Below are positions 1 to 64,000 of a stretch of DNA of 64,000 nucleotides, piece by piece. Position numbers and translations under genes: made by a program. The DNA is from Chlorokybus atmophyticus (Eukaryota > Plantae > Mesostigma and Chlorokybus algae), in NCBI GenBank assembly GCA_009103225.1, contig RHPI01003369.1:84911-148910 (forward strand), written 5' to 3'. A model generated the notes under the pieces. It did not search any database, was not told the origin of the DNA, and worked only from the letters and a program-made list of their open reading frames with translations. Every line of letters starts with the position of its first letter. The stretch's first letter is position 1.

Positions 1-2015
1 CCCGCCACGCCACGCGAGCGCTACACCTGAGCATTCTACAGGCAAGCGCACACTCTGCATCATAGAAACAAAAGCGCGCGTGCACGCACAAACTCAAGCA
101 CATCTTCTCAAATTGTCGCATGTGCATGCGCAAGTCACTAACGGGTACAACTGTAAGCTGCTGGTGTGGCTAGGTCGCTAGCACATTATAACACGTGGTG
201 TATGATGTGCATGTTGTGTGCAATTGCCTGTTGCACACAACATCACACACCACACGACAGGACCCACGCAAAAATACATCATCACAACCGCCAGCACGTC
301 CGAATCCACTTTTTGCCACTCGCATCCCCTTACTCCATTGCCAGCGCAGCGTTTGCCTCCATCAATAGTGCGAGTACTCATGTAATCTATACTCCGGACT
401 TGGCGTGCACAAGTTCGTATGCGTGCATGTGCATAAGACAACAAACGAGGGGCCGTGAGCTAGGGCAAGATAGGTTGCAGTCCACGCAGCAGAGCCTACG
501 CAGCATATAACATAGCAGCAGCAACAACACGGGGTGGGGGGCCCTCTATGCTAACTATATGCACGAGCTAGCAGCAAGCGAGGAAGGGAGGGGGTTGGGG
601 GAGGGGGAGAACAGCAGAAAGGACCCGGGATCACCTGCCAGCACCAGCAGGAGCGCGTCAGCAACGTCCACGCCACGCAGCAGCAAGCACGACTTGGACT
701 CAAGAACAGCTATGGCCCCACAGTGTGTGCATATGCACACACTGTGTTTGGCATGTAAGTAGGCCTGCAAACATGCACATTGTTAAACTGCCCGTTACAC
801 ACATGCACATGACCATGACATAAGGTGCGAGACTTTATTGGATGTTGATGGGAGAGTTAATGTAGAACGAGCTTAAGTTGCCGGGGATGGTGCAAGGTAG
901 CTTGATTTACACGCAAAAGTTGACTGTAACCATGTGATTGTGATTGGCTGAACTTGTGTGTGATACACATTCAACTCACCAGCCCTCTCCCTCTCCCTTT
1001 GTTGTTAGGTTGTTCCCCTACCCCTACCCTTGATGTTTGCTTAACCATGCCTGCACCCGTTATGACATTTGGATGCACGCACAGACATGCACGTCATGTA
1101 GTTGTGGGTTATGTATTAAATCTAGGCAGCTGCACCCACCGGCCATATTAGTAAGTGTTGCCTTGCCTGCTGTGCGTAGCTTGATGCTCTGCATGTTGCC
1201 TATCCACTCTATACACCGTGAATAAAGTGGATAGGCAACAGAATGGTGACCCTTCTTTATGCCGTATTCCAGAACGGTGTGTTTATTCTTGTTTGCATGC
1301 TTTTTCCAAGTTGCAATTGTTTAATTAAGTAATTGAAATCTCGCTAAACTGCTTAATTCCATGTTTGCTGATTACTGGATACAACTAACTATTGTTTAAC
1401 TCACACCATGTTGCAAGGCTTACAGTGTGCATGCTTATATATATAAGTTGTGCTGAGCCATAAAGCATCTTATATGTGCAAACACAACTTACAGCATAAG
1501 CTCATATCCCCCTCTGTTAAGAAGGATCGTGTTTCATTATAGTGATTAGTTGATGTTTTCGGGTGGAAACTTTTTATAAACAATAGATAATTGCAACACC
1601 TGCTTTCCACCGATAGTACATGGATGTTGCTTATGCCATTGTTGAGAAAGTGTCATTTCCAATATAGTGCATCACATTTTCGTAATAAACCATTTTGGAT
1701 TAAGTCTTGGTATGCTTACTTTGCTAATCAGCAAATGATAGCCATCATGCATCAGCAATAATGCAGCTCGCATGCATTGACAGCGATAACAACTCGTTTG
1801 CTAAGCTCACAATTTTTATGTATAAGACACATTATATTCTGGAAGTATTGACTGTGGTAGTTTGCTTCATCTTGAATTAATAGCGATGAATGTACAAACT
1901 GTATGTTAGATTGATATATTGCGCTTTTCCCTGTTGTGCAGTTGGTGTCTTTAAATATATGCACGCGTATATATGTATATATATATGTGTGTGTGCGTAT
2001 ATGTATACATACATA

Positions 2016-2043
2016 CCGTATTTACCCCATTAGAGTCCCCCCC
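2016..2043 (+). repeat. left TIR of pogo-type element
   Basis: Reverse complement of 11226-11253 with one mismatch; preceded by TA. Confidence 0.9.
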
Positions 2044-3555
2044 CCTAATCTAGTCCCCCTCTGCAAAATCGAGGGGGGGACTTTATTATCACCTTATAGT
2101 CCCCCCTCCGGTTTAGTGTCCNCCCCCCCCCCGCACACGAGTTGCAAAGTTGCAGTCCATCACATATTGTGTTACACAATGCAGCAAAACAATATGATGT
2201 TCAACAACTTCTTCAAGCTTAACAACAAGAAAGAGTCATTACTTGCATTGCTAAGTATGTGTGTTCTCTACTCATCTTCACTATCTTCACTACCCAAGTC
2301 ATCATTGTCACTCTGACCGTCCTCGTCGTCCGCAAGGTTGATGACGCGGTTCTGAGCTTGCGCAGTAGCAGCCTCTTCCTCGCGCCCTTGCAGCTCCTTC
2401 AGTTGCTCCTGCTCGCAAAGCTCCTGTTCCTCAAGTGGCAGCTCCTCCGCATCCAACACCTCATCCTCCCCCTCGTCCTCCTCCTCAGCTACCTCTGGCG
2501 CTTCAGCTGTGGTGTTGTCAAGGAGGATGCCTGCCTTCCTAAAAGCGTTGTGGATGATGCGAACATTGAGCTCCTCCCAACACTCCACCACCCACTGCAG
2601 CAGAGTCGACCAATCAACGTGGCGCAAGTTTCCGCCAGCAGTGTAGGAATGATTGCTCTCATTCGCCATCCAGAATGCCCACTGCACACACACGATATCA
2701 ATGCTTGCGTTGACACACACAACATGCACACTCAGCACCCACAGCACCAGCACATACCTTTGCCCTCATCATATCTTTGAAGGGCTTGTTGACACCAACG
2801 TCGAGAGGCTGCAGCACTGGAGTGCAACCTCCCGGGATGACCGCCATGTCAACACTTGCCTGCTGCACGGCTTGTTTGACTGACTTGCAAAGATGTGCGG
2901 AGAAGCTGTCCCAAATCAGAAGTGCCCTTGTGCCGAACACGCGCTTGGGTCTCCTGCGCAGCACCTGTTGCACCCATTCAAGCACATGCACTTCGTCCAT
3001 CCAGCCCTTTTCGTTTGCCCAAACGATGATGCCAGCTGGTACTTTCAGGTCTGATGGCAGCGTCTTGCGCTTGAGTATGACCACCGGAGGTAGCTTTGTG
3101 CCGTCTAACGCGCATGCTAGTACGATCGTCAAAGCCTTTTTCTCATTCCCAGTGGTGCGGATGCTGACTGTTCATGCACCTTGCTGACTGACTGTGCGCG
3201 CGCTCGGCATGTCAACAACCATAGGGACCTCATCCATGTTGACCACGCCAGATGCAGCATAATGATGACGCTCTCGCATGAGAGTGATGAATGTCTGATG
3301 CCCTTCTATCTTCTGCAGTAAATCAGCAGGCAACTTCTGCCCTACTTTTGTGCGAACGCGCACAGCTAAGTCAAAGCGACGCATGAAACGCACAACCCAA
3401 TTCAACGACACCTTCAACTCCCAAGTTTGTACATCAGCCTGCTCATTGTTGCCCTCCTCTTCATATTCTTCCTGTTGCTCAGTCACCTTCTTATTGTGAT
3501 CAGCTACCAGCTGACGTGCCACACGCTGCAACAAACACAACATAAGGAATCACTC

Positions 3556-4081
3556 TGTAACAGCACCACCGTCGCCGGTGATGCCCCTTCAATCCTCTAC
3601 CCCAATACCCACACCGCCTATGACAAGCCTTTCAGCGGCGTGGCCGCCACTGAGCAGAGAACTGAAAGTCCCCACATCAGATTGATGTGACCTTTTATAT
3701 CAAGAGTATATCAACTATATAACTCTCGATAATTAACTCACAACTAGATATCGACCCTACAGATAGGGTAGTTAGGAAATCTAGCGTGAGCCAATCACAG
3801 CTCAGATAAGGTACCTATCGATAAGGTACCTATCCAAAGATACCTATCGTAAGGTACCTAACGAGATAGTGATCACATTATATCGAATGTGACACTAAAT
3901 AGGCTTGAATAAGCGGTTCTACACCCATTGGGACTTATTTAAGCTATGATAAAGCATCATAGCCTTTAATAAGCGAGGAACCGTAGAAAAGAGGTATAAA
4001 TAAGCATATTTAAATACTTATTCATACAAAATGTGTTATTCAGGTAGCAATAATACCCCTATTATTATTGCTCCCGTTACA
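3556..4081 (-). repeat. 3' LTR
   Basis: TGTAAC...GTTACA termini; differs from 9461-9986 at two positions by eye (3606 and 3727). Confidence 0.96.
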
Positions 4082-4094
4082 TTCCCCCCCACTT
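4082..4094 (-). promoter_or_regulatory. polypurine tract (PPT)
   Basis: Minus strand AAGTGGGGGGGAA immediately precedes the 3' LTR. Confidence 0.8.
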
Positions 4095-4228
4095 AGGTTT
4101 TCAACGTCCTCGTTGAACTCAAGTTGATCAGGCTTGATTTCGAGTAATTGTAACCAGTGAGATAGCAGGAAATGACAGGGTGGTAATGAAACTGCACTGC
4201 CAGTCTGTCATAAAACCAAGCCCACAGT

Positions 4229-7223
4229 TTATGGGACAGGACATGAATCCCAATAAGCTCGAAGCAACTCGCGGCAGTGCGTAAGATGCCTGTCGGGCTC
4301 CCAACTGTTATGTTCCGGGCCATACCCTTTCCATTTCACCAAATAGCGAGTTGCGCGTCCTCGACCATTTAGCTTATGGTTCAATATAGCTTCCACCTCG
4401 TATTCGAGCTCGCTGTCCACCTCAACTGGCGGTGGTGGAGGCTGTGTTCTACCGTCTGAGCGGTAAGGTTTCAACAAGTTTACATGAAACACGTTGTGTA
4501 TACGCACACTTGGGGGCAATTGCAGTCGATAAGCGTGCGTACCAACTCTATCAGTGATAGAGAAAGGACCTAACCATCGGGGCAGCAACTTGCGAGCACC
4601 CGTACCTTTGATGGTTATGTTTTTTGCATTCAGCAAAACTTTATCGCCGACATCGAAAGTGGCCATTTTTCGATGTGTATCAGCATAAGCTTTTTGCCTG
4701 TCCTGTGCTTCTGACAGACACAGCTTGGCTCGAGCCAAATTTTCTTGCATATTAGTGGCAAATTCCTTTGCCGCTGGCACAGTCAGGGCATTGCGAGGTA
4801 CACGCAATGACGCTGGTGTGTTTGGGCGAATCCCATAATTCAAGAAAAATGGGGTTTCCTTTACACTTTCTTGCCACGCGTTGTTCACAGCGAACTCTGC
4901 CATTGGCAAGTACCTGTCCCAATCAGCATGATTAGGAGCCACATAGTGGCGAAGCATTTCTTCCAGTATTTGATTTGCTCGCTCAGTTTGACCGTCCGTT
5001 TGCGGGTGGAAAGCAGTCGACATGCTTTGTTTTACTCCCAACAATTCACAGACTTCTCGCCAAAACTTGGAGACAAAACGAGGATCACGATCTGTGACAA
5101 GTTCACGCGGTATACCGTGAACGCGAAAGACCGTGGACACAAATAAGTGTGCCAAGTCCCGTGCACTTACAGTTGTGCAACACGGGGCAAAATGCACCAT
5201 TTTAGTCAAACGGTCGACAAAAACCACAATAGCAGTGTATTTAGCTGCTGTTTCAGGTAGGTCAGTAATCAAATCCATACTGACACTATCCCACTTTTGT
5301 TCTGGAATTGCCAATGGTTTAAGCAATCCCGCTTGTTTTTGTCGTAGTGGCTTATTACGTTGACACACGTCACATGTGCGAACATATTGATCCACGTCAG
5401 CTGACATTGACGGCCACCAGTATAACTGTTGCGCAGATTTGAGTGTTTTGTGTTTCCCCAAATGCCCAGCATACGGCGGGTCATGCACTGAATGTAAGCA
5501 TTGCTTACGCAAGTCGCCCGAGTTGGGAATTGCCAACTGCTCCCCTTTATACCACAGATTGCTAACAGCAGTAAGCTGTTGCAAGTTGGTTTGACTGCTA
5601 AACCAATCATCTGAGTTATAACCTGTGGACACTTCTTTTAAGAAAGGATCTTCAGGCTGTTGTACATTACGCGTACTTCGAGAGCGCGTAAGTGCCAAAA
5701 GAGCAGGGCTGCGACTTAGTGGATCCGCCACATTGGTGCGACCCGGACGGTATTGCCAAGTGAAAGTGAAACGAGAAATGAATTCATTCCACCTAGCTTG
5801 CCGCCTCGACAGATTTTGTTGCGTATGAAAGAATGTGAGCGGGTTGTGATCAGTAATCACTGAAAACTCCACCCCTTCCAAGTAGCAACGCCATGTGCGC
5901 AGCGCGTGCACCACCCCGAGCAATTCCTGCTCAGTGGTTGTGTAATTACGTTCAGCAGGAATGAACTTCTTGCTTTCATATGCACATGGTCTGTCATCTT
6001 GTAGAAGGACTGCCCCACACCCAATGGTGGAAGCATCACTAATCACCACAAAAGGCTTGGTGTGGTCGGGGAAGGCTAACACAGGGGCTTGTGTCAATGC
6101 ATCTTTAATGCGTGTAAAAGCAACCTCGTGTGCCTCCGTCCACACAAATTTAACATCTTTTCTTAGTAAAGATGTTAAAGGGTTTGCCATGCCAGAATAT
6201 GCTCGCATGAACTTGCGGAAATAATTGGCTAGCCCCAAGAAAGCACGTAACTGATGTACATCCTTGGGTGGTGGCCAATTTTTTACCGCACACACCTTCT
6301 GAGGATCTGGTTTCAATCCTTCTTTGCCAATCACATGCCATAAAAAGGGTAGTTCATCCTTTGCAAAGTTGCATTTGGACAGGTTGGCATAGAATTTGTG
6401 TTCACGTAATCTAGCTAGAACCAATTCCACATGTTTGTGGTGGTCCTCCCGGGTTTTGCTGAACACAATAATGTCGTCCAGATATACCAGTACAAACTTG
6501 TACAATTCATCAGCAAATACCGCATTCATTGCTGTCTGAAATGTAGCCGGTGCANTTGTTAACCCAAATGGCATTCATTGCTGTCTGAAATGTAGCCGGT
6601 GCATTTGTTAACCCAAATGGTAACACTTTATACTCAAAGTGTCCTAGTGGGGTGCGAAATGCAGTTTTTTGTATATCCGACGGGTGGATTTTGATTTGAT
6701 GATAACCACTGGTCAAATCCAGCGTGCTGAACACTGTTGCACCTGACAGCTTATCAAACAAATCATCAATCCGAGGCAAAGGGTATCTGTTTTTCACAGT
6801 GACCTTGTTCAACGCACGGTAATCAATACACATGCGTAGCTTGCCATTCTTTTTGGGCACAAACAAAATTGGTGCACCAAAAGGAGATATGCTCTTTGTT
6901 ATTAAACCTTTGTCCAATAACTCTTTGAGCTGTTTTTCCATCTCCGCGTGTTCTAAGGGACTTAGCCTGTATATAGGCCGCCAAGGTGGCTTTGCCCCCT
7001 CTTCTAACGGAATGGTATGATGTATGTTTCGATCGGGAGGCAACTCTGGGAGTTCATCCTGAAATACATCTGCGTATTGTTCCGTAAGTGACTGCACCAC
7101 AGGGTCACTGATAGCCTGTTCAGCAGGTGTTTCCACCTGTCGTAAGTGCAGTAAGTATACTTCCTCACGTTTACGCATGCAACGTTTCAATTGCATAGCA
7201 GAGAGGAGCGGAACATTATCGCG
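4229..7223 (-). CDS. pol: retrotransposon Pol (RT, RNase H, integrase with GPY/F motif, chromodomain); N-terminal part lies in the N gap
   Basis: [49 protein letters not shown], chromodomain [10 protein letters not shown]...[17 protein letters not shown]. The break at 6522-6619 is a 49-bp tandem duplicate containing an N, probably an assembly artefact. Confidence 0.93.
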
Positions 7224-7484
7224 NNNNNNNNNNNNNNNNNNNNNNNNNNNNNNNNNNNNNNNNNNNNNNNNNNNNNNNNNNNNNNNNNNNNNNNNNNNNN
7301 NNNNNNNNNNNNNNNNNNNNNNNNNNNNNNNNNNNNNNNNNNNNNNNNNNNNNNNNNNNNNNNNNNNNNNNNNNNNNNNNNNNNNNNNNNNNNNNNNNNN
7401 NNNNNNNNNNNNNNNNNNNNNNNNNNNNNNNNNNNNNNNNNNNNNNNNNNNNNNNNNNNNNNNNNNNNNNNNNNNNNNNNNNNN
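7224..7484. other. assembly gap
   Basis: N run; hides the gag-protease junction. Confidence 1.
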
Positions 7485-8443
7485 TGAGATGGTTTCGCCT
7501 TTTTCACAAAAGGTTTGTTGCCAGTGGCCGGGCGCTTTGCAGCTGAAACCGGGGCTGCCTCTTTTGCCGTGGTTTGCATGTTGGCGTGAGAGCGTTTTAC
7601 ACTGTCCACAGCAGCAACCATCTGCATCAGCATTGGTAAATCCGTCGAGGCCCACTCTTGCAAACTCGCGGGGTTGACGGCCACATGCTGCACGAGATCT
7701 GTGTCCAAGCCACGCCTGAACATATCCAGCTGATCAGCATCACTGATAGGTAGTTTGCCAGCATTGATCTTGCTGACAAACGACTGAAAATCCTGGATAT
7801 ACTGCTGAACCGGACGCCCGTTCTGACGCAGGTTGTGCAGCTGGTTGCGAGCAACCTGGGCAGGATCTGCGCCACCATAGCGCTGCTCCATGAAAAAGCA
7901 CAACTGATTTACCCGCCCGAGGTTGGTATCCCGTTGCTTACGGCGATACCACTCTGCCAAAGCATCGTTTGGGATCAGCAACTCAGCTACACGCAATTTC
8001 CCCTCCTCAGAAATGTGAAGGGAGTTGACATAGTGTCGCAACTTCACAAGCCAGTCGAAGATGGCCGCTTGCTTGTTGGGAACAAACTCGGCAGGACGAG
8101 CAAGTGCTTGAACAGGTGGACCACCGTCAGCACGCTGCAGACGCTCGATCATATTCAGAACACGTTTGCCTTCACCCATCTGCCCCTCCCAATCTCGCCC
8201 CATAAAGGTGGTGAGCTTTGAAACTTTTTCTGCCAATAGGAAGAGAAAGTTCACGAATGAGACAATTGCCTCACGAGGGTCCTGATCATAGGTGCTAAGG
8301 AAATGCTCCATCAAGTCCTGCTGTGTCATGCGAATAGAAAACTCAGGGAATATAGAAGGTGATCTATCATCCACTGAAGCTTCCGCAGCTTTAGCAGCTT
8401 GAGACTCATCATGTGCATCATCCGGATTCGGAATATCTTCCAT
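7485..8443 (-). CDS. gag: retrotransposon Gag (3' end in N gap)
   Basis: ORF starting at ATG 8443, upstream of pol, with a Gag-like helical region (LHNLRQNGRPVQQYIQDF...FRRGLD). Confidence 0.8.
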
Positions 8444-8699
8444 GGATGGAAATTCCTCCTCACGGGAAAGTTGCTCTTTTTCTGAGCTCTCCCCTTTTCA
8501 GGTGGGCACCGAGTTTTCTTCCATTTGCCTGCAAAACAGGCAGAATGGGATGGTGAGAACCTCACCAATGGACCAGGTTTAACGAGAGGATCAAAATGAC
8601 CCCAAGTTGTAAAAGTCCCAAACAGAGTCCAAACCAGTCCCAAAATAGGAAAGGTTGGATCTGGAGTGTCACCAAACAGAACAAGTCTGAGTGGGACCA

Positions 8700-9180
8700 G
8701 AATGTCCTAACCCTGTGTTGTCCTTAACCAAGTCCCAATCTCCAGGCCGAAGCCAGAGGGGGAGGGGTTCAGACTAACAGGGTTTGGGAACAGAATGTCC
8801 TAGAACCTCCCCACAACTGTCCTAACCAAGTCTCGATCTCCAGGCCGAAGCCAGAGGGGGAGGGTTTGGGAACAGTTTGGTTTGGAACTTACGGACCCGG
8901 GTCAAACGACCCGGCAAAGCCGCTGGCAGGTCACAGGTACGTCACAGGCATGCAACAGGCAAGCCACAGGCATGCAACAGGCAAGCCGCACGGTGACTAA
9001 CTGTGACATGCACTGGCAAGCACAATGACAAGCAATCACCGCATGCAATGACAGGCAATCACTGCAAGCAATGATAGTGCACTAAGTGTGACAAACAGTG
9101 ATGGCACACTAGCAAGCCGCAATCACCGCATGCAATGACAGGCAATCACTGCAAGCAATGATAGTGCACTGGCAAGCCAC
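8700..9180. repeat. direct repeats in the retrotransposon 5' leader
   Basis: CCTAACCAAGTC..ATCTCCAGGCCGAAGCCAGAGGGG occurs twice (~8724, ~8822); a ~50-bp unit CAATCACCGCATGCAATGACAGGCAATCACTGCAAGCAATGATAGTGCACT occurs twice (~9032, ~9120); multiple GGCAAGC units. Confidence 0.75.
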
Positions 9181-9445
9181 TGTGTGATGTGCATGAAAGT
9201 ACACACGTGCACCTGGCAAGCACCTGGCAAGCAGCTGACAAGCAGGCAAGCAGGCAAGTCACCGACGTGTGATGGTACCTCAACGTGGAGAGGCCGCCTT
9301 TTTGATAGGTGGCTTCAACGTGGAGGTAGCGCAGGGAAGCAAACTTGAAGCTTGGGCTGCGTGGACGAATAGGAGGCCGCCGCCGACGCTTCTGATTGGC
9401 CGAAAGCAGGTCGCCGCCCCCTATAAGTACCCACGTCACCCCCCA

Positions 9446-9459
9446 GCTCCTGGATACCA
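9446..9459 (-). promoter_or_regulatory. primer-binding site (variant)
   Basis: TGGTATCCAGGAGC lies 1 nt after the 5' LTR; it shares TGGTATC with the plant tRNA-iMet PBS TGGTATCAGAGC. Confidence 0.7.
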
Positions 9460-9460
9460 A

Positions 9461-9986
9461 TGTAACAGCACCACCGTCGCCGGTGATGCCCCTTCAATCC
9501 TCTACCCCAACACCCACACCGCCTATGACAAGCCTTTCAGCGGCGTGGCCGCCACTGAGCAGAGAACTGAAAGTCCCCACATCAGATTGATGTGACCTTT
9601 TATATCAAGAGTATATCAACTATATAACTCTTGATAATTAACTCACAACTAGATATCGACCCTACAGATAGGGTAGTTAGGAAATCTAGCGTGAGCCAAT
9701 CACAGCTCAGATAAGGTACCTATCGATAAGGTACCTATCCAAAGATACCTATCGTAAGGTACCTAACGAGATAGTGATCACATTATATCGAATGTGACAC
9801 TAAATAGGCTTGAATAAGCGGTTCTACACCCATTGGGACTTATTTAAGCTATGATAAAGCATCATAGCCTTTAATAAGCGAGGAACCGTAGAAAAGAGGT
9901 ATAAATAAGCATATTTAAATACTTATTCATACAAAATGTGTTATTCAGGTAGCAATAATACCCCTATTATTATTGCTCCCGTTACA
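9461..9986 (-). repeat. 5' LTR
   Basis: Same 526-bp sequence as 3556-4081; adjacent to the PBS on the minus strand. Confidence 0.96.
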
Positions 9987-11225
9987 CACTCGGTGCAAGC
10001 ATAATGTGCACAACACATGCGCACATGCACACGTGACTGCACATGCATGTGTGAAGTAGTGCTGATCAGGTGCTCACCTGTATCATTAGTTGCGTGACAG
10101 CATTGCCCTTTGACCGCATCTTCACTATCCAGTCATACACCAGAATGTCAAGCTTAGGGAATGCCACATTACGGCCGCCGCCTGGTAGCCGACAAGCGGT
10201 GGCGCAGGCTGACTTGATCTCCAACTCTTTTTTCAGCCACATGCGTAGAGACTTGGCGTGAATGCCTGTCTCACGCTCTGTCCTTTTTATGCCCATGTGC
10301 TTTGCCATTGCTATGAATTTCCTCTGCATCAGAACAAAGTCGTTAGCTGCTGCTAGCTGCGCAAGCATGCTGAGTACAACAACAACAGTAAAACAGCAAC
10401 AATAACAACAACACCAATGCGAACACATCATCAGTTACTGTTGGCTAAAGCTTGGGCATGCTCAGCAACAACACAACAACAACAACAACAACAAGCATGC
10501 TGAGAACAACAACAACAACAACAACAACACATGATAGCTTACTGTTGGCAGGCTCAAGCATACGCATGCTCAAGCATATGCATATGCATATGCATGCTCA
10601 GCAACACACCACCACCACCACCAACAACAACAACAACTTGAACTCACGCTTGTACTTGCTGACTACAAGCACAAACAATGCCAAGCAGGCCACTGGCAGC
10701 AAGTTGCTGTACCTTTTGGAAAACGGTGAAGGCTCTCCTCTTGTAACGACGCTGAGAGCCATCGCCACGACGTGGCGCGTTGACTCGTTTATTGACGCCA
10801 GCAGGCCGCTGTCCTGCAGCGTCTTGAGCCGCTGCAGCAGAGGCTTACGCTGCTGCAGCAGCAGCCCGAGCTCTGGCGGCGCCTTCCGCTGCTAGTTTGG
10901 CGGCCACCTCTGCCTCCTTGGCCTCCCGCTCGAGACGTGACTGTGCCGCATGCCTGGCCGCCCTGCTCAAGGACGCCATGCCCTCGCATGAGCGCCGCCG
11001 CCGTCACCGTGCAGTCTGCCCGCCAAAATTTACAAATTGCTTGGCGGCGCAGTCAGTTGGCGCCAATACACGCTAACCACTTGAGTTACGCGTAAATCGT
11101 ATCTGAAATACTCAGTTACAGTAGTTACTGTAATTACTGCTACACAATAGTATCCCCCGCGTCTAACACAGTCCCCCCCAAATACAGTCCCCCCTGGCAA
11201 AATCGAGGGGGGGACTGTATAAAAA

Positions 11226-11253
11226 GGGGGGGACTCCAATGGGGTAAATACGG
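11226..11253 (-). repeat. right TIR of pogo-type element
   Basis: GGGGGGGACTCCAATGGGGTAAATACGG followed by TA. Confidence 0.9.
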
Positions 11254-11807
11254 TAGGTATATGTATATATATAATGCAATGTGCATTTTCAATAGCATCT
11301 TACTTCGGACGTACAAATGCTACGTGCAGAAAATTGCAAGAAGGGTAAATTATACAATTGTGAAAATGTTACATTATTACAATTATATCTTAAATTACTG
11401 TAACATATTCTGAGTACAACATTATAAAACATACGTACACAACTTGTGTGCGTACGTCATGATAATGCATGTTGCACCTGAATTGCTACTCACTTGAATA
11501 CATCTGCAAATATATATTTCATGTACGCCATCAAATGTAAAGTCTTTAGCTCTTTTCACATCACTAGCATGTAGGGTTTGGGCTATTTGAGTTGTTGGCT
11601 GTCCAACTTGCACAGCAAACAGCTATAAGCAGCCCTTGCACAGTGCAAGGGCTGCTTACATAAGGGGGCAAATATCTCACACATTACATTGGCATTGCAT
11701 AATTTGGAGCAATTGGCCCGTGCAAAGGTCACGTCAAGCAAAGATGAATTCGACGGCTGGGTGTCTACACTCGCCGTCTCCATCGACGGCGTGCATCACC
11801 CCGCAGC

Positions 11808-11816
11808 AAACCCTAA
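11808..11816 (+). promoter_or_regulatory. telo-box (AAACCCTAA) upstream of RPL34
   Basis: Exact motif ~110 bp upstream of the ATG; telo-boxes are a known feature of plant ribosomal-protein promoters. Confidence 0.6.
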
Positions 11817-11925
11817 TCGCCGCCCAGGCGCCTGACGTAACCCTCTTTACGGCGACGACGGCGGCGGCGGCCGTGGGGCGGGCGGGGACAGAGGAGCAGG
11901 AGGAGGAGACCAAGGAGCCGCAGCC

Positions 11926-12753
11926 ATGGTTCAGCGGTTGACTTTCAGGAGGCGGCACTCGTACGCCACAAAGAGCAATGGAAAGAGGGTGGTAAAGACG
12001 CCCGGTGGCAGGCTCACCATCCACGTGGCGACCAAGCGGGCGTCTGGCCCCAAGTGTGGGATCTCAGGCGTCAAGATCGCCGGTATCCCCCATCTCCGCC
12101 CCTCCCAGTACTCCAACAAGCAGCTTTCCAAGTCCAAGAAGACCGTCCACCGCGCCTATGGCGGCTGCCTCGCCGCCAAAGTCGTCCGCGAGCGGTCAGT
12201 AATCACTTGCTTTGTTAAACAGTCCGTTGGCACACTTTCGGTGTGGGGCTGGCATATAGCAAAGACATTTCGCACGCTGGAGTTTTAAGGGCTGGTTAGG
12301 TTAGGTTTTGTCAAGGTCAGGGTTGTTGTGCGCTATGGCCTTTGTCGCTCTCCAGGCATGGCTATGCGTGGGCCACTATCAGCGTGTAGCGCCATGCTGA
12401 GAAGAGAGATTTTGGGGATTTCTCTCTCATGTGCGGCGCTATGACAATGCCGTCACAGCATTGTCATAGCGCCGCTACAACGGTTGTATATGTACTTCGG
12501 ACATGTACATGTATTCTGTGTTTGTGTGCACGTGTCATTGTTTCTCGTAAGAGACAGTCCGGTGACATGGACAACATTAATACAGTACTGCATCTGCTGC
12601 ACATTGCCTTGCTTTATGTGCGCGCTGCTGACATCCCCCCATGTTCCCTGTTGCAGCATCATCAGAGCTTTCCTGGTCGAGGAGCAGAAGATCGTGAAGA
12701 AGGTGCTCAAGATCCAAAAAGCCAAGGAGAAGGCCGCTGCCAAGAGCTCGTAG
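11926..12753 (+). CDS. RPL34: 60S ribosomal protein L34 (eL34), 2 exons, 121 aa
   Basis: Exons 11926-12194 and 12657-12753 join in phase through a GT-AG intron: [18 protein letters not shown]...RAYGG...[24 protein letters not shown]. Confidence 0.96.
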
Positions 12754-14324
12754 ATGTCGGTTTGGGGCACGCACGCTTGGATCTATTGCTCTTGTCAATG
12801 TAATCTCTGTCATTGCTGGGTTGTTCGAGTGAGGCCAGGGTTGTTTGTTGAAGCTTGCACTCGTTTTGTCAGCAGTCAGGTACTGAGGTAGCACGACTTT
12901 GCAATGCGTGTTGATTGCATAGGGGCCCAGTCATCTGCTGCAACAGCTGGACACCTGCACTAGTTCTGTCTGGGGTGGTCACAATTGTAGCTGCTTCTGC
13001 TTGGTCGCAGTATGTGGTGGAGTATGTGCAGGCCGCTAAATTGTTGCAAAGTTGAAATTTGTTGTCGCTAATCATTGCGACGCACGGCTGTTCCGGTGAT
13101 GTATCTTGGTATTGTTGTGGACGATCCTGCACTGGACATGGTTTCAGTGCCAATTGAGACCATTTTGGACACAGATCAAGATGGGCCTTGCAAGCATGGC
13201 CTGTAGGCAGTACTAACAGTTCAGTTGCCAGCAGAAGTCACATAAGTGGACAACAGCAATCGGCCTCAAGTTGTACAGGCAACCAGATTTAGATAAAAAG
13301 TACACCAATGGTGGTGCTTCTTATGTAACTTATGAGCAATCTTGTGTTACAACACTGACACTGCTATTCGTGCATGCTACAGGTGATTATGGCTACTCTG
13401 CATGCTTGCATGATTGATGGCATGCAAGTGGTAATCTAGGAGGTAGCTTATGTGGTAGAAGTAGATGAGCTCGGTGGTTGATGGAACAAAACCATGTTGC
13501 CGGCTGCTGCGTGCACATATCTGTGCACTTGATAAGCAGCAACAGCAATAACAAGGAAACAATTGCAACAATGAATACAACAACCACCCTTCTCCTACCC
13601 ACCCTTCCCTTACACCACTACTTAGGGCCACGGCGATGGGGCAAACAAGGCAAAGCAACAACCATGCGACTACGTGCAGCAGCAGCAGCAGCGGGAGGGG
13701 GAGGCAGCAGTTGATTATACCTGCAGGGGAGGGAGCATGACACTACTTGCATGTAATGTGCATGCGCCATCCCACATCGCTTTTTGTGAACGCACACTCC
13801 ATGTATCAACGCACCGTCGTCAAAGTTACGCAACTCTCACTTGACGATTTGCAATTACTTAGGCAATGCAAGACTAGGCTGCACCCACTACTGAATCCAC
13901 AGGAAAATCCATTTACATGGTGATGTCACGCCGAGTTGCTCCCTACGCACCTTCAATGTACCCCGATTAACATCCCCCCCCCCGCGAGCGCGAGCGCGGA
14001 CATAACGGGGCATGCCTTTAGTCCTTGCGTATGCATCCGCTACATCCCACCCACGCGCTTTCCGAACAATTCACAACTTCAGACTCCGAGGCCGCAATCA
14101 GACCTTGCCCACTTCCGCACGGTATAGCAGGATAAGTGCAACATGACATCATGATGGAGCACATGTTGCTCAAATCTGTGCTGGTTGATGATGGTAAACT
14201 GGCAACAATTATTGCACAACCTAACGCTGCCGGTTACTGGCATTGCTAGTGCCTAGTGTCATGGCTCAACTCCTTGATGGCCGCTGCAGCCTGTGCGCAC
14301 TGATGTTAGCATGTTTCCCTGGCT

Positions 14325-14655
14325 CCCCGGCGACATTTCATCCCCTCGCCGCCGAGACGCACGGCACCCTGGGCCAGAGTTTTCACGACGTCATCGACAC
14401 ATGCGCTAGGAGGGCACTGGCTGCACGTGACCTGCCATTGCGCAGGCTATCGGGCTACTTGGCTCTGTACCGGCAGCGCGTGTCTTGCGCGCTGCAGCGC
14501 GCCCAGGGCATCACCATCCTGGAGCGGGGGGCGTCTGGACCGGGCCCCAGCCTGGTACTGCCGCAACGACTGCCGGGGCCCGGTCCAGACGGCGGCGCCA
14601 ACGGCGGAAGCGGACGCTGTGCTGGCAGCTGCGGCAGTGTAGTTGTGTAGGCGTG
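14325..14655 (+). mobile_element. 5'-truncated fragment of an RLE-type (CRE-like) non-LTR retrotransposon, C-terminal end
   Basis: FHPLAAETHGTLG...RQRVSCALQRAQGITI matches the C-terminal pattern F.PL..ET.G..G...RQ.LS.ALQR of restriction-like-endonuclease LINEs; from recall, not searched. Confidence 0.55.
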
Positions 14656-15196
14656 CTTGCATGTCGCTGGCATGCGTGTGAGTACGCTTGTGCAGTGATA
14701 GGCAGGGTTGACAGTACGTAGCTTGGTGTGACGATATTGCTGTTAGTGTATGAGAGATCCCCGGACAGCCTGCACCACCATGACCTCTACTTCCTCCACA
14801 AAGCTTGAATCTCATCAGATCACAAATCAAGCACCGATGGCCTCATGACGTCGTTGCTGCTATTGACACTAATGTCACCGTTTGTGACGTGGGAAACTGT
14901 TGTGTTGTCATTGTTGGACATGACTGGAACCTTGTTTGCAGAGTTCTGTGTTGATAATGAACATGGTAACTTCGACCACTCATGCAACAAACAAACAAGC
15001 CAGCAACTGCAGCCTGATGTGGTACGCTAAGCTCCAAGCTACACTGCACATTATTCTACTACAATGTGTCATGCACGTAGTGTGCAGTTTGGCAGACGAC
15101 CGCATATGGATCGAACCAATTGAGCATGGACCATGTCGTAAACATGCTACCACCACCACCACCACCACCACAACAACAACATAGTCAACTGTCACA

Positions 15197-15665
15197 CCTA
15201 GCGGTGGGAAGTTGTTCCTTCAGCACGTCTGTGCCAGAAATGTTGCCACTAAGCGCCGGGCCACGAACCACCACGCCGCAGGACCGTAGCGTACCGCACG
15301 CTGACCTGTTGTTAGAGGTGTACACGAGTGTGACATGTGTGAAAGAGAATGCTAACATTCATCACACGAACATGCACACACGCGCACGCTTACACACTCT
15401 CACACTCAACTTGTGCTCCGGGAAGCCTGAACTCCTAATCTCGTCCAGAGCTTTGCACAACTGGACCGATGTGCTCAAATGCCTGTCGGTGCGCCTCTTT
15501 ACAGCCTGTTTGTGCATACTGTGGCTACACACCGTCAAGGATGATCACAACCATCTCACCATGTTGGTGGCATCATCAATGCGTGAAAGTTGCTCTTGAA
15601 AGAAATGACTCCGGGCGCCATGGGAAACCCCGCACCCATGGACTCCAACGCTCCCCTGCCCATGC
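15197..15665 (-). pseudogene. decayed partial duplicate of three phosphoglycerate mutase exons with their introns
   Basis: Colinear with ~29270-29795 (e.g. GTGCCAGAAATGTTGCC, CCAGAGCTTTGCACAACT, AGTTGCTCTTGAAAG); 1-nt and 2-nt deletions shift the frame. Confidence 0.8.
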
Positions 15666-15754
15666 AGGAAAACTTTTGCGGACGAACATGTACCACACGC
15701 ACCTACACACACACATGCCCTCATGCACTCATACCACACAATTTGCAGAATACT

Positions 15755-17398
15755 CTAAGCTGCTGACGGGGGTTCGATGCCTAGAATGTTCCAGTAAGTT
15801 TCCTCCAGCTCTTTCTGTGTCAATGTTTTCTGCCCCGGCGGGCAATTGACACAGAAATATGGGTCATACCACCACAAAGGCGCTTCATACTTGTCAAAAC
15901 CGCACGGAACATTTACTTGGGGCCAGGGCTTCTTTAGCACATAACCTGAGAACGAACATGCTAGCAGTGAGTACACATGCACATCATCGCTATGCATGTA
16001 GTAGTGCAAGGCTGTACACCAAACTGAGATACACACCTTGTGGGGGCTTCACTGATGCTTCCAGCGGATTGCTCCAATGACTGGCAGGAAATGGCAAATG
16101 GCAGCTTCCTTCAGTCCAGTGATACTCATGACGCCGAGAGAAGAACCTGAGGTGCAAACCAACACGCACTCAGCCAGCGAAAGGACAACAACAACATCGA
16201 CATTGCAGGTACCAACGAACTTCCCATGATAGGCTTACATGGTCAAGTAGTCGGAGTAACCATCATTCCAATAGGCTGACTTGCGCCCACCCCTTTGTGG
16301 CAAGTGATCCAGGAATCCTGAACAACAGCAATCGATGCTGTTGACTCAATACAGGACGTGCATGCAATTGAGTATGCGCGCCTGTGTAGTTTCAACAATT
16401 GTGACGCTTGTACCGGTAGTTATAGACACGTAACTGTTACATACAAATAGTGGACACCAGACTTGTCGCATGCATGGATGTAGTGATGCCTGAAACAGTT
16501 TGCTAGTGTGTGTGCAACCAGTGTGGAGGCTGCCTCACGATCAGGATCACCAATATGCAATGATGATACCTGCTGCAAGAGCGCACTTACGTGTCCGTTG
16601 CTTGGCGTCCTGCTTGACTATTGCGACGGTCACCATTCGTCTCGTGATATGTCTCAAGTCTATCCCCAATCTTGACGGTCACGCGCCGCACGGACGTCAG
16701 CGGCTCTTGGTCGGTTATGTAGTACAACTTGTAGTAGACATGGAAGATAACTGCACAAGCAATTTAAACTGTGATCATGCAACACCAAACTCACATTAAC
16801 GCACAAGCTCTCGGTTACACAGGAGTTTGCTGTGCTGCTGCTAGAGCTCATGGTGGTTGCTGTGCTGCAGACCATCTATTACTTACTTGGGCCGCTTCCA
16901 TAGACGTCGTCCTCACAATCAGAGTCGACAGGCAGCAGGGCAGCGGCGGTCGCCATGTCCTCCCGCACACTGCTTGCGCTGCTGCTGCTCGTGCCGCTGG
17001 TGCTTGGAGAGTCTGATTCTCCAAGGGGTGGAGAGCACCCGGCTGTGCCAACTGTGGGGCTACTGCTCGCCGTGCGGCTGCTTGAGCAGACGTGGTCGGG
17101 GTCCTTTCGGAGGACGCCTGCGAGAGCGGCAGCGCATTGCTGTTGTGCTTCATGCGGGCTCTTTCACTTCTCGTGAGGGGAGAGCGTGTCCGCCTTCAAG
17201 GCAATCGCCTCTCACAGCGCCCCACAAACCCTTGCTTGAACCTATGCGAACTAAGGGAGAGAAAGACACAAGCGAATTCGCCAGCACAGAGACATAGAGA
17301 ATGGGGCCCAAACAGCCGCCTGTCGCCAACGCCGCCACCAGCGTCCAGGAGCGTGACGACCACAGCGACATCCAGGCTTTGGAACAGACCCTTGACAT
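15755..17398 (-). CDS. multi-exon hypothetical protein; 5' end uncertain
   Basis: Phase-consistent GT-AG exons: ...-16887, 16750-16591, 16502-16414, 16317-16239, 16146-16037, 15945-15755, giving DDVYGSGPIIFHVYYK...FLDHLP...YWNDGYSDY...PLWWYDPYFC...PPSAA*. Upstream of 17163 the frame is unresolved. Confidence 0.55.
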
Positions 17399-17779
17399 GC
17401 GCCAGTGCTTGCTGTTGTTGTCGACGGTCCGGTTATCAGAAGCTTGTGATATTGCATTGGATACGAGTGGGCTATTGACCCCTTGCATTCAACACGGTCA
17501 GTGGCCGGCTACCGGTAGGTGCAAGGAGGAACTCGTACATGCAAATCTGCTTGAACATGCAACACCACCCCCAAAACAAACACTCACAACTTGACCACCG
17601 GGCTATGGCATGCGCTTGCATGCTAACTTCCAATGTAATTTGCTCAGCTGTGACATTAGTGTATGTAGGCGCCTCTGTCAAACGGTTGATATCATTACAT
17701 GTATGCCCATCATGCTCAACGTCAATCAAAATTACCTATTGATGATATGTCCCATATTTACGGCATGACATAAACGGTT

Positions 17780-18170
17780 TCATGCGTTTTACATTGCTTA
17801 TTCGCTTTACTACCTATGCATATGATGAGCCGAATTATACATTACTTAAGCTTCATCATATACATGACACACATATGCGTATATATGCACCCACATCCGT
17901 CCTTAAACATTGCGCGAGCTATCAAGCCTTAATGTTGTGGTCTCACAGATTTTTAAATTCAAGCGTATTCCTACATATAGGGAACGCTTCCTAGAGGAGG
18001 TCGACAGGCTGCCGGGCGATATGCAAGCCATGGGGTACAACAAACGCACACTGCTATCCAGGCTCCGAGCAGTGATGCGGACACGACCAGGTTTTATGTA
18101 TGATTCCACATTTGGGCATTTGTTTCATGTTATTGCAGCTGCTACGGCCACTGGCAATGACGGGTGAGCA
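17780..18170 (+). mobile_element. possible decayed Penelope-like retroelement RT thumb fragment
   Basis: TTYAYDEP...NVVVSQIFKFKRIPTYRERFLEEVDRL...MGYNKRTL resembles the PLE pattern YDK...SQL.RF.RI...F...L...GY...L; split over two frames in an AT-rich tract. Confidence 0.35.
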
Positions 18171-19039
18171 CTTGTCACCACCAATCGGGAGCATTACTTC
18201 ACATGCCCACTGTATGCTCGGAGTCTCACATCTGCTAGCACATCTGCTTGCACACTGCATGATGCAAGATTTGCTTCTAACCCTAAGTCTAAAGCCGTTG
18301 TGTTGTGAGTGGCAATATAACCAAGCCACAAGGCTGCTGACGGTGGGGGCTGGTCGTTGTCATCGGCATTGTCGGCATTGTCGTCGCTGCTGTCCACTCC
18401 CTTGCCTACCAGCACATACCTAACCTTCGCCTTTGCCTGGCCCCTACCTTGTGCAGGTAGTTCTTGTGCAGGTGGTTTGCAAGTTCTGTCCTAATTCTTG
18501 CCACTGCTTGCTCCACTGCCTACCCATTGCACGCACATAGTTAGCAGTCCCCTTAGTGTAGCTAGCTAGCTCTTTGTTGCTTGTTGTGGTGTTTATTGCT
18601 TGTATTGTTTTTGCATTGCTACTGGCTGCTGTGGTTGATTGTTGGCCCCTGTGCTATACCCTACGTGGGTGCGTGCGTCCGTGCGTGCGTGTACGGAAGT
18701 GGCGTAAAAGGTTGAGCACATGCAAGTATGCGTGAACATGCAAGAAGTCAATCACCACCACATGTCACCCAACTTGACCACTGGGCCAAGCCATGCGCCT
18801 GCTCGCTGCCTACTTTGCTACTCCTACATCTACAATCACCACTACTGCCCCTCTGATATTCATGCATGCATGCATGCATGACAGTCCCCAATACCTCTCA
18901 TTACTTTACATTGTACATATGGCGGCGCGTGAACACATCATCGCATTATCGATGCTACATAGATTATGCGTCGTACTGCATGAGGGTAGCCTTAGCAGAC
19001 CTAGAGCACATCATGCTTTCTACACTTATGATAAGGGTC

Positions 19040-19235
19040 CAATAAGGTAGCGACATGTGGGCCTTGTCGGCTATGCGCGGGCATTTACGCACACTTGCGT
19101 GGCAGCAATAAACCCATCTGCTGCATCCTGGTTGTGACACAAGCGGCTCTTCTGACGTCCCTAGCCTTCATGCAGAGGTTCAACAAGCACCTGTGGTAGT
19201 ATGCTAGCACTCTATCTGCCAACCACCCATCAGCG
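19040..19235 (-). pseudogene. third, decayed copy of the last PPR exon and its flank
   Basis: Direct repeat of ~20135-20310 (TAAGGTAGCG.CATGTGGGCCTTGTC, GTGACACAAGCGGCT, AGCCTTCATGCAGAGGTT). Confidence 0.7.
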
Positions 19236-19318
19236 ACCTATTCAATCAAGCGTCAAAGCCACATTATCAACTTCACCTCATATCATCCTTCATCAGGCTT
19301 GCCAATGTCGGTGGGACA

Positions 19319-19569
19319 CTGACGCGCAACATCTGCTGCTCCGCATGTGGGATGTCCATCTGTCCCAATGACGGGCGTGAGCCGCTATCGCAGTCCCAGT
19401 GGCCTTGACCTGCACGCGCACGTGTAAGTCATGGCCACTGGGACTGCGACAGCGCCATGACTTGCACGTGCGCGTGCAGGTCAAGGCCACTGGCAATGCG
19501 ACAACGCGTTACACGTCCGTCACGGTGACGGACATCCCGCATGCAGAGCGGCAGGATGCCGCGCGTCAG
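19319..19569. repeat. ~250-nt fold-back inverted repeat
   Basis: Inner arms 19397-19434 and 19455-19492 are complementary at 37/38 positions; imperfect outer arms extend to CTGACGCGC (19319) and GCGCGTCAG (19569). Confidence 0.85.
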
Positions 19570-20159
19570 CATGCATGTCATGGCCACCAGCACAAGAGTC
19601 TGCTTAGCATCAGCTAAACCCGCAGCAGCAACAGCCACACGCTCAGAGAGAGAGGGTGCGTAAAACTCCTCTACCGCTTGGTTAGAGATGTTATCAATCA
19701 CTGAGTACCCTTTATTCACCTAGCAGTGACATCATACATACTACGAGACTGTCAGGCAGACCAAACCATGGCAACAATAAAAGCCGCAACTGCCATAGCA
19801 GTGAGACAGTGTACGTACTGAGAGACTACGCCGGCCAGGCAGGCCAGCACGACGGCACGCCCCCGACCGCCCGCTGGGCTGGGCGGGAGGGGTGAGCGGT
19901 ACCGTCAGCTGGAGGCACAGTCCCTGCCACAAATGATGACAGAGCACACGTTTACAGCCACATGATGCATGACATGGATGTGTGAGTATGGGAGTCATAT
20001 GCATACCAAGCAATTCCATGCTTTCATGCGTACCAAGGTACATCGAACGTGACACAACATGTGATATTGCATCAGTTTGGGGTAGCCTCAGCAGCCTGAC
20101 GCCATCATGTTTTGGGCTTGACAACAGGATGCCAGTAAGGTAGCGTCATGTGGGCCTTG

Positions 20160-23100
20160 TCAGCTGTGCGCGAGTGTTTGTGCACGCTTGCGTGGCAACA
20201 AACCCATCTGCGACATCCTTGTCGTGACACAAGCGGCTCCCCTGCTGTCCCCAGCCTTCATGCAGAGGTTTAATAAGCACCTGCATGGTAGCATGAGAAT
20301 AAGCACTCTGTCAGTCAACCGTCCTGTTCGCTTAAGGGTCAAAGCCACAGTAACACTTCTACCTCATGAACTTGGCATCGGGCTTGACTCCATCCGCCTC
20401 AACAGCAGCCAACACCTGCACGAAAGGATGCGTGTGTCATGTATTGCTTCTGTAACCACGCAGTCACCACAACTTGTGACATTACCTCTTGCGCCTGGCC
20501 ATTCAACTGTCCAAGCGCAGCCAAACACTGCAATCGGATAGTCCAAAGCACGATGTTGAGTTGCAACCCTTCAGAGCGCATCTGATGCCAAAGTGCATTC
20601 ACCCTCTCGACCTGATCAACACACAACAACAACATGACCTGGGCTCTGACACACGTGCAATATGATGTTGTGTGAATATGCACTCATCTCACTTGTCCAT
20701 GACGCAAGCACGCCTGCATCAACGCGCCGTACACGAAGCCGTTCGGTCGCGTGCCGACCAGCCGAGGCATTGCCTCCACCAAAGCCAAAGCTCGCAATAG
20801 CTCAGGTGGCATGTCAGCAGATTGACCTGCAATGCACACGTCTCTTACATTCATAGACATATACTCACATATGTGTATGTACACATGCACTTGTACACAT
20901 GCAAAACATGAAGAAGTGCGCGTAATGAGCCCCTGATAGATATGTACACGCATGCCATCAGACACAACTGCACACACATACATATCCTAACACTCACAAG
21001 CACGCGCATGTTTACACACGCACACATGCATGGGCATACAACTTGGTGCATGGACTGGCTGCTACTCTGGGACATGTGACTATGTAGAGTGTCCTACCAG
21101 CAGGAGGAGCAGCCCAAACTGGAGGGCTCCTCAACTTGGCCGGCTGCACGGCATCCTGCGCATCATCAACACCAACTTCATCATGATTGGCGTAACCGTC
21201 AGCCACCCCCGCCGCCTTCTTGGGTTCGACACCTGCCATCAGCTGCTTGATGGCACCCGATATCGCCTGCACAATATATGAAACTTCAGAAACTTTGTTG
21301 AGGCATGTTTGCACCTAGCAAGCATACACTATCATACCTGTGATTTGGGTCTCACGCCAGCAGCTTCCATCTCCTTCATCAACGCATCACTGTCATCATC
21401 GTTGCCCGGGACTCGCATTATGGCTCCGAGCATGGCGTGTTCCATCGTGTCCAACAATATGCGCTCCGTCCCGTCCACACTCAGCGTTGACATGCTCTCC
21501 TCTGTTCGAAATGGATTCAATCACACTCTCGCATTCAAACAAGTCACTCATTCATGTGTGGTTGACTGACTCGCAACAATTCGCCATGCATGCAAGTCAG
21601 TATGTTTGAATGCTTTTCTTACACATCCAATGTGTCAGTCGCTCACTCATTGAATCAAGTTCTGACTCACGCACTAAAGCATTAAGCAGTCGTTTCTTTG
21701 ACTGATTCACTGGCTAATTCATTGACTTACTCTCTCCCTCTATGTACTAGAGACCGCACCTGACGTTTGAGCCTTGCGGTGGAGGGCGAGGGCCGTGTCT
21801 GTGCGGCCACATCGGATGCAAGCAGAAATCAGCGCAGCAAAGAGCGCAGTATCGGGCGGCCGCCGCGAGGCGGCTTGCACCGCCAGCACCCTCTCCGCAA
21901 AATCAGCCACCTATGAACATAATGGGTACAAAATGAGACATTGCCTACGCCACATACCACAGAAGTGCAAGGGCTTGCATGCGAGTATGTGCATGTGCGT
22001 GTTGTACACTCGCCATGCTTGTCATAAATTAGTCGCATGCTGTGTAAATACATGACACGCAACACACGTAAATGTTTTACCAAGGCTGCAGATGTTCTGT
22101 CCGTGGCATTGATATGCCGCACGACGGCCCGCCACGTTTTGTCGTCATCGATGGCACCCGCGGCCGCTCGCTGGAAGGCCTCCATGGCGTCCACCGTCTT
22201 CGCAAGGCCATGCCGCTCCAGCGCCTCGCTTATAGCACGCTCCGTGGCCACCGGTGTGCACGCCACACCTTGCAAGTGCACACGTTTGTTTGCATGTGCG
22301 CTTGCATGTGTGCAGTAGGGCACATGCATGCAGCGTTTGCAGTTGCACATCGCATGTGTGTTGGTGGGCACGTCTGTGCATATGTGGCGCGGTTGTGTGC
22401 TAGTGGCTTGTGGTGGTGGTGGTGGTGGTGGCGGTGGTGGTGGTGGTGATGATGTTGACGTGTGTTATTGTGTACCTGCACTGGCCATTTCGGACATGAA
22501 AGCTGGCAGCCTGTCGTCCGCCAACGCATCCAAAAAGCCCTTTGTAACCGCCGCATCGGCGCACTGATAAGCATGACAAGAACAGACACACATAAGCAGT
22601 ATGTTGAGCAACCCACACCTCATGAAAACCACAAACAGACAAGTAACACGAGCAACACAATATGTAGTCAGTCAATCTGGCAAGTTGGACATAATGGACA
22701 GGATGGACATAGTGCGCAGCACGAGTCTCACCATCAAAAGGATGTCGGTGATTGGTAAAGGTGGCGGGTGGCCTTCGGTGATCATCCGCTGCTGCATCTT
22801 CAGGGCGAGGCCCGCCTCTCCGCATCTTATGCATGCAAATAGCGCTGTGCGCAGGCTCTATGGACATGCACAGTCAGCAGTATTGTGGTGGTCAATCTGA
22901 AACAAATATGACAAAACGTTGTTGCACACGTATACCGGCACACAGACAAGTATGATGCTCACCACATGATCATGGTGGCACTGCTCTTTGTCCATCAGCT
23001 CCAAGACCTTAACAAGCTTCGTGCTGTTGCGCGCATAGCCTGCCGCACGCAACAATGCTGCGCACGCACGAACAAACACAACCTTACTTAACCCAACCAA

Positions 23101-25180
23101 AGCATGCTACAGCCACATACCAACCTTAAGCTGGATCTGTACCTGCATACGTGAAGCCATCAGCCTGCACTTGATACCTATAAAACATGAGATGCAAAGC
23201 GCGCCTTGATTATAGCTCATATGCATGTGACTGTGGTGAAGCCCACAACTGAGACAACATGATGTACCACACACGTCAACACCATCAAGCAGCCCCCACC
23301 TGCGCATGAGTTGGCGGATGTTATCAACCAGACGAAACTGGTTGGCCCCCACGCAGATGTCCAACACCGTGTTGAACGTGACCGTGTCCAGCCTCACACC
23401 ACTCCTCTCCATCTCCTAGTTTCCAACGACCAACATTGCCACATACCCTATAGCACATCGTACAACAACAAGAGGACAACAGACGACACACACATACACA
23501 CACCTTGAAACTTGACATAGCGGCCGCATAATCGCGTGCATGCGCGTGCGCCTTCAACATCAAGTTGTAAGTGTAGGTGTCAGGCGCGAGGCCATTGGAC
23601 CTCATCTTGTGCATGGCTTTGCGTATGCTATCCACTTGTCCCAATTGCGCATACACTGCTTAGTGTTCGATTGTTATGTACTTCGTTGATGTGTTCAAGA
23701 TGGGCTCTGTGGCAACACATACCACGTACCACGAATCAGGGAGTTGAAGGTGAATGGTGTCGGCCGGATGCCTCGATGAAGCATTTCATTCCACAGGTAT
23801 TGAACTTGAGTAATGTTGCCAGCATGACCATGACAGCGCATGATAGCGCTGCAAAAAGTGTCAGTAACTGCGGTAAACACAAACAAAAGCCACAGAAATA
23901 ATAAAAACACCTATGAAACTAAGCGAGTGAAAACAGGAAAACAGGAGCATGCAAAGAGTATAAGTATAAGTTATGATAGCAACGTTTGACAACTATGAGT
24001 TACCCCAAAACAGGCGCATAAACAACGAGACATACGACAACAGTATCTGCAATAAAGAAAGACTTTATACCCAGATTACACGAACACGTGCGCGCACGCA
24101 ACTGTGTAATTTGGTTGAAACTTCTCGTTATAGCGCGGGCCTACCTGTAGCTGCGCTCGTCAAGGCAAACACCCGCAGTCTCCATTTTAGACCAGATCTG
24201 TTGCATGTCTGCCAAACCGAATCCGCCATCCAACAGTGCATTGAATAAAACTGTGTCGGGTGTGACGCCTTCAAGCAGCAATCTCTGCAAAGCAACATGA
24301 CGTAAATGTGGTGTTCTAATGACAATCTTCACCAGAGAGACTGACGTCGAGTTGAAGCAACGCCTCTTTGTGTCGGCCAGTGTCGCAGAGAGCTTTGAGA
24401 AAAGGCGTGTACATTCGGCTGTTGAGTGGTACATTGGCTGTGCGCGCTATGTCGAGGGCTTGCTTGGAGGCATCTAGGTTGGACACACGCGTGCACACCT
24501 GCCGTGTGCAAATGTGTATGTGAGAGTGCGCGCACGTTCGTGCATGCGCATGTGCATCTCCTGCGCTTTGTGCACATGCGCAGGGTGGGGTGGGAGTGGG
24601 GTACAGGTGCATGTGCTTGTTCTGGTGCACATGTGTGCATTAAGATATGCGGTCATATCCTCTTTCGTTTACATGTGCACATATGCATAAGTATATGTTC
24701 TTCCGTACCCAACAATCGCTCAAAGAAAAACTCCAACTCACCCCAACAATCGCTCCGACGTGCACGCTATTGGCTTTGCCAGACGCTACTGCCAACTGCA
24801 GCACTGAACACACAAGCGAATTACATTCAACCAGATCCATCAAAACTGCGCAGAATGACGAACAACGCAGTGAAGCATGTGACTGTACAAGAATGCATTG
24901 CGAAAGTGCATGCGTGACAGCACCACAATTGACACAAACTGTATTCGTGCGCACGAATGTTCATTGGTGCATGCGTGCCTGCCGCAAGGGGGCACGCACC
25001 CTTACCAGCCAGCGCAGTGGCGCTCTTCTCTGCTGATGGCAACCTTGACTTGCCAATCTCTTGGATGAGCAGCGTCATCTCCTTCAAAGGATCGGAACCG
25101 TAACCTGCCACCAGCCAATATGTGTCAGCCTTCCAGACACAAACAACCAAACAGCATTGCCCCCNTTGTGACATGCATGT

Positions 25181-25226
<46 letters not shown>

Positions 25227-26407
25227 CTTTGTGACTTTATTGGTGTTTGTGACGGTGATTGCATGGTCTGTGAGCCTGCCAGTTGCAGCAGGCTCTCCGC
25301 CCTGCTAAGGAAGTACTGTCTCGTCAAAGCCGGCTGCAGCGAAACACTTGCCCGCTGCTGCTGCTGTCTGGCCTTCACTGCCTTGTCGCTCGTCTCGCTA
25401 GCTGCCGGCTGTGCACTAGTAGTTTTATACCTTTTGGTGTTTGGTGCCTGCTGCTTACTTGGCTTCGGTTGTTTTAAGACGACTCTGCACTTGCACCAAA
25501 TATTATTACTTTGGTGATGATGGTGTGTGGGTGGGGGGGTNNNNNNNNNNNNNNNNNNNNNNNNNNNNNNNNNNNNNNNNNNNNNNNNNNNNNNNNNNNN
25601 NNNNNNNNNNNNNNNNNNNNNNNNNNNNNNNNNNNNNNNNNNNNNNNNNNNNNNNNNNNNNNNNNNNNNNNNNNNNNNNNNNNNNNNNNNNNNNNNNNNN
25701 NNNNNNNNNNNNNNNNNNNNNNNNNNNNNNNNNNNNNNNNNNNNNNNNNNNNNNNNNNNNNNNNNNNNNNNNNNNNNNNNNNNNNNNNNNNNNNNNNNNN
25801 NNNNNNNNNNNTTGCATGCAAAGTCACTGTCATACAGTAACAACAGCAGCTGAAACCCTGAAACAGTTCAGGAAACAGCTGAGCTTGCATGCAACGACAA
25901 AAGCCACTGCGACACAGCAGGAACAGGCGCTAGATTGCTGAAACAATGCATGCAAAGGCTAGAGAATGACTACCACAGCGTTACTGAAGTGCTGACAAAA
26001 GTCAGTGCTGAGAGGAACACTGAAAGATTTGAGCCACTCAAACACTTGCTGCAAAATTGATGAGAATGAGGATATGTTGCGTGTTGAACGTTTGGCAATT
26101 CCGCAAGCCAATCAACAGTGAATTGTTGTTCGCACCATAGCGAGACAGATGATGACACACGCCAACCAGGCCAGGTGACTGAGGTTGCACTGCCTGTGGC
26201 TGACCTGAAGGCGGGAGCAGCTGGTGGCTGGTCAGCGCCGGAAGACGATGACGTGGAAGCGTGATTTTCCAAAGTTGCCCGCGCCGTCGTCATAGTCGTC
26301 TGCCTCGTCGTGATCGTCGTCAGCGTCGGCGTGCACCACCACAGCGGCATGGTCGGCGCCGTCGCTGCTGCTGGCGCTGCCCAGCTCATTGCTACTGCAT
26401 GCGGCAT
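20160..26407 (-). CDS. P-class pentatricopeptide repeat (PPR) protein, many exons, probably organelle-targeted
   Basis: 35-aa repeats such as GVTPDTVLFNALLDG, GIRPTPFTFNSLIR, GLAPDTYTYNLMLKAH, GVRLDTVTFNTVLDIC, GTRPNGFVYGALMQAC. The exons I checked are free of frameshifts. The start codon and the exons around the gap at 25541-25811 are uncertain. Confidence 0.78.
25541..25811. other. assembly gap
   Basis: N run inside the PPR gene, next to a G-rich tract. Confidence 1.
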
Positions 26408-27183
26408 GCAACTTGCGCGAAGCGCTAAGTGGCACGTACTGCGACACTGATGCTGCGTATAGTACAATTTAACATTGCTGGTGTTGTTGGTGAGTGTTTA
26501 GGCATGAGTGTTTGTGAAGCTCTCACTTCAAACGATAATATCTCGAACGGCTTCGTATTGTTGGTGCTGTTGACATGACTCTGCACCGCTCAAGTGTATG
26601 GGCGGAGGTTTGCAGCAAGGTTTTGCGCGCCCCCCCTGCCGCATTGCACAAAGATACCAGCCCCCTACTGACGTAGGTTGTTGATAATGCTATTGCTGCT
26701 GGTGCCATGCCAAAGTCCACTGCATGCTGCTTGGCTGTTGCCCTATTGCTATACCGTAAACGATTGTTTCGATTTGATTGACATCTCCACAATTTTGATG
26801 TCATTGTTGGACATGACATGCAAGGCAGATTTATGCCATTGGTTACATTCCGCAAGTGTGCCATGTTGCTTTTCTATACGAAGTGCAATGCAGCAAACAA
26901 GCTCTCCAGTGCAGGACAGATGGTTGACCGTCATATGAGTGCTTGCATGTGACGCAATGCAGCTGCCACGCACGTAACTACTGTTGTTGTTCGTTTGTGT
27001 GCACAGACTGCATGTGTGTGCAACACGACTCACTACCTTATGCAAGAGTGTAGCAGCACCGCGGCTGAAAGCTCGGGTTCTGCTATTGTTGTTGTGTAGT
27101 TTGTGCTGTTGGGAGTAAACATGCACAACCCTCACAATGACAGAAGATTAACAGAAACAGTAACAACAGTGTTGCAGCAAACT

Positions 27184-30100
27184 TCATGACGTGCGCAAAA
27201 ATCTCTGGATGAGAGGCACAACCTCGCTACCTGGAAATCGCCCCAAGCAACCTGACAAGAAAAGAGTCGTGTCAACTTATAAGCCACTCAACCAGTATGA
27301 CATTCTGACAAAAGCAATACTATACAAAAAGATGACACATATTCCCAAGTGTCTCTGACCTTGGAATGCGGATATCTCATCAAACAGCACCACACGATCC
27401 CCACCTACAGCTTCTTTTGCCTGATGCCGGTCGATAGGTTCTAGTGTGACCTCACTCAACTGGATGTCACTCCTCGGCGGGTTGATGGGCTCCAACGAGG
27501 TTGAAAGCACAGAGTCTTCCACCCCTCGGGCCTATCATGCAATGATGAATCAGTGTGTGTGCGCGTGCACATACACCAGACATGATGTGCACACGTAACC
27601 GCAAACACACGTGCTTCTGTACGTACATAACACACCCCTACGCCTGCACATGCACGGCTACAAGGGCGCACATGTGCATGTTGGTATACCGATGGATCCC
27701 CCCAATGCGCGCGCATGCACACATACATGCACACGTGCATGTCCTTGTGTACGCAATGGACCTTGACATAGTCATCTAGCCACGCCATGGTGAACGGCAC
27801 AGGCTCGCACGAGTGGTCGCCATACTCGACGGGCGTGGAATGATCACCCGTGCACGCGAGGGCGAAGCGCGGGACTGGGGGCTGAGCTGTAATTCCGCCT
27901 GTTGCTGTCCTGTCGTCCTGGTGTTGTGTGCTGAGTGTGTGTTTAAGCAGCCGCGCTGCCAGCTGCGACACCATTACATCCACTGCCGCGAGGAACGCCA
28001 CCTTCAGTGCTGTGTTGCGATCGTGCCCTGGCAGTTGATGCACAACCGTCAACACCGCGTGAGAGGGTGAGCGAACAGTATGCCACTGGCGTAGCACAGC
28101 ACAGTGGATCAGTAAACAAGTCCACTGATATAGCCATTCAGGAAAGAGATTGCTGGCCCAAAATGTCCACTCGACATGCACATGCGCACGCGCCTGCATG
28201 GCCATGCACCTGCACGCGCACATGCCATGTGTGTGTATGTGTGCGCTTACCGGCATCATCAACGGCCTTGACATGAAGGAAAGCGAAGTCATACGCCTTG
28301 TCTGCACATCAAGTCACCAAGCCGTATGTCAAGTCAAGCAGGCCGTTGCACTCTCATCTCCACACCCACTTCACCAGCATGCAGATACCTCACATACAAC
28401 TTGGTGTTACCTCCAGGTGCAGTCAGTGCATCCGCTATGGCCGCAGCCTTTGCACTCAGCTGCGTGCGATAGTCACCCGTTGCACCTTTCCCAACGAACA
28501 CAGCATTGCTATAGCGACCAGACCGTAGGGATGGCACAGCAAGAAGTTGTTTCATAACAAGTACTTACCAGGTGCGGCTATGATATCAATGTCAAGCGAC
28601 ATCCCCAACCCTGCGATGATCTTCGTTGGCGCAACCATAGACGCCTTAAGCTCGTGCTTTGCTTTAAAGGAAGGCACCTGAAAAACACAAGCAGTGACTT
28701 CTTCGGAGCAGGATGCATGCAGACTCAGACATGCGCGTGCATGTGCATGTAATCGCAGGCATGCATACGATTCATGCACTTGTGCGTGCATGTGCGCGAC
28801 GCACACGCACACGCACATGCACGTACGTACGCACGCACGCAGACACGCGGCTTTACCTCAAGGCGGATGCCACAGCCTCTAAGGAGAATAACATTGGCAA
28901 CCGTCTTGCCCTCAGCGGCGCGCGTGAGATTGATTGGGTGGCTGGAGAGGGCTGCGCGCAACGCGTCCGACAGCGCGTTCACCAGCGCTGCCGTCTGGGC
29001 GGCAGCAGGGGAATCATCCAGTGGACGGCACACTGACAGGACGCTTGTGTTTGCTGTTTCAATCTCAGAATGACATGAACATGGCAAAAATAATTGTATA
29101 GTCTAATGTGGCATGCTCAGCTTGAGCTACACTGCACAGTATGTTGTTGAGTTTTGCCATGTATGTAGTGTGCGATGTGGCACGACAGAGCATGGAGCTT
29201 GTACCTGTTACGCATTGACAGTGCTGTGAACACATTTTACACAGTAACAACAACATACGCAACTGTCAAACCTAGCAGTGGCAGGTTGTCCTTCAGTGGG
29301 TCCGTGCCAGAAATGTTGCCGCTCAGTGCGGGGCCGCGGACCACCACACCGCAGCGGTGCTCAGTGGCGTACCGCACGCTGACCTGTTGTTGTTGGAGGT
29401 GTGTACACACGACAAGTTTGACATACTTATACACATACGTGGCGACAAGAATGTAGTGTGCTGACACCAAACACGTGTGTGCCAATATACACGCGCACAG
29501 ACACGCGCACGCTTCCACACTAACACACTCAACTTGTGCTCTGGGAAGCCTGGAATTGCGATCCCATCCAGAGCTTTGCACAACTCTGGACCGATGTGCT
29601 CAAAATGCCTGTCGGCGCGCCTCTTCACAACCTGTTTGGTTATGTCATTGGCATGTGCCGTCTGCCATCAAATGCCATCAAGGATAACTACAACCACCTC
29701 ACCATGTTGGTAGCATCATCAATGCATGCAAAGTTGCTCTTGAAAGCAATGTCTCCAGGCGCCATGGGAATGCCTGCACCCATGGACTCAAACGCTCCCC
29801 TGCACATGCAGAAAACCTTTCATAAACAGATATGCACATAACCATTGACACATGCACACACATATGCCCTTGCATATGCATGTACGTGCGTGCACGCGCA
29901 CACAAACACGCATGCATGCACCGACACAGAGGGCACGCATACATGAGATTGTGCACGTGCCTTTGGACGAACTCAACGTCACACCTCATTGATGCGTTAC
30001 CTGCCCTTGTAGTATGTGCGAGGGTCATAGCCAAGAAGTGAGAGGTGTGCTGTGTCACTGCCGCACGCCAGACCCGGCTCTACTGGATCCAACAATCCGT

Positions 30101-30668
30101 TGACTCCAGCACCTGCATGGTGTAACAGTTACTGTTGTGGTTGGGCTATACCTACATACATGAAGGAGTTGTGTTTGCTTACTTGCGATGGCGTCGAGCG
30201 CGGGTGTGGGGGCAGCTTGCAAAGGGGTGCGGAAGTCCAGAGAGGGTAAAGACACCTGCACGCAGCATTCGCACTTGTCTTTGCTTCATCCTGCATCTAG
30301 CTGCTTGTATGAGTGGGCCTTTGACTGTGGGATCACGGCAAGAACAGCAAGTATGTAGCACTCGCACCGCTGTGTGCGTGCTCACAGCGCGACTGAGAAT
30401 GCCACAGTAAGAATCCAAAGCATTGCTTTGCATTCTTATTACGGCATTCTCGGTCGGCTCAAAGCAGCTGTGCGGTAAGCTACGTTCTTGGCGAATCTAG
30501 CTTACCGCTGCAGGTAAGGTGGCTGCTTTGAAACAGCAGCGAGGCATCAAGCATGCATGGGAAATTGCAGATAAGATGTAAACTACTGTCATAGCGAAGG
30601 CAAGACGAGTCCCTTACGTCTCCAAGACCGTCTATGAGAATGAAAGCCACCCTTGCAGGCGGCGCCAT
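27184..30668 (-). CDS. apgM: 2,3-bisphosphoglycerate-independent phosphoglycerate mutase, archaeal (ApgM) type as found in plants
   Basis: Spliced motifs [90 protein letters not shown]; stop at 27186-27184. Confidence 0.9.
30368..30530. other. three adjacent hairpins in intron 1 of the mutase gene
   Basis: Stems at 30368-30389 (7 bp), 30391-30455 (32-nt arms, 27 Watson-Crick pairs) and 30460-30530 (9-bp plus 11-bp perfect stems). Confidence 0.7.
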
Positions 30669-31957
30669 GACAGCTGGCAGCGCACCGTGCGTGCTCAACG
30701 AGCCTCCCCCACTGTCCACCTCTACTCACAAAACTTTACACGCATGGTTCCTTTTGCTGTTTTTCTGTTCTTAATGGCATGCTCATTCCTCTTCTACCGC
30801 ACGGTCATTGCAAAACACATACAAGCAATGCACCACAATGCTAACGTTGACGCAGACGCCAGCAGCAGGACCGCCGCCCACACCGCCGCAGCAAGCGATC
30901 AGCATAATGTATCCAACAAACTACTGCAGCTTTCCACATCCGATATCGGTACGTCACTCGCGGTTATCAGCAAGATTCAGACGCGATATCGGCGGCTGGC
31001 ATGGTCTACCACTGGTAGACTACAAGGTAGGGTGCCTGCTTGAAGCACAAGTTGTCTGGCAAATTGCCACGTGGCGAAGGCGGAGCAGGAGGCGGCAGCG
31101 GCGGTGTTGACATCGGTGTTGCTGCGCAGCGGGTTCACAGAGGCAGCTTTGCGATTGCTGCCTGTTCCGGCGGTTGGTAGGAGGAGCTTGTTGTTGCTGG
31201 GGCAGAAGGCGCGAACTGGTTGGGACTGGCAGGGACCGGCATTAGGGTCTGTAGCGCAGAAGGCTTGGGGAGTTGATGCTGTTGGTGTTGACATCGTCGT
31301 TGTTCTGTGTGTGGTACGGGATGTGCGAGTCGTTGCCAACGACGAAGCCGTGTATTGGGGCGTAATGGGACGGTGTGATGATGGTCAAAGCAGGAGACCA
31401 CTCCAAGTGTGCAGGAGCCGTGCGAGTTCTTGTCGTTGGCGATTCAGGCAAGCCAGTGGCAGGCGCATGCATTGCTGTGCTGTTCCATCATTGGAGGAAG
31501 CTGACTACCATAAACACATGACATGCAAGTATGCTACATCACAGGAAGTTGCATAACCTGGTAGTTGATCAATGTAAGCGCAAGCCGCTTCTAACGCACG
31601 CATTACTATCAAGCCTTCAGCACTGGTCAAACACTTGTTCATAATGCAGGGTCAATGCATACAAACAATGCATTGCACCATTTGCTGTTTGGTCGATGTG
31701 GGTTCATGCCCGACAGTTTCTTCCAAGCACTGTTTTGCAAAACTCCAACACTAACCTGCTGCAACTGTTGAACGGACAGTGAGCGCTTTAGGTACTCAGT
31801 TGCAGCAGGCTATGCCATTGTTGTCGATTTCAAATTGAAGTGAGAATCAACACATTGCGTTCGTTTAACTGTACATATTCCTGGGGTAACAACAGGAACA
31901 CTCTTGGAAGCCGTTGTTGGCTTGCAAGTGTCCATTGAGAGCTGATGATGACTGCAG

Positions 31958-33801
31958 GCGTGGGCAAGTCAACGTTTGTTGAGCGCATAACTGAAGGCAG
32001 AGTGTCTCAGGCAAACCGACAACGCACAGTGGGCTGTCATGTCAGCGTGAAGGTCCGCCCAATGGGTTATGCTAGTAGTGCAATGTAGCTCTACATGCTA
32101 CGATGTTGATTGTTCGCGTTTTTATCAGACATTGCAGCATCCCGCATTGAGCTCGGCTGACCGGCGTGCGGCATTCATGGTTGAGCTTTGGGAAGTGGGC
32201 GGCCTGCCTCAGTACCAAAAGATACGCAACGTGTTCTACAGCCAAATCAACGGTACTTGTGACAGATGCTTGTCACACCGCTGCAAACTCTATTGCAACC
32301 AGCATGTCTAACCAACGTACTTGTTGTGTCCACCAGGTGTTATATTCTTGTATGATAGTGCAAGCAAGCGGAGTAAAGCCTCCCTTAGCAAGTGGGCAGC
32401 TGAGATTGCAGGTGCGTATGCACAAGAGCGTGTGTGCTTGCGCGAGTAAGCACACACGCATGCACACCACACCCGTGCGAATGCACGCATGCGTGCATCC
32501 TCACATGTCGACCCACACAGAGTGAAACTGGTTTGCAATCTTGGTCACGTCAACAACTTGTTTTGCAGAGCATGGAACCTTTGATGCTCCATCTGCCGTC
32601 CAGAATCCATCATCTCCAAGCAAGATTTCATTGCCCGTGCCTATTCTCTTCGTAGGTGGGTGTATGAGCACATTGTTATTCAAGCTGAGGCAATACTGTT
32701 ACGTTCAGTCTACTGTTGAGCGTTGTTGTTACGCCAAGTCTGAGGCTGCGCTCTCTAAGCAGGCAACAAGTCAGACTTGGCAGTCAGAAACGCAAGCGTG
32801 GCCTTTTCCTACTCATTGCAGCATTCTCCCCACCCCATGCGCCGAGCTTGGCAGCATCTGTGGGGCCGCCTTAGCCGCGTGTTGGCTTTCAGCGGCGGAG
32901 CAGAAGCTGAACCAATGCTGCCGACCTCTCGCAAGAGCACTTGGCCGGATGGCATCAGCATTGTAAGCAAAACTCTGGTCACACGCTCGAGCCCACCCAC
33001 AGACGCATGCCCGCGCGCGCACACATGCTTGCGGATTGCGGGGTTTAATAAAGTTGGCATTGTGCAGAGTGCACTGCAGGGGACTGGCGACTTCACTGCA
33101 GTGGATAGATTCTTTTTGCAGGTGGGTATAGGTATAGCGAGCTTCTATTGAGAATGCAGTCTGTGTTGTATGGTTGGGCTAATAATAGTATTGTTGTCAC
33201 GCATTGACAGCTAATAGAGCGCCGTTACTTTATGCCCTCGGCGCCTGTTGTAGCCAATGGACACTACAGGAGCCACTCTTGGGGAGCTCCTTCAACACCA
33301 GAGTATGTGTACACGCATTACGAGCTGGGTGTTGTCTGTAATGATGTTGTGTCGTTAGTCTGCAGTAGTGTCACTCATGAATTGTATTGCAGTAGTTCAA
33401 GATCTGAGTCGCTGTACACGCCATCGGGCTTGGGTGCGGGCATGAGTGTAACAGACAGCTTCACAAGCTCACCGGCGTTGTCAATTGATGAAACTGCGAG
33501 CAGTCGACCCACACCAGACAACAGCAGGTTCTGGCAGCAGCACACACCGGATTCTGAACCGTCCACGTCCGGCTTACATGGCTACTTGCATGAGCACAGC
33601 CGCGGCCGCTCACACTCGTACCCGCTGCATGTGACTTCCAACATGCTGGACACCCTGCACAACCTTGGGGAGCCCGCAGATACTGCTGTCATTGGACATG
33701 TGGACACGGGGGGAGGTGATTATAGCATTGCAAATGCTTGGCCACAGAGCAATTTGGCGCCATCAAGGACACCTCATGTACCAATTGGCAAGACATTGTA
33801 A
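31958..33801 (+). CDS. LIP1: RABL3/LIP1-like small GTPase; first exon not resolved
   Basis: GVGKST, VGCHVSVK, VELWEVGG, FYSQINGVIF, KWAAEIA, LPVPILFVGNKSD, FFLQLIERRYF match plant LIP1 motifs; spliced at GT-AG sites; stop at 33801. Confidence 0.8.
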
Positions 33802-34304
33802 AATTGGTCGTGAGCTTGTTTCTGGACAAGTTGCATTGCCAGGTTGTGTACATAAATCCAAGACTATTCTACACATGCATTCACTGCCTTGCATGAATTC
33901 AACATTTTGGTAGTGTATATAAGGGGTATGGTACGGTGGCAGCATGCATGGTGTTGCCAATGGCATCTATTTTGCCACATGTAGTAGCGGAGCCTTTATA
34001 TACACTGGCAAGTAGCTTGTATACATCTGTGCGTGTCAAGCAAGCACAGCAAAAAACAGAACGATAAAAGTAATGCTGCTAATTACAATAAGTATGAACT
34101 GCACGCATGACCATGATGCTGCTGAGCTTCTACGGTTGTTGTTGTAATGCTGTAATAGTTATTTGCGGATTGGGGCTGCTGAGGTAAAGGTGTTGTTCTC
34201 ATGATGGCGTTTGGTGACATGACCAATTGTCATATCACTCACATACTATTCTATCGTGGTAGTCAGTGTGTTGGTGTTTTATATATATATATATATATAT
34301 ATAT

Positions 34305-34982
34305 NNNNNNNNNNNNNNNNNNNNNNNNNNNNNNNNNNNNNNNNNNNNNNNNNNNNNNNNNNNNNNNNNNNNNNNNNNNNNNNNNNNNNNNNNNNNNNNN
34401 NNNNNNNNNNNNNNNNNNNNNNNNNNNNNNNNNNNNNNNNNNNNNNNNNNNNNNNNNNNNNNNNNNNNNNNNNNNNNNNNNNNNNNNNNNNNNNNNNNNN
34501 NNNNNNNNNNNNNNNNNNNNNNNNNNNNNNNNNNNNNNNNNNNNNNNNNNNNNNNNNNNNNNNNNNNNNNNNNNNNNNNNNNNNNNNNNNNNNNNNNNNN
34601 NNNNNNNNNNNNNNNNNNNNNNNNNNNNNNNNNNNNNNNNNNNNNNNNNNNNNNNNNNNNNNNNNNNNNNNNNNNNNNNNNNNNNNNNNNNNNNNNNNNN
34701 NNNNNNNNNNNNNNNNNNNNNNNNNNNNNNNNNNNNNNNNNNNNNNNNNNNNNNNNNNNNNNNNNNNNNNNNNNNNNNNNNNNNNNNNNNNNNNNNNNNN
34801 NNNNNNNNNNNNNNNNNNNNNNNNNNNNNNNNNNNNNNNNNNNNNNNNNNNNNNNNNNNNNNNNNNNNNNNNNNNNNNNNNNNNNNNNNNNNNNNNNNNN
34901 NNNNNNNNNNNNNNNNNNNNNNNNNNNNNNNNNNNNNNNNNNNNNNNNNNNNNNNNNNNNNNNNNNNNNNNNNNNNNNNNNN
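34305..34982. other. assembly gap
   Basis: N run between a (TA)n tract and a pogo-like end. Confidence 1.
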
Positions 34983-35129
34983 CCCGTATTAGTGTACCCC
35001 CTTACGGGGGGGGCTTTGTTTAAAACCCCCCTTCTACGGGCATGATATGCCTCGATTAAAATACCCTTCCTCCATATTGAGGTGGGGGGCTTTGAGTAAT
35101 GGGGGGGGGCTCAAACCGGGTAAATACGG
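34983..35129. mobile_element. right end of a second pogo-like element or MITE; remainder in the N gap
   Basis: G-run followed by CTCAAACCGGGTAAATACGG|TA at ~35101-35131, with the same terminal GGGTAAATACGG and similar C/G-run subterminal palindromes as the 2016-11253 element. Confidence 0.65.
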
Positions 35130-35657
35130 TATGTATGTTTGTGTCACATTGTATATGCATGCAGAATCAAATGGCAGCATTACTCGATGTGACGTACGTT
35201 CGCAATGTTTGAGAAGAACCATGTAGCTACAGAATAATCTAGCATACTGCCATTTATATACAGAGCCTGTTGGTAAAACGTGTAATAATAATCTCTTTAG
35301 GTGTCATGTTATTTGATTGCTGCTGATGCACGTGATATACTACGGCAATTCCACGCATTTTATGTACGTAGCCACCCAATACAAGCCACATATGTCACTA
35401 ACACAAACACACATAGCCACAAGTAAACCATGCGCGCTAGCATTAGGTATGAGTCATAGGGCAAAGAAGTAGTCCAAATGCACAAGCAAAACCACAAACA
35501 ACCAATTAAACTAGCCACAAAGCCAAAGGCGCGTCGCACGATCCAGGGGGACAACTCGTGGACAGAGATGCTATTTGATAAACGCGCTCATTTCTGCAAT
35601 CTCTTAACAATAAATGCCACCATGTTGTTTAAAGCTTTGCCATCTCCGCGGGCAAGC

Positions 35658-35830
35658 TGTTGTCAATACTTTGCTAACTACTCTATGTTAATAGTATAGA
35701 TTGCTAAATTACAATGCACATGGTGCATTCACTATGTTGCCAATACTTTGCCAACTACCTTATGTTATTGGCATGATTTCCCACGTTACAATGCACATGG
35801 TGCATCCACTCTGTTGTCAAATCCGTGCCA
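35658..35830 (+). repeat. degenerate ~77-bp tandem repeat, ~2.3 units
   Basis: TGTTG(T/C)CAATACTTTGC(T/C)AACTAC...TTACAATGCACATGGTGCAT repeated. Confidence 0.65.
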
Positions 35831-37046
35831 ACAGCAAGCCCTTGTTGTTTGTGACATGCATGTTACAACGATTATCTACTACATGTATATGCCATTGATG
35901 TTGGCAAACGTTTACCAACACGCATAAACTGTTGCTATGCATACACATATTGTTTTATGATGTTGAAAACCTATTATGGAAGTGTTGTGCTAATCATATG
36001 TGCATATTTCTCTTAAACCACTGCACAACTGACGGGACTTTCAAGTGTGCTGCGCGCGCATGCACTCGACGTGTTAGGCAAATTTGCCCACTTCTCGGCG
36101 CGCAGTAAGACGCTCCCGCCCACTGCGCGCACGTGCATGTAATAAGCTAATATTCTACACCCATCCGAGCCACGGATAGGACGGGATTCGAGCGGATGAC
36201 CTATGGCTTGGTATGTCGTGGACTAAACAACTCAACGAGTTAGGCAAACAATACACGGCGCTACATGCCAAAATAATACAAAATAAACTTCTTTTCGGCT
36301 GTAGCTCTCGTTTGGCCAATTTTCTAGCGGCCGTAAATCCCAAAAGAAGTTGAGGCAAGCGCTATGCGCCGCAAAGTCCAGCGGGGACTAGGACGGGGTA
36401 AACAGAGTTATTGATTCATCATATAAGGTGTCTGCGGCAGTGGTGTTATTATTTGCTGTATACATATAATTTGCGACGGCTGGCTGCTGCTATTTTGTGG
36501 CTTAGCGGTCCAGTGCGACACATTCGACTCCGACACGCCATTCAGGCCCACAATGCTCGCGGGTGGACATCGCAAAAATTTGCTTCGATGCGCGCATATG
36601 ATGCGCAGTGAGCTAAAGCGATGTACTGCGCACCGAGCTTGCAGTTGGTAAAATTTGCCCAACACGTCGAGTGCCGCACGCAACGTAGTAATAGGAAGCG
36701 GATGTGCCTCCTCTGCAAAATGCGCAATAACATTATGTAAGTTGCATGGATAAATCGCAATTGCATACCACAGATTAGGTAGCCCATTGTGACACGCATC
36801 ATATGTTGGATAGATTACGAGATGTTACCTGCAAGAGTTTGAATAGCTGCCCAAAGTCACGTGATAAGATGAGCTTGCATGTAACATCGAAAAAAAAATA
36901 AAAATGCACCAAGTACTCAGTGATCAAATGCTTCGACACATGCATCCCTTGCAAATTGCAAACACGAGCATGAAGCGAAATGTACAACAACAGCGTATGA
37001 TGCAGATGGCAAATGCTTACCAACACATATAATAGATATCAAGTTA

Positions 37047-37098
37047 AATCCAAAAAGATGATAGAACGCAATATAGCGTTCTATCATCTTTTTGGATT
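37047..37098. repeat. perfect 23-bp-arm palindrome with a 6-nt loop
   Basis: AATCCAAAAAGATGATAGAACGC-AATATA-GCGTTCTATCATCTTTTTGGATT. Confidence 0.9.
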
Positions 37099-38094
37099 GT
37101 GTTTACCACACACACTATGTGTTGATTTAATAATGAACACATTGTATCAGAAGTTGACATGACATATTCGAAGTTAATTGTCTCCAATCTTGTATAGTCC
37201 AATCCAAATGCTGTTGTAGTTTGAAAACCTCATGATTTATTCATTTGCTAATTCGTTTAATTATATATTTTTCAATGAAATAACTCCGTCCACGGGTTGT
37301 CCCCCCGGATTGCGCGACACGCCGAAAGACATGTAACATCAGCACTTCAATGATCAAATGGGCTTTACAGCTATGTGCACTACATGCACTATGTGCTTTA
37401 GGCGGGGCGGTAGGATGCAGAAGCAACCATCCAACCAACCGGAGCACACAAGCACAGGCGCAAGGTAAGATTCCTAGCAGAGTGGCGCAGCAGCAACAGC
37501 AACAGCAAGGTGAGGGAGCAGGGCGTGAAGGCGAGAGTGCTGTGCGTTGATGTGCAATTGGCTTGTGGCGCCGGCGTCGTTGCTTATGGCGATAGGTCTT
37601 TGCCAGCGCAGTGTAAGACCCCACGGTGGCGACGCAGCACCGCCACCAGTAAGTTAGCACGGCTGCAGACGTTACAGCGACTCCTTACGGGCATGGATTA
37701 AAGTTAGTAAAGTTAGTGCTTAATAGTCAACTAGTAACTGAGCAAGCTGAGAATGCATGTCTTACATCAAGAGCATTGCAATATCGCACAAGGTAGTTGT
37801 AGGGCAATTTTCAATGTTGCAACAGGTTTGACTTGACGGCCGCAACCTTTTATGCTCCTTACCCTTAAGCACAAAGAACTCTAAGACATTTATATGCATA
37901 ACGCGTGGTGACCTTCAATAAGCAGATAGCCCAAATCGTATCGCAGGGTGAATACAATATGATATTTTATTCACATGCAATTGTTAAGCTGTTTGCGCTT
38001 CCATGCCTAAGTCACACGCAACCTACCGTACACTACACACTACATGCATTTGTTGCCATACGCAAGTAATGCATCTACCTCCCTTCAAAGACCT

Positions 38095-38680
38095 TGTGCC
38101 ATCAGGGTTCAGCCCAGCATCGACGCCACCACCGCTGCTTCTCGCACCATAATCGCCACGGCCTGTGCACGCTGCAGAGCGCAAGCCAGTTGCTGACGAG
38201 CGAGATGCTCGGACCCCTTCAAGCGCTGTTGCTCCGCCCCTCGTACCGTTATGATGTGGCACGTGCACGGGCGCATGATGTGCAAAAGATTCCCGCCCCG
38301 CGTGCCATGCATCTGCATCACCAGCGGGTAGAAGGTGCATGACGCAGGGTAAATGATCACCGTACCTGCGGCGCTTGGCTGCCTCGGTTGCACGCACCGC
38401 TATGCCTGCCCGTTCTCCTCACGCCGTGACGGGCACATTAAGCAACGTATTCGTGTTGTAGCCGGGTTCCGTTGCCACGAAATCAAGATGTTTACCCTAC
38501 ACAAATTCCCTGCGCGGATGGAAATGAAATTCGAATGGTTGCAATGCAGCCAGCCTCCGTCACTAGGGCAAACATGTCGTCACGAATTGCTTCATGAGTG
38601 GCGGTGCATGCTTAGCCCGCAACAGAGCAGGTGCGTGCCTCCAGGCTACAGAGTCGTCCCGCACGCGTAATGTAGCACCC
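38095..38680 (-). mobile_element. decayed RLE-type (CRE-like) non-LTR retrotransposon 3' fragment
   Basis: Across frameshifts: zinc-knuckle remnant CGTTL*PGGTHLLC, HEAIRDDMFALVTEAG, RVNILI, RATEAAKRRRYG (E..K...Y), FYPLVMQMHG, RQQLACALQRAQAVAI. Confidence 0.6.
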
Positions 38681-39885
38681 GGGCAGTAGTGGATGCGGCA
38701 AGTTTAAATTTGTGCGCAACGATTGCGGAACGGTGTCACTAGACAATTACATCGCTGGCGTGAAAGATACTCCGCTGAGGCGAACGCGTGCTCATGAACA
38801 CGCCGCCGACAACTTGCGTACCTTGTCTTCCATTGGTTTCTCCCGTTAAACCACTCACGTTGCAACAACAACAACAACAAGGCAATACATGTTTCAGTTT
38901 TGGATGTTGACAATTGCAGCACGTGTCGTCGGTTCTACAACGCGACACAAATATTACCTCATGTACTTGGCTCATATCTCTCGAATAAATGTATATGCTG
39001 TGTGCACAAGCCACACATGGAGCCACGACGCGCAGGGAGCATCCATGCATGCCGTACATGCATGCGTACTGACCCAAACCCTAAGACCGAAGTCGATTGT
39101 ACGATGGTGGACGGGCGGGAGGTGGTGGCGGGGATGTGGGCGGAGGAGGGGGAGTCCGTTGGGTCTGCAGCTGCTAACATTGCTGCAAGGATTGAGTGAT
39201 AACCAGCGGCCGTGTTGTAGGTAACTCGGTCTGCATGCATGCATGCATGACTAACAGGGTGGGGTAGTTAGTTAGTTGGTGAAGAGTAAATGGTTGTGCC
39301 CGGTGGTGGTCGGCTTGAGGAATGTGAAGTGTTGATGCATGTGAATGTTGAACATGTAAAATGTTTGTAAAGCATTGTTGCCATGTCAACGAGTGTCTTA
39401 GATCTTTACACACTTGCTTGCTACTTGTCCATATCAATGCAAAGGGTCATATGCTCTTTTTGCCGTTTTCCCGTTTGCATTGCTTCAGGCGGTTTGGTGA
39501 TTGTGAGAAGCGACGCACAAGACCTGCCAAGCAGTGGAACCATACACATCACGTTTACTACAACACAAGTGTACAAAAGGGGTGTGCTACTATGCCTGTG
39601 TTTATGTCTGCAACACATGCTGGCACAGCAGCATACCCCTTCCATACACTATAGATATCCCATGCTGTGACACCTTCACAAGCAGCAAACTTCTCAGCAA
39701 CCGCCAACTGCGTTCGACAAACTCAAGGGCAGATAACACAAGCTGCGGCTCACATATAAACAAACAACTAATCAAACCCTTCAGGTTGGCTGATCAAGCA
39801 CAGTGCAGTCTGCTATAGTGAGCTGCATAAAGGGTTGCCATGAAACAATACTAGGCATTACAGTACAAAAAGGCGTCGGAGGCCA

Positions 39886-42800
39886 TCAGCCGCTGATCTC
39901 CTCATAGACAATCGGCTTGCATTCGCTGTCAGGAATGAGATCGCATGGGAAGACATCCCTAGGCTCTGGATACAACAGCTGGGTCTTACCCTGTCATAGT
40001 GACGATATAAGGAAAATGTTAGAGAGCGCCTGCACCACACCCCAACGGATGACAACCCGAGAACAGTAACAGGCAACAGGCAGATGTCCCACCTGCAAAT
40101 AGCGGTTGAGCACTGTGGTTGTTGAGAAGTTGAACCCCTCAACCTTTTGGTTGCGCGTGCGCGAGGCATTCATCTGTTTTCGCACTTTGGAGGCCAAGAT
40201 CTGCGGTTGCCAACACAATGAGGACGTGCAATCAGCCCGCTCATTGATCACTGATGCATGGCTAATGGCACGCACCTTGCCCAGCTCAACTCCCCACTGG
40301 TCAAAGCTGTTGATGCCCCAGATGAACCCTTGCGTGGCAATGCGGTTCTCGTAAATGGACAGCAGCTGGCCGGTGGTGTATGGGTCGAGGGAAGGCAGCA
40401 GCAGGGAATGGGAAGGACGGTTGCCGCTGAAGGTCTTGTGCGGGATGAGGTAGTCGGGCACGCCCTCGGCACGCAACTCATTGGGAGTCTTGCCGTACGC
40501 CAGTGCATCCGCTTGCGCAAAGAAGTTGCACATGAGCTCATCGTGGTTGGACACGACCTCGCCCTTGAGGTACACACTCTGTTGGCTCTTGATAATGCCG
40601 ATAAAGTCACAAGGGACCACGCGACCTTGATGAATGAGCTGATAGAAGGAGTGCTGTCCGTTCGTGCCCGGCTCACCAAAGTCCAACTCTCCAGCGTCAA
40701 ATGGCAACGGCCGACCATCAATGTCGACACCCTTGCCATTGCTTTCCATGCTCACCTGCCAACATACACAACTCAACACATTCTGCTGTGGTCAACACCA
40801 CAAACCAACAAGCAAAGCGGACAGTCTTTCCGACATTCTACATTGGAAAGACTGCACCATTAATGGTAAAACAAAAATGACCACAATGCAAGCCTACCTG
40901 CTGGATGTGGGATGGCAGCTTTGCGAGTGCTTGGCAGTAGGGAAGGATGGCGCTGGCCGGGCAACCCAGGAACGAGGTGTTCCAGACGCTCAACAGGCCG
41001 AGCAGCACCGGGATGTTCTGTTCAAACGGGGCCGTGCGGAAGTGCGTGTCGATGCTCCACGCTCCCTCCAAGAAGCGGAGCATGTTGTCAAAACCGTACT
41101 GCAGCGACAGAGGAAGCATGCCCACGGCACTGCAAACTGCCATCCAACAGAAGTCAGCATGCAACTCTGCCCCGCGCGCGTGCATGCAAGTGCTCAACGC
41201 ATTTACTCACCACTGTAGCGACCGCCAACCCAGTCCCAGAATGCAAAGGCGTTCTGAGGGTCAATGCCAAACTCCTTGACAAGCTTGAGGTTGGTGCTGA
41301 CTGCGACCATGTGCTTGGACACGGAGTCCGGGCCAAGGGCGGAGACGATCCACTGGCGCACCGTGCGAGCGTTCAGCATGGTCTCGGCCGTGGTGAACGT
41401 CTTGGACACAACGACCACAAGCGTGGTCTCTTGCTCTAGTCCGTTCAGCTCCCGCGCCACATCGATTGGGTCCACATTGGACAGGAAGCGCAGCTTGCGT
41501 CCGGAAGCATCCAAGGCAGTCCCGGGCTCTGCGCACAACAACATAGCCAATCAAACAACTCCTTGCGCGACTCTTTCACTTTGTCGCTTGATCCATGCAC
41601 ACCATGCACACACACACTATCTGACCAGTGCGAAGAGCCGTATGCACGAAGAGAGGTCCAAGGTAGGAGCCTCCAATACCAATGGCCACCACATCCTTGA
41701 GTGGCTTGCCAGTTGCACCCACCCATTCACCGCTGCGAACTCTCTCGCTGAAATCCTTGATCTTGTCAAGCACTTCCCACACGTCCGGCACAACATTCTT
41801 GCCATCGGCGGTGATAACCTGACAATAGCAAGTGCACAACACAATGTACAACGGTAAGTTCAAGCAATGCGCATGTGTTCACTACGAGCGGGTTTCATGG
41901 TTGCGCACCTCATCGCGGGGTGCGCGCAGGGCAACATGCAGGACAGCGCGGTCCTCAGTCTTGTTGATGTGCTCACCGGCGAACATGGCATCAATCTTCT
42001 TCTTCAGCTCCGCTTCTTTGGCCAGGTTCAGAAGCAGCTGCATTGTCTCCTTCGTTGCGCGTTGGCGGGTAAAGTCAAGGAACACATCGTCGAACTCTCT
42101 ATACCAAAACCCCTTTAGCATCAAGCACAAAAAGTCAAGCTGAGCAAGATTTCAGTGAGACATGCACTTGCTTACGTCATCATCTCCTTGCATCTGCTGA
42201 CATCGCTGAGCAGGTCACGCAGATGAGTATCTTCAATGTCCTTGACGTGGTCCTGCACACCAGCGCGTTCACATAAACTCAATCGACATTTAGCATTCTC
42301 CGTTGCTTACCACTTCCACTTGGCTTCCACAAGAAACACACGATTGTTTGCTGATTCCAGCTATGGTCTCACCTGCAGCGCTTGCCATGCAGGTGACTCG
42401 CTGATCATTTTGCCTGCTTTGACGGACAGCGACAACGCCTGCAATACACAAAGACATCATGCATTGCGCAAAGCATGCATGCGGCAAACGCCATCAGATA
42501 TTGCTGACATGACAACGCTCAGCGCTGAGATGTGATCGCCTTACCGAGGCAGAAACCTGAAGGAGTTGTGTCTTCCTCTGCACTGACTGCCTCCTGTAAC
42601 ACATGCATGCCATATTCAGACACACTCCTCACACACATTGTGCATTCACACTGCCTGCTTTTGAACTTTGACATGCGTATTCATGTTAGCATACTCATAT
42701 TCAACCAAGAAGAATACAAGCACGGGATCCATGCTGCGTCGCTGTGCGCACGGTGCATTGTGCACACTTGCAAGACTTCAGTATGCATATCCACTGCATT

Positions 42801-43005
42801 GAACCTTGTTTGAGGATAGGTACAGGACAAAAGCAAACATGTACCTAGAGACAGTTAGCGGGCTGCCGGCGAGGAAGGCGGGCCTGAAGGCTGGAGCAGC
42901 GCTGCTGCCCTTAGCGGTGCTGTTGGTAGCAACGGCCTGAACAGGGGAGAGCCGCTGATGTGTGAACGCTTGCACCCCAACAGCCCTTACGGCCGCCCCT
43001 GACAT
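39886..43005 (-). CDS. PGI: glucose-6-phosphate isomerase, plant cytosolic (PgiC) type with N-terminal transit-peptide-like extension; 11 exons, 661 aa
   Basis: Exons 43005-42845, 42593-42545, 42438-42373, 42252-42176, 42098-41909, 41818-41626, 41528-41211, 41136-40898, 40755-40276, 40200-40093, 39990-39886 (1986 nt, in frame). Motifs [64 protein letters not shown]. Confidence 0.95.
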
Positions 43006-43659
43006 TATACGCCCAACCCCAAGCTGGACCGTGCCAACCCTGCCGCCCACGCCGTCCACCTCACCAGCGACGCCGACAGCTGGCAGGCTGCAGATCCGCT
43101 CAAACCCAAACCGCGGTTTGAACTACAGCTCAAAACACTCAAAAGCAACACGCTCAACCTGGCGTATGGGTCAAAGCTGACTGCTTTGCCAGAAGACTGC
43201 TCGTGAAGTAACCGCAAAACCAATTGATCATGGTTCGATAGCGGTCAATGTGACTGAGGTGGAATCTCTGGTCACACTTCGCGGGAAGAGATAAGGGGTT
43301 GAGAAGAATGCCCGGGCGCGGCTTGCCTGCTGATTACTGCAGCGCGCGACACCGCTCCAACAGTATGGCCTGCGTCCGCCGACAGAGTCGACGGTCGGTG
43401 CACGCCACAAACCCTGTCGACGCAAACCGTTGGCGCGAGGAGCTCAAAGCCCGCCAAATTTCAATTCAAACTCGTGGCCAGAAACAAGTCTGTGTTGGTA
43501 CTGCTCCCGATTCCACTTCAGTGCCTTTTGGGACCTGCAAGGTCCTGGTTGAAACTTTATGGCGGACAAACATTCAGTTCCAAGGCGCTCAAGTCTGGTC
43601 CCGGGCGGTAATGTCCCTTTTTGGGACTCGTTGGCGCCGCCGCCAAAAAGTTTGAGGCG

Positions 43660-43694
43660 AAACCCTAAAAGGTTCATGAGAGGTTAGCGCGAAA
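43660..43694. promoter_or_regulatory. telo-box and E2F site in the divergent PGI/RNR1 promoter
   Basis: AAACCCTAA at 43660-43668; GCGCGAAA (TTTCGCGC on the minus strand) at 43687-43694. E2F control of plant RNR genes is established. Confidence 0.55.
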
Positions 43695-44220
43695 AGTGCA
43701 ATTGATGATGCACGCTGCAGAGTGGTAGGTGAAAGCGCAGGCGGGCATTTATTTGCCCCTGAAGAAATTTGAGCAAATTTTGAAGTAGATAACAGCGCAT
43801 GACAGCCCAGAGACGTTAACTAGACGGCGGCGGCGGCGGCAGTGGCGGCAGCGGCGGCGGCTGTGGTGTTGAAGGTGCAGGCGGCGGTGTTAGCGTTTGC
43901 AAGTATAGACTGTTGTTAGGGCTGTCTTGTGGGCTTGCCGGAGCTGTTGAAAGCGTCTCCGCCGTGTGTCCACCCCTCCTTACGGCTAGCCTGGGTGCGT
44001 ACGTGGTTGTGAATGAATTGGGCGTAGGCATGCTTGTGGTTGCGCTCTGCTTGCTCAGCGCTTGTGTGCATGTTTGTGTGTTGCAAGCTGTATTGACAAG
44101 AGGTTTCTGGTGATTTTGGCATTGCTAACATGTGCAATGCACTTTGCAGGACTGCTGTAATTATCGTGCGCACACAGCCAGCGACGCCAAGCTGCACGCA
44201 CACACAGCCAGCTAGCATCC

Positions 44221-47200
44221 ATGTATGTCATAAAGAGAGACGGGCGGCGGGAGGTTGTGCACTTCGACAAGATCACAGCACGCATCAAGAAGCTGTCGTA
44301 TGGCCTCTCGGATGAGTACTGCGAGCCTGTCTTGGTCGCCCAAAAGGTACTTAATGTCACTTGCCGCCTTGCCAATTGCTTCCAGTGGTTGAGTTAAATG
44401 CATTGCTTGTTTGTCGTTCGCTCACCTGTTGCTACTCAGGTTACAGCTGGTGTGTACAAGGGCGTCACAACCACAGAGCTTGATGAGCTTGCTGCAGAGA
44501 CAGCTGCCTCCATGACAGCAAAGCATCCACACTACGCACTAGTAAGCCTGCTTGTATGACAAGACACGCTGCTCATTTGTGTCGTGGAACGCGCTGACTT
44601 ATGCGACTCCTGCTGTGCAGTTGGCTGCGCGCATTGCGGTGTCAAACTTGCACAAGAACACCAAGAAGTCGTTCTCAGAGACGGTCAAGCTCATGTACCA
44701 TCACGTTAACGAGCGTTCAGGCCTCAAGGCTCCCTTGATCGCAGATGACGTGTTTGAGATCATTATGAAGGTGGGCAGAGCACTGCTTACGCTCAGCTGA
44801 ACCACACAGCTGCTTGAACTCAAGTGAACGCATGTTGGGTTGCAAGTGTTCTAACGATCTTCTCTGGTTCATTATCAGAATGCGGAGCGTCTGGACAGCG
44901 AGGTCATCTATGATCGTGACTTTGACTATGACTACTTTGGCTTCAAGACTCTCGAGCGCTCTTACCTGCTGAAGGTGCGCTGCTGGCCTAGTCGTGGGCA
45001 TGTGTGTGCCTTATTGCATTGGAATTCGGAACCAACCGCTTTAATGTTCAGGTGAATGGCAAAGTGGTAGAGAGGCCGCAGCACATGCTCATGCGCGTGT
45101 CTGTCGGCATCCACAAGACAGATGTGGAGGCCGCCGTGCAGACATACCATCTGATGAGCGAGCGATGGTTCACGCACGCTTCTCCCACGCTGTTCAATTC
45201 TGGAACCCCTCGCCCTCAGGTATGCTGACAACTATCTCATCTGAACCCTGCTCACGTGTGGACTTGTGGCAGTGTTGTTCATGTGCTCATGTGTTGATGT
45301 GATGCAGCTGTCAAGCTGCTTCTTGGTGTGCATGCGCAACGACAGCATTGAGGGCATCTATGACACACTGAAGCAGTGCGCGGTGATCAGCAAGTCGGCC
45401 GGTGGCATTGGCTTGTCAATCCACAACATCCGCGCCACGGGATCGTACATCCGCGGCACCAACGGCACGTCCAACGGTATTGTCCCGATGCTGCGCGTCT
45501 TCAATGACACCGCCCGCTATGTCGACCAGGGCGGTGGCAAGCGAAAGGGCGCCTTTGCTATATACTTGGAGCCCTGGCATGCTGACATATTCGACTTCTT
45601 GGAGCTAAGAAAGAACCATGGCAAGGTACGCACACATGCATGCACACATATACGCATACGTGTGCACTCTCACTCGTGCTGAGCATTGGATTACATCTCT
45701 CATGCATTTGCTGAACTCTGTGTGTACTATACTATGCAGGAAGAGCAGCGAGCGCGGGACCTCTTCTATGGCATGTGGATACCCGACCTGTTCATGCGCC
45801 GCGTGGAGCAGAACTCTACGTGGGCGCTGATGTGCCCGAACGAGTGCCCTGGCCTGGCGGACTGCTGGGGTGCAGAGTTTGAGGCGCTGTACCAGAGCTA
45901 CGAGAATGCCGGCAAGGGCAAGCGCGTCATCAAGGCTCAAGAGCTGTGGTTTAAGATCCTCGAGTCACAGGCATGTGTGCTGAGAGTCTGCGCGTTATGT
46001 GCATGGTATATCTAATGGTTGCTGCTGTGCGTCAACGCTGATACATATGTTGTGCTGTGCAGATTGAGACGGGTGTTCCTTACATGCTGTACAAAGACAC
46101 GTGCAACGGCAAGAGCAACCAGCGCAATCTGGGTACAATCAAGTGCTCCAATCTTTGTACAGGTACAGCGCAAAATATCCAGTATATATGTTGATTGCAC
46201 TTGACATGCCATCCGTTGTATTGACCTTGACTTACTATCTGTGTATCCATTGTGCTCATCTGCAGAGATTGTCGAGTACACAGCACCGGATGAAACAGCC
46301 GTCTGCAATCTGGCCAGCTTGGCGTTGCCACGCTTTGTGATGGACTCAAACGCCCTGTCGCAGCCAAAGAAGCTTGTCGGCTCAAGTGGTGCTGCAAACC
46401 GCTTCTTTGACTTCAACAAGCTCGCTGAGGTGCGTTTAGACTGTGGATGTCAATGCGCGTGCATGTTTGATGCAGTGGATAGGTCCGGTCACAGGCGATG
46501 ATTACAACAGAATAGGGACATCTGTATCCGTTATGGATGTGAAGAACAATCGTCCTGGGAATCTCTATGAGCCTGTTCCCACTCTATTGCTGCTTTCTAT
46601 CACATGTATGTAGTGCACACAAGTGGTAGTGTGTGCTTGATTGCTCACAAGTTTTGTGTCACAGGTGACCAAAGTTGTGACCCGCAACCTCAACCGCATC
46701 ATCGATGTCAACTTCTACCCCGCTGAGGAGGCGCGCAACTCCAACATGCGCCACCGCCCTATTGGCATTGGCGTACAGGGCCTAGCCGATGCTTTTATCC
46801 TGCTTGGACTGCCCTTTGACTGTGAGCAGGTACAATTGTTTTCTCTACTCTGGCTTTGAACTTGCAGTCGTGCATGGTCGCAATTGTAACACGGCCTCAT
46901 CCTTGTTGTGATGATGCGCAGGCCCAGGAGCTCAACAGAGACATCTTTGAAACCATTTACCACGCCGCTCTGTCGGCATCATGCGAGTTGGCAGAGGTTG
47001 AAGGGCCATATGAGACATATGCTGGCAGCCCGGTATGTATGATTGTGATATCGTGCAAGGGTTTTCACATTGCGTGCTTGTTGCTTATGCATCTGTCCGT
47101 TGCAGCTCTCGGAAGGCACGCTGCAGTTTGATATGTGGCCAGAGTGCGCACCGCTCTCCGGCCGCTGGGATTGGGCCAAGCTCAGGGCGAAGATTGCAAA

Positions 47201-48188
47201 TACTGGTGTGAGGAACTCGCTGTTGGTCGCACCAATGCCCACCGCTTCAACTTCACAAGTACGCATGTCTGTTTGAGCAACATTTGCCTTTGAGTCGTGG
47301 TGACCCCATGTGAGTTTTTTACTGACCGTTGGTATTGCAGATTCTTGGCAACAATGAGTGCTTTGAGCCCTATACGTCGAACATATACGCGCGGCGCGTG
47401 CTGAGGTATGCGTGGTTTGCTGCGTGATGCTATGTTGAGCACAGAAAACAGTCGTGCTCATTTGGTTTGTCTGCAGTGGCGAGTTCACCGTGGTGAACCA
47501 GCACCTCCTCTCCGACCTCACTGAGTTGAGTCTGTGGGACTCGAGTCTCAAAAACACGCTGATTGCGCACAACGGCAGCGTGCAGCAGCTACCCATCCCT
47601 GATAAACTCAAGGCCATATACAAGTAAGCATGTTGTTTACTGAACATCATCATAGTGTAGTCGTGGTGTGCATGCGATGTGTTCCCAACGGCAGTATGAC
47701 AGGGGTGACTAATCATGTTTGATGTTCAGAACTGTGTGGGAGATAAAGCAGAGGACTCTGGTCGACATGGCGGCGGACCGGGGTGCATTTATTGATCAGT
47801 CGCAGTCGTTCAACGTGCACATGAGCGACCCGAACTATGGGAAGCTTACGTCGTTGCACTTTTACGGCTGGAAGAAGGGCCTCAAGACAGGCATGTACTA
47901 CCTCCGCACGCGCGCAGCTGCCGACGCCATCAAGTTCACTGTCGATGCGTCACAACTCAAGGTAAAAAGCACAACTTGTCTATGTGTGCCAAGGCAGCAG
48001 TCTTGACATGTAATGTGAATGTTCTGTTAACTTGTGTTTGGTGACGTTGGCAGGCGTCTGAGGCATTGGCAGCAAAGCAGGTGCTGCAACAGCAGCAACA
48101 GCACTCAGAAGCCGAGCGCGAGGCGCAGATGGCTGCTATGGTGTGCTCATTGGAAAACAAGGACGCGTGCTTGTCTTGCGGCAGTTAG
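44221..48188 (+). CDS. RNR1: ribonucleoside-diphosphate reductase large subunit (class Ia), 16 exons, 820 aa
   Basis: ATP cone [49 protein letters not shown]-terminal CLSCGS. Exon lengths sum to 2463 nt; one GC-AG intron at 45971. Confidence 0.97.
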
Positions 48189-49367
48189 CGCCAGCATTGG
48201 CACAACAGCACACAAAGTCCTGTCACAGCACACAGACGCACAGGCGGCGGCTGTGGCGAGAACGGTTAGATGCAATACAATGCGATCAAGGGTGGCATTG
48301 ACTGTTGTCAATGCTACCCTTGCAAATTAGGTAGTTTCTCTAGCCTGGGCGATAGGTCCAGCTATGTACATGACATATTCATGCCTGCATTAGGCAGATT
48401 GCTGTTTTATAATGTAAAGGTTTTCCATTTCCACTGGTTTTGTGTTGTGTGCATGTTTGTGGCGAACAATTTCAAAACTCTTATGCAAACACCATTAGAC
48501 ACATTCGCATCCCAGATTGTAAGCGATAATCGTCTGCCCGGTCACATGCTTCCTGTATTCTGGACATCGCCACTGCGCACTAAACTGCACGCAATGCAAA
48601 CTCTGCATCATGTCTGCATGGCCATTACATACTGCATTTTTCACAAACAATGCTGGTTAGTCTGTACAACCTTGTCAGCGGTTTTCCAAGAAAATGCCAG
48701 CAATCATGGCCAACGACATATGTGTGGTCCTTTAACTGCTTGTTTTCCTGGTGCTGCTCCTTGGTGTTGCTACAACATGATGAGAACACCATCCTGTTAT
48801 TGCATTGTCGTGACAACCGTCGCGCAGTCCATATAGAGAATACACACGATGCATTTGCACTCCTTGCTGATATGTGCAGTTGCTGCTGCCGAACGCGCCA
48901 GGCGAACTCATATGAAAACGAAGCACAAGAAGCAGGCATGAGCGGCTTCTGCTAATCAATGCATGCTCAATCCTTGATGTACATGACTCCAGGCCGGACC
49001 TAACTGCAACTCGGCAGCATTACGCTTACTGTATGCGCATGTCACATGACTGCAGCACACCAACGACCAAGGCCAACATGCGCAAGCAAGTGGACATACG
49101 CATGTTCCCAAATCTTACAACAATTGACTCCTCTTGCAAAGCCAAAGCAAAAATGCAAGTACCAGACAACTCTAGCCTTCACTTGAGGCCTGGCGCAACT
49201 GCTTGAACTACACACTGCGTGTTGTGTCAACTCAACAACAAAGACCAACCACACGGACACTTCTTGTTCAACATCTTATTGAACTCGAATCACCACGTTA
49301 CCACTACAAACTAACCTACACTAACCTACAATTTGTACAAGGGCAGCCTGATGGCCTTTGAGTCCAG

Positions 49368-49677
49368 TCATTGCACACCGTCGCGAAATGCATCTGACTC
49401 TGCATCACTGAAAGCGAGTCCTTCAATTGTCATCGGCCCAATGTTCACTGCAAAACAGGAGGAGCCCACAATAAGAAACAAACGAGGATGGCAGACTAGA
49501 GGATCATTGATGGATGCAAAGGCTTTGCTTTAGTAACAACTTCTGCTACGCGCCTGTGTGTGTTGAGTGTATGCAGCACGTGATGCAAACAGACGCACCA
49601 CAAGCTCACGCAAAAGATGTTTTCGCAAGTACCAACAGCAACAAAAGGGGCACATGATGGCCGCATGTATACTCCTT

Positions 49678-49711
<34 letters not shown>

Positions 49712-50594
49712 CAATTACAGTAAGAAGTTTGTCCTATGCACAACAGATACACAGCTCACACAGAACCACATAAGCACACGCAAGCGTGGGTGTGCATTGT
49801 GTACCTACGGCGCCTCTTCCAACCAACCTCGGGTGCGTCTTTTGCAAATGAGCGTCGGCATCAGCATCTGCCTTCAGCTCCCTGCACCTGAAGCTCACCT
49901 TGAGGGTACTCTTTGCCTCACTGGCCGCCCTCACTACCTCTTCATCCCACCTGTAAGGTGCACATCAGTACACTCGCGCTCAACTCGCAACACACGAACA
50001 CATGCTGCAAGTAGATGTACACACATACAGCATAAGCACAACCAACCAAGATGGTGGCGACGAAATGACAATGCTATGATACTCACCCGTGTGCGGTGCT
50101 GGTGGTAGCGAATTTGGCTGCATCCGAGCCCGACTGTTCCACAACAACGCGGCGCTCTTTGTTTGTCTGTATGATGTTGGCACTCAGCTCGTGCAACGCG
50201 ACGCTGCTTGTGTGGTGTCGTTGTGTTGAATGCAGCGTTCAGTACCGCAAAGTCGAGTATGGCAAGGCTGAGCAGCCGATGATCCTCCCCGTGACTGCAC
50301 TCGCGCTCACATGGCAATTCTGCACACAAGCAGTAGCCACTTAGACCAACTAAACATGCTTGCACCCACACACACGTGCACCAGCATGCACGCGCACACA
50401 CACACATGTATAATGACCAAACTGCTACCACATAAGCAATGAACCTACACACGCAGTAGCTCATACCATGCATGCTGTAGCAGCTCACCGTGTCCGACCA
50501 GGCCGAAGCAGCTACGCGAGGCAGCATCAACGAAGTGCCCAGACACTTGGCCGCTCGGCAGAAACGCCAGAGAAGCCACTCCCCGATAATCCAT
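49368..50594 (-). CDS. hypothetical protein resembling an uncharacterised plant family; upstream exon possible
   Basis: Phase-consistent exons give MDYRGVASLAFLPSG...ELPCERECSHGEDHRLLSLAILDFA...AHGWDEEVV...LKVSFRCRELKAD...AVVNIGPMTIEGLAF...*. The resemblance to plant proteins is from recall only. Confidence 0.7.
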
Positions 50595-51156
50595 AGCACT
50601 CCTTCGTTCGAGACTTTGAGCTGAGGCGTTTAAGCTGGGGGTTGACAAGTGAACCTCTCTCTTTCACTTGTGGTGGAAGTGGGCGAGCAGGGCGAACACC
50701 CTCAGCAGCGCCGGGAGCACCCGCAGCAGCCGGAGAAGCTGCAGGATGCCTGTGAAGATCAGCAGCGGCATCCGCCCTCCTTCCCTCTGCGCCCCCCTCC
50801 TCCTCCTCCTCGTCCAGCTCCTCGCCGTTGCCTTCCCGCACAGCAATGCTTGCTGCACTCTGTATGTAGCCTGGCTATAGGAATGCGACACCATCCATTG
50901 CCATGGACTACGCCATGCAGAACGTCTTGTGCTGCAGCAGTAGGGCGTATAGCAATGTCACATTTCACATCTCACAGGACATACGTATAGCAAGCTGAGT
51001 CTTCACTTAACTTGTTAGGAATACTTGATGCTTATAACAAAGCCTGAAAGAAGGCAGGTTGTTGCCGCTGTGTTTGTCGTCGGCGGCAAGGAGGGTGGCG
51101 GCGACAAGGGCGGGGTGCTTGTCGTCGTTTACAGGGAGACAAAGTGACATAGCGAG

Positions 51157-53263
51157 ATGGCTAGCCGGGGAGGCGGCGCCGGTTACGACCGCCACATCAC
51201 CATCTTTTCTCCTGAGGGCCGCCTCTACCAAGTTGGTGAGTGTGGTCATGCTGTTGTTTGGTATCATCCTACCCCTCCTCCTCCTCCTTCTCACTATTTT
51301 GCCACAACGCAGAGTATGCCTTCAAGGCGGTGAAGGCCGGGGGGCTGACTTCAATCGGCGTACGGGGCAAAGACAGCGTCTGCGTCGTCACACAGAAGAA
51401 AGTTCCAGTTGAGTAATTGTGCTGCTTGTGGGTATTGTGGTTGTGAAATCAATCTGGTTGCATCACCCTCTTGCATGCGTATACACCAGTGAGAAATCTA
51501 CGCACATACTGCTAGGATGTGCTGTTGAACATGCATGCCAAGTTTGTGTGCAAGCGTTCATATCGTTGCCATCAGGGTGCTGTTAGGGTTGGGATGTGGG
51601 TCACGGGAGTCAAGCAGCGTATCAATATAAAGTCTAGGTGTTTGTCTATATTGCTTGCTGTATGTTACCGTATGATGTTGTGTCCTTACATGTTCGTGTT
51701 GTGTTGGTCAACATGTGTGTTGTATGCGCAGTTGTATCTGAGCATGTTGCTGTATCATATGTGTGTATGAGCTTGTTATGGCAAAAGCCTCACTTCGTAT
51801 CCATGCTGATGCTCGCAGGACAAGCTTTTGGACCCGACCAGCGTCACTCACTTGTACAGCATAACCAACTACATTGGTGCTCTTGTCACGGGCATGATTG
51901 GTGAGTTGCTGCAGTGTAACGCATTGCTTAACATGATGTTTTGGCCGCAGCTTGAAACGCAAGCATTGAGTTGTAGTTGATATGATATTCTTTGTGCAGC
52001 GGATGCAAAGTCACTTGTACAGAAGGCGCGCTCGGAAGCAGCAGAGTTCCGCTACAAGTTTGGTTACGAATGTCCTGTAGACTACCTTGCACGGCGGTAC
52101 GTTTGCGCGCGTGCCATTGTGGTGTACCTGTACGCGCGCTTGTGGGTGCGTGCATGTATGTGCATGGGTTTGTGTGCATGTATGCATAAGCACATGCACG
52201 CGCCCATGTATATGTGTGTCAGTGTAACTGTTGATATTTGTATGGGTAGATGGGTGTTCATGTCTGTGTCTATTGCATGGCAACTGTTGAAAATGGTGTT
52301 CATCATACCAACTGTTGCTACTTGGCAGGTTGGCTGATCAGTCGCAAGTGTACACGCAACATGCATACATGCGGCCGCTCGGCGTAGGTATGGGTCTCTG
52401 TGGAAGAAGTCCGGCTATATGCTGCCTGTTGTGACCAACACATCGCTGCATTGCATCAGTACTGTGCTGCAGTGTTTCCAGATATTGACTGTGGTTACAC
52501 ATTGCAGCGGTCATCCTTGTTGGCATTGATGATGAGCTCGGGCCCCAGCTGTTCAAGGCTGACCCTGCTGGTTACTTTGTTGGCTACAAGGTACAGAGTT
52601 AATCTTCACAAAGCTTGTGCTGCGTTGATGTTGACAGCATGTGTGCATACATGCATGCGTGGTGTTGAACTGGAGAAGTGGCCATAGTGTACATGTCTGT
52701 CGTGTCTGCATGCGTGCGCGTGTGTTTGATAACAAAACTCTACAGGCCACAAGCGCTGGTGCCAAGGAGCAGGAGGCTACCAACTTTCTAGAGAAGAAAA
52801 TGAAGAACGATGCCAAGTTCTCATATGATGAGACTGTACAGGCGAGTTGTTGCCATACAACTGTTTGCTTTGTATTGGTTTTGCAGAGCGCATCAAGCAA
52901 GCTATCCTGCTGCCTCACCAAATTACACTCGCACATCAATTCGTGATTGGGGGATTGTGTTACTGCTTCTGTTGTATTCTCATGGGTTTCTGCTACACAG
53001 ACCGCCATTTCTGCATTGCAATCAGTCCTATCAGAAGATTTCAAGGCGTCCGACCTAGAGGTCAGTTGCATAAGCATGGCGTCATCTTGCAAAGTCGGTT
53101 TGCCTAGAAACAGGATTAGGCGATTGGTACTGGTAATTGACAACAACACTATATATTGCAGGTTGGTGTTGTCAAGGCAGGCACAGACAAGGATAGAGTC
53201 TTTCGCGTTCTGTCGAATGAAGAAGTCGAGGCGCATCTGACAGCCATCAGCGAACGCGATTAG
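51157..53263 (+). CDS. PSMA6: 20S proteasome subunit alpha type-6 (alpha1), 9 exons, 250 aa
   Basis: [57 protein letters not shown]. Exon lengths sum to 753 nt; GC-AG intron at 52842. Confidence 0.97.
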
Positions 53264-53977
53264 CGCTGCAATGGTTGGGGACACGCTGTCATTTTCAACA
53301 CATGCTCGCTAGTAACAGCTGCTTTGCTGGGGCAGTTTGCACAGTTGGCTGCTGCTCTTACTTGCATGGCTGCTGTTGTTCTGCTCTGCCGAGCACGCGT
53401 GCATTGTTGGCAATTGTTGATGCTGTTCTGTCATAGCCTCATGGCATGCAGGGTCAATCACCCCGTCGGAAGTGTAGTCAGGGGTGCGTGCGTTATGTGT
53501 GGCTGTCGTGTGCTGCCATTTGGGCTACCATTCTGATGGTCTAATGCTATGGTAGTCACATTTGCATGATCAGAATTGCTTGATGCTGTTGTCCTCAATG
53601 CTGCACATGCAGTGCAGCACTGACATTATCACTGCCCCATCACTGACATGATTACTGCCCACCAATGCCCTCATCTCAACACGTCCAGTTATACTTGTGC
53701 AATTGTGCTATACCCAACACAATGAAAGCCTCCCCAAGGAGTTCTGCGGGTTCATAGACCAAAACCTTGAAGCACTCTGCATGTGCCCGCGATTGGTACA
53801 CAACAAACCACACAATAACTTCGTAATTAAGTATACAGCACCTCCCAGCAAGGAACACCGTGATGAAGTTATTACTCAAGATGGGTTACTAGTGCAGTGA
53901 CACCTGCCATACTCTCAACCGATTGAAAATAGGGCCCATCCAAATGTTGATTACACTCTACATACCAACTCCAAGTA

Positions 53978-54646
53978 TACAAAAGATTTAATGCCTCATA
54001 TGCTGCATGCAAGTTGTCATGCATCATCACACACATAGTGACACACCAAACACACATAGCAAACAACATCTTATATAATTCACCACCGGTCTATACTATT
54101 TACACTACTACCAACCGGAATCCCTTCCCTCCCCCACATCGCCACCTCCACCCACTCTGTGCTCGCCTACCATGCACTGCAATTGCCGCTAGGCAGCACT
54201 GCTTGTACGTGAGGGTTAGGGTCAGCGTGCATGCAGCATGCATGACGTCAGCACGACACTGCATGTGCAGTTGAGGTTGACGCTGTGTGTGTCACTCCGG
54301 TGACATGGGCAGATGGAACTGCTCCCCATGTTCTTGCCAGCGTCTTTTACTTGGCCCTCGTCCTGCTCCCGCAGCTGGAGGTCGTGCACTGCCTTGTATG
54401 GCTGACGGGGTTGGCGCTACACCTACCAACTACCCGAACTATGCATGCATGGTGCCCCCGGCCAAGCACCTCTAACATCAGCACCAGCATTCAGTCGCAC
54501 TCCACACCAGTCACACGCACCACATTCACCATACCAACCACTCAGCATACATCCCTATGCCTTGACATAGGGTAGCCTAGCGCTCACTCCCCGCCAGCCA
54601 GTGCGTGGTGTGTACAAAAGATTTAATGCCTCATATGCTGCATGCA
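53978..54646. repeat. ~600-bp segment flanked by perfect 34-bp direct repeats
   Basis: TACAAAAGATTTAATGCCTCATATGCTGCATGCA at 53978-54011 and 54613-54646. Confidence 0.7.
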
Positions 54647-55504
54647 TATGCACAAAACCACAATAGACTTAATGGTGAAACCTGGCAGAACTAGCTACTA
54701 CCCCTTCTAACCCTACAACATGCAACAGGGAAACAACACATCCTATATCTCATCCAGCCGCGGCGCATCGCCTGCTTAATCATCAGCTGCATGCTCCTCC
54801 CTATCACTAGCATACCCTGCTTCACCCTCATCTTTCCAATCACGCGTCATGATGTTTGCTGCTACTATTTCTAGTATAGTCTACCGTCATTGTGTCCGTT
54901 TTCACTGCACCTTTGTTGTTTATCTATCAATACGGATCACGCCAACAGTAACAGGAGACACACATCTTCAAAGCTGTAACGCTGCCACGCACATTGCGTG
55001 GTAGGTTGCTGGTTTCCACATGCCAGCACTCCTATGATAGCCATCCATCTGCCTCAGACTGCAGAGCTCGCTTGCTGCATGATATAAGGTATATAGCTCA
55101 AGAGTGCAAGATGCGTGCGTGCCAACCAAGCAAACAGTCCGCAATCACATAAACCCAAGCACATGCGAATCAATCAACAAGCAAGGCAACAAATTAGGGG
55201 CCCAGAGCAGCGCTCCACACTACTGGTATGCAAAAACATGCATACGCCGTGCTATCAACGGCACAAGCTGCGATGTTCATCTGAATGTCGTGTCCAATAG
55301 TAACACCCCACCAGGTCTGATAACGGCGACAATGACATCAACAGCAGCAGCACATTGTTGTTATGCTTGAAAGTTGTTGTTGCCAACAATATCATTGAAG
55401 CCATTCATGGTAAAATGTTTGGTGTGATTGTTTTCAACAATGGCAGCAGTGTGCTACAACATTACTAGTATTGCAGTACATGGCACTTGTTTAGCGCGTG
55501 TTGC

Positions 55505-58500
55505 ATGCTGCATGCAAGCAGCAACGAGCTGGCCGGCACCAGCGGCAGCGGCGGTGGCGTTGACCACGCCGCTGTGGTGGTGCACGCCAACGCTGATAAT
55601 GCGGACAACGACAGCGCGGGCGACGTGGGAAAATCACGCTTCCACGTCATCGTCCTCTGGCTCTGACCAGCCACCAGCCGCTGCCGCCTTCAGGTCAGCA
55701 ACCAGGGCTTGATGTGGGCTGCAAGCTTGCTCCCGTGCAGCTCAGTCACTGGGTTGGTTGCCGCATGCGTCATCTGCCTTGCTTTGTTGCAAACCAACGC
55801 AGTGTCTGATTGATTGGCTTGCGAATTAACAAGTTGCATGCAACACATGCCCATCCTCTCATCAACTGTGCAGCATGCGTTTAAAGTGGCTCAAAGCTTT
55901 CAGTGTTCCCTATATTACAACCATTAGCAGCACCTTAGTAACTTGGCGGCAGTCAACCTTTAGGTGTTTCAGCGCCTGTTTCTACTGTGTGACAGTGAAT
56001 ATGCATGCAAGTTTAGCTGTCGCATTCAGTGTTTCTGTGTTTCAGCACCTGCTTTTAGTGCGTGACAGTGACCTTCCCCCCCCCCCCCCCCCCCCTTCCG
56101 CTTCCCTTCACACAATCGCTGCAAACGCAGGTTCATCTTGAACCAGTTGAAGCCAAGCAAGCAGCCGCCACCAAACAGCAGACGTTACGAAGTTACAAGT
56201 GCACAGCCAGCAGCAAGCGAGACGAGCGACAAGGCAGTGAAGGCAAGCAGCAGCAGCAGCAGCGGGCAAGTGTTTCACTGCTGCCGGCTTTGACGAGACA
56301 GTACTTCCTTAGCAGGGCGGAGAGCCTGCTGCAACTGGCAGGCTCACAAACCTCGCAATCACCGTCACCGTCACCAACACGGATAAAGTCAAGAACAGGT
56401 GAGTTGAGTGATTGGTCGGTTATTTGTGTGTATGCCTTATGAATGTTTGTTTAAATACCAGTAATACCAGTGAGCAACATGTTGGCTTGCGGCAGGTTAT
56501 GTTTTGATTGGTGGCAATCCATTGAAGGAGCTGACGCTGCTCATACAAGAAACTAGCAAGTCAAGGTTGCCGCTCGCAGAGAAGAGCGCTACTGCACTGG
56601 CTGGTGAGAAGGCGGGAGGGGGGGGGGGACCTAACACGTACATGCATGCATGCACACAATCTCTGTCAACTGCTGTAACGCACCAACAAACGGCTTGTGT
56701 CAACTATACTGCGGTCATTTCAACATACCCTTTGCGCAATAACTTGCTTTGCAGCTGGGTTCAACATATTGTTTTGGGCGTTGTGACTGGACCTGGTCAG
56801 ATGTTGATGTGTGTTGTGTAAGCAGTGTTGCAGTTGGCAGTAGCGTCTAGCAAAGCCTGTAGTGTGCATGTTGGCGCCATTGTTGGGGTGAGTAAAATGT
56901 GCACATGCATTCTTGAGCGGACATGAAGGCGTAGGCACATGTGCCTTGAGGTATGCGTCATCTGCACACATGTGCACCAGCATGCAGGCAGAGACTCTAA
57001 CAAGTCCATGCGCACGAGCATGGACGCACAAACATAACCACAGGCACCTAGTTACAAGCCCACACCCGCGCACGCGCACTCACAAGAACAAGCGCAGGAC
57101 ATGCACATGTGCACATGTGCATGCAACTATATGCACATACATGATCAGGCACACTGCGTGCGCGCGCTCATGCACATATGCACACGTCACAGGTGTGCAC
57201 GCGTGCGTCCAACCTAGATGCCTGCAAGCCCTTGACATAGCGCGCACAGCCAATGTACCACTCAACAGCCGAATGTACACGCCTTTTCTCAAAGCTCTCT
57301 GCGACACTGGCCGACACAAAGAGGCGTTGCTTCAACTCTACGTGAGTCTCTTATGGTGAAGGTTGTCAAGACACCACATGTATGTCATGTTGCTTTGCAG
57401 AGGTTGCTGCATGAAGGCGTCACACCCGACACCATTCTATTCAATGCGCTGCTGGATGGGGTTTTCAGTGTGGCAGACATGCAACAGATCTTGTCCAAAA
57501 TGGAGACTGCGGGTGTTTGCCCAGACGAGCGCAGTTACAGGTAGGCCCGCGCTATAGAGAACTTTTACCCAAAAATCACACAGTTGCATACGCGCGCGTG
57601 TGTTTGCCAAAATGATCTCCATATTGCAAATACTGTTGTCGTATGTCATGTTGTTTATGCGCCTGTTCTAGTTAACCTGCGGTTGTCAAGCATTGCTATT
57701 CTGACTTACTAGTCTTGTAATGCTCCTGTTTTCACTGGCTTGTTTTCATAGATTGGTGTTTCTAATAGATTCTGTGGCATTTGTCCTTGTTTACTGCCCT
57801 TACTGACTCCTCTTGCAGCGCTATCATACGCTGTCACGGTGATGCTGGCAAAACTACTCATGATCAATACCTTTGGAATGCTTCATCGAGGCATTCGCCC
57901 GACGCCATTCACGTTCAACTCCTTGATTCGTGGTACGTGGTACGTACGTACGTGTTGCCACAGAGCCCATCTTGCGACAACTCAACGAAGTACACCACAT
58001 TCCAACAACGTGCAGTGTACGCGCAACTGGGACAAGTGGACAGCATACGCAAAGCCATGCACAAGATGAGGTCCGATGGCCTCGCTCCCGACACGTACAC
58101 TTACAACTTGATGTTGCAGGCGCACGCGTGATGCGCGCAATTATGCGGACTATGTCGATTTCAAGGGGTGTGTGTGTCATGTACTGTCCTCTTGTTGCAT
58201 TATGAGCTATAGGGTATGTGGCAATGTTGGTCGTTGGAAACTAGGAGATGGAGAGGAGTGGTGTGAGGCTGGACACGGTCACGTTTAACACGCTTTTGGA
58301 TATCGGCGTGGGGGCCAACCAGTTTCGTCTCAATGACAGTATCCGCCAAGTAATGCGTAGGTAATGGCTGTGTGATGACGCTAATTTTCTTGTGTGGTAC
58401 ATGTTGTTTCTGTTGTGTAGTTTTTCACACCTAATGCATTGAGCTGAGGTACTTTCACTCAACTCATTATCAGGTATCAAGTGCGGGCTGATGGCTTCAC

Positions 58501-61450
58501 GTATGCAGGTATACCTGTAAAACCACTATGTTATTGTGTTGGGTTGGGTTACGTAAGTTTGAGTTTAAGTGCACACACCACACTAAGTGCATTTATGTGA
58601 CTTTGCAGCATTGCTGCGCGCGGCTGGGTATGCGCGCAACAGCGCGAAGCTTGTTAACGTGCTGGAGCTGATGGACAAAGAGCAGTGCCACCATGACCAT
58701 GTGGTAAGAAATGTCCCTATGCGTGCGCGCGAGTGTGCACGTGTATCCTTATCACACACTGGACACATTTTGATTGGTGTGCACACCCGCAGAGCTTGCG
58801 CACAGCGCTATTTGCGTGCATACGATGCGGTGAGGCGGGCCTCGCCCTGAGGATGCAGCGGCGGATGATCACTGAAGGCCACCCGCCGCCTCTACCAGTC
58901 ACTGACATCTTTTTTATGGTAAGACTCGCGTGCATTATGTCCAAAATTTTGACCTTGGGTGTTGCTCAACATGTTGCTGATGTGCATGTGTGAGTTTGTC
59001 ACGCCTGTCAGTGCGCCAATGCAGCGGTTACAAAGGGCTTTTTGGATGCGGACGACAGGTTGCCGGCTTTCATATCTGAGATGGCCAGCGCAGGTACGCA
59101 ACAGACCACCACCACCACAACAACAACAACAGTATCACTACCGCTACCACTTGCTTATGACACAATACCAGCACATATGTGCACACGAGCACCGCATCTG
59201 GATACGTGCGTGTACGTGCACACATGCTTCGGCATGCGAGCACGCCGGAGACAAGACATGCGCTTGTGCACAAGCAAGGTGTGGCGTGCACGCTGGTGGC
59301 CACGCAGCGTGCTATCAGCGAAGCCCTGGAGCGCCACGGCCTCGTGAAGATGGTGGACGCCATGGAGGCCTTCCAGCGGGCGGCCGCGGGTGCCATTGAT
59401 GACGGCAAGACGTGGCGGGCCGTCGTTCGGCATATCAACGACGGACAGAACATCTGCAGCCTCGGTAACATGCTCAAGTACGTCTGGTGTGTGCCATGTG
59501 ACCAGCATGCTATGAGTTTTTAATTACAACAAGCACAACGAGTATGGCAAGTGTACATTTCCATAGTCGGCACGTGCACACACGCCTGCACACGCAAGCA
59601 CGCACATTTCCATACTCGCATGCAAGCAAGCACCTGCGTTTTTTATCATGGTGGGCAACTAGTCCGGTACCCAACATGTTTGTAGGTGGCTGATTTTGCG
59701 GAGAGAGTGCTCGCAGTGCAGGCGGCATCCGGGCGGCCGCCCGACAGTGCGCTCTTTGCTGCGCTGATATCTGCCTGCATCCGTTGTGGCCGCACCGACA
59801 TGGCTCTCGCCCTGCACCGCAAGGCTCAAACATCAGGTGTGTGTCTCTGTTGGTAGAGCGAGTGAGTGCGTCAGTGAATCAGCCAGTGACTCAGTCAGAG
59901 AAACAACTGCTGAATGCGCGAGTGCGTCAGTCAGAAGGTGATCCCATGAGTGACTGGATGTGTAACAGAACAGAACAGCATTGCAGCACTAACTTGCGTG
60001 AATGTCTGATTTGTCGCGGATCAGTGAGCAGACAAACCCACGCATGCATGAGTGACTTATTTGAATGATGCGCGAGTGTGACTGAATTCATCCCTCGAAC
60101 AGAGAGAGAGCATGTCTTCGCTGAGTGTGGACGGACGGAGCGCATTCTGCTGGACACAATGGAACACGCCATGCTTGGAGCCATAATGCGAGTGCCTGGC
60201 GACGACGCCGACAGCAATGCCTTGATGAAGGAGATGGAAGCAGCTGGCGTAAGACCCAAATCACAGAAATGGTAGTGTTCACTTGCCACTTGCGAACATG
60301 ACTCAACAAGCTTTTTAAGTTTTGTGTATTGCGCAGGCAGTATCGCGTGCCATCAAGCACTTGATAGCAGGTGTCGAACTCAAGAAAGCGGCGGGTGTGG
60401 CCGAAGGTTATGCCAAACAAGATGATGTTGGTGTTGATGCGGAGGATGCCGTGCAGCCGGCCAAGATGAGGAGCCCTCCGGTCTGGGCCGCTCCTCCCGC
60501 TGGTAAGACACTCTGCATGTTCACCTGTCCCAAAGTAGCAGCCAGTCCATACACCAAGTTGTATGCCCATGCATATGTGCGTGTGTGAACATGCGTGTGC
60601 TCGTGAGTGTTAGTCAATGTATATGCGTGTGCGGTTGTGTCTGATGGGCTTGCATGCGTGTACATACCCATCAGGGGCTCAGTACATGCACTTCTTCATC
60701 TATTGCATGTGTACAAATGCATGTGTTCGTACACATATGTGAGTATATGTGTATGACTTCAAGAGACGTGTGCATTGTAGGTCAATCTGCTGACATGCCA
60801 CCTGAGCTATTGCGAGCTTTGGCTTTGGTGGAGGCGATGCCTCGGCTGGTCGGCACGCGGCCGAACGGCTTCGTGGATGGCGCGCTCATGCAGGCGTGCT
60901 TGCGTCATGGCCAAGAGAGATGCGTGCATAATCACACAGGCATCATATTGCACGTGTGTCAGAGCCCAGGTCATGTTGTTATTGTGTTGCTCAGGTCGAG
61001 AGAGTGAATGCACTTAGGCATCAGATGCGCACGGAAGGGTTGCCACTCAACATTGTGCTTTGGACAATCCGATTGCAGTGTTTGGCTGCGCTCGGACAGT
61101 TGAATGGCCAGGCGCAAGAGGTGATGACATAAAGTTGCGGTGACTGCGTGTATTCAGAAGCAATATATAACACACGTATCCTTTCGCGCAGGTGTTGGCG
61201 GCTGTAAAACCGGATGGAGTCAAGCCCGATGCCAAGTTGATGAGGTAGAAGTGTTACTGTGGCTTTGAGCCTTGAGCGAACAAGATGTTTGACTGATAGG
61301 GTGCTTATATATACATGATACCATACAGGCGCTTATTGAACCTCTGCAGCTGAAGGCTGGGGACAGCAGGGGAGCCGCTTGCGTCACAACAAGAATGCAG
61401 CAGATGGTTATGCCCCCCACAAGCGTGCGCAAACAACCGCGCACAGCTGA
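55505..61450 (+). pseudogene. PPR pseudogene, inverted duplicate of 20160-26407
   Basis: Same exons and introns in inverted order, with a 4-nt deletion at ~57222, a 5-nt deletion at ~57880 and a 2-nt insertion at ~61350 relative to the minus-strand copy. Confidence 0.8.
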
Positions 61451-61984
61451 CAAGGCCCATATGTCGCTACCTTACCAAGTGCCCAAAACATGATGGCGTC
61501 AGGGCTGCTAATTGATGCATATAACATGTTGTGTCACTTGACGTACATCGATACGCAAGCATGGATTTGCATGGTGAGTCATGCACATCATGCATCATGT
61601 GTCTGTAAACATTTGCCCTGGCATCATTTGTGGCAGGGACTGTGCCAACAGCTGACAGTACAGCTCACCAGCTCCGCCCCTCCCGCCCAACCCAGCTGAA
61701 CGGACGGTCGGGGGCGTGCCGTCCTGCTGGCCTGCCTGGTCGGCGCAGTTATGGAAGCTGTGGCTTGGCTTTGTTGTTGCCATTGTTTTGATCTGCCTGA
61801 CAGTCTCGTAGCATGTATTATGTATACTTTTATTGCTGGGTGGGTGAAGGGTACTGATAGACAAGAAACTTCTTAAACCAAGGGGTGGAGGAGTTGTACG
61901 CACCCTCTCTAAGCGCGTCTCTTGCTGCTATGGGTGTAGCTGGTGCTAACCAGACTCTTGTGTGTGCCGGTGGCCATGACCTGC

Positions 61985-62199
61985 ATGCTGACGCGCGGCA
62001 TCAGGCTGCTCCGCATGCGGGATGTTTGTCACCGTGACGGACGCATGCTCCGTTGTCGCAGCGGCAGTGGTCATGACTGCATCCGCACGTGCATCCGCAC
62101 GTGCAAGTTATCGTGGCCATCGGCGATGCGACAGTTGTTCACACGCCCGTCACTTGAACGGACATCCCATATGTGGAGCATGATACTACGAGTCAGCAT
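61985..62199. repeat. paralogous fold-back inverted repeat
   Basis: Outer arms ATGCTGAC/GTCAGCAT, GCTCCGCATGCGGGATGT/ACATCCCATATGTGGAGC and GTGACGG/CCGTCAC; counterpart of 19319-19569 without the long inner stem. Confidence 0.7.
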
Positions 62200-63103
62200 C
62201 CATTGACGCTGTCAGCGCCGCCACGCATGGCCATGGCTGCATCAGCCATATCCGCCACGATACCCGCGCACCACGTCCCTGATAGCGATGATGTGCTCCG
62301 ACACATCATCGCCCATTTTGTCGCTTGGAAGTTGCAAGTCGCAATGTGCCAGCTGACTGCACAGCGTTCGCGCGCATATTATCAATATGTAAGACTTGTT
62401 GATGTGCAGTATAGTTTTGGCATAAACTTGGCGAGATATTGTTGGTTTGAACCAGATTTAAACACATTGCATGAGCATATATACGTCACATTGTATGTAC
62501 AACGACCCAAAATTGTAGTTGCTAAAGTTTAACAGTCTTGAACAAGCCGTTACGACATCAACTAATTCAAGTAGTAGCTGTGTGTGCGCAGTTTTTGGTT
62601 GGCGACATCGACATGCATGCGGCTGAGAGCACACCTGTCACTCTTGCTCGTGATATCAGCAGCGAGTATGCGAACGACTACGCACATAACGGCAATACGC
62701 GCGCATGTACTACTGAAAGAAACCCCAAGTACCACCGGAACCTCCAGCCGTTGCCGTTATGCCACTTGACGGTAGCGACTGGGTTGGTGTGTGGTGGAGG
62801 GTGGAGAAGAGAGGTGGGGGAGTCAGCTGGTTGTTTTGCCAAGTAATGGTGTCGACACCAAAACAGTTTGGGCAATTTGCAATTTGGCAACTTGCCATTG
62901 AATGTGGCAGGTCGTGCATGCATGCATGACCAACAGGGTCACCCAACGATTGGGCAGTAGCAATAGCGTGACAATGAAGAGTAGTAAAGTCGGTAGTGGC
63001 AAGTGTGTGTCGTTGACCTGGTGGTCATAAGATGAGTGTTTCTGCAGCTGGGTGTCATATCCATGCATGTGTTGTGCTTGATGCGTACACTCTATATATC
63101 ACT

Positions 63104-63678
63104 TGTAACGGGAGCAATGGTGATAGGGGTTTTATTGCTACCTAAATGACACATCTTGTATGAATAAGTATAAGTGAATATAAGATTTTACTCATTTATA
63201 CCTCTTTTCTACGGTTCCTCGCTTATCAAAGCTTATAATACTGTATTATAGCTTTGATAAGTCCCAATGAGTGTAGACCCGCCTATTAAGCCTATTTAAT
63301 GCCGCATTTCATGTATGCGATCACTATAATCAGATATTAAGTTAGGTACCTCGTCGCTAAATGCCTTATTGATAAGGACCTTATCGATTGATATCTAAGC
63401 TCTGGTTGGCTTACGCGAGATCTCAACGGCACCCCTATTTGTAGGCCTGATATCTCTTTGTGAGCTTTATATTGAGATAATCATTGTGATATACATATAC
63501 ATATATATAGTACTCTTTATATAAAAGGCCTCATCAACTGATGGGACCTCAATCAGTTTTCTACCCTTCGCAGCGCCACATGCATGGTGCCGGCAGTGTG
63601 ATACGGCTTGTCTCCGGCGGTATGGGTTTTGGGGTAGACGATTGAGGGGGCATGACCCGCGACGGTGGTGCTGTTACA
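63104..63678 (+). mobile_element. solo LTR of a diverged subfamily of the chromovirus
   Basis: TGTAACGGGAGCAAT...GGTGGTGCTGTTACA, 575 bp, TSD TCACT at 63099-63103 and 63679-63683; colinear with the reverse complement of 3556-4081. Confidence 0.92.
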
Positions 63679-64000
63679 TCACTTGCATTTCCTACACAAA
63701 TGTGCGCGCGCGTGCATGCGTATACAATACATTGATATATGTGCATTATATAGGTATTAGTACATGTACATGTATATGAGCCATGGCCATTAGCAGGACC
63801 CGCTAATTGTTTTAAAGTCATTGGTGTTAGCCAAATCGCACTGGTCCCCCAAAAGTTTAAGTTATAGCAACAATGCAAATGCAAAAGCTAATGATATGGT
63901 GTGGGCATGGGCACAAGACCATAGCATGTCTGCAATTGCAAGTTGCTGACCATGGCGGTGCTTGTGCAGGCTGGGCGCCTCTTAAAGGCGCAAGAGGCAA

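Follow-up and report, generated by a model that had tools for sequence, protein, structure and literature searches.

A conserved two-cysteine tail on the eukaryote-type phosphoglucose isomerase of Chlorokybus atmophyticus and other green algae: a candidate redox switch

The phosphoglucose isomerase (PGI) of Chlorokybus atmophyticus ends in a short acidic tail with two cysteines, and tails of this kind are found on PGIs of most green-algal lineages. We infer the plastid location of the enzyme, a disulfide between the tail cysteines and the reduction of that disulfide by thioredoxin from sequence, and consider it rather probable that this is a plastid-targeted PGI in which the tail disulfide would follow light and dark. 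PGI sets the fixed carbon that leaves the Calvin cycle for starch, as well as the return of starch-derived glucose-6-phosphate to glycolysis versus the oxidative pentose-phosphate pathway. A literature search on PGI with CP12, C-terminal extensions, thioredoxin and algae returned no description of this tail.

The PGI gene and its terminal exon

The source of the DNA is the streptophyte alga C. atmophyticus, and the gene is read on the minus strand of the window (the whole stretch of DNA analysed, 64 kb). Its features are as follows.

43005..39886, minus strand: complete coding sequence of a eukaryote-type PGI (11 exons, 661 aa)
43005-42845, 42593-42545, 42438-42373 and 42252-42176, minus strand: exons 1-4
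42373..43005, minus strand: exons 1-3, encoding an N-terminal presequence of about 75-80 residues and the start of the mature enzyme
42098-41909, 41818-41626, 41528-41211 and 41136-40898, minus strand: exons 5-8
40755-40276, minus strand: exon 9, with the PF00342 match
40093..40200, minus strand: penultimate exon 10 (36 aa), encoding the last helix of the PGI C-terminal arm and ending in NRYLQ
39991..40092, minus strand: last intron (102 nt, GT..AG, phase 0 after ...NRYLQ)
39886..39990, minus strand: terminal exon 11 (105 nt), encoding the 34-residue tail (residues 628-661) and the stop codon (39888-39886)
39943..39945, minus strand: codon of Cys643, the first tail cysteine, in the block D-V-F-P-C (invariant in 37 of 37 Cys-type tails)
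39931..39933, minus strand: codon of Pro647, the loop proline behind the CP12-like look (not conserved)
39919..39921, minus strand: codon of Cys651, the second tail cysteine, in C-x7-C spacing (invariant in 37 of 37)
39858..39862, minus strand: TGTAA, a possible green-algal poly(A) signal, 24 nt past the stop codon

The encoded protein is a PGI of the eukaryote/cytosolic type, as identified by the Pfam match of exon 9 (PF00342; E-value: 3.7e-67), by colinearity and by a confident AF2 core. End to end, it shows 67-75% identity to green-algal PGIs (about 580 residues) and 69% identity to land-plant cytosolic PGI. All 10 introns of the exon model have GT..AG borders. The 661-aa product is the same at every residue as the public protein P0244 (EukProt EP00898 Chlorokybus atmophyticus, jgi/Chlat1 Chrsp4S06282), a model that already contains the tail exon. 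The gene appears to be single-copy in Chlorokybus, and no second tail-like exon was found within the 64-kb window.

A preliminary description of this DNA had proposed a final 105-nt exon, entered in phase 0 from a pyrimidine-rich acceptor, that adds 34 residues after RYLQ; both translation and the public model bear this out. The acceptor is pyrimidine-rich, with a CTCTAAC branch-like site approximately 28 nt upstream, and an in-frame TGA lies immediately before it. Read-through of the last intron would give an unrelated 33-residue tail that is present in the open reading frame list. BLASTP alignments with green-algal PGIs, including that of Ostreococcus tauri (P0175), continue unbroken over the splice junction up to residue 653 of 661. 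Among the 31-mers of positions 39750-41250, a share of 0.61-0.63 was found in two RNA-seq runs. The predicted share is 0.59-0.65 for a spliced mRNA with the tail exon, 0.51 for one lacking it, 0.74 if the last intron is retained and 1.0 for genomic DNA, so that the observed value fits inclusion of the tail exon and not its exclusion. The TGTAA site, a possible poly(A) signal by comparison with chlorophytes, agrees with the 3' end implied by the same 31-mer share.

It is thus highly improbable that the tail exon is a prediction artefact or a rarely used exon and that the protein stops at RYLQ or shortly beyond it. The 31-mer share exceeds that predicted for exclusion, the public gene model is identical, colinear orthologues are present in metagenome DNA, genome DNA and transcriptomes, the tail has invariant residues, and retention of the intron would yield an unconserved tail.

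Sequence and predicted structure of the tail

The Chlorokybus tail has the motif F-P-C-x3-P-x3-C-K-x3-Y-E-E, which contains the acidic F-x-C-x3-P-x3-C-K-x3-Y-E motif noted previously, and includes seven D/E versus three K/R. In the AF2 model, a helix at residues 616-626 precedes the tail. The tail itself has pLDDT values of 39-54 in this monomer model, in which its position in the dimer is not visible. For O. tauri, the tail values are 47-55 in a lower quality AF2 monomer model (54 sequences; mean pLDDT 72.6). The tail is predicted from these two monomer models to be disordered, although such predictions are weak evidence.

Conservation of the tail and the cysteine pair

The PGI body is followed by the sequence GK-x-QL-x-YPEP-x-DVFP in almost all eukaryote-type PGIs of green algae and in some streptophyte PGIs. 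The extension is kept in more than 100 green-lineage PGIs, and the same tail is present in transcriptome-derived orthologues (Tetraselmis, Pyramimonas, Mantoniella and MMETSP entries). Land-plant PGI ends soon after RYLQ, as had been stated: the cytosolic form stops about 16 residues past RYLE. Judged by this distribution, the tail is an old C-terminal extension of the green lineage and not a lineage oddity.

Both tail cysteines are present in 50 of 102 distinct tails and neither is present in 46. Single cysteines occur in two tails, both from broken gene models (frameshifted or read-through). The C-x7-C spacing is kept in 49 of the 50 two-cysteine tails, which typically end in CRPPTSY. Eight residues (G1, K2, Y7, D12, F14, P15, C16 and C24) do not vary among 37 diverse Cys-type tails, which goes far beyond what chance would give, and the C643 and C651 columns are 100% Cys in the two-cysteine group versus 0% in the Cys-less group. 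The preliminary description had named a lack of conservation of the cysteines in orthologues as a result that would refute it; both cysteines are conserved. The loop proline is not. Among the tails compared, only that of Chlorokybus has this proline, and its position is filled by D, N, H, A, S or E in the rest (consensus CDLIDSDEC). In some tails, a histidine lies beside the second cysteine or inside the loop (DADHC, DSEHC, LIHSEEC).

The cysteine pair is present in Chlorokybus, Mamiellophyceae, Pyramimonadophyceae, Picocystis, Chloropicon, Pycnococcus, Chlorodendrophyceae and Trebouxiophyceae. It has been lost in Chlorophyceae (Chlamydomonas, Volvox, Dunaliella) and Ulvophyceae (Bryopsis, Ostreobium, Caulerpa). 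The PGIs of these two classes keep their N-terminal extensions all the same, so the pair is dispensable. Tails that lack the cysteines still keep the first half of the extension (GK-x-QL-x-YPEP-x-DVFP), which suggests that the tail also has a cysteine-independent role. On a GC-rich algal metagenome contig (L004), no Cys-type tail exon was found downstream, where there is only a possible Cys-less remnant, RDSFPAGMI.

On a tree of 98 sequences, built from PGI without the tail, four changes suffice to explain the distribution of the pair, and both cysteines always change together. A partner cysteine covarying with the pair was sought in the PGI body and none was found. Paired gain and loss, together with the lack of a covarying body cysteine, is the signature of a functional cysteine pair. 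Gain or loss of the pair as a unit is also a trait of thioredoxin-regulated C-terminal extensions, and the PGI tails have it, with four changes and no credible single-cysteine tail. Most likely, the pair forms a disulfide on the predicted disordered tail.

Such all-or-none conservation would fit a metal site as well. The cysteines could bind a metal, perhaps as a bridge between both tails of a dimer. Alternatively, they could be a constitutive structural feature of a strap that stabilizes the dimer; in neither case would they be a thioredoxin switch. The histidines near the second cysteine or in the loop and the cysteine-independent conservation of the first half of the extension are consistent with such functions. 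However, two ligands per chain would make a poor site, and the flanking histidines are not conserved. The tail is also predicted to be disordered, with a strongly acidic loop. Thioredoxin would moreover have access to a surface disulfide on a stromal tail of this disordered kind. A metal site or strap is accordingly considered unlikely, and a thioredoxin-reducible disulfide is preferred.

N-terminal presequence

The preliminary description had also mentioned a transit peptide, and the N-terminus does resemble one. The first 83 residues of the PGI include no D/E, 33 S/T/A and 10 R/K, and residues 1-75 have pLDDT values below 50 in the AF2 model. Based on this composition, the presequence is likely to be a plastid transit peptide. 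Streptophyte PGIs without an N-terminal extension are also without the tail cysteine pair, while the PGIs of Chlorophyceae and Ulvophyceae have the extension but not the pair.

Relationship to CP12 and GapB

The tail was initially described as similar to the C-termini of CP12 and GapB, a reading that does not survive closer comparison. The CP12 loop has the motif CxxxPxxxxC, that is C-x3-P-x4-C with C-x8-C spacing (PMC9406205), and the same loop is seen in CP12 chains of the PDB. The Chlorokybus loop (C-x3-P-x3-C) is one residue shorter. When the Pfam CP12 profile (PF02672) was compared to the Chlorokybus tail and 37 orthologous tails, no match was found at E-values up to 10. The tail alone gave no matches in Pfam, the PDB or the ESM Atlas. 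Neither the tail nor a profile of 37 tail sequences matched any CP12 or GapB chain in the PDB at E-values up to 10; the sole match of the profile was an 11-residue segment of corticosteroid-binding globulin (E-value: 1.9), which is attributed to chance. As a positive control, a 21-aa CP12-2 peptide recovered cyanobacterial CP12, GapB and CBS-CP12 with E-values of 1e-4 to 0.14.

If the tail were nevertheless derived from CP12, like the modules of GapB and Chlamydomonas ADK3, its oxidized form would dock on chloroplast GAPDH and tie PGI to the GAPDH/CP12/PRK system. There is a similar overall appearance: an aromatic residue before the first cysteine, an acidic loop, E-C-[KR] and a tyrosine near an acidic C-terminus. 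Against a cyanobacterial CP12 C-terminus, the Chlorokybus tail is outscored by only 12 of 5000 shuffled sequences, and an uncultured marine relative (P0146) likewise ends in C-x3-YEESDDE. However, the chlorophyte consensus tail versus CP12 and the Chlorokybus tail versus Arabidopsis CP12-2 are both not significant. None of the 37 orthologous tails is recognized by the CP12 profile, whereas a probe of only 21 residues is able to link CP12, GapB and CBS-CP12. The C-x7-C spacing of nearly all two-cysteine tails and the restriction of the proline to Chlorokybus also argue against a CP12 origin, which is therefore regarded as quite improbable. The tail was rejected as a CP12 relative on the basis of its spacing, its Chlorokybus-only proline and the empty profile and PDB searches beside a working control; by these sequence criteria, it is not related to CP12. 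A peptide can thus come to resemble CP12 independently of shared ancestry, a point of relevance when thioredoxin targets are searched for by motif.

Proposed redox switch

The model proposed for the algal tail is a thiol switch. Cys643 and Cys651 would form a reversible intramolecular disulfide that closes an acidic nine-residue loop on the disordered tail. This disulfide would be oxidized in the dark and reduced in the light by stromal thioredoxin. The algal plastid PGI would thus be a redox-sensitive enzyme at the branch point of the Calvin cycle, starch and the oxidative pentose-phosphate pathway. By analogy with the tails of GapB and Rubisco activase alpha, the acidic loop may dock on the enzyme and gate PGI kinetics, although this is a tentative suggestion. 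Alternatively, by analogy with Arabidopsis PGI1, the switch could alter partner binding or stability and leave catalysis untouched.

A broader and somewhat doubtful proposal is that the common ancestor of green algae and plants already had a light/dark disulfide switch on the tail of its plastid PGI, and that this switch changes PGI kinetics or partner binding at the branch point named above. It would have been missed because it was lost in Chlorophyceae, including Chlamydomonas, and because the plastid PGI of seed plants is a different one, of the cyanobacterial type, which gained its own C-terminal disulfide independently.

Redox control of the PGI step was first reported in late 2025, for Arabidopsis PGI1 only and with activity unaffected (PMC12751066). 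If the model is correct, the plastid PGIs of Ostreococcus, Micromonas-like picoplankton, Chlorella, Trebouxia, Tetraselmis and Chlorokybus carry such a switch, and these algae would be tractable systems for asking what a PGI thiol switch does.

Comparison with known systems

The C-terminal extension of GapB is the thioredoxin-controlled autoinhibitory tail of chloroplast GAPDH. Thioredoxin sensitivity is also conferred by the C-terminal extension of Rubisco activase alpha and by the C-terminal cysteine pair of phosphoribulokinase, both of which are restricted to certain lineages or isoforms; their sequences, and the enzymes that carry them, are unrelated to the PGI tail. Like the CP12 C-terminus and the GapB extension, the PGI tail is a (predicted) disordered acidic C-terminal peptide with a two-cysteine loop, an aromatic residue before the first cysteine, a basic residue after the second and a tyrosine near the C-terminus. 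The setting, a carbon metabolism enzyme of the stroma, would also be shared, given the likely plastid location of this PGI. In contrast to CP12 and GapB, the PGI tail has no detectable sequence kinship with either, a loop shorter by one residue and no conserved loop proline; PGI tails usually end in CRPPTSY where the CP12 type has C-R-x-Y-D-D/N, and the host enzyme is PGI and not GAPDH.

Chlamydomonas adenylate kinase 3 (ADK3) is described as having a CP12-like tail with CxxxPxxxxC that binds GAPDH (Thieulin-Pardo 2016, as cited in PMC9406205). Like ADK3, PGI does not belong to the Calvin cycle proper and carries a two-cysteine C-terminal tail, but the PGI tail lacks the CxxxPxxxxC motif. The CP12-like tails listed in the same review are those of GapB, ADK3 and argininosuccinate lyase, and PGI is not among them (PMC9406205).

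A functional parallel is found in the plastid PGI1 of Arabidopsis. In the light, thioredoxins m and f reduce a C-terminal Cys548-Cys606 disulfide of this enzyme, and the redox change leaves catalysis unaffected (Nishide, Fujii, Yoshida, Biochem J 2025, PMC12751066). Both cases concern a C-terminal cysteine pair on a (putative, for the algae) plastid PGI at the same metabolic branch point. Unlike the algal enzyme, Arabidopsis PGI1 is of the cyanobacterial type and non-orthologous, and its cysteines are 58 residues apart on a folded surface. The algal pair, if redox-active, would be a case of convergence with Arabidopsis PGI1, and chloroplasts would have placed a thiol switch on PGI twice, on non-orthologous enzymes.

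Structure and use of the tail exon

The phosphoglucose isomerase (PGI) gene of Chlorokybus atmophyticus, an early-diverging streptophyte alga, was modelled by eye and afterwards by script. All introns of the model are GT..AG, and exon 9 matches the Pfam PGI domain (E-value: 3.7e-67). The features discussed here are as follows.

43005 to 39886, minus strand: PGI gene, ATG to stop, 11 exons, 661 residues
102 nt directly 5' of the tail exon, minus strand: last intron, GT..AG, with pyrimidine-rich acceptor and CTCTAAC branch-like site
39886-39990, minus strand: tail exon, 34 residues, then TGA
44221-48000, plus strand: ribonucleotide reductase large subunit, multi-exon gene starting ~1.2 kb upstream of the PGI start codon
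About 34250-34990: assembly gap (run of N), preceded by a TA-type microsatellite translating as YIYIYI

The penultimate exon ends in ...NRYLQ and joins the tail exon in phase 0. Direct translation of the minus strand gives the 34 residues of the preliminary description, and the 661-residue model is identical, residue for residue, to P0244 (EukProt EP00898 Chlorokybus atmophyticus, JGI model Chlat1 Chrsp4S06282). The tail exon is therefore already in public annotation, which confirms the proposed 105-nt final exon and its two-cysteine tail. BLASTP alignment with green-algal PGIs is continuous across the last junction, up to residue 653, and the same kind of tail is found in transcriptome-derived orthologues (Tetraselmis astigmatica, Pyramimonas, Mantoniella and other MMETSP entries). 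The share of sampled 31-mers of 39750-41250 that was found was 0.63 and 0.61 in two runs. Computed shares are 0.59-0.65 for spliced mRNA with the tail exon, 0.51 without it, 0.74 with the last intron retained and 1.0 for genomic DNA. The observed shares provide indirect support for use of the exon, and the idea that it is unused can hardly be entertained.

The sequence TGTAA, the usual poly(A) signal of chlorophytes but possibly not that of Chlorokybus, is located 24 nt 3' of the stop codon. The PGI and ribonucleotide reductase genes are divergent, on opposite strands, and 43006-44220 may be a promoter region common to both. The low GC of the 34-36 kb bin (27%) is only apparent, being due to the N run and microsatellite.

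Conservation and distribution of the tail

Searching the full library by HMMER with exon 9, together with word-index searches, yielded a comparison set of ~300 PGIs. Following the last helix (...NRYL-x), nearly all green-algal eukaryote-type PGIs have the sequence GK-x-QL-x-YPEP-x-DVFP, which is also present in several streptophyte PGIs (e.g. Selaginella, Closterium and further transcripts). Downstream, the tail has one of two states: both cysteines present, typically as FPCDLIDSDECRPPTSY(V) at the extreme C-terminus, or short and Cys-free.

Table. Distribution of the two tail states
Both Cys: Mamiellophyceae (Ostreococcus tauri, Mantoniella)
Both Cys: Pyramimonadophyceae (Pyramimonas, Cymbomonas)
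Both Cys: Picocystis, Chloropicon, Pycnococcus
Both Cys: Chlorodendrophyceae (Tetraselmis)
Both Cys: Trebouxiophyceae (Coccomyxa, Elliptochloris, Trebouxia, Symbiochloris, Apatococcus, Chlorella, Micractinium, Auxenochlorella)
Both Cys: Chlorokybus
Short, Cys-free: Chlorophyceae (Chlamydomonas, Volvox, Haematococcus, Dunaliella, Tetradesmus, Chromochloris, Monoraphidium)
Short, Cys-free: Ulvophyceae (Bryopsis, Ostreobium, Caulerpa)
Short, Cys-free: one clade within a Mamiellophyceae-like group
Short, Cys-free: remaining streptophytes

Both cysteines are present in 50 of 102 distinct tails (49 with C-x7-C spacing) and neither in 46; of the two single-Cys tails, one comes from a model with a frameshift and the other from a model that reads through an intron. 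Among 37 diverse Cys-type tails, G1, K2, Y7, D12, F14, P15, C16 and C24 are invariant. The Cys/Pro motif originally proposed thus stands for both cysteines (C643 and C651 in Chlorokybus) but not for the loop proline, which is exclusive to Chlorokybus among the PGI tails compared.

When 98 PGI bodies (tail removed) were placed on a maximum-likelihood tree, 4 changes sufficed to explain the Cys-pair state, versus ~31 with shuffled labels. Across the full alignment, Cys frequency differs between the two-Cys and Cys-free groups at the C643 and C651 columns only (100% versus 0%); this comparison revealed no partner cysteine in the PGI body. Because C643 and C651 are invariant where present and vanish only jointly, they are most simply read from the alignment as a functional, disulfide-forming pair, and the suggestion of a candidate redox pair holds up. 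A metal-binding or purely structural role for the same jointly lost cysteines is considered unlikely.

The Chlorokybus PGI clusters with chlorophyte enzymes and not with other streptophyte sequences on this tree (SH-aLRT 95), a pattern that may go back to an ancient divergence between plastid-targeted and cytosolic copies and not to the species tree. Vertical inheritance of the tail by Chlorokybus and the prasinophytes would make it older than the chlorophyte/streptophyte split.

Several tails show further variation. P0210, a Parachlorella kessleri gene model, has one 19-residue tail segment twice in succession: after the first copy comes TDLIGHHDEG, a tail without Cys, and after the second CDLIDSELC, with the Cys pair. 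A tandem duplication or a mis-assembly might explain the repeat, as might alternative terminal exons from which redox-sensitive and redox-insensitive isoforms would arise. A similar doubling, with no Cys in either copy, is present in P0217, a Closterium model. The tail closest to that of Chlorokybus is P0146, from an uncultured marine alga (metagenome contigs L001-L003, Tara Oceans and others): a 14-residue identical block is followed by C-x8-C and the acidic end YEESDDE. P0146 has an in-frame retained intron after GKT, placing the intron position three codons off that of Chlorokybus. Chlorophyte tails (e.g. P0175, P0163, P0178) canonically end in RPPTSY[V/A/L]-COOH, which Chlorokybus lacks; such endings persist in some clades that have lost both Cys (e.g. 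KPPTSYN, RPTSYV) and are reminiscent of motifs for C-terminal recognition, e.g. PDZ class I or 14-3-3 mode III. In L004:4000-5000 (JGI metagenome 3300003971 contig; GC-rich algal PGI with introns), no Cys-type tail exon was found after ...NRYLESGEQ; a possible degenerate remnant, ...ARDSFPAGMIKPSKAA followed by a stop, lies in another frame.

Predicted structure and proposed redox switch

The N-terminal 83 residues contain no acidic residues and 33 S/T/A, a transit-peptide-like composition that suggests plastid targeting. AlphaFold2 (124 sequences) predicts the PGI core with pLDDT >90 and gives low confidence to residues 1-75 and to the tail (39-54), which is probably disordered. The tail also scores low (47-55) in an O. 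tauri model, which is of little added value given its poor overall quality.

The reading that we prefer, with some reserve, is that C643 and C651 form a thioredoxin-accessible intramolecular disulfide on the disordered tail of a stromal PGI. The disulfide would close a nine-residue acidic loop, being oxidised in the dark and reduced in the light. Streptophyte relatives without an N-terminal extension, presumed for that reason to be cytosolic, do not have the pair, an absence that fits a plastid-specific role. Plastid PGIs of Chlorophyceae and Ulvophyceae also lack the pair, so the switch would be dispensable. An attractive possibility is autoinhibition through tail docking, by analogy with GapB or Rubisco activase alpha. 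The extension's first half is retained even where the Cys are missing and must have its own role; as the last helix of plant PGI touches the partner subunit (PMC9436075), it is perhaps a strap on that subunit.

Comparison with CP12 and known thiol switches

The preliminary description likened the tail to CP12 and GapB. Like CP12, it is acidic and probably disordered, with an aromatic residue before the first Cys, a basic residue after the second and a Tyr near the end. The defining CP12 loop, however, is CxxxPxxxxC (PMC9406205), seen in PDB chains of Arabidopsis CP12-2 (YCKDNPETNECRTYDN) and cyanobacterial CP12 (YCDDNPDAAECRIYDD); the loop of PGI falls short of it by one residue, and its proline is confined to Chlorokybus. 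Pfam CP12 has no match at E<=10 to the Chlorokybus tail or any of the 37 tails, and PDB searches with the tail or the 37-tail profile returned no CP12 or GapB chain at E<=10. With the same tool, a 21-residue CP12-2 peptide recovered cyanobacterial CP12 (E-values: 1.5e-4 to 0.013), the GapB extension (about 0.002) and CBS-CP12 (0.14). Membership of the CP12 family, and kinship with GapB, thus find no support. In Smith-Waterman comparisons with 5000 shuffles, only Chlorokybus tail versus cyanobacterial CP12 stood out (12/5000); Chlorokybus versus Arabidopsis CP12-2, and the chlorophyte consensus versus either CP12, were unremarkable. Given the negative searches and loop differences, the likeness is best read as convergence, strongest in the Chlorokybus lineage; genuine CP12 mimicry with binding to GAPDH is very improbable.

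Plastid PGI has been known as a thioredoxin target since December 2025, through a different protein and Cys pair (PMC12751066). In vivo, Arabidopsis PGI1, a non-orthologous, cyanobacterial-type plastid isozyme, forms a disulfide between C548 and C606, close to the C-terminus, that is reducible by Trx-m/f with activity unchanged (PMC12751066). This sole PGI precedent calls for caution regarding the effect of the proposed algal switch. A full-text literature search of incomplete coverage found no description of the algal PGI tail or its cysteines, and PGI is not among the carriers of CP12-like tails in a CP12 review, namely GapB, ADK3 and argininosuccinate lyase (PMC9406205). The algal PGI tail is a candidate thiol-switch extension at the C-terminus of a probably stromal enzyme, and it is missing from Chlamydomonas and Arabidopsis, the two main model organisms.
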